Shown here piece after piece: positions 1-24,000 of a stretch of DNA of 24,000 bases. Each line of letters begins with the position of its first letter. Position 1 is the first letter of the stretch. The notes beneath the pieces were generated by a model. It made no database searches, had not been told where the DNA came from, and saw only the letters and a program-made list of their open reading frames with translations. The stretch spans positions 14,390 to 38,389 of the forward strand of contig URIR01000017.1 of the NCBI GenBank assembly GCA_900547955.1, read 5' to 3'. This stretch comes from an uncultured Eubacteriales bacterium (GTDB taxonomy: Bacteria; Bacillota; Clostridia; Christensenellales; QALW01). The translations under genes were made by a program, and so were the position numbers.

Positions 1-778
1 CCACCCGTTTGCCCAGCGCCCATTCCCTTTTGAGAGTCTCATCTCCTATCATAAAATCCGCCTCTGATTTATGGCCAAAGGATTCATGCGCAAAAACCCC
101 AGCCGCAATAGGAGAAAGCACGACCGGAAAACTGCCCGGCTGAACAGGGACGGCGTTAATAAGGAAATTTTCGCATTCGTCAATAAACTCCTTTATATCT
201 ACCTGACTAACCTTTTGCTTCAGCTCCATAAAGCTGACCGCCGCCCTGGAAAACTGCTCTTCAAAGCTCTCCCCATTAAAGCCCAGTCCCAAATTGCAGG
301 CAATACCCGCCGTTTGAAAATCATGCTCAAGCTCGGCGCCCTTGCTTGAATAAAAGGAATGCAGCGTATACTTATCCAAATAGCAGGCAGTCAGGCTTTT
401 TTGATAACGGCCTTGAAAAAGAGAGGACTGCGCATACAGAAATTCCCGTTTATCCTGAATGCTTATATCCTTTACGCGCCTGTCGGAAAATTTCAGCTTT
501 TTATCCCTATTAATCTGAAACCGCTTCACAATTTCATTTGCTTCTATATCGCAGTCAGGACGGCCCATTAAATAAAGCGCGTCCAGCTCCGACTGGATAT
601 CCTCCAGCCTGCTTGTAGAAGCATAATACCATATTTGCCCGTCAAACACGCGGATAAACGCCCTCTGAAGACTTGCCTCCCGGCAATCCTCCAGGCGGCC
701 GTCCCTGTAAGAGATAAACGTATTATATCTATCCTCTATGCGCACATCCGCATAAAAGCCCGGTTTAAATTTATACAT
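1..778 (-). CDS. TldD/PmbA-family metallopeptidase, N-terminal part (gene continues beyond window start)
   Basis: Absent from the ORF track because it runs off the edge. Hand translation of the minus strand from ATG at 778 stays open to position 1: MYKFKPGFYADVRIEDRYNTFISYRDGRLEDCREASLQRAFIRVFDGQIWYYASTS...FPVVLSPIAAGVFAHESFGHKSEADFMIGDETLKREWALGKRV. The HExxGHxxEaDF block is the TldD-type zinc-site motif. GGAGG (complement of 783-787) lies 4 nt upstream of the ATG. Plus-strand ORFs 71..349 and 359..571 are antisense shadows. Confidence 0.8.
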   Translation of the reverse strand, partial: MYKFKPGFYADVRIEDRYNTFISYRDGRLEDCREASLQRAFIRVFDGQIWYYASTSRLEDIQSELDALYLMGRPDCDIEANEIVKRFQINRDKKLKFSDRRVKDISIQDKREFLYAQSSLFQGRYQKSLTACYLDKYTLHSFYSSKGAELEHDFQTAGIACNLGLGFNGESFEEQFSRAAVSFMELKQKVSQVDIKEFIDECENFLINAVPVQPGSFPVVLSPIAAGVFAHESFGHKSEADFMIGDETLKREWALGKRV

Positions 779-808
779 AGCTCCTCCGTATGCTTTTAAC
801 CTCAGCTA

Positions 809-1315
809 TTACTGACGCTCAAGCAAAGCGCGTATGCTTTTCAGGGTTGCCAGCATCTCCTCGCGGCGGGCTTCCTCCTTAGCCTGAGCCTCCTCAAGCA
901 GCCTTGCCTTTTCCGCCTCCTGAGCCTCCTTAGCGGCTTTTTCCGCAGCGGCGGCCTCCTCAGCGGCCCGCCGTTTCTTTTCCGAATATCTTTCGCTTAC
1001 CTTTCTCAGAGCGCTTATAGCACAGAATATGCTCAAAGCTATAATAAGGAAATCCAGCACATTTTGAATAAAGCTCCCGTAAGCTATGCTTATGCCCGGC
1101 TCGCTCTCGGTAGGAGCAGATATAACCCACGTCAGCTCAGAAAAGCTGATATTTCCTATAAGCAGCCCCAGCGCAGGCATTATAATGTCGTTTACAAGAG
1201 ATGTAACTATCTTCCCGAACGCGCCGCCTATAATTACGCCCACGGCCATATCCACCACGTTGCCCTTCATGGCGAATTCCTTAAATGATTTAAAAAAGCC
1301 CTTTTTTTCGCTCAT
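809..1315 (-). CDS. mscL: Large-conductance mechanosensitive channel MscL (168 aa) with long charged C-terminal tail
   Basis: [52 protein letters not shown] is the canonical MscL N-terminus/TM1. Start is set at ATG 1315 (GAAAGGGGA RBS 9 nt upstream) rather than the longest-ORF start at 1357. The 1357 start would sit at or above the predicted promoter. Confidence 0.92.
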
Positions 1316-1358
1316 ATTAATATATCCCCTTTCTTTTTTCGGCATATGCCCGTACATT

Positions 1359-1387
1359 ATATTAACGTCCGCGCTTCATTTTTGCAA
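1359..1387 (-). promoter_or_regulatory. Candidate sigma-A promoter of mscL
   Basis: Minus strand reads TTGCAA (1387-1382), a 17-nt spacer, then TAATAT (1364-1359). This is about 45 nt upstream of the mscL ATG. Confidence 0.5.
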
Positions 1388-1589
1388 GACTTTTTTCTTA
1401 TCGGACGCAGCCCATCCGGCGTTCAAAAATAAACGCGTCCCTTTCCCCGGAAATCTGCCCTGCGGTCTTTTGCCCTTTAAAAGGCCGTTTTCTCTAAAAT
1501 ATAATTAAAACGTAATATATTTTTAACTGCCTGTCGGCGCTCTTAATGATAAAATACGAATTAAATAAGGCTGTTTAAGGAGTATTTAT

Positions 1590-3614
1590 ATGAAGCAAAA
1601 TTTACTGCGTTTTTCCTGTATCATTTTATGCGCCATCCTGCTTTTTTCCGTGCAGGGCTGCTCCGAAATACCTCCCGCCTCGCCTGGCCTGACCGGTACT
1701 CCCGGCCAAACTACTGATATTCCGAACCCATCGCCCACCCAAAGCGCCTTTAATCCCTTAGAATTATATTCGCCCTATGCGCCATATGACGGTATGTATA
1801 TTTTAGACGGCGTGCTGGATGAAAAACACATGTATCTGGATTCCTGCCTGTCAAACGACAAGCTGCTGGTACTGAGAATTGACACAGACACATATAAAAT
1901 TTCCGCCGTATTAGCCGACGTTAAAAGCAACAAAATACTTGCTCAGCGGGAACTGGAGGGAGAATCGGGCGAAAACAACCCCTGGAAAGCAGGCGAAGCG
2001 GGCGATGGATTTTATATTATGGGCTCCTTCCCATATAAGCTGTATATTTACGACGGCCAGTTAAACCAAACTGCCGAGGCAGATTATTCCGAGCATATTG
2101 ATGACAACATATACGTTGACCCTTCGGGAAGCTGCTACTGGTACTGCGACCAATTAAACGGACGAATAGCATGCGTGCCGTTAAAAGGCGGCGAGCCTGT
2201 ATATTACCCCATGAACGCCGTATGGGAAGAAGATTCGCTGGTTTATATAAGCTCTTCCTTCGAGCATTATCTGCTATTGACCTCGTATGCGGTCAATCAG
2301 TCGGTTTACCTCTACGACCTTAATAACAAAAGCTACGTTCAAAGCGGAGTTATACCCTTTGACATGAAAATATACAAGGACTGTCTGGCCTATCAAACCG
2401 AAGGAGCGCTCACATATACCCGTTTGGCCTCCCCCGGTTTATCCTACAGTCTGCCTCTTCAATGCGGCGACCCCGACGTTACCGGCGAATATGAAATAAA
2501 TCTGGCGCTAAGCGGCGAATGGTTTGCTACCTGTCAATACCTTGAGCAAAGCTGCATACTGCGGCTTTACGATATAAATTCAGGTCTGTCAGCCTCAAAA
2601 ATGGTATTTGACGGCGCGCAAACTCCCGTAAGTTTAAATAACCTGCATTTTGCAGAGGGATACGCCGTACTCTCCATTTTTGAAGGGGATATTTCCAGAA
2701 TGCTCTTATGGGACTGCTTCAGTAATGTAAATGAAGCTCCCGACGTCTCCCAGGCTGTCTCCAGCATAGGCAAGCTGGACTGCGAACGCTTAAACAGGCA
2801 GCTTAAAACCCAGCTTGAGGAAAGAGGAATAAACGTTTACTACGGGCAGGAGGGCGCGGGGGATTTCCCGGATTATACGGCGCAGGTAGTTACTGACCAG
2901 GAGCTTATATACCGCGGACTGACTCAGCTTATGTCCACTATTAAAAAATTCCCCGACGGTTTTTTTAACGACCTTTTAAGCGAGGAGGTAAGAGGCATAG
3001 ATATTTATCTATGCGGCGCGTTTACTCCTATTAACCCCGAATGGGGCATTGATACCGCCTCAGCTTTCGCCGTTGTATATAATTCCAGGCAGATAATCGC
3101 CATGAATCTGGATTATATCTATTCCTTTGAGCAGACCCTCGCCCATGAATTCATGCACGCTATTGAACGGCGCATACAGCAGATGGTTTGGGACGGCCAA
3201 ATAGAGCGCGGGCTTATTCTCTGGGACGCTTTTCTGCCTGAAAATTATTATTACGCTAATTCCTACCGCGCGCCGGACGGAACCGAATACGACAGCTCCA
3301 ACCGCGCGCAGTATACCCCCTACGACCCGGCAAGCTACAGCGACATATCCAACGTATATTTTGTGGACGGCTATTCAACTACCTTTGCCAGCGAGGATAT
3401 GGCTCGGATATTTGAAAATCTGTTTGCTCAGAACGAGCTGCCTTATTTCTTTGAAAGTCCTAATCTTCTAGTAAAGGCTCAATATCTCTGCGCCGTAATA
3501 CGTCAATGCCTGCCCTCGGTTAACGCCGTTCAGGAGGCGGTATGGGAACGGAACATAGAGCTTAAGCCGGTCTCATGGTTTGAGGAACGATATGAAGTAG
3601 AGGCTATGGGATAA
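1590..3614 (+). CDS. Putative secreted lipoprotein with C-terminal HExxH zincin-like motif (674 aa)
   Basis: AAGGAG RBS 8 nt upstream. Signal peptide MKQNLLRFSCIILCAILLFSVQGC ends in a lipobox-like Cys, followed by a P/T/S-rich linker. HEFMH at 3144-3158 (TLAHEFMHAIERRI), and FASEDMARIFENLF downstream could supply a third ligand. Confidence 0.8.
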   Translation: MKQNLLRFSCIILCAILLFSVQGCSEIPPASPGLTGTPGQTTDIPNPSPTQSAFNPLELYSPYAPYDGMYILDGVLDEKHMYLDSCLSNDKLLVLRIDTDTYKISAVLADVKSNKILAQRELEGESGENNPWKAGEAGDGFYIMGSFPYKLYIYDGQLNQTAEADYSEHIDDNIYVDPSGSCYWYCDQLNGRIACVPLKGGEPVYYPMNAVWEEDSLVYISSSFEHYLLLTSYAVNQSVYLYDLNNKSYVQSGVIPFDMKIYKDCLAYQTEGALTYTRLASPGLSYSLPLQCGDPDVTGEYEINLALSGEWFATCQYLEQSCILRLYDINSGLSASKMVFDGAQTPVSLNNLHFAEGYAVLSIFEGDISRMLLWDCFSNVNEAPDVSQAVSSIGKLDCERLNRQLKTQLEERGINVYYGQEGAGDFPDYTAQVVTDQELIYRGLTQLMSTIKKFPDGFFNDLLSEEVRGIDIYLCGAFTPINPEWGIDTASAFAVVYNSRQIIAMNLDYIYSFEQTLAHEFMHAIERRIQQMVWDGQIERGLILWDAFLPENYYYANSYRAPDGTEYDSSNRAQYTPYDPASYSDISNVYFVDGYSTTFASEDMARIFENLFAQNELPYFFESPNLLVKAQYLCAVIRQCLPSVNAVQEAVWERNIELKPVSWFEERYEVEAMG

Positions 3615-3639
3615 TTATTGCTTATATGCTTTATTATGC

Positions 3640-3668
3640 TTGAACAGGCAGGATAATCAGAGTATAAT
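3640..3668 (+). promoter_or_regulatory. Candidate sigma-A promoter of the GH78-like gene
   Basis: TTGAAC (3640-3645), exactly 17 nt spacer, TATAAT (3663-3668). About 60 nt upstream of ATG 3730. Confidence 0.55.
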
Positions 3669-3692
3669 GTACCGCGGAAGAGGTACATTATA
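3663..3692 (+). terminator. Perfect 11-bp inverted repeat: candidate terminator of the lipoprotein gene and/or operator overlapping the -10 box
   Basis: TATAATGTACC (3663-3673), 8-nt loop GCGGAAGA, GGTACATTATA (3682-3692), followed by the T-rich TTCTAATTATTTTATT. The 5' arm coincides with the predicted -10 hexamer. Confidence 0.4.
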
Positions 3693-3729
3693 TTCTAATT
3701 ATTTTATTCAATATTTTCGGAGGAGCTAA

Positions 3730-5919
3730 ATGGCAAACGCAAAATGGATATGGCTGAATGAACAAGAACCCTTTATTAATTGCTACGCCCGTTTTTTACA
3801 GGAATTTTTTCTTGCAGCCGGACAGGCGGCATGCGCTCAAATCCGCGTGGCGGCCTCGGACAATTATGTTCTAAGGCTGAACGGAGATTTCATCGCCTGC
3901 GGCCAATACAAGGATTATCCCGGCCTAAAGCATTACGATACGCTCAGCCTTGACCATTTTCTGAAGCCCGGAAAAAATCTGTTAGCTATAGACGTTTACT
4001 ACCAGGGCGCGCAAAGCTTTCAATGCGCTCAATCGGCCCCCCGGCTCTGGTATGAGCTTACAGTCGGAAACGACACCTACGCAAGCGGCCCGGAAACCCT
4101 CTGCCGGAAGCTTAAGGAATACAAGCAGGGCGAGATGGAATTAATAAGCCCTCAGCTCTCCTTTACCTTTGAATATGACGCGCGAAAAGAAAGCCTCAAT
4201 GCAGACTTAAGCCCCGCGCAGCCGGAGGGAGCTGAAAATCTCCAGGTTTTCGCGCCCGCGACCGAAGTTGCAGACCGCTGGAATACTCAGCTTGAGCCCC
4301 GGCCTATAAAAAAATGCGCTATAAAAGCTCCTGTAAATTCCCGTATTGCCGCGCAGGGCGTAATCCTAGAGCCGCCCGAGTCATTCGAGAAAGACGGCGG
4401 GGATACTGCGCCCGCAAAACGTATATATTATCAGTTAACCGCGCCGCGCTATGCCGAAGAGCTTATCAAGCTGCCCAAGAGCCACCCGCAGCCCAAAGCC
4501 TTCAATTCTCCCACGCTCACGTTTCCCTCAGAGGGCTATATTCTGCAAACTCCCGAGGGCTACGACGGCTGTTATATCCTGGCGGACCTGGGCGCAGAAT
4601 ACGCCGGATATCCTCTGCTGGATATTACCGCGCCCGAGGGCGCCCAGATTGACATAGGCTATGGGGAGCATTTAGAGGACGGCCGGGTACGCTCATATAT
4701 AGGGGGCCGGAACTTCGCCTTCAGATACACCGCCAAAAACGGCAGGCAGCGCTTTATAAATTATTTTAAGCGAATAGCCGGCAGATACCTAGAAATGCAC
4801 GTTAGCTCATGCGACCATATAATTGTTCATAACCTTACTTTGCTGCCCGAGGAATACCCGCTTAAGCGTCAGAGTTATCCGATGGGACTGACCGACGCAT
4901 TAGGGCGGCGCATTTGGGACACATCAGCCAGAACACTTGAATTATGCATGCACGAGCATTACGAGGACTGTCCTTGGCGCGAACAAGCGCTCTACGCCAT
5001 GGATGCGCGCAATCAAGCTCTGGCCGGATACTACGCCTTTAAGGAATTTGATTTTCCCGCAGCTTCATGGGCCCTTATGGCACAGGCCCTGCTGCCTGAC
5101 GGACAATTAAGAATTACCTCTCCTACCGACAGCGAATTAAGGATTCCCAGCTTTACCTTTGCCTGGGCCGTAGCCTCTGGAGAATTAGCGCAGTACGGCG
5201 GAATAGAGCGTATAACTTACATATCCGCTATAACCGAAATGCTGGATAAGGCGCTTAAGAGGCGGCGGAATGGGCTTTTATTAAATCCCGAGGGAGCGGA
5301 ATACTGGAATTTTTACGAATGGTCCAACGGGCTGGCGGGACATCTGGGGCAGGCTGTTCCTTCTATTTATCCCGAAAGCCCCTATAACGCCTTTTTCTGC
5401 GGCGCGCTCCGAGCAGGCGCGTTTCTATGCCGCGCCCTTAACGATACTGTCCGGGCGGAAAAATATGAACGGGCAGCCCAGGAGCTTAAAAACGCTTTTG
5501 AAATATTTTGGGACGATAAGCATAAGGCCTATTGCACGGGCAAATCCGGGGATGGCAGACCATATTCTGAATTAACTCAAGCTCTGGCTCTTAAATTTGA
5601 GCTTGTGCCGCCCAGCCGCTCACATAAGCTGCGCGAACGTTTAACAAAGCCGGACAACGGACTGGAGCCTATAACGCTAAGCCATTACATATATAAAATA
5701 GACGCATTAATGCAGGAACCGGAGCGTTATTTTAACACAGTTTATGAAGAAATTCTTTCAGTTTGGGGCAGCATGCTTTTCAAGGGCTGCAGTTCATTTT
5801 GGGAAACCATAGACGGCGCCGACGCTTTTGACAAGGCCGGCAGCTTATGCCACGGCTGGAGCGCGGCGCCAATTTACTTTTTCGGCAAATGGGCCAGCGA
5901 CTGCAAAACTAGCCTTTAA
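3730..5919 (+). CDS. GH78-like (alpha-L-rhamnosidase family) six-hairpin glycoside hydrolase (729 aa)
   Basis: GGAGGAG RBS. N-terminus MANAKWIW is typical of the rhamnosidase N-terminal domain. EDCPWREQALYAMDARNQAL resembles the DCPxRE(R/Q) motif opening the (alpha/alpha)6 catalytic domain, and SLCHGWSAAPIYFF resembles the conserved C-terminal CHGW block. The family assignment is by motif memory only. Confidence 0.65.
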   Translation: MANAKWIWLNEQEPFINCYARFLQEFFLAAGQAACAQIRVAASDNYVLRLNGDFIACGQYKDYPGLKHYDTLSLDHFLKPGKNLLAIDVYYQGAQSFQCAQSAPRLWYELTVGNDTYASGPETLCRKLKEYKQGEMELISPQLSFTFEYDARKESLNADLSPAQPEGAENLQVFAPATEVADRWNTQLEPRPIKKCAIKAPVNSRIAAQGVILEPPESFEKDGGDTAPAKRIYYQLTAPRYAEELIKLPKSHPQPKAFNSPTLTFPSEGYILQTPEGYDGCYILADLGAEYAGYPLLDITAPEGAQIDIGYGEHLEDGRVRSYIGGRNFAFRYTAKNGRQRFINYFKRIAGRYLEMHVSSCDHIIVHNLTLLPEEYPLKRQSYPMGLTDALGRRIWDTSARTLELCMHEHYEDCPWREQALYAMDARNQALAGYYAFKEFDFPAASWALMAQALLPDGQLRITSPTDSELRIPSFTFAWAVASGELAQYGGIERITYISAITEMLDKALKRRRNGLLLNPEGAEYWNFYEWSNGLAGHLGQAVPSIYPESPYNAFFCGALRAGAFLCRALNDTVRAEKYERAAQELKNAFEIFWDDKHKAYCTGKSGDGRPYSELTQALALKFELVPPSRSHKLRERLTKPDNGLEPITLSHYIYKIDALMQEPERYFNTVYEEILSVWGSMLFKGCSSFWETIDGADAFDKAGSLCHGWSAAPIYFFGKWASDCKTSL

Positions 5920-5966
5920 AATTCCAGACTGCCCACAGCAGCTTAAGACACTCAGAGCGGGTCCTG

Positions 5967-6128
5967 CCTCCGCCTACAGGCGGAGGCCCAAAACAGCTAA
6001 AGATGCATGGACGCGCCTTACCTCCGCCTGCAGGCGGAGGCCCAAAACAGCTAAAGATGCATAGACGCGCCTTACCTCCGCCTACAGGCGGAGGCCCAAA
6101 ACAGCTAAAGATGCATAGACGCGCCTTA
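5967..6128 (+). repeat. 54-bp tandem repeat, 3 full units (5967-6020, 6021-6074, 6075-6128) plus a partial 4th copy running into element A
   Basis: The unit is CCTCCGCC-TACA-GGCGGAGG-CCCAAAACAGCTAAAGATGCATAGACGCGCCTTA. Units differ from each other at single positions (loop TACA vs TGCA; CATGG vs CATAG). Each unit carries an 8-bp hairpin. Confidence 0.95.
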
Positions 6129-6278
6129 CCTCCGCCTACAGGCGGAGGTAAGGCGCCGGGGGGCGGCGTTTGGCGGCCGTTCCGGCCGCCGTGGCCGGGC
6201 CCTTCGGCCCGGCCACGGGGCAGGCTTTGCCTGCCCAAACGCCGCCCCCCCGGCGCATGGTCCAGCCGGACCATGCGC
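6121..6278 (+). repeat. GC-rich multi-hairpin element, copy A (H0 hairpin + closed three-hairpin junction + H5 hairpin)
   Basis: H0 is 6121-6156 (16-bp stem). P1 closing stem is CGGGGGGCGGCGTT 6157-6170 paired with AACGCCGCCCCCCCG 6238-6252. Inner hairpins are 6172-6190, 6191-6216 and 6218-6236. H5 is 6253-6278 (11-bp stem). The architecture and P1/P4 sequence match copy C. Confidence 0.9.
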
Positions 6279-6338
6279 GTCCTCTGGATTTTTCAACATA
6301 TTCTTTTCTGCTTCATTTTATAAAAGTCCATGTAAAAT

Positions 6339-6368
6339 AAAAAAACCGGCGCTTATATTAAGCGCCGG
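6339..6368 (-). terminator. Rho-independent terminator of pnp
   Basis: Minus strand: CCGGCGCTTA-ATA-TAAGCGCCGG (10-bp stem, 6346-6368) followed by TTTTTTT (complement of 6339-6345). It begins 27 nt after the pnp stop. Confidence 0.85.
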
Positions 6369-6394
6369 AGTGTACAAACCAATTCTAGGTTCCT

Positions 6395-8494
6395 TTACTT
6401 TTTCTCATCCTTTTCAGGAATAAGCCCTTTACGAGTAAGATTGATGCGGCCTTTATCATCAATTTCAATAACCTTAACCATTATCTTATCGCCTATATTG
6501 ACAACATCCTCCACTTTTTCAACCCGCTCATTTGCAAGCTTTGAAATATGCACCAATCCATCCTTGCCTGGCAGCAATTCTACAAACGCACCAAAGGGCA
6601 TAATGCGCACTACAGTTCCAAGGTATACTTCGCCGACCTCCACATCTTTAGCTATGGCGTCTATCATCTTCTTAGCCGCAGCTCCAGAAGCGCTGTCTAC
6701 TGCATATATAATTACGCGCCCGCTATCCTCTATATCAATCTTAACGCCCGTCTCGTCTATTATCTTATTAATCATCTTTCCGCCGGGCCCTATAACCTCG
6801 CGTATCTTATCGGTATTAATATAGAAAATAATGGTTTTAGGCGCATAAGGCGAAACATCCTCTCTGGGCTTATCCAGCGTGGCAAGCATTTTATTAAGGA
6901 TAAACAGCCGCGCGTCCTTAGCCTGAGCCAGCGCGCGCTTAAGGATAGGCTCGTCTATACCCTTTATCTTTATATCCATCTGTATAGCGGTTATACCCTT
7001 TTCCGTGCCCGCCACCTTGAAATCCATGTCTCCCAGGAAGTCCTCAAGTCCCTGAATATCAGTCAAAACAACTACCTTATCGCTCTCGGTATCCTTAATA
7101 AGACCCATTGCCGCTCCGGCCACAGGCGCCTTTATAGGAACGCCCGCATCCATAAGGGAAAGAGTTGAACCGCATACGCTGGCCATAGAGGTGGAACCGT
7201 TAGAGGAGACCGCCTCAGAAACCACTCTTATGGCATAGGGAAATTCCTCCTCAGAAGGAATCATGGGCTCAAGCGCGCGCTCGGCTAAAGCGCCGTGCCC
7301 TATCTCGCGGCGTCCCGGACTGCGGATAGGCCGTGCTTCTCCCGTGCTGTAGGGCGGCATATTGTAATGATGCATATACCGTTTCTGCTCTACCTCGTCT
7401 ATCCCGTCCAGCTCCTGCGCGTCATTAAGCGCTCCGAGAGTAGTCAGGGATATGACCTGCGTCTGGCCGCGGGTAAATACAGCCGAGCCATGTGTACGCG
7501 CAAACATATGCACATCGCACCATATTGGGCGTATATCGAATACGCCGCGGCCGTCCGGCCGAATACCATAATCCAGTATCTTGCGGCGCATGGTTTCCTT
7601 TTTTATCGCATAAAGCGCATCTGAAATCTCCCTCGTCTTTTCAGGATATATTTCAGCAAAATGCCCCTGCACCTCTTCTTCTACCTGATTTTCTCTGGCC
7701 TCGCGCTCCTTGCGGTCAAAGCATTCCATAACCCATGCTATCTTATCCGTAGCAAATTCGCGCACGTCCTTTTCAATGTCCTCAGGCACCTTATAATAAT
7801 CGAAAACCTGCTTTTCCTTGCCTACCTCAGCCTGAATCATTTCCTGCCAGGCGACTAATTTCTTAATTTCCTCATGAGCTATCATGATAGCTTCAAGCAT
7901 CTGGTCCTCAGTAACTTCCTTGGCGCCCGCTTCCACCATCATTACGGCGTCCTTGGTACCCGAAACGGTAAGATTAAGCACGCTCTTTTCCCTCTGCTCG
8001 CTGTCAGGATTAATAACGTACGCCCCGTCTACCATGCCTATGGAAACGCTGCCCGTAGGCCCGTAAAATGGAATATCAGAAATAGTAAGCGCAACGGAAG
8101 AGCCAATCATAGCATAAATTTCAGGCGGAATATTGTTATCCACGCTCATTGCAGTAGCCACTACCTGCACATCATTATAAAAGCCCTTAGGAAATAAAGG
8201 CCTTATCGGACGGTCTATAAGGCGGGATGTAAGAATAGCCTTTTCGGAGGGCCTGCCCTCTCTGCGCATAAAGCCGCCTGGAATCTTACCGACCGAATAC
8301 TGCTTCTCTTCAAATTCCACGCTCAAAGGGAAGAAATCTATACCCTCGCGCGCCTGCTTAGACATAGTCGCATTAACCAAAAGCGCCGTATCTCCGCATC
8401 TTATAAGGCATGAGCCGTTCGCCTGCTCAGCGTATTTGCCAATTTCGACAGACAGCTTCCGCCCCGCAAACTCGGTTTCAAATGTTTTAAACAT
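6395..8494 (-). CDS. pnp: Polynucleotide phosphorylase (PNPase), 699 aa
   Basis: Full-length match in character: [29 protein letters not shown]-terminus, two RNase PH-like halves, a KH region ([15 protein letters not shown]) and a C-terminal S1 domain ([34 protein letters not shown]). GAAGGAG RBS. Confidence 0.97.
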
Positions 8495-8535
8495 ACTCTT
8501 TTCTCCTTCTGTATTTTTAAAAGCCCCTTGCTTTT

Positions 8536-8571
8536 AAAAATGGTGAAAGAGCGGATATAATTCCGCCCTTT
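8536..8571 (-). terminator. Hairpin plus U-run between rpsO and pnp (partial terminator / processing site candidate)
   Basis: Minus strand: AAAGGGCGGA-ATTATA-TCCGCTCTTT (10 bp including one G.U), then CACCATTTTT. It sits in the 81-nt rpsO-pnp spacer. Confidence 0.4.
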
Positions 8572-8575
8572 AATT

Positions 8576-8839
8576 TTATTTTCTCAAATTGAGCTTTTCA
8601 ATTATTGTACGGTAGCGCTCTATATCTACTGATTTAAGATAGTTGAGCAAACCGCGGCGCCGTCCGACCATCATAAGCAGACCTCTGCGGGAATGGTGGT
8701 CCTTTTTATTTATCTTAAGATGCTCGTTAAGATGATTGATTCTGTCCGTCAGAATGGCTATCTGCACTTCGGGCGAACCGGTGTCTCCCTCGTGAAGCTT
8801 GTACTCCTGAATAATCTCCTGTTTTCTAGCTTTGTCCAT
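8576..8839 (-). CDS. rpsO: 30S ribosomal protein S15 (87 aa)
   Basis: [68 protein letters not shown] is canonical S15. AAGGAGG RBS (complement of 8848-8854) lies 8 nt before ATG 8839. The longer ORF start at 8893 is rejected. Confidence 0.96.
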
Positions 8840-8935
8840 AAATATGGCCTCCTTATAATTTATCCAACCGCCGCATACTGAGTATGCCGTCAAGGAGAGA
8901 CGGACACCCCGGCATCCGGCTGCGGAATTATTTTT

Positions 8936-8964
8936 ATTGTAGCATAGTATGCTCCTTTTGTAAA
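8936..8964 (-). promoter_or_regulatory. Candidate sigma-A promoter of rpsO(-pnp)
   Basis: Minus strand: TTTACA (8964-8959), 17-nt spacer, TACAAT (8941-8936). This predicts a ~90-nt leader. Confidence 0.55.
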
Positions 8965-9068
8965 CTAATTATTATCAATTTTGCCCCTTTAGGCCCTTTG
9001 AAGCGGTCGGATTAATAATACAGCCGGATATCCTCATTTAACCCGCTGGGATTAAACCGACTGCATTT

Positions 9069-9257
9069 CTAAGCGTCAGGTTTTCTCTTATGCGCCGCCG
9101 AACTCAAGATATTTTGTACCGACGTAGTCTTGCACATTATAATTTCTTTATCATCTCCAATAAAGAAGGTCAAACTGTCGCCGGCATTTATATCCAGCTC
9201 GCATCTTATTTTTACAGGAATCATAATTAAACCGTTCGCACAAATAGTTATCGTCAT
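9069..9257 (-). CDS. AbrB/MazE/SpoVT-fold DNA-binding mini-protein, paralog 1 (62 aa)
   Basis: MTITICANGLIMIPVKIRCELDINAGDSLTFFIGDDKEIIMCKT fits the swapped-hairpin AbrB-domain pattern (G-x-hydrophobic-x-I/L-P-x-x-I-R-x-x-L-x-I-x-x-G-D). Start is taken at ATG 9257, behind the conserved leader AATGAAAGAGGGATT (complement of 9262-9276). Confidence 0.75.
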   Translation of the reverse strand: MTITICANGLIMIPVKIRCELDINAGDSLTFFIGDDKEIIMCKTTSVQNILSSAAHKRKPDA

Positions 9258-9360
9258 TAATAATCCCTCTTTCATTATTTAATTTAATGTATTTATTCTG
9301 CAGAACAAAACTTTAGATACAAAATGTTAAGATAAATTTAAGCGGAAGCGGATAAAACTA

Positions 9361-9503
9361 TTCAGCTAAGGGCCGGCCTAGCGGGGCGGGGCGCGCCGTA
9401 GGGCAAGCTTTCAGCTTGCCCGGGCCGAGCCGGAACGGCTCGGCTACGCGGCCGCAGGCCGCGGACGGCGCGCCCCGCCCCGCTAGGCCGGCCCTTAGCT
9501 GAA
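9361..9503 (-). repeat. GC-rich multi-hairpin element, copy B (inverted orientation relative to A and C)
   Basis: A perfect 39-bp closing stem (9361-9399 pairs with 9465-9503) encloses three hairpins: 9401-9421, 9424-9444 and 9447-9463. The reverse complement of 9446-9464 is identical (19/19) to 11546-11564 of copy C and occupies the same position, directly after the 5' arm of the closing stem. 52 of 60 nt in 9421-9480 are G or C. Confidence 0.9.
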
Positions 9504-9736
9504 ACTCAAAATATTAAGCATTCTGCCCAATCGCCCAAGTAGCTTTTTCTATAATATATTAACAATTTTCTAACAAAATCAATCTTGCGACAATATTTTT
9601 AACTCTATGTCTATTATAAAATAAAGAATGCAAAATGCAATAGGAAGTTATGTTGTAATAATGTTTTAATTGAAATAGATATTACAATTTTGTATTTAAT
9701 ACAAAAATATTGTTGTCAATATATTTTTTATATAAG

Positions 9737-9907
9737 TTAAATTGGTAGTGCATTAATTACAGTCTGCACTTTTGACACTTTGCAAATTATTATCGCATCG
9801 TAATTTATAAAAAATGTCATCAAATCTCCCGCCTTAATATTTAAACGTTTCCTTATTGAAGCTGGAAGCATAATCCTGCCATTTTCATATATAGTAACAA
9901 GCTGCAT
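9737..9907 (-). CDS. AbrB/MazE/SpoVT-fold DNA-binding mini-protein, paralog 2 (56 aa)
   Basis: MQLVTIYENGRIMLPASIRKRLNIKAGDLMTFFINYDAIIICKV. Start is ATG 9907, preceded by the conserved leader AATGAAAGAGTGATT (complement of 9914-9928). Confidence 0.75.
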   Translation of the reverse strand: MQLVTIYENGRIMLPASIRKRLNIKAGDLMTFFINYDAIIICKVSKVQTVINALPI

Positions 9908-10169
9908 ATTAACAATCACTCTTTCATTGATAATTCAGCATAATTTATATATAAACTCTACTAATTCAATAATTTATTGATTATAAAATATATAAATACA
10001 TATTTTGACTATATATGATTTTTCAAAATATTATTTTTATATATTTTATAATTAAACAAATTTCTTTCTTATTTACATGTATTATAACTAACTGCCTTGA
10101 AAAATCAAGAGAAAAGAATGCAATAAATTATCGAATAAAATAGGCTTATACCATAATTTTGACACAAGC

Positions 10170-10628
10170 CTAAAAATCTGACTTTGATACATAAATAATA
10201 TGAATTTTTTTCTTTTGCGCATATTCCAGCGTGCCTGCCGCACCTCCCCAAGGATGCGTTATATATACTACAGCGCAGTCCGAAATGTTTACCAGATATT
10301 TATTTCTCTGCAGAATTGCTATCTTAGGATGATATCTTTCCAGCGCCGGATATATTATCTCGTCATACCGCTTCGCCTTATCTGGATCCACTTTAGGGTA
10401 TGGAGTAACCAGCACGCTTTTTATATCATGCTTTTTCTTCAATTCACACAACACTCCCGCGCACAAAGCGTCAAATTGTCCCATGCCCCCGTTATAAAAA
10501 ACTTTTGTCCCGTTTAATATAAGCTCTTTTACCGCACGATACACGCGCTCTTTAACAGCATTTTTATCATAAACAGTACTATGGCCTATAAAGAAGCAGC
10601 TTGCAAGTAAACTATTTCCCTTTTTCAT
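10170..10628 (-). CDS. SLOG-superfamily protein, DUF1273/YpsA-like (152 aa)
   Basis: The motif order matches DUF1273 proteins as I remember them: CFFIGHS (cf. CxFTGHR), NGGMGQFDALCAGVLCELKKK (cf. GxxxGxDxxAAexVLelK), LQRNKYLVNISDCAVVY (cf. RNxxMVDxSDxxiav) and GGAAGTLEYAQKKK (cf. GGTxxtvxyAkk). Start ATG 10628 has no clear SD and overlaps the upstream RHH gene by 17 nt. The alternative ATG is 10652. Confidence 0.75.
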   Translation of the reverse strand: MKKGNSLLASCFFIGHSTVYDKNAVKERVYRAVKELILNGTKVFYNGGMGQFDALCAGVLCELKKKHDIKSVLVTPYPKVDPDKAKRYDEIIYPALERYHPKIAILQRNKYLVNISDCAVVYITHPWGGAAGTLEYAQKKKIHIIYVSKSDF

Positions 10629-10788
10629 GATATATAAAACGTTCAATCGCATAATTATCTATATGCTTCTTTAATATATTATTTATATATTGGGAAAAAG
10701 AGCGTCCATCCAATTCCGACAGTTCTCTTATTTTTGTTATTATATCTTCATCCAAGGATATACTGACCTTCTGCTTTAGTACACGCAT
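10612..10788 (-). CDS. Ribbon-helix-helix (CopG/Arc/MetJ-type) DNA-binding protein (58 aa)
   Basis: MRVLKQKVSISLDEDIITKIRELSELDGRSFSQYINNILKKHI shows the beta-strand/helix/helix pattern of RHH proteins. GGAGGG RBS lies 7 nt before ATG 10788. The stop TAG (10614-10612) lies inside the SLOG gene start region. Confidence 0.8.
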   Translation of the reverse strand: MRVLKQKVSISLDEDIITKIRELSELDGRSFSQYINNILKKHIDNYAIERFIYHEKGK

Positions 10789-11233
10789 GAATACACCCTC
10801 CTGAATAATATAATAACATAATTTTAGTTTATATTGGATATAATACGACAAAGTAATACAAAATAATAAAAAGTAGTATGAAGTAATATACTATCTTACT
10901 TAATATATTTTATAAAATTAAATATCTGTGGAATAATGTTGCATAAATATATATTTATAATACAATTTTATATATAAATTTATTTTATTCTACTTTTAAT
11001 ATGAATATATATTGATTTCTACGTAATTTCCTATTGCAATTTATTTTAAATCTCTTATAATAGATACGGAAATAAGAAAATTGTTCTTATATAAATTGTT
11101 GTGGAATAATTAGGATTTTTGCTAGTTAAAATTTACATGTATGCTCAAATTGTGTTGTCCGATTATTCATAATTTAAATTGGCATAAAAAACTTATATAT
11201 ATACTAATTTAAATAATGAAAGAGTGATTTTTT

Positions 11234-11458
11234 ATGATACTTGTAACAATTTATGCTAACGGTCAGTTTATGATTCCCTTGCCAATCCGTCAGAGACTTA
11301 ATATTAAGCCTGGAGATTATCTGGCGTTTTTCATCAAAAACGATAAAGAGTTGGTCATGTGTAAAACCTCCGCTATTCAGGATGTTATCATGGCCAATTC
11401 TAAAAATACCATTCAATTTCCCGTAAAAGAGTCTATTAGCTCAAATTCGGGCGACTGA
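11234..11458 (+). CDS. AbrB/MazE/SpoVT-fold DNA-binding mini-protein, paralog 3 (74 aa)
   Basis: MILVTIYANGQFMIPLPIRQRLNIKPGDYLAFFIKNDKELVMCKT. Conserved leader AATGAAAGAGTGATT at 11215-11229. A possible promoter is TTGGCA-17 nt-TACTAA about 35 nt upstream (weak call). Confidence 0.78.
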   Translation: MILVTIYANGQFMIPLPIRQRLNIKPGDYLAFFIKNDKELVMCKTSAIQDVIMANSKNTIQFPVKESISSNSGD

Positions 11459-11476
11459 AAGCTCCAAAAGCTGCTT

Positions 11477-11674
11477 CGCGGGCCCGAAGGGCCCGCGGAC
11501 GCGCCGGATGCCGCGAAGCGGCATCCGGCGCCGGGGGGCGGCGTTCCGCGGCCTGCGGCCGCGTGGCCGGGCCCGTTTACGGGCCCGGCCCAGGGCAGGC
11601 TTCGCCTGCCCGAACGCCGCCCCCCCGGCGCATGGCCCGGCCGCAGGCCGGGCCATGCGCGCTGCGCAAGCGCA
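11477..11674 (+). repeat. GC-rich multi-hairpin element, copy C
   Basis: Extra hairpin at 11477-11497. H0 is 11501-11531 (14-bp stem). P1 is CGGGGGGCGGCGTT 11532-11545 paired with AACGCCGCCCCCCCG 11613-11627. Inner hairpins are 11547-11563, 11565-11590 and 11593-11611. H5 is 11628-11660 (15-bp stem). The element fills the whole convergent abrB3/ribF intergenic space. Confidence 0.9.
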
Positions 11675-11694
11675 AAAAAGCCGCCGCCCAAAAA

Positions 11695-12612
11695 TCAATT
11701 TTCCGCATTAACTCCTGATTTGATTCCACGTGTTGAAAGATACGCTCTTGCTATAAGCTCGTCCTGACAAAGCTGAGACGATAGCTCATCTTTAGAAGAA
11801 AATTTTCGCTCGGCCCTTATACGCTTTAAAAATGAGACGCGCATATCCTTACCGTAAAAATCTCCCGAGACGTCAAATAAAAAGGTCTCTATAGTAATAA
11901 CTCCAGTATCTGAAACAGTAGGGCGCACGCCTATATTAGTCATACCCTGATAATCCCGCCCGTTTATCCGAGCAGCCGTTACATATACACCCCGGGCCGG
12001 AACCAGCTTTTTATCAGAGTACTCAAGATTAGCGGTAGGAAAACCTAAAGTATGCCCCAGCTCCTGCCCTCGTGTCACTTTACCCGCAATAAAATAATTA
12101 TATCCCAGCATCTTTGCAGCAGCGTCTGCCTCCGAATCTAAAAGTCTATTTCGTATAAGCGTGCTGCTTATTCGCTCTCCGTCATCTGTCAGTATTGGTG
12201 GAATTATAAAGGTTTTATATCCATATTTATCTGCCAGGCGCACTATATCGCGCGGCGTACCCGACGCCCTGCAGCCAAACGTATGATTACTGCCTGCAAT
12301 AATCCCTCCCGCGTTAAAGCGCGCACAGATGTAAGCAATATATTCCTCCGGACTCATATTAGCCAGTATACTGTCAAACGTCAGCACCAGACATTCAAGA
12401 CCCGTATTTTTTAGCATGCTTATTCGCTCGTCATTTAAGGTAAGCAGCTTTATTTTTTTGCCCAATACTTCGCGCGGATGACAGTTGAAAGTAAGAATGC
12501 ACGGCTTCATATTCATCTGTCCGCCTATCCGCTTCGCTTGCCTGAATAATTCCTGATGCCCTCTATGCACTCCGTCAAACGTGCCCAGTACCAATATACT
12601 TTTTTTCTCCAT
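11695..12612 (-). CDS. ribF: Bifunctional riboflavin kinase / FMN adenylyltransferase (305 aa)
   Basis: LVLGTFDGVHRGHQEL (FAD synthetase nucleotidyltransferase motif). The C-terminal kinase half has GFPTANL and ETFLFDVSGDFYGKDMRVSFLKRIRAERKF. Confidence 0.95.
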   Translation of the reverse strand: MEKKSILVLGTFDGVHRGHQELFRQAKRIGGQMNMKPCILTFNCHPREVLGKKIKLLTLNDERISMLKNTGLECLVLTFDSILANMSPEEYIAYICARFNAGGIIAGSNHTFGCRASGTPRDIVRLADKYGYKTFIIPPILTDDGERISSTLIRNRLLDSEADAAAKMLGYNYFIAGKVTRGQELGHTLGFPTANLEYSDKKLVPARGVYVTAARINGRDYQGMTNIGVRPTVSDTGVITIETFLFDVSGDFYGKDMRVSFLKRIRAERKFSSKDELSSQLCQDELIARAYLSTRGIKSGVNAEN

Positions 12613-12650
12613 AACCTTATGGATGCTAATCCCCTTTCAGATACTAAAGC

Positions 12651-13616
12651 TCATCTAAGCAGACATAAAACCTTCAGCCTGCCTTGATTCATAACGCTAA
12701 GCGCGCTGAAAACGCCCTTAAAATATACGCGCGTCTTTTCCCCCTCGGCCAAGTCGACTGAAATATACATTTCAGGCGCCAATGGTACTCCATTTAAAAA
12801 TTGCTTTTCAAATTCCGGCTTAATATCGGCGCGTTTCAGACTGCTTAACGGCTCGTCCATAGGCCGCAGAAAAGAATTGTCTCCATTTTCAACCATATCC
12901 GCTATCTGAGCCAGGCTAAACGCATTTGCAATATCATAGCAGCCCGCGCGCGTGCGTACAAGCGAATACATATATCCGCCGGCGCCTAACGCGTCTCCTA
13001 GGTCCGCGCATATTGTACGAACATATGTGCCCTTAGAACAATGCACGCGCAAAATAAATTTATTTTTATCCGTCTGCTCCAAAAGCTCCAGCTTATAAAC
13101 CGTTACCCTGCGCGGCTTCCTTGTCACTTCCATTCCTGCACGCGCATATTCGTACAGCTTTTTACCGTCTATTTTTATAGCCGAATACATTGGCGGCATC
13201 TGCATAATTTCACCTGTAAAAGCCGGGATAGCCTTTAATATATCCTCTCTCTCTATTAAATGATTAGAATGAAATATAACCTTTCCTTCAGCGTCCTGCG
13301 TGTCGGTGCGCGCTCCTAATGCCAGTCCCGCGACATATACCTTATCCTTGTCCATTATGTAATCAGAGAGCCGCGTAGCCTTGCCGGCGCATATGGGCAG
13401 CACCCCCGTAGCCATTGGATCCAAAGTTCCGGTATGTCCGATTTTCTTCTGCTTAAGTATGCGCCGAAGCCGGGCTACAACATCGCTTGAAGTCATACCC
13501 GCCTCTTTATTTACATTTATAACGCCATTGTATCTATCCATGCATGCGCCGCTTTTCCCGCCGTCTGCACCGTCTGCATTCAAAACGGCTGACAAAACCT
13601 CCCCTTGATTAATCAT
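12651..13616 (-). CDS. truB: tRNA pseudouridine(55) synthase TruB
   Basis: GMTSSDVVARLRRILKQKKIGHTGTLDPMATGVLPICAGKATRL contains the catalytic GTLDP Asp motif. ATG 13616 overlaps the upstream stop as ATGA (coupling). The internal ATG 13541 (MDRYNGVINVNKEAGMTS) would give a more typical N-terminus, so the start is uncertain. Confidence 0.9.
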   Translation of the reverse strand: MINQGEVLSAVLNADGADGGKSGACMDRYNGVINVNKEAGMTSSDVVARLRRILKQKKIGHTGTLDPMATGVLPICAGKATRLSDYIMDKDKVYVAGLALGARTDTQDAEGKVIFHSNHLIEREDILKAIPAFTGEIMQMPPMYSAIKIDGKKLYEYARAGMEVTRKPRRVTVYKLELLEQTDKNKFILRVHCSKGTYVRTICADLGDALGAGGYMYSLVRTRAGCYDIANAFSLAQIADMVENGDNSFLRPMDEPLSSLKRADIKPEFEKQFLNGVPLAPEMYISVDLAEGEKTRVYFKGVFSALSVMNQGRLKVLCLLR

Positions 13617-14569
13617 TTAACCAGTCTCCCGGATATCATATCCGCAATCTGCCTTTTTGCCTCCTCCAGGCTACCGTTAATAACGCAGCCTGCCGCCATG
13701 CGGTGCCCGCCGCCGCTCAATAAAAGCGCAATTTCCGAAACATCCAGCCTTCCCGACGAGCGCAGGCTTACCTTATAGCCCTCCCCGCGCTGCCTTAAAA
13801 ATACCGCCGCTTCAACGCCCGCAACCTCCAGCGCATAATTCACTATGCCCTCGCTGTCCGCCTCGTGCGCGCCGCAAAGGTCGAAATCCCGCTGAGTAAG
13901 GGATATAATTGCAATTTTATTCTCACAGCAAAGCTCCAAACTGTTTAAAGCCCTGCCCAGCAGCCGGCTGGCGTTAAAGGTGCGCGTCCCAAAAAGCAGC
14001 TTGTTTATCCGAGCCGTGTCAAAGCCGGCGTCATAGAGCTGTGCGGCTATAAGCATAGTATCCCTGCCCACATCGCTGTGCGCAAAGCGGCCGGTATCAG
14101 TTAAAAACGCCGTATACAGGCATTCCGCTGTTTCTCCTTCTGCTTTCAAGCCCAATTCCATAAACAGTTCATACACGCACTGCGCCGTAGCAGGGCAGCT
14201 TTTTATATAATTTATATCTCCAAAGCCCTGATTGGTAACATGATGGTCTATAACCAGCTTTAACCGAGCGGCTGAAAAAAGCGGAGCATAAATTCCCAAA
14301 CGGCTTATATCCGCGCAGTCTACCGCTATAGCAGCGTCATACTCCTCCAATTCGGGCAGTTCCAGCAGCCTCCTTATACCTGAAATGTCGGATAATTGGC
14401 CAGGAAAAGCGCCCTCTCCTTTAAAAAAGCATCGCTTGCCCATATTTATAAGAGCAAGCGCTAAAGCGGCGGAGCTGCCAAGAGCATCGCCGTCCATATT
14501 TACATGTGCTGTTATAAGAAAAGATTCATTCTGTTCAATGGCCCGCGCAAGGCGTTTAAGCGCATTCAT
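13613..14569 (-). CDS. nrnA: DHH-family phosphoesterase, NrnA-like oligoribonuclease/pAp phosphatase (318 aa)
   Basis: DHH-family motifs in order: HVNMDGDALGS, VDCAD, IDHH, and GGGH near the C-terminus (DHHA1). The ATGA overlap with the rbfA stop is at 14566-14569. Confidence 0.8.
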   Translation of the reverse strand: MNALKRLARAIEQNESFLITAHVNMDGDALGSSAALALALINMGKRCFFKGEGAFPGQLSDISGIRRLLELPELEEYDAAIAVDCADISRLGIYAPLFSAARLKLVIDHHVTNQGFGDINYIKSCPATAQCVYELFMELGLKAEGETAECLYTAFLTDTGRFAHSDVGRDTMLIAAQLYDAGFDTARINKLLFGTRTFNASRLLGRALNSLELCCENKIAIISLTQRDFDLCGAHEADSEGIVNYALEVAGVEAAVFLRQRGEGYKVSLRSSGRLDVSEIALLLSGGGHRMAAGCVINGSLEEAKRQIADMISGRLVK

Positions 14570-14934
14570 TTTTTCTCCTCATCCGCATCTCCGGCGTTCA
14601 GGCTATCTATAAGCTCGCTTATATGAACGCTGTATTCTATGGAATCGTCGTATATAAATTTTAGCTCGGGCAGTTTGCGTATAGTTATCCGCTGCCCCAG
14701 GCAGCGCCTTATAAAGGGCGCCGCTTTTTTCAGCGCAGTTATTGCCTGCGCCTGTTCCTGACTATTGCCGTAAACCGAAATATACACCTTACATATATCC
14801 AAATCGGGCGTTACCTCGGCGCGCAGCACGCTGACCATACTGCTTGCGCGCGGGTCGCGCACGTCCTCGCGCAGTATCTGCGCCAGAGCGCGCTGTATTT
14901 CCGAGCCCAGCCGTTCCGTTCTCTGATTCCCCAT
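14566..14934 (-). CDS. rbfA: Ribosome-binding factor A (122 aa)
   Basis: RTERLGSEIQRALAQILREDVRDPR...VTPDLDICKVYISV is the typical RbfA KH-like core. AAGGAGA RBS 7 nt upstream. Confidence 0.93.
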   Translation of the reverse strand: MGNQRTERLGSEIQRALAQILREDVRDPRASSMVSVLRAEVTPDLDICKVYISVYGNSQEQAQAITALKKAAPFIRRCLGQRITIRKLPELKFIYDDSIEYSVHISELIDSLNAGDADEEKK

Positions 14935-14992
14935 GAATTTTTCTCCTTATTCAAGGCATACCACGCATCAATTCAATATTTGCGCCCGCGGT

Positions 14993-17896
14993 CTACCTCT
15001 TAACCTGTTCCTGAATAAACGCCTCTATGACGTCGCTTTCTTTTATATCGTTATAATTATTAATGCCTATGCCGCATTCAAATCCATCGGCCACTTCCTT
15101 AACGTCGTCCTTAAAGCGCTTTAAGGAGCTGATGCTGCCCTCATGAATAACTATATTATCCCGCAGCAGCCGGACTCCGGCATTGCGCTGAATCTTACCG
15201 TCCGTTACATAAGCGCCCGCGATAATTCCCGCGCCCGGCACCTTGAAGGTGGTGCGTACCTCGGCATGACCTATAACCACCTCTTTAAACTCCGGATCCA
15301 GCATGCCCTTCATAGCGTTTTCAATATCCTCTATGGCGTTATATATTACCCGGTACATGCGCATATCCACTTTTTCCGACTCAGCCGCAGCCGTAGCCAT
15401 AGCGTCGGGGCGCACGTTAAAGCCGATAATTATGGCGTTTGAAGCAGAGGCCAGAATAACGTCCGATTCCTTTATTGCGCCTACGGCTCCGTGAATAACG
15501 TTTATGCGCACTTCCTCGTTGCTCAATTTTTCCAGCGCCTGGCGCACAGCCTCAACGCTGCCCTGCACGTCAGCCTTGACTATTAAATTAAGCTCCTTTA
15601 TATCGCCCTCTTTTATCTGGCTGAACAAATCATCCAAAGACGCCTTGGCTCTAGCCTTGAGCTGGTCCGCCTTAAGCTTATCCCGGCGCTCCTGCACAAC
15701 CTGCCTGCCCAGCTTGTCGTCGTCCGTGCCGTAAAGTATATCGCCCGCGTCAGGCACATCGTTAAAGCCCAGCACCTCAACGGGCATAGAAGGCCCTGCT
15801 TCTTCCACGCGTTCTCCCTTATCGTTCATCATGGCCCTGACCCTGCCGCCGGTCGTACCTGCTACTATGGTGTCGCCCACCCTGAGAGTTCCGTTCTGCA
15901 CAAGTACGGTAGCTACAGGCCCTCTGCCCTTATCCAGGCGCGCCTCCACGATAGTGCCCCTGGCCTTTTTATCCGGATTAGCCTTATATTGATTAACGTC
16001 CGCCACCAGCAATATCATTTCCAATAAATCGCTCAGACCGTCTCCTGTAACTGCTGAAACCGGAACAATAATAGCGTCCCCTCCCCACTCCTCGGGCAGT
16101 ATACCGTGATTGGTCAATTCCTGCTTAACCCTTTCAGGATTGGCTGTAGGCTTATCCATTTTATTTATAGCTACTATTATCGGCACCTTGGCCGCCGTAG
16201 CGTGATTTATAGCTTCAACAGTCTGAGGCATTACGCCGTCGTCCGCCGCCACCACCAATATGGCGATATCAGTAACCTGAGCGCCCCGGGCGCGCATGGA
16301 GGTAAAAGCCTCGTGGCCGGGAGTGTCCAAAAAGGTTATAGTCCTGCCGTTATGGCTGACTGTATAAGCGCCTATATGCTGGGTTATGCCGCCCGCCTCG
16401 TGAGCGGTTACGTTAGTGGAGCGTATTGCGTCCAAAAGCGAGGTTTTGCCGTGGTCAACGTGTCCCATAATGGTAACGACCGGAGGCCGCTCAAACGTAT
16501 CCTCTTCCCCGTCCTGCACGGCTGCGTCCGTAAGGGTTTCCTCAAAGGTTTTAGCTATTTTCTGCTCCAAATCTATACCGAAATCGGTAGCCACCAGCGC
16601 AGCGGTATCATAATCTATCTCGTTATTGATAGTAGCCATTATACCAAGCAGAAACAGCTTCTTTATAATCGCCGTAGCAGGCTTGCCCAGCTTTTCGCTT
16701 AAATCCTTTATGCTTATAAGCTCAGTAGTCATAACGGCATGCTCTATTTTTATCGGCTCCATCTTCTGCTGGGCGCTCTCCTTGCGCTTGGGCTTGCGGC
16801 TCCGAATACGCTCATCCTCTTCAAATACCGCTCCGCGCTGACGGGGCGCGCCCTCCCTTTTATTGAGCCGCTTTTCCTCATGCTCGCGGGAATACTGCTT
16901 TTTATTGGGGTCATAATTGCTCACACGGCCCTTTTCGGTAGGCAGAGACGCGTCAAAGGCGGGAATTTTAAGCCCTCCCTGCGGTCTGGACTGGGGCCTT
17001 CCGCCCTGAGCCTGGGCACGGCCTCCCTGCCGGTTGCCGCTGCGCTCTGACTGAGAACGTTCGCCAATGGTTCTGCTCTGCTGCGCGCCCTGAGCCCCAC
17101 GCCCGTCAAAAGACTGGGAGCGGTTAAAGCCCTGTCTTGGCTGAGACTGTCCCTGTGCTTGGGGACGTCCTCCCGGCTGCGTCTGGAACGGGCGCTGCTG
17201 CATATTAGGACGGCCCTGCGCATTGGCAGGCGCCTGCGGACGTTTGCCCGTACTCTGCGGCCGGACGGCCTTCTCCGCGTCAAAGCGGCGTTCTTTATCA
17301 GATTGAGGCGCGGCTACCTGACGGGCAGCCTGTTCATTCTGAGCTTCGCCGGTAACAGGAGAAGCCTGCGCTGGTTCCTCAGGCGCTTTATCCGCGTTTA
17401 AAGGCTCCCTGTTCTCCCAAGCCCCGGCCGCGTCCACAACCTCATCGGCTCCATTTTGCATTTCAGCGGTCTGGGCATGTTCGGCTGTTAAAACCTCCTT
17501 AGGCGAGGACGCCTTTGCACTCAACCCAGGCTGCGCATCCTGAGCCTGAACATTTTCCTCCGCCTTTTTCTCAACGGCGGCTTCAGGCAAAGCGGCGCTT
17601 TTCTGAGACTGACCGTGAGCGTTTTCCTCTGTCTGGGCCGCCTGAGCTTCCTTATCGCTCTCGGCCTGCGCCTGTTCCGCCTCTTTTTTAAGCAATTCCT
17701 GCTCGCGCGCCGCTCTGAGCCGTTCCTGTTCAGCCTGTTCGCGCTGAGCCTGCATCAGCTTCTGCCGCAGAAGCTCCTCATTATTATTCATTAAAGCCTG
17801 CAGGGACTGAATATCCCTCTGTGCGTCGGCCAGCTTAGCGGTTATGCTTCCCGCAGCCTTTTGAATATCCTCGGCAAGCGCCTGATTTTTACTCAT
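14993..17896 (-). CDS. infB: Translation initiation factor IF-2 (967 aa) with ~370-aa low-complexity N-terminal region
   Basis: G domain motifs [20 protein letters not shown] and NKMD, with a conserved C-terminal half. The N-terminal A/E/Q/P/R/G-rich region explains the GC-rich overlapping shadow ORFs (16921..17283, 17159..17401 and others). Confidence 0.97.
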
Positions 17897-17898
17897 TA

Positions 17899-18240
17899 TT
17901 ATAATGCACCCCCAAAATCGTTCAAGGTATTTATCCTATTATTTATAGCGTCGGCAAAACCGGCGTCGTTTATTGATACTGCAATGCCCGCGGGCTTCCC
18001 GACGGCCCCTCCTAATTCGTCCGTATCCAGAAGCAGGCATTTTATGCCCAGTCTGGAGGCCGCGGCAGAATATTCCTTTATTGTCCGCTCCGAGCTGCGG
18101 GCTGCGAGCAGCACCAGCTTGGATTGCTTCTTTTTAAGCGCTTCACTCACCGCCGTATACCCAACCGAAGCCTTTCCGGCGGCGCGGGCCAGTCCTATAA
18201 GAGAGAGCAGCTTTGAATCAGTTTTAATCAACCTTATCAA
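17899..18240 (-). CDS. ylxQ: L7Ae/L30e-family RNA-binding protein, YlxQ-like
   Basis: [43 protein letters not shown]...[16 protein letters not shown] matches the YlxQ pattern and the conserved position between ylxR and infB. The first codon at 18240 is TTG, only 3 nt after AAGGAGG. A second TTG at 18231 is possible, so the start is uncertain. Confidence 0.8.
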
Positions 18241-18493
18241 GTTCCTCCTTAATGGAATCCAATATGCTCTCCTCTACAGGCGCTTCAAAAGCGCGGGAAA
18301 GCGCCTTTGTTTTAATACACGCTTCAAGGCATTCTGCCCTTGGGCATATATACGCCCCGCGGCCGGCAGCCTTGCCCGTTTTATCCAGGCTTACAGCGCC
18401 CTCCTTATTGCGTACTATCCGAACCAGCTCCCGCTTAGGCTTCATTTCCCTGCATCCAAGGCACATGCGCATGGGAATTTTCTTTGTCTTCAA
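18224..18493 (-). CDS. ylxR: YlxR/RnpM (DUF448) RNA-binding protein (89 aa)
   Basis: KKIPMRMCLGCREMKPKRELVRIV...GRGAYICP is the DUF448 signature. I place the start at TTG 18493 because GGAGGA (complement of 18501-18506) lies 7 nt upstream. The track start at 18538 is an unsupported TTG. Confidence 0.85.
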   Translation of the reverse strand: MKTKKIPMRMCLGCREMKPKRELVRIVRNKEGAVSLDKTGKAAGRGAYICPRAECLEACIKTKALSRAFEAPVEESILDSIKEELDKVD

Positions 18494-18659
18494 ACGCTCT
18501 TCCTCCGATAGTAATAGTATATCCGTTTTTCTGCTCAAACTGCTCTTTGCTTTAAAAGGCTTCAGGCAGCCGCGTATATCCGCGCCGTTATATATGCCGA
18601 CGCCCCGCGGGACGATATCCCTCTACGCCGTCCCCGCCCGAAAAACAGCCGCAGCCGCA

Positions 18660-19784
18660 TTACTCCTCTGAACCGTCAGGCAGCCCAAGCTCCTTAGGCT
18701 CAATATCATCCAGGCCGTTATGCTCTTCAAAGGCCTGCGCGTCAAACTGCTCCTCCAGCTGGCTCTGGCATTTGATATCTATTTTCCAGCCGGTAAGCCG
18801 AGCGGTAAGCCGGGCGTTCTGGCCCTCCTTGCCTATGGCCAGGGAAAGCTGATTATCCGGCACCACAACTCTGGCGACCTTTTCTTTTTCATTGGCGTTA
18901 ACCATAATCACCTTAGCAGGGCTGAGAGCATTGGCTATATATTCGGCCGGGTCTGCGCTCCATTTTATAACGTCGATTTTTTCATCGTTCAGCTCGCTGA
19001 CTATTTGGGAAACTCTGGCGCCCTTAGCCCCTACGCACGCGCCCAGCGGGTCTATCGCAGGATCCTCCGAGGTAACCGCTATCTTAGCGCGGCTGCCCGG
19101 CTCGCGCGCTATTGATACTATGCGCACCACGCCGCTCTGTATCTCAGGGGATTCCAATTCAAACAGGCGCTTGATAAGCTGGGGATGGGAACGGGAAACC
19201 GTAACCTGAAGCCCTTTAAGCCCCCGGCGCACATCCACCACATATACCTTTATGCGGTCGCCCACCTTATATACCTCGCCCGGAATCTGCTCCTTAGGAG
19301 GCAGCACGCCCTCCGTCCTGCCCAGCTCGACAAACACATAGTCGTTTTCCACTCTGTGCACAAAGGCGGTAAGCAGCTCGTGCTGCTTATCGGCGTATTC
19401 ATCATAGATAGCTCCCTTTTCCGCCTCGCGCAGGCGCTGGGTTATAACCTGGCGCGCAGTCTGCGCGCCTATGCGTCCAAAATCCTTGGGCGTGTCCTCA
19501 AACTGTATCCTGTCGCCTATCTGATAGCGGGGATCAATCTCCTGCGCCTCTTCCAGAGAAAGCTCAGTTTCAAGATTATGCAGCCTTTCCACCACAGTTT
19601 TAACTATATATATATGCACGTCGCCCGTTTCCCTGTCCATATGCGCTATTATTTCGCCTTCAAAGCCCTTAGCCTTCTTATAGGCGGAAACCATAGCCAG
19701 CTCTATGGATTCCATAAGCATTTCCGCACTTATTCCTTTTTCCTTTTCCAGCGCATCCAGCGCTTCTATAAGACCAGCGTTCAT
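18660..19784 (-). CDS. nusA: Transcription termination/antitermination factor NusA (374 aa)
   Basis: N-terminal ALEKEKGI, an S1 domain (GDRIKVYVVDV) and two KH domains (GACVGAKGARV; AIGKEGQNARLTARLTGWKIDI). GGAGG RBS 6 nt upstream. Confidence 0.97.
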   Translation of the reverse strand: MNAGLIEALDALEKEKGISAEMLMESIELAMVSAYKKAKGFEGEIIAHMDRETGDVHIYIVKTVVERLHNLETELSLEEAQEIDPRYQIGDRIQFEDTPKDFGRIGAQTARQVITQRLREAEKGAIYDEYADKQHELLTAFVHRVENDYVFVELGRTEGVLPPKEQIPGEVYKVGDRIKVYVVDVRRGLKGLQVTVSRSHPQLIKRLFELESPEIQSGVVRIVSIAREPGSRAKIAVTSEDPAIDPLGACVGAKGARVSQIVSELNDEKIDVIKWSADPAEYIANALSPAKVIMVNANEKEKVARVVVPDNQLSLAIGKEGQNARLTARLTGWKIDIKCQSQLEEQFDAQAFEEHNGLDDIEPKELGLPDGSEE

Positions 19785-19801
19785 TTTAATCCTCCATTAA
19801 A

Positions 19802-20260
19802 TCAGGGGCCGATATACGGCCTTATTGTTTTTATATCTGCGCGGGCAAGCTCATATTTTTCCTTTCTGCCCTCTATTATAACCATACCTGCGTCAAAAGC
19901 AAGCAGGGTACCGGTAAATTTTTTCTTTTTTCCTTTTACAGGCGTCTTTAATTCAGCCTGAACAGTTTTACCCACGTTTCGTTCAAAATCCCTTTCAGTC
20001 TTAAAGGGTCTTTCTCCGGGAGAAGAAACGCAAAGACAATACTGCGTTCCGCCAGTCGGGTCATTTTGTTCCAAAACAGGCTCTATAAGCCTGCTCACGC
20101 GCTCGCAGTCGTCTATAGTCACACCATGCTCGCTGTATATATAAAATGTAAGGCATATAAGCCCTTCTTCCCGGCCGTAATCCACTCCAACCAATTCAAA
20201 GCCCGCCTCTTCTATAGCTGGCCGGGCGCAGTTTTCGGCTTTTTGAATTATATCGGGCAA
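19802..20260 (-). CDS. rimP: Ribosome maturation factor RimP (152 aa)
   Basis: AIEEAGFELVGVDY and CVSSPGERPF are RimP hallmarks. There is no in-frame ATG near the expected N-terminus. TTG 20260 is preceded by AAAGGAGG (complement of 20267-20274) with a 6-nt spacing. The GTG at 20383 would lie upstream of the predicted promoter and leader hairpin. Confidence 0.85.
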   Translation of the reverse strand: MPDIIQKAENCARPAIEEAGFELVGVDYGREEGLICLTFYIYSEHGVTIDDCERVSRLIEPVLEQNDPTGGTQYCLCVSSPGERPFKTERDFERNVGKTVQAELKTPVKGKKKKFTGTLLAFDAGMVIIEGRKEKYELARADIKTIRPYIGP

Positions 20261-20271
20261 ATTATTCCTCC

Positions 20272-20307
20272 TTTCAAAAAACAAGAGTGGGATAAAACAG
20301 CCCACTC
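20272..20307 (-). terminator. Intrinsic-terminator-like hairpin in the rimP-nusA leader (attenuator candidate)
   Basis: Minus strand: GAGTGGG-CTGTTTTAT-CCCACTC (20307-20285) followed by TTGTTTTTTG. It runs straight into the rimP RBS. Confidence 0.6.
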
Positions 20308-20373
20308 TCAGATAAATATCTGAAACTACCGCATGGCGGAGGGCGCAGCGCCCAGTCTTCCGCCTTAATTCAG

Positions 20374-20402
20374 ATAATAACACACTTTATTTAATAAAGC
20401 AA
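20374..20402 (-). promoter_or_regulatory. Candidate sigma-A promoter of the rimP-nusA-infB operon
   Basis: Minus strand: TTGCTT (20402-20397), 17-nt spacer ending in TGT (extended -10), TATTAT (20379-20374). Confidence 0.45.
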
Positions 20403-20464
20403 GCGTTTAAAGCGCTTTTCCTAAAGATTTTTCCAGTCCAGCTCAAGGCAAAACGCTTTAAAAT

Positions 20465-22012
20465 CTATACCTGCGGCAAGGTCTCTTCCGATTGCTCCAC
20501 CTTCTTAGACAACGCTTTTTCATTAAAAGCATTATCCGAACTATTTTGCAAGGGCTGAGCATACTTCATCATACAGCCTATAAGCAGCCAAAAAATTATC
20601 GAAGCGCTGGTACACTTAAAAAATATATCCGAATCAAAAAATGTAGTTACAGCTATAATAGAAAGCATTGTAAAAATAAGTATTGCCATGCTGTCCGGGC
20701 GCTTATTTTTTACAAAATATTTTATTGCCGTAATTAATACGCAAATTAAAAACGCTGCCATTGTGACAAATCCCAATAAGCCTATGCTGGAATAAATAGC
20801 CAGATAGCCATTATGCGTATCATAGATTCTACCAATTTCATAAGAAAGCGGATAATGCTCTTTAGAATATTGAACTATATAAATATCAGGGAACTGTTCT
20901 TTAATTATAGACATATAACTGGGAGAAAATCCAAAGAGCATTGTTTTGACGCTGCTGCCCCCGCATAAGAAATAATCCCGCCATATTCTAAAACGGTTAT
21001 TCGATATATCTCCCGTTTGAGTATCTGGGCGCTCCAATACATCGTCTATAATAGTACCAGTTATATCATCGTTATCCGAATCATTCGCGTTGCCAGAATT
21101 ATCAGAATCCTGAGTACCTAGAAGCACGGGAACTTTAGATAAAACCATATGAGTTCCTGAATAAGCTCCATAAAGTATCACTACGCAAAGCACAGCGGCA
21201 GCTACTGCGCCTAATCCTCTTACTACTTTAGAAGCGCCTGTCTTCTTATTTGCAATAATATTGCGCACAGCGATAATAGTAAAAACAGCCATCCCGCACA
21301 GCAAGCCTACTAATGTGCTTCTTGTTCCACTCAATACCAAATATATGAAGAATAAAGCGGCCTGTATAATAAACAAAATCCTGACCCATATACGTTTTGC
21401 TTTTACAGCGCCGTATACAGCTCCCACGCCTAAAAGCAAAGCTAAAAGCGTCGCATAATAAAGATAGCCGAATACGCCGAAAAGTCTTCCTCCTTGAAAT
21501 CCCTGGCGGCTATTCCCGCCCTCAACCGGCGTAATATACGAAATCTGCATAATAAATTGATATATTGAAACGACAACGGCCACAGTAAAAATAGCAGATA
21601 TCACCAGAAATAAATTCCTTAAAAAGCGTTCCATATGTTCTTTAGCTAATCTAAGATAAAAAGAATAAATAAGAAACATATGCACAACCTGCCAGACTAT
21701 TACCTTGGCGTTTTCTGTCCAGCCATAGCTTACATAAAACAAAGAGGAAGCGCACATTATTACGATAGTGGCCACCAGCAGAACGCAATATCTGCTTTTT
21801 ATGACTGTTCTTTCTATAAGAATATCAGCGGCTAAAAATGCGAAACCCAGCACAGCCATCGCAGGAGAAATTATATCTAAATGGGCATTGCACATAACTA
21901 CCCGCACAGGTACTATCTGCCAAAGGGTTTGATAGAGCAAAACTACTGAAATATATATTTTGACGAATAAATCCGCCCAGCTTTTTAATTGATTTTTACT
22001 TATTGCATTCAT
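20465..22012 (-). CDS. O-antigen ligase/polymerase-like (Wzy_C family) polytopic membrane protein (515 aa)
   Basis: About 10-12 hydrophobic segments. LSGTRSTLVGLLCGMAV resembles the SRxxxxG block of O-antigen ligase domains. It has an acidic D/N/S-rich loop (DSDNSGNANDSDNDD). Confidence 0.6.
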   Translation of the reverse strand: MNAISKNQLKSWADLFVKIYISVVLLYQTLWQIVPVRVVMCNAHLDIISPAMAVLGFAFLAADILIERTVIKSRYCVLLVATIVIMCASSLFYVSYGWTENAKVIVWQVVHMFLIYSFYLRLAKEHMERFLRNLFLVISAIFTVAVVVSIYQFIMQISYITPVEGGNSRQGFQGGRLFGVFGYLYYATLLALLLGVGAVYGAVKAKRIWVRILFIIQAALFFIYLVLSGTRSTLVGLLCGMAVFTIIAVRNIIANKKTGASKVVRGLGAVAAAVLCVVILYGAYSGTHMVLSKVPVLLGTQDSDNSGNANDSDNDDITGTIIDDVLERPDTQTGDISNNRFRIWRDYFLCGGSSVKTMLFGFSPSYMSIIKEQFPDIYIVQYSKEHYPLSYEIGRIYDTHNGYLAIYSSIGLLGFVTMAAFLICVLITAIKYFVKNKRPDSMAILIFTMLSIIAVTTFFDSDIFFKCTSASIIFWLLIGCMMKYAQPLQNSSDNAFNEKALSKKVEQSEETLPQV

Positions 22013-22258
22013 TATGATTCTCCAAAAACAATAGTGTACAAGCGCGCGAACGCTTACAGCTTAACATCTTTTTATAATAAAATAACATTAGCATTTAAAT
22101 ATTATACTCGAATTATGATTATTTGAAAAGCGTTTTGCATATGCTTGCGCATGTCCTCGGCGCCGTATATAATCCGCCGTACAATTTAATAAGAGCACAA
22201 TAAGCTTAGAACCGTGCGCGTCATCCATGCAATTAACGCTCTAAAGTGAAAAAATCAG

Positions 22259-22286
22259 TTGACAGCCTGCTTATTTATGATATAAT
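22259..22286 (+). promoter_or_regulatory. Near-consensus sigma-A promoter of the T-box/trpB2 unit
   Basis: TTGACA (22259-22264), 16-nt spacer ending in TG-A (extended -10), TATAAT (22281-22286). Confidence 0.8.
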
Positions 22287-22292
22287 ACAGCC

Positions 22293-22577
22293 AATCAAAT
22301 TAAAACAAACCGTTGAGTAAGAAGAGTAGCCTGATATACCTCCTTTCAGAGAGCTGCTAATGGTGGAAAGCGGCAGGGCATGGAATTAGGTGAATGGACT
22401 TACGAGGGCAGGTCGAAAAGCGTCGGCGTTTAGTAGTGCCTGCTGGGAGCTTCACCCATTATCCGCGAAGCGCGTATATTTTGAGTACGCGAAATAAGAG
22501 GACGTTTAAATACGTCAATTTGGGTGGTACCGCAGAAGCAAGGCTTTTGTCCCTTAGTGGGATAAAAGCTTTTTTGT
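22293..22577 (+). promoter_or_regulatory. T-box riboswitch leader, tryptophan specifier (UGG)
   Basis: Stem I elements are AGAGAG and a distal loop AATGGTGGAAAGC. The specifier-loop context is GAA-TGG-A, with TGG at 22395-22397. The T-box sequence AATTTGGGTGGTACCGCAG is at 22518-22536. The terminator is GGCTTTTGTCCC-TTAG-TGGGATAAAAGCT plus TTTTTTG (22541-22577). Confidence 0.9.
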
Positions 22578-22626
22578 TTCCCGTCGTTTAATTTGAGAAA
22601 TATTTTATTTTAAGGAGCGATGCAGA

Positions 22627-24000
22627 ATGAAAAAAGTACCCTACAGATTTTATTTAACCGAGGAGCAGATTCCGACGCAGTGGTATAATCTGCGCGCCGA
22701 TATGCCCGAACAGCCCGACCCAATTATCAACCCGGCCACCATGCAGCCTGCTCAGCTTTCAGATTTGCTGCCTGTATTCTGCGAGGAACTAGCCCGTCAG
22801 GAGCTGGACAGCAAGACCAGATACTTTGATATACCCGGCGAAATTATGGATGTATACCGAATATACCGTCCTGCGCCATTAATAAGGGCTTATAATCTTG
22901 AAAAGGAATTAGATACTCCCGCCAAAATATACTATAAATTCGAGGGCAACAACACCTCAGGGAGTCATAAATTAAATTCCGCGCTTGCACAGGCATATTA
23001 CGCAAAAAAGCAGGGCTTGACCAGCCTGACTACTGAAACAGGAGCAGGACAATGGGGTACGGCTCTTGCCGAAGCCTGTTCCTATTTTGGTCTGCCGCTG
23101 ACCGTATATATGGTTAAGGTTTCATACGAGCAAAAGCCTTTCCGCAAAACAGTCATGCAAACCTTTGACGCAAATGTTATAGCCAGTCCCAGCAACACTA
23201 CGGCGGTAGGCCGCGCAATATTGGAAAAAGACCCTGATACCGGCGGAAGCCTTGGCTGCGCAATTAGTGAAGCTGTAGAAAAGGCTGTAACCACGCCAGG
23301 ATGCAGATATGTGCTTGGGTCAGTACTAAATCAGGTGCTTCTTCATCAATCCATTATAGGCCTTGAATCCAAAAAGGCCATGGAGCTTTTAGACGAGTAT
23401 CCGGATATTGTAATAGGCTGCGCGGGCGGAGGATCCAATTTAGGCGGATTAATAGCGCCGTTTATGCAGGACAAGCTGCTGAAAAAGGCTAATCCGCGTA
23501 TTATCGCAGTAGAACCGGCGTCCTGTCCTTCTCTGACCAGAGGAAAATACGCTTATGATTTCTGTGATACAGGTAAAATAACGCCATTAGCCAAAATGTA
23601 CACACTAGGCTGCGGCTTCATACCTTCCGCCAATCATGCCGGAGGACTAAGATATCACGGAATGTCTCCAATATTATCAAAGCTTTATCACGACGGCTAC
23701 ATGGAAGCCATATCGGTTGAGCAGTCCAAGGTCTTTGAGGCAGCTGTGCTCTTCTCCAAAAAAGAAACAATATTGCCTGCACCCGAATCCGCGCATGCAA
23801 TATACGGAGCAATTCAAGAAGCGCTCCGCTGCAAAGAAAGCGGTGAAAGCAAAACCATTCTCTTTGGTCTTACAGGAACCGGTTATTTTGATATGACCGC
23901 ATATAACGCCTATATTACCGGTAATATGAGCGACTATATTCCCACCGACGAGGATTTGCAAAGGGGCTTTGACGGACTTCCTCAGGTACCTGGCCAATAA
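22627..24000 (+). CDS. trpB: TrpB2-type tryptophan synthase beta-like PLP enzyme (457 aa)
   Basis: The long N-terminal extension (MKKVPYRFYLTEEQIPTQWYNLRADMPEQPDP) is typical of TrpB2. The PLP-lysine motif is GSHKLNSALAQAY and the phosphate-binding loop is GCAGGGSNLGG. AAGGAG RBS. The stop TAA is the last codon of the window. Confidence 0.9.
   Translation: MKKVPYRFYLTEEQIPTQWYNLRADMPEQPDPIINPATMQPAQLSDLLPVFCEELARQELDSKTRYFDIPGEIMDVYRIYRPAPLIRAYNLEKELDTPAKIYYKFEGNNTSGSHKLNSALAQAYYAKKQGLTSLTTETGAGQWGTALAEACSYFGLPLTVYMVKVSYEQKPFRKTVMQTFDANVIASPSNTTAVGRAILEKDPDTGGSLGCAISEAVEKAVTTPGCRYVLGSVLNQVLLHQSIIGLESKKAMELLDEYPDIVIGCAGGGSNLGGLIAPFMQDKLLKKANPRIIAVEPASCPSLTRGKYAYDFCDTGKITPLAKMYTLGCGFIPSANHAGGLRYHGMSPILSKLYHDGYMEAISVEQSKVFEAAVLFSKKETILPAPESAHAIYGAIQEALRCKESGESKTILFGLTGTGYFDMTAYNAYITGNMSDYIPTDEDLQRGFDGLPQVPGQ

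Follow-up and report, generated by a model that had tools for sequence, protein, structure and literature searches.

Nested GC-rich palindromes in uncultured gut Clostridia are best read as a lineage-restricted family of DNA-level repeats

Introduction

Most of what is known of interspersed palindromic repeats such as REP, BIME, REPIN and MITE elements comes from Proteobacteria and a few cultured Firmicutes. REPs are imperfect palindromes of 20-40 nt with a conserved terminal tetranucleotide, GTAG/CGTC (PMC3733652), and both REPs and REPINs, the latter consisting of two conserved inverted REPs around a spacer, are mobilised by RAYT (TnpA-REP) transposases (PMC3116915, PMC8266576, PMC2817692). 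The elements that we describe here share with the REP/BIME/REPIN group the high copy number, the GC-rich and extragenic palindromes that fold as ssDNA or RNA, the composite mosaics, the enrichment at gene 3' ends, the long vertical persistence and the compensated stems. With bacterial MITEs (the Correia elements of Neisseria, pneumococcal RUP/BOX and cyanobacterial Nezha; PMC3184786, PMC2229807) they have in common that they are short, non-coding, dispersed, intergenic and stably folded, and that terminal inverted repeats bound the copied unit. They also resemble the GC clusters of yeast mitochondria and the hairpin elements of sponge and fungal mitochondria, GC-rich intergenic hairpins in lower-GC genomes that are mobile by a route which is probably transposase-independent, concentrate substitutions in their loops and merge and shuffle into complex palindromes, and for which co-conversion of flanking sequence has been suggested (PMC4478555, PMC2800124). 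Finally, template switching is a mutational process acting on ordinary sequences, through which perfect stems arise and are repaired, inverted-repeat arms are homogenised and lengthened, and spacers become inverted (PMC8794818, PMC8604942, PMC13100816), and its marks (perfect Watson-Crick stems, multi-base compensation, inversion of spacers and loops, arm expansion) are also found in the present elements.

The elements come from uncultured gut Clostridia and were found in a window of 24,000 nt, by which we mean the whole stretch of DNA analysed. Our best reading is that they are nested DNA palindromes of a single family, which is high in copy number and restricted to one lineage, a small group of these bacteria, and that they behave as selfish or structural repeats at the DNA level rather than as an RNA gene. 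To judge from Rfam and the searchable literature, their architecture has no earlier description: the conserved four-helix core always forms the tip of a long perfect palindrome specific to its locus, and there are nested versions and flip/flop states. This family provides a natural system for asking how perfect stems last, through selection or through template switching and arm conversion, and how a spread specific to hairpin tips could work.

Results

The window contains three elements, A, B and C (Table 1). The first-pass annotation had described A and C as copies of one structure in which a hairpin (H0) is followed by a closing stem (P1) around three hairpins and then by another hairpin (H5). 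Direct reading of the sequence recovered all the stems listed for A and C at their coordinates, and the minimum-free-energy folds reproduced the hairpin-cloverleaf-hairpin layout. This arrangement holds for A and C, but it is not the basic unit of the family, which is the P1-bounded core without H0 and H5. The minimum-free-energy prediction for A was -153 kcal/mol (z -13.0, with none of 200 shuffles as stable), and those for C and B had z values of -10.7 and -14.8, respectively. Element A folded equally well as plus-strand RNA, as minus-strand RNA (z -13.2) and as ssDNA (z -13.3). B aligns to A and C solely on the opposite strand and is thus an inverted homologue.

Table 1. Coordinates of elements A, B and C and of the adjoining tandem array in the window
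Feature	Position	Strand	Basis or remark
54-nt tandem array	5967-6148	+	Tandem Repeats Finder: 3.4 copies, 97% matches
Element A, nested second-order form	6121-6278	+	Sequence, folds, nhmmer and covariance-model matches at 6159-6249
A, hairpin H0	6121-6136/6141-6156	+	
A, P1	6157-6170/6238-6252	+	6 G against 7 C
A, P2	6172-6179/6183-6190	+	
A, P3	6191-6201/6206-6216	+	
A, P4	6218-6225/6229-6236	+	
A, hairpin H5	6253-6263/6268-6278	+	
A, core (unit common to the whole family)	6157-6252	+	30-copy alignment, model R1, alignment A4
Element B, standard first-order form, inverted orientation	9361-9503	-	Inverted repeat, fold, alignment to A and C
B, closing stem around three hairpins	9361-9399/9465-9503		39 bp, perfect; variant P1 = GGGGCGCGCCGT
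B, core	9389-9475	-	Covariance-model match, 58.3 bits
Element C, nested form	11475-11675	+	Sequence, fold, covariance-model match at 11534-11624
C, extra hairpin	11475-11499	+	
C, H0	11501-11531	+	
C, core	11532-11627	+	P1 = 11532-11545/11613-11627
C, H5	11628-11660	+	
C, small hairpin	about 11661-11675	+	

The core is a GC-rich unit of ~80-95 nt closed by P1 (GGGGGCGGCGTT/AACGCCGCCCCC, with its G run and C run), a 12-14 bp inverted repeat at the core ends. Within P1 there are three hairpins whose order is fixed in the 30-copy alignment: P2 (GCGGCC type), P3 (GGCCGGGC type) and P4 (GGCAGGC type). Most copies extend P1 outward by a near-perfect stem of 14-35 bp that differs at each locus, and the total closing stems reach up to 48 bp. 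Cores that are 93-96% identical occur within unrelated outer stems, and the likeness between near-identical copies ends exactly at the G/C runs of P1 on both sides, which shows that the core is the unit that is copied. No target-site duplication was found at the core ends in the copy comparisons, since the flanks, typically arranged as AAAG-core-CTTT, remain reverse-complementary to one another as far as the core edge and form inverted, not direct, repeats.

A and C represent a rarer, nested (second-order) subtype in which a hairpin, the core and another hairpin follow each other. Second-order cloverleaves with the outer stem GGGGGGCGGCGCGG were also observed at L015 3835-3975, L048 300-520 and L021 2440-2650; they hold two hairpins with either a long simple hairpin or an entire first-order core between them. 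Simple long perfect hairpins (stems of 13-28 bp, loops of 3-5 nt), each of them unique, are in excess in the core-bearing lineage; examples are L015 3882-3939, L020 4957-5003, L029 9-67, L044 672-728 and L048 14368-14426. Away from cores we counted 44 in 484 kb (~9 per 100 kb), whereas 116 kb of core-less relatives contained 2 (1.7 per 100 kb). Several of them have a common apex, GAAAGC-NNN-GCTTTC, and the core, with its AAAG and CTTT flanks, thus takes the place of the loop of such a hairpin.

Searching species-representative genomes with the exact P1 pattern (GGGGGCGGCGTT-N50-80-AACGCCGCCCCC) returned 31 loci, 27 of them from two MAGs, 'Ca. Neochristensenella gallicola' and 'Selenomonadales bacterium CIM:MAG 469', the second of which shares synteny with the window and is 72-83% identical to it at the nucleotide level. 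In the other four loci (Glaciecola, Sphingomonas, an actinomycete and one uncultured bacterium) the interior is unrelated to that of the family. The same pattern matched 31 metagenome contigs; family copies, mostly strain variants of the same loci, were present in 26, and the remaining five were not recognised as members. Adding copies with compensated P1 variants, found with an nhmmer sequence profile and a covariance model built from the copies, brought the family to at least 60 distinct copies, lying in the window and in the two related gut MAG species, which bears out the family proposed in the first-pass annotation. Their density, counted away from the copies that served to find the loci, is ~1 per 9-15 kb, which by extrapolation gives an estimate of ~100 or more per genome. 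No copy was present in 116 kb of relatives at 75-87% PNPase identity. The elements also have a practical consequence, as they break short-read assemblies: the assemblies of the host genomes are fragmented because contigs break at elements. Metagenome contigs L041, L056, L059, L065, L073 and L074 begin or end in or near an element.

These elements had not been recognised as any named RNA family, and our searches agree with this. In the window, Rfam at the gathering threshold gave no match over the elements, its sole match being a T-box leader (described below), and permissive thresholds returned nothing for the elements but noise far below threshold; ARAGORN made no tRNA or tmRNA call. Furthermore, neither a scan of viral contigs nor BLAST searches of phages and plasmids matched the family.

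Pairing is almost perfect. In the closing stems of 38 folded copies, 1202 pairs are Watson-Crick, 11 are G·T and 5 are A·C; there are also 3 further mismatches and 14 bulges (mainly differences in G/C-run length), and the hairpins of the same copies contain 915 Watson-Crick and 5 G·T pairs; overall, pairing is ~99% Watson-Crick, with G·T taken as no commoner than A·C. In a covariation alignment of 113 distinct rows, which includes both strands of each copy and is fitted to the model, standard pairs occupy 97.1% of the cells, compared with 71.6% in shuffles (0/500) and 35-51% with slid partners, and changes on both sides were present in 38 of the 38 pairs of this two-strand, model-fitted alignment. 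The pairing exceeds chance by a wide margin, and the folded copies and the alignment agree with the earlier observation that the stems differ between copies yet stay paired. The loops have 3-4 nt, and the reverse-complement sets GAA/TTC and GCA/TGC are both common. Core orientation relative to the neighbouring genes (4 same, 7 opposite) shows no bias.

According to the first-pass annotation, conservation of pairing indicated selection on structure. Pairing is indeed conserved, but selection is one of several possible readings of it, and probably not the leading one: the strictness of the Watson-Crick pairing, the symmetry of the strands and the inversion of interiors and loops (see below) favor DNA palindromes under templated processes over a selected RNA. 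The relevant structure is shown to be strand-symmetric, strictly Watson-Crick DNA, and these two properties, together with the lack of orientation bias, point to DNA-level palindromes and not to an RNA under selection. In this respect, a family of structured non-coding RNAs acting in trans, or of tRNA-like RNAs, could account for the very stable, covarying structure, and the four-helix junction has a superficial likeness to the tRNA cloverleaf. However, such an RNA would have to lack a match in Rfam and ARAGORN, strand polarity and orientation bias, use almost no G·U pairs, have unconstrained loops that flip and interiors that invert between strains, be framed by neither promoter nor terminator, and exist in ~100 or more extrapolated copies, each with its own locus-specific outer stem. 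We therefore regard this explanation as extremely improbable.

Strain comparisons, in which the flanks are 95-99% identical, revealed that parts of the elements can be turned around. Between L005 and L056 the flanks, the outer stem and P1 are identical and the whole P2-P4 interior is inverted. Loops flip as well, from GTCA to TGAC between the strains of L008/L054 and from TAC to GTA in one simple hairpin, and a second-order interior is inverted between the two species. The length of the G/C runs also varies between strains, and comparison of L018 with L059 showed one copy with about five uncompensated changes. In total, the strain differences comprise 47 that affect a single arm, 40 at unpaired positions and 3 that are mirrored; with 3 mirrored against 47 single-arm differences, the comparison did not directly demonstrate arm conversion between strains. 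It should be noted that purifying selection on pairing could explain the same strain pattern as arm homogenisation. In L007, a whole hairpin has been duplicated 3 kb away (L007_3187 and L007_6472), and at least five mirrored positions have changed since, with compensation.

Orthologous sites were informative about the history of the copies. An element is present after pnp, at the site of A, in L033, L072 and L063, and at the site of C in L004/L033, where the differences in H0, P3 and P4 are compensated. Sites filled in two or three species, with flanks 73-82% identical, are the A site, the C site, L003/L020, L008/L019 and L021/L027. This sharing fits long-term retention and possibly a host function. 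The occupants of these sites are no more alike than random pairs, and some of them have opposite orientation or unrelated stems; as unrelated outer stems occur at orthologous sites with flanks 81% identical, we rejected the proposal that outer stems are, as a general rule, ancestral terminators. A and C have a likeness of 0.85 and 0.91 to each other within one genome and of 0.73 and 0.76 to their orthologues, which indicates local gene conversion (concerted evolution). Because of this local concerted evolution, the two copies cannot be taken as independent witnesses of the structure, as they had been at first.

We also looked for sites without an element. All strain-level orthologues were filled, these having been located through the core itself, and neither an empty site nor an insertion polymorphism was seen among them; one apparently 'empty' orthologous site turned out to be an old deletion remnant. 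Searches with the outer arms found no core-less hairpins, and no transposition intermediate was seen in these comparisons. When PNPase homologues were used as the query, the A site was filled in the sister species (L033, L072), and distant relatives had no element and unalignable spacers, among them L080, with no core after pnp. The S15 of the window was matched on a 547-nt contig only.

The minus strand of the window carries a conserved operon, rimP-nusA-ylxR-L7Ae-infB-rbfA-nrnA-truB-ribF, followed by rpsO and pnp. Element A lies between two convergent genes, a rhamnosidase-like gene at 3730-5919(+) and pnp at 6395-8494(-); C is also located between convergent genes, a small AbrB/MazE-like gene at 11234-11458(+) and ribF at 11695-12612(-); and B lies between two small genes upstream of rpsO. 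Among 31 copies whose gene setting was determined, 17 are between convergent genes, 11 between tandem and 3 between divergent ones. All of them are intergenic, so the GC-rich ORFs over the elements are unlikely to be genes. Of the 31 copies, 28 adjoin one or more gene 3' ends, and hairpins frequently abut stop codons. A T tract (at least five T in 6 nt) comes right after P1 in 14 of 55 copies, compared with a background of 5.6%, and an A tract comes before it; with a looser threshold the figures are 22 of 55 and 20%.

These locations argue for the main rival of our reading, a selected, cis-acting RNA at transcript 3' ends that would serve as a bidirectional intrinsic terminator, as an insulator between convergent genes or as a block to 3'-5' exonucleases, a role that has been described for some REPs. 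The occupied sites common to species with 73-82% flank identity and the equal folding of both strands would also be consistent with it, and the tolerance of Watson-Crick pairs alone would follow if both strands were transcribed. However, no U tract follows most of the copies, including A, B and C, and pnp has a canonical terminator of its own at 6346-6368, before A. Moreover, the stems are ~99% perfect although one mismatch in 35-48 bp would hardly matter to an RNA, inversion and nesting of the interior seem to be unconstrained, close relatives carrying the same operon lack the element and the L059 copy carries its uncompensated changes. We consider this explanation rather unlikely, although both it and the DNA-level reading could hold at once.

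B and C bracket an AT-rich island (9504-11480; 24-34% GC). Three paralogous AbrB/MazE-like small genes with near-identical start regions are found in this part of the window, at 9069-9275(-), 9737-9919(-) and 11234-11458(+), and the island also contains an RHH/DUF6364 gene at 10612-10851(-) and a weak SLOG/YpsA-like gene at 10170-10652(-). The ribF-rpsO interval is occupied by a different 5.6-kb island in the sister species (L033) and by a 268-nt spacer alone in relatives (L034). Integron attC sites carry RYYYAAC ... GTTRRRY boxes at the hairpin base and a variable apex, and lie in arrays next to intI; branched hairpin recombination sites occur among them. The elements could therefore be thought of as folded single-strand recombination sites, with the inverted pair B and C bracketing and mobilising this 2-kb island, whose gene content varies between species and which relatives lack. 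Against this, L033 has the C-site element and a different island without any B-site element, so B and C were rejected as the ends of the island. In addition, the copies are single and dispersed beside core genes and not in cassette arrays, a conserved apex on a variable base is the reverse of attC, GTT lies on the 5' arm and AAC on the 3' arm (a polarity reversed with respect to attC core sites), and no integrase was seen in the window. An integron attC identity was discarded on these grounds, and we judge recombination sites of this general kind to be very unlikely.

The 54-nt tandem array abuts and enters H0 of element A, its unit being composed of the H0 5' arm, the apex hairpin and a 34-nt spacer. 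The orthologous A site of L033 has no such array; an outermost stem, AAAAAAGGGCGGGCGGC/GCCGCCCGCCTTTTTTT, encloses H0, the core and H5 there instead. Slippage beside core-bearing structures seems common. At L029 5208-5440 a 12-nt tandem repeat (GCGCATCGCCCC) follows immediately after a core.

We also searched the DNA of the lineage for a transposase. All-against-all clustering of ORFs across loci found neither a transposase nor a recurrent ORF in about 0.5-0.7 Mb, and neither this clustering nor tblastn revealed a parent IS with matching ends. The tblastn searches used IS200/IS608 TnpA queries, which match each other at E 7e-24, and their best E value was 0.29, with nothing significant. A short, frame-shifted stretch resembling the TnpA N terminus (AHT..CKYHAVF / EYRRK) was noted at L023 3961-4060 (equal to L053 8850-8897), ~280 nt from a core, with its best match at 3976-4023; it is probably due to chance (tblastn E 0.29-2, Pfam negative).

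Discussion

The resemblance to REP/BIME elements that had been proposed for A and C, with the remark that they are far more elaborate, was upheld when known systems were compared. The repeated unit here is a core of ~80-95 nt with a four-helix junction and not a single stem-loop of 20-40 nt, it begins with a G run and has no invariant GTAG or CGTC (alignments A2 and A4), and second-order forms are nested. A REPIN has two conserved inverted REPs, whereas in our elements the apex is conserved and the arms are locus-specific. REPs and REPINs go with a cognate single-copy RAYT gene flanked by the repeats, and none came to light in the ~0.5 Mb of lineage DNA that was read. Lacking both the tag and the REP doublet, the elements are not REPs in the strict sense. 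Compared with MITEs, they lack a target-site duplication and have inverted flanks up to the core, whose position is in every case central to a long perfect palindrome. The searches turned up no parent IS with ends like theirs, and no insertion polymorphism was seen among the fetched orthologues, all of them filled and all located through the core. Mitochondrial GC clusters, for their part, have an AG/TAG target duplication that is absent here, and our elements differ from them in being located on a bacterial chromosome, in their larger and more regular three-hairpin core and in their position at hairpin apexes. Judging from these comparisons, the closest analogues in behavior are REPINs (PMC3116915) and mitochondrial GC clusters (PMC4478555). 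The template-switch literature concerns a process acting on ordinary sequences and not a repeated family with a sequence-conserved core; such a process explains how the stems are kept, not how the core spreads.

Branched DNA hairpins with two inverted interior states invite one more comparison. The ITRs of parvoviruses (AAV) and the telomere palindromes of Streptomyces consist of a long GC-rich stem with small internal palindromes that form a branched DNA hairpin (T, Y or cloverleaf) with flip/flop states, and they are the termini of linear replicons with Rep or terminal-protein functions. The likeness is limited to the branched-hairpin shape and the two interior states: our copies are dispersed within chromosomal contigs among housekeeping genes and no replication protein goes with them, and an origin as hairpin termini of a linear replicon was rejected for that location. 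The flip/flop seen here would be explained more simply by inversion between arms.

Taken together, the explanation that we favor, somewhat more probable than not in our judgement, is that A, B and C belong to a REP/BIME/MITE-like family of DNA palindromes in which template switching or arm homogenisation preserves the perfect arms. During replication, template switching within one strand or across the fork, together with homogenisation from arm to arm, would keep the arms complementary, and this fits the perfect arms, the inversions of loops and interiors and the extension of the stems. Nearby copies would exchange sequence by gene conversion. Persistence at gene 3' ends, especially between convergent genes, may reflect that insertion is least harmful there, and copies with A and T runs on their flanks may in some cases also serve as bidirectional terminators or 3' exonuclease barriers. 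Two candidate routes could explain the spread to new hairpin apexes: recognition of the P1 ends by a transposase acting in trans, or copying from one hairpin tip to another, either break-induced or by template switching.

The second route can be taken further, to cores that act as transposase-independent 'apex-homing' palindromes, a proposal that we think unlikely. Hairpin or cruciform tips would break or stall replication in the core-bearing lineage, and repair or template switching would then copy the core from another hairpin through the short shared apex motif (AAAG...CTTT). This one process would also make the arms perfect, lengthen them and invert them. The proposal would account for the confinement of the cores and of the excess of simple long hairpins to one lineage, for the conserved apexes in unique stems and for the nesting of the structures. 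If it were true, the family would be a self-propagating DNA-structure replicator without any protein of its own.

Finally, two features of the window are distinct from the elements. An AT-rich inverted repeat at 3653-3702 (21 nt, 90% complementary, with an 8-nt spacer), located between the genes at 1590-3614 and 3730-5919, bears no relation to the GC-rich palindrome family. The T-box leader (Rfam RF00230, 115 bits) lies at 22304-22557(+), upstream of a gene for a PLP-dependent enzyme at 22627-24000.

Follow-up and report, generated by a model that had tools for sequence, protein, structure and literature searches.

A probable Arc/CopG-like repressor and a YpsA-like SLOG protein encoded by overlapping genes in an AT-rich chromosomal islet of gut Clostridia

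Introduction

When the gene for a small DNA-binding protein overlaps the gene for a larger one, do the two form a toxin-antitoxin (TA) system, or is the first simply a repressor of the second? The question is raised by a locus within a 24,000-nucleotide stretch of DNA from an uncultured Eubacteriales bacterium (here called the window), in which a gut Clostridia chromosome carries, as read from its open reading frames (ORFs), a gene for a small ribbon-helix-helix (RHH) DNA-binding protein partly superposed on a gene for a SLOG protein. The original prediction took this pair for a TA-like conflict module in which the RHH protein neutralizes a SLOG toxin. We favor, with moderate confidence, a plainer reading, in which an Arc/CopG-like RHH repressor gates a YpsA-like SLOG protein in an operon of repressor plus target that is not a new TA system.

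Results

Both ORFs were found on the reverse strand at the predicted coordinates. The RHH gene (10612-10788) begins with ATG at 10788, ends with TAG at 10612-10614, and encodes 58 amino acids (aa); the Shine-Dalgarno (SD) sequence read upstream of it, AGGAGGG (10796-10802, reverse strand), is separated from the ATG by a 7-nt spacer, and an AGGAGG block is also kept upstream of the RHH genes in the related loci L022, L023, and L121. The SLOG gene (10170-10628) begins with ATG at 10628, stops at 10170, and encodes 152 aa; an alternative ATG at 10652, preferred by gene callers elsewhere, would give a protein of 160 aa. Neither ATG is preceded by an SD sequence, and no further in-frame start codon was found upstream of the conserved CFFIGH segment. 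A strong ribosome-binding site for the RHH gene and none for the SLOG gene had been foreseen, as had the 17-nt overlap between the two (10612-10628, reverse strand), which grows to 41 nt with the alternative start. This overlap suggests translational coupling. At the equivalent junctions, the genes overlap by 4 nt in L022/L118, and stop and start codons stand 1 nt apart in L121. A hairpin and T-tract resembling an intrinsic terminator (10131-10172 or, more narrowly, 10141-10172, reverse strand), resolved by a terminator scan as a 13-pair stem followed by TTTTATT, lies directly downstream of the SLOG stop codon, at what would be the end of the bicistronic unit.

The SLOG protein was modeled by AF2 (pLDDT 89) as a YpsA-like Rossmannoid protein, and Foldseek matched the model best to Bacillus subtilis YpsA (PDB 2nx2; E 2.4e-8, TM 0.79), followed by DprA, ShosA, MCP, and LOG, all with a probability of 1.00. 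A single-sequence search of the PDB returned only noise; YpsA was reached via a profile, with an E value of 8e-4 against 2nx2. The YpsA-like fold of the original prediction held, but the Pfam assignment did not, as the match to PF06908 (DUF1273; E 6e-4, 20.3 bits) fell below the gathering score of 27.7; in NCBIfam, the family members scanned had weak matches to PRK13660 and no others. The strictly conserved pocket of the family consists of GH after strand 1, GxxGxFD after strand 2, K64, Y77, D89, and N109, and it is intact in the window protein (G15 and H16; G47, G50, F52, and D53; N109). G47, G50, and D53 show 98-99% conservation family-wide, and the window protein retains each of the 15 positions that are at least 80% conserved among 138 family representatives. 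With a Rossmannoid fold, a glycine-rich loop, and an acidic residue all present, the modeled protein is a member of the SLOG superfamily. Its predicted pI is 9.4. A stretch reading PWGGAAGTLE resembles the LOG-like catalytic motif PGGxGTxxE and was rejected as such because it is unconserved in the SLOG family. One relative bears the generic RefSeq name "SLOG family protein."

The RHH protein is a minimal DNA-binding protein of Arc/CopG size and a putative autorepressor. Its AF2 model (pLDDT 84) comprises a strand and two helices (residues 14-27 and 31-56) with no additional domain, and the top 45 Foldseek matches are all RHH proteins, many of them antitoxin N-terminal domains (Rv0298, CopA_SO, AtaR, KacA, and ParD among them). 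Here, too, the expected fold was recovered, with RHH neighbors throughout, while the expected Pfam family RHH_1 scored below threshold (E 7e-3, 16.7 bits versus 20.5), as did DUF6364 (E 1.5e-5, 25.8 bits versus a gathering score of 27.3); in PHROG, an Arc-like repressor was matched (E 4e-4). Among 13 homologs, all match DUF6364 and 10 match RHH_1, and the DNA-reading strand has K5, K7, and S9 in every one. The turn between the helices, DGRSFS, is of the G-x-S/T type, and by this turn and its modeled topology the protein is a member of the RHH (CopG/Arc/MetJ) superfamily. The tail is at most 13 aa long, unconserved, and almost missing in L023; no toxin-binding C-terminal extension was found on this 58-aa protein, which is a single strand-helix-helix domain. 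Its nearest homologs elsewhere, of 51 to 60 aa, are encoded by orphan genes.

The regions upstream of the RHH genes share a common order of repeats, TGnTATAAT, and AGGAGG. In three species, represented by the window, L022, and L023, every RHH gene is preceded by the 12-mer ATACTACTTTWT; in L023, it is arranged in tandem with a 20-nt spacing (3 matches versus 0.19 expected; none of 200 shuffles equaled this count), and a ACTACTTT-type repeat is found in tandem with a 10-nt spacing in L119 and L121. The operator-like region of the window (10848-10893, reverse strand) contains ATACTACTTTTT at 10868-10879, a degenerate copy, GTATTACTTTGT, 20 nt downstream at 10848-10859, and the inverted repeat TAGTAT-N8-ATACTA at 10874-10893 (1 match versus 0.03 expected). 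The conserved motif was taken to be the 12-mer direct repeat, since L022 contains no exact TAGTAT-N(0-12)-ATACTA palindrome. By alignment with relatives, TGtTATTAT (10810-10818, reverse strand) is a candidate extended -10 element of the operon, corresponding to TGcTATAAT in L023, TGcTATACT in L022, and TGtTATAAT in L121 at an identical distance from the SD sequence. A simple promoter scan of the window called no promoter there, and the -35 element is weak or unclear, as is the promoter. In variants with a divergent RHH gene, the SLOG promoter has the form TTGACA-17-TATAAA, with the palindrome TAGTATAAAATACTA lying across its -10 box. At the level of sequence, the operator-like repeats upstream of RHH genes and over the divergent SLOG promoters support the earlier proposal that the RHH protein represses; the conserved repeats and promoter-like element of this operon could serve autoregulation in a TA system or in a plain repressor operon.

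The surroundings of the pair were largely as first described, with foreign composition, AbrB-like neighbors, and structured GC-rich flanking elements all present. The islet that holds the pair is AT-rich and situated between ribF and rpsO, with a GC content of 24-34% over positions 9500-11500 and approximately 45-55% in the flanks. Three AbrB/MazE-like paralogs, sharing 49-56% identity, are found there, one divergent from the pair and two downstream. The divergent 74-aa gene (11234-11458, forward strand; TIGR01439 AbrB domain, E 2.9e-10; Pfam MazE_antitoxin, E 2.7e-4) faces away from the RHH gene and is counted as part of the islet. The 56-aa gene downstream of SLOG (9737-9907, reverse strand; TIGR01439, E 5e-12; Pfam MazE_antitoxin, E 1.4e-9, above threshold) forms a separate transcription unit, and an AbrB-like gene occurs downstream of SLOG in all lineages of the RHH clade; the third paralog encodes 62 aa (9069-9257, reverse strand; TIGR01439, E 1.5e-6). 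One GC-rich element is a nested palindrome at 9361-9503 (inverted repeat I2), with a 39-bp perfect outer stem around three hairpins (MFE -145.6 kcal/mol, z -14); the other, at 11460-11694, is a multi-hairpin element directly downstream of the ribF stop codon (MFE -199 kcal/mol, z -10.5), and GGCCGCAGGCCGCG is common to both. GC-rich ORF artefacts appear on either side of ribF in L022 and L023. Rfam had no match in the islet, its sole match being a T-box at 22304-22557, and no mobility or transfer genes were found in the islet. Strains of the same species are 98.4-99.6% identical over it. The islet is stably inherited, internally rearranging, and AT-rich.

RHH-SLOG linkage was found in a single clade and always in this islet, accounting for 8 of approximately 131 family loci. 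The RHH gene is co-directional with SLOG in three lineages (the window, L022/L118, and L120/L121) and divergent, in two copies, in two others (L023/L122 and L119); at least five lineages retain intact ORFs, which share 53-60% identity. L118 and L119, two strains of one species with flanks 99.4-99.9% identical, constitute a natural regulator-swap experiment, the same SLOG being found with different RHHs in opposite arrangements: their SLOG proteins agree at 146 of 146 aligned residues, one strain has a single co-directional RHH gene and the other has two divergent ones, and the RHH cores are 55% identical with unrelated tails. The nearest SLOG outgroups, at 44-46% identity, have a helix-turn-helix (HTH) partner. 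The refuting test set beforehand, whether homologous genes recur alongside RHH genes, thus came out largely negative, such linkage being limited to a single clade and a single chromosomal locus. In the reading favored below, the RHH is a lineage-specific replacement of a divergent XRE-HTH regulator.

The SLOG family at large comprises 7504 cluster representatives at 50% identity. Across 85 loci, which combine genome-scan loci with earlier representatives, a divergent XRE-HTH gene is present in 74, at a median of 108 nt upstream, and a co-directional upstream HTH gene in none; of 46 IMG/VR and metagenome-scan loci, 36 have an HTH gene, 5 have an RHH gene, and 5 are truncated upstream. The divergent XRE-type HTH partner is found in approximately 90% of family loci other than the RHH clade. 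Most HTH-SLOG loci reside on integrative/mobilizable elements of gut Clostridia, beside restriction-modification cargo, and relaxase, MobC/NikA, and AAA_25 genes belong to the family context. Downstream of SLOG, a co-directional HTH gene is found in 14 loci and an overlapping OmpR-type winged-HTH (wHTH) gene in approximately 15; the SLOG gene of Monoglobus is flanked by four HTH genes. A coupled partner is missing from about half of the loci, and many of the partners that do occur are membrane-anchored. A phage origin was rejected, with just 8 IMG/VR loci and 3 in GenBank phages, and the neighbor cluster "x102," judged by sequence, is an ORF artefact antisense to the HTH gene. No defence-family match was found in PADLOC-DB v2 for the window proteins (SLOG, RHH, and AbrB-like) or six other family members; the partner HTH alone matched, to generic HTH regulator models.

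Discussion

In the repressor-plus-target reading that we favor, the two genes would form one transcription unit, with the RHH repressor first and SLOG produced from the same mRNA via translational coupling. RHH dimers may bind the tandem ATACTACTTT-type repeats overlapping the extended -10 region and so keep the expression of both genes low, a form of autoregulation. The SLOG protein would be the regulated product, and its Rossmannoid pocket of strictly conserved residues most likely accommodates or acts on a nucleotide-derived small molecule, by analogy with the NAD/ADP-ribose-like ligand proposed for YpsA; by the same analogy, de-repression could lead to altered growth or cell division. The target of the RHH protein would be DNA and not the SLOG protein, in which case the two make no canonical TA pair. 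Several observations stand against this reading: the unclear window promoter, the close spacing or overlap of stop and start codons in three lineages, which resembles that of type II TA operons, the many antitoxin domains among the structural neighbors of the RHH protein, and the dedicated repressor on nearly all family members, which would also fit a product harmful if freely expressed.

The same junctions, gene order, fold neighbors, and dedicated regulators are what a TA-like or abortive module could claim, in which SLOG arrests growth or division and the RHH protein both represses the operon and neutralizes SLOG by binding; overproduction of YpsA does block division in B. subtilis (PMC6459960). 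We nonetheless regard such a module as unlikely. The likeness to type II systems with RHH antitoxins (RelB, ParD, CopA_SO, and AtaR/KacA) extends to the RHH N-terminal domain, the overlapping first gene, and the promoter-proximal operator repeats, but the conserved, co-transcribed operon of such systems is seen only in the three co-directional lineages, and the antitoxin extension that binds the toxin and co-varies with it has no counterpart here, as the tail is short and unconserved and an identical SLOG tolerates RHH proteins only 55% identical. The RHH homologs are orphans, the window proteins have no PADLOC match, and the partner found across the family is a divergent HTH, an arrangement that, to our knowledge, no known type II TA system uses. 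ShosTA, a type IV TA defence system, is likewise a two-gene system with a DprA-like SLOG protein, and ShosA (8zva) is a structural match (E 4e-5); in this known SLOG-containing TA system, however, the phosphoribosyltransferase ShosT acts as the toxin and the SLOG protein as antitoxin (PMC11961720, PMC12961424). The partner here is an RHH protein, and no ShosTA-type phosphoribosyltransferase gene was found next to SLOG in the islet, nor any PADLOC match. Given the one-clade linkage, the variable orientation, the swapped RHHs on an identical SLOG, the bare RHH domain, and the HTH norm, the claim that the RHH neutralizes a SLOG toxin was not sustained.

Three further readings were weighed. SLOG could be a sensory partner of the nearby DNA-binders (RHH, AbrB-like, HTH, and wHTH), converting a nucleotide signal into a ligand-controlled switch for mobile-element cargo; several small regulators flank SLOG in independent lineages (the RHH and three AbrB-like genes here, four HTH genes in Monoglobus), and downstream HTH and overlapping wHTH genes recur, but the loci without a coupled partner and the many membrane-anchored partners, which are not regulators, leave this idea with little probability. 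We give similarly low credence to a small DprA-like protein that binds or processes DNA in mobile-element metabolism (e.g., single-stranded DNA protection or post-transfer recombination) and persists here as a domesticated remnant. The strong matches to DprA Rossmann domains (4ljk and 3uqz; E approximately 3e-5 to 2e-4), the basic pI, and the relaxase-associated family context are in its favor, yet YpsA is matched better than DprA, the residues H16, D53, Y77, D89, and N109 are strictly conserved and resemble a small-molecule site, the remaining DprA domains are missing, and the islet has no transfer genes. That the pair is a functionless, decaying remnant of an old insertion is very improbable: the foreign composition, absence of mobility genes, and rearrangements among relatives would fit, but the ORFs remain intact across lineages with every family-conserved residue kept, and the promoter/operator architecture is conserved.

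Among known proteins, YpsA (PF06908/DUF1273) and its SP-beta prophage paralog YoqJ are closest to the window SLOG, as stand-alone SLOG proteins of approximately 150-180 aa that include the best structural match, and the GxD/E motif of YpsA (G53/E55) aligns with its glycine-rich loop and acidic residue. Unlike YpsA, with which it shares 14% identity and whose Pfam gathering score it does not reach, it has a dedicated repressor gene and belongs to a family found mainly on mobile elements; gpsB synteny is a trait of YpsA proper, and no gpsB-like gene was found in the islet or its flanks. The DprA/Smf Rossmann domain is alike in its SLOG fold, high structural similarity, and basic character, whereas the window protein lacks the SAM and winged-helix domains and has other pocket residues and no competence context. 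The RHH protein resembles the Arc, Mnt, CopG, and omega repressors in its size class (45-60 aa), bare strand-helix-helix domain, operator sub-sites at helical-turn spacing, and probable short-operon autoregulation, and differs from them in being DUF6364-like, with a putative operator sequence that is clade-specific.

The pair reads as a rather ordinary operon of repressor and target, and it cautions that an overlap between the gene of a small DNA-binder and a larger gene is, as a layout, insufficient by itself to call a TA system. Its wider interest lies in a large SLOG family (approximately 7,500 clusters at 50% identity) that, for the members scanned, escapes Pfam thresholds, NCBIfam, and PADLOC, and in which nearly all members are accompanied by a dedicated small DNA-binding regulator, most often on mobilizable elements beside restriction-modification cargo. 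A more speculative proposal, which we consider unlikely, is that mobile elements of Clostridia widely carry the cassette of repressor and stand-alone SLOG as a hitherto undescribed module for conflict or dormancy. The repressor (mostly XRE-HTH, RHH here) would gate a nucleotide-sensing or -processing effector able to halt growth or division, or to switch the expression of cargo, upon challenge to the element or the cell, with the window holding a domesticated chromosomal copy. The cassette, with its natural regulator swap, offers a testable handle on the role of YpsA-like SLOG proteins outside Bacillus.

An AT-rich islet between ribF and rpsO carries the RHH and SLOG genes

The minus strand of the window holds the conserved cluster nusA-infB-rbfA-nrnA-truB-ribF ... 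rpsO-pnp, in which ribF (11695-12612, minus strand) and rpsO (8576-8839, minus strand) border an islet of ~2.8 kb, evidently compositionally foreign as originally predicted, with a GC content of 24-34% compared to 45-55% outside. Five small genes lie within it: the genes for the ribbon-helix-helix (RHH) protein (10612-10788, minus strand) and the YpsA-like SLOG protein (10170-10628, minus strand), and three AbrB/MazE-like genes at 11234-11458 (plus strand), 9737-9907 (minus strand) and 9069-9257 (minus strand). AGGAGGG stands 7 nt ahead of the RHH ATG, while the SLOG ATG (10628) lies 17 nt within the RHH gene and lacks a Shine-Dalgarno sequence, as does an alternative ATG at 10652; upstream of the conserved CFFIGH, no further SLOG start codon was found. 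The SLOG stop codon is followed by a 13-pair hairpin with a T-tract. Because the open reading frames, Shine-Dalgarno sequence, overlap and hairpin are as read in the sequence, the gene layout stands as first described.

The AbrB/MazE-like paralogues are domain-only proteins of 56-74 aa with 49-56% pairwise identity; no toxin partner lies beside any of the three, and each has a long AT-rich upstream region of its own. The islet breaks the otherwise universal truB-ribF/rpsO-pnp cluster. Positions 8500-12700 were compared with L022 and L023, loci of two related genomes with a SLOG-family gene. Identity across these three genomes is 95-98% for PNPase and S15, only 71-75% for RibF and TruB, and 55-65% for the islet proteins. 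The structured GC-rich elements noted near the pair are two extraordinary nested palindromes within the AT-rich islet, one at 9361-9503 (a 39-bp perfect outer stem around three hairpins; MFE -145.6 kcal/mol, z -14) and the other at 11460-11694, directly after the ribF stop (a similar core flanked by three hairpins; MFE -199 kcal/mol, z -10.5). Both contain GGCCGCAGGCCGCG (3 hits against 0.05 expected), and neither matched Rfam; ribF in L022 and L023 is also flanked by GC-rich ORF artefacts. Elsewhere in the window, a T-box leader (Rfam RF00230, 115 bits) occupies 22304-22557 (plus strand), upstream of an ORF beginning at 22627.

Predicted folds place SLOG in a large YpsA-like family

No sequence match of either protein reached curated Pfam thresholds, with SLOG scoring 20.3 bits against YpsA PF06908 (threshold 27.7) and RHH scoring 25.8 bits against DUF6364 (threshold 27.3) and 16.7 bits against RHH_1 (threshold 20.5). 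The proposed domains are nevertheless clear in the predicted folds. The top PDB match of the SLOG model (pLDDT 89) was B. subtilis YpsA (2nx2; E 2.4e-8, TM 0.79), followed by DprA, ShosA, Moco carrier protein and LOG; the SLOG-family profile matched 2nx2 with an E of 8e-4, and the profile alignment placed the family motif G..G.FD on the YpsA ligand motif G53-x-E55. The RHH model (pLDDT 84) comprises an N-terminal strand segment and helices 14-27 and 31-56, with no other element. RHH proteins account for all its top structural matches, which include plain repressors (CopG, Arc, AmrZ) as well as the N-terminal domains of antitoxins.

A word-indexed search returned only 8 SLOG relatives; an exhaustive profile search raised the number to 7504 cluster representatives (E<=1e-3), of which 3096 passed E<=1e-10. 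Among 138 representatives, conservation reaches 80% or more at 15 positions (G15, H16, F44, G47, G50, F52, D53, K64, Y77, D89, P94, A104, I105, N109 and A137), and the window protein retains all 15, a sign that its ligand or active site is functional. SLOG is thus a regular member of a large family, for whose scanned members neither NCBIfam nor PADLOC has a model; RefSeq labels one relative 'SLOG family protein'.

RHH partners vary within a single clade

RHH-linked loci with flanking genes examined were the window, L022/L118, L023/L122, L119 and L121. All lie in the same islet beside rpsO, in the ribF-rpsO interval wherever both flanks are visible. AbrB-like paralogues accompany each of them, numbering three wherever the contig of an RHH-clade lineage is complete; the RHH-SLOG linkage therefore has essentially one evolutionary origin. 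RHH is co-directional with SLOG in the window, in L022/L118 (TTGA, 4-nt overlap) and in the pair L120/L121 (1 nt between stop and start), while L023/L122 and L119 have two RHH paralogues divergent from SLOG. Inverted AbrB-like gene copies could have driven the inversions between relatives.

L118 and L119, from two strains of one species, have flanks 99.4-99.9% identical and the same SLOG over 146/146 aligned residues. Upstream of SLOG, L118 has 400 bp with one co-directional RHH (2604-3005), whereas L119 has 2.2 kb with a gene for a 466-aa AAA-type ATPase and two divergent RHHs (785-2996), the breakpoint of this strain-level polymorphism being the SLOG start codon. The SLOG-proximal RHHs of the two strains share 55% core identity, and their C-terminal tails are unrelated; throughout the clade, RHH tails are 7-18 aa and unconserved. 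The nearest RHH homologues elsewhere (51-60 aa, ~75% core identity) are solitary genes bar one, and none adjoins a SLOG gene. At L106 (4001-4770), a 60-aa RHH homologue precedes a Uma2-family gene (PF05685) by 21 nt, and the two may form a separate RHH-led pair.

Conserved repeats precede the RHH genes

Every RHH gene in the window, L022 and L023 has the 12-mer ATACTACTTTWT upstream on its coding strand. The window carries it at 10868-10879, with a second copy matching at 9/12 positions 20 nt downstream, and L022 carries it once. L023 has two exact copies 20 nt apart and a third with one mismatch; these 3 hits, a count that no shuffle reached, compare with 0.19 expected. L119 and L121 have shorter ACTACTTT-type repeats, in three and two tandem copies respectively, spaced by 10 nt. 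Aligned RHH upstream regions share the order repeats, extended -10 box (TGnTATAAT-like) and AGGAGG. In the divergent variants, SLOG has a predicted near-consensus promoter of its own (TTGACA-17-TATAAA), and the palindrome TAGTATAAAATACTA, made of the same half-site, overlaps its -10 box. A related inverted repeat of the window, TAGTAT-N8-ATACTA, partly coincides with the first repeat. Residues K5, K7 and S9 of the DNA-reading strand are invariant across the RHH family, which fits a conserved operator. These patterns agree with the proposed repressor role and support RHH as a putative gate on SLOG transcription in the co-directional and the divergent arrangement alike.

A dedicated regulator is the rule, and RHH is probably a replacement

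Among 85 non-redundant SLOG genes (80 GTDB species-representative scan loci plus earlier representatives), an RHH homologue stands beside SLOG only in the window, L022 and L023, whereas 74 have a divergent XRE-type HTH gene at a median of 108 nt upstream and none has a co-directional upstream HTH. A further 46 IMG/VR and metagenome loci gave 36 with a divergent HTH, 5 with RHH and 5 with the contig truncated upstream of SLOG. The recurrent RHH linkage expected for SLOG homologues was therefore largely not borne out; a dedicated small regulator is the family rule. Since the divergent HTH extends to the outgroups nearest the RHH clade (44-46% identity) and RHH is confined to one clade, RHH appears to be a lineage-specific replacement of the HTH regulator. 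A 38%-identical SLOG gene in a small islet of Monoglobus pectinilyticus (L102; NZ_OY725739.1, 88232-98663) is flanked by four HTH genes, two of them upstream and divergent and two downstream, mirroring the window layout of SLOG amid small DNA-binding proteins with a different DNA-binding fold.

The evidence best supports an autoregulated bicistronic unit, in which an Arc/CopG-like RHH would repress the unit's promoter, translational coupling would co-express SLOG, and SLOG would bind or process a small molecule (a nucleotide or NAD-derivative). The original prediction, whose domain assignments hold and whose repression is supported, went further and read the pair as a toxin-antitoxin (TA)-like or defense module. 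That almost every family member has a dedicated repressor would also fit a product that needs to stay off, and YpsA overproduction is reported to arrest division, with G53 and E55 important (PMC6459960). The TA-like or defense reading is nevertheless unsupported and less likely, being weakened by the variable orientation within the clade, by the orphan state of RHH homologues and by the family-wide divergent-HTH layout. It also sits poorly with the natural regulator swap between L118 and L119, an exchange not expected of a cognate antitoxin that neutralizes via a C-terminal extension, and RHH has no toxin-binding extension. In ShosTA, a known SLOG-containing TA system, the SLOG protein is the antitoxin and a phosphoribosyltransferase the toxin, as described in PMC11961720 and PMC12961424; unlike ShosTA, the window locus has no phosphoribosyltransferase toxin gene. 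PMC6459960 divides the YpsA family into gpsB-linked, PRTase-linked, NAD-salvage and conflict-system branches; neither in the passages of it consulted nor in the other literature searched did we find a regulator-SLOG cassette described. The novelty of a repressor-controlled YpsA-like SLOG gene whose HTH regulator was displaced by RHH is modest.

HTH-type SLOG loci usually lie on integrative or mobilizable elements, with neighbors including relaxase, MobC/NikA, AAA_25 and DUF6061 and adjoining cargo of type I restriction-modification, Mrr or HipA-like genes. In 65 of 124 SLOG-family loci, a few of these calls being likely spurious ORFs, a co-directional second gene follows SLOG, overlapping (typically by 4 nt) or at most 40 nt away. 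The partners vary (e.g., at L054 4273-4788, L060 1546-1962 and L012 1188-1622) and include a membrane-anchored, Cys-rich protein of 171 aa, a family of 138-152 aa without Pfam hits and an OmpR-type wHTH protein of 144 aa. The more interesting by-product of this analysis is the family-level pattern: a near-universal dedicated regulator, a mobile-element/restriction-modification context and variable coupled partners.
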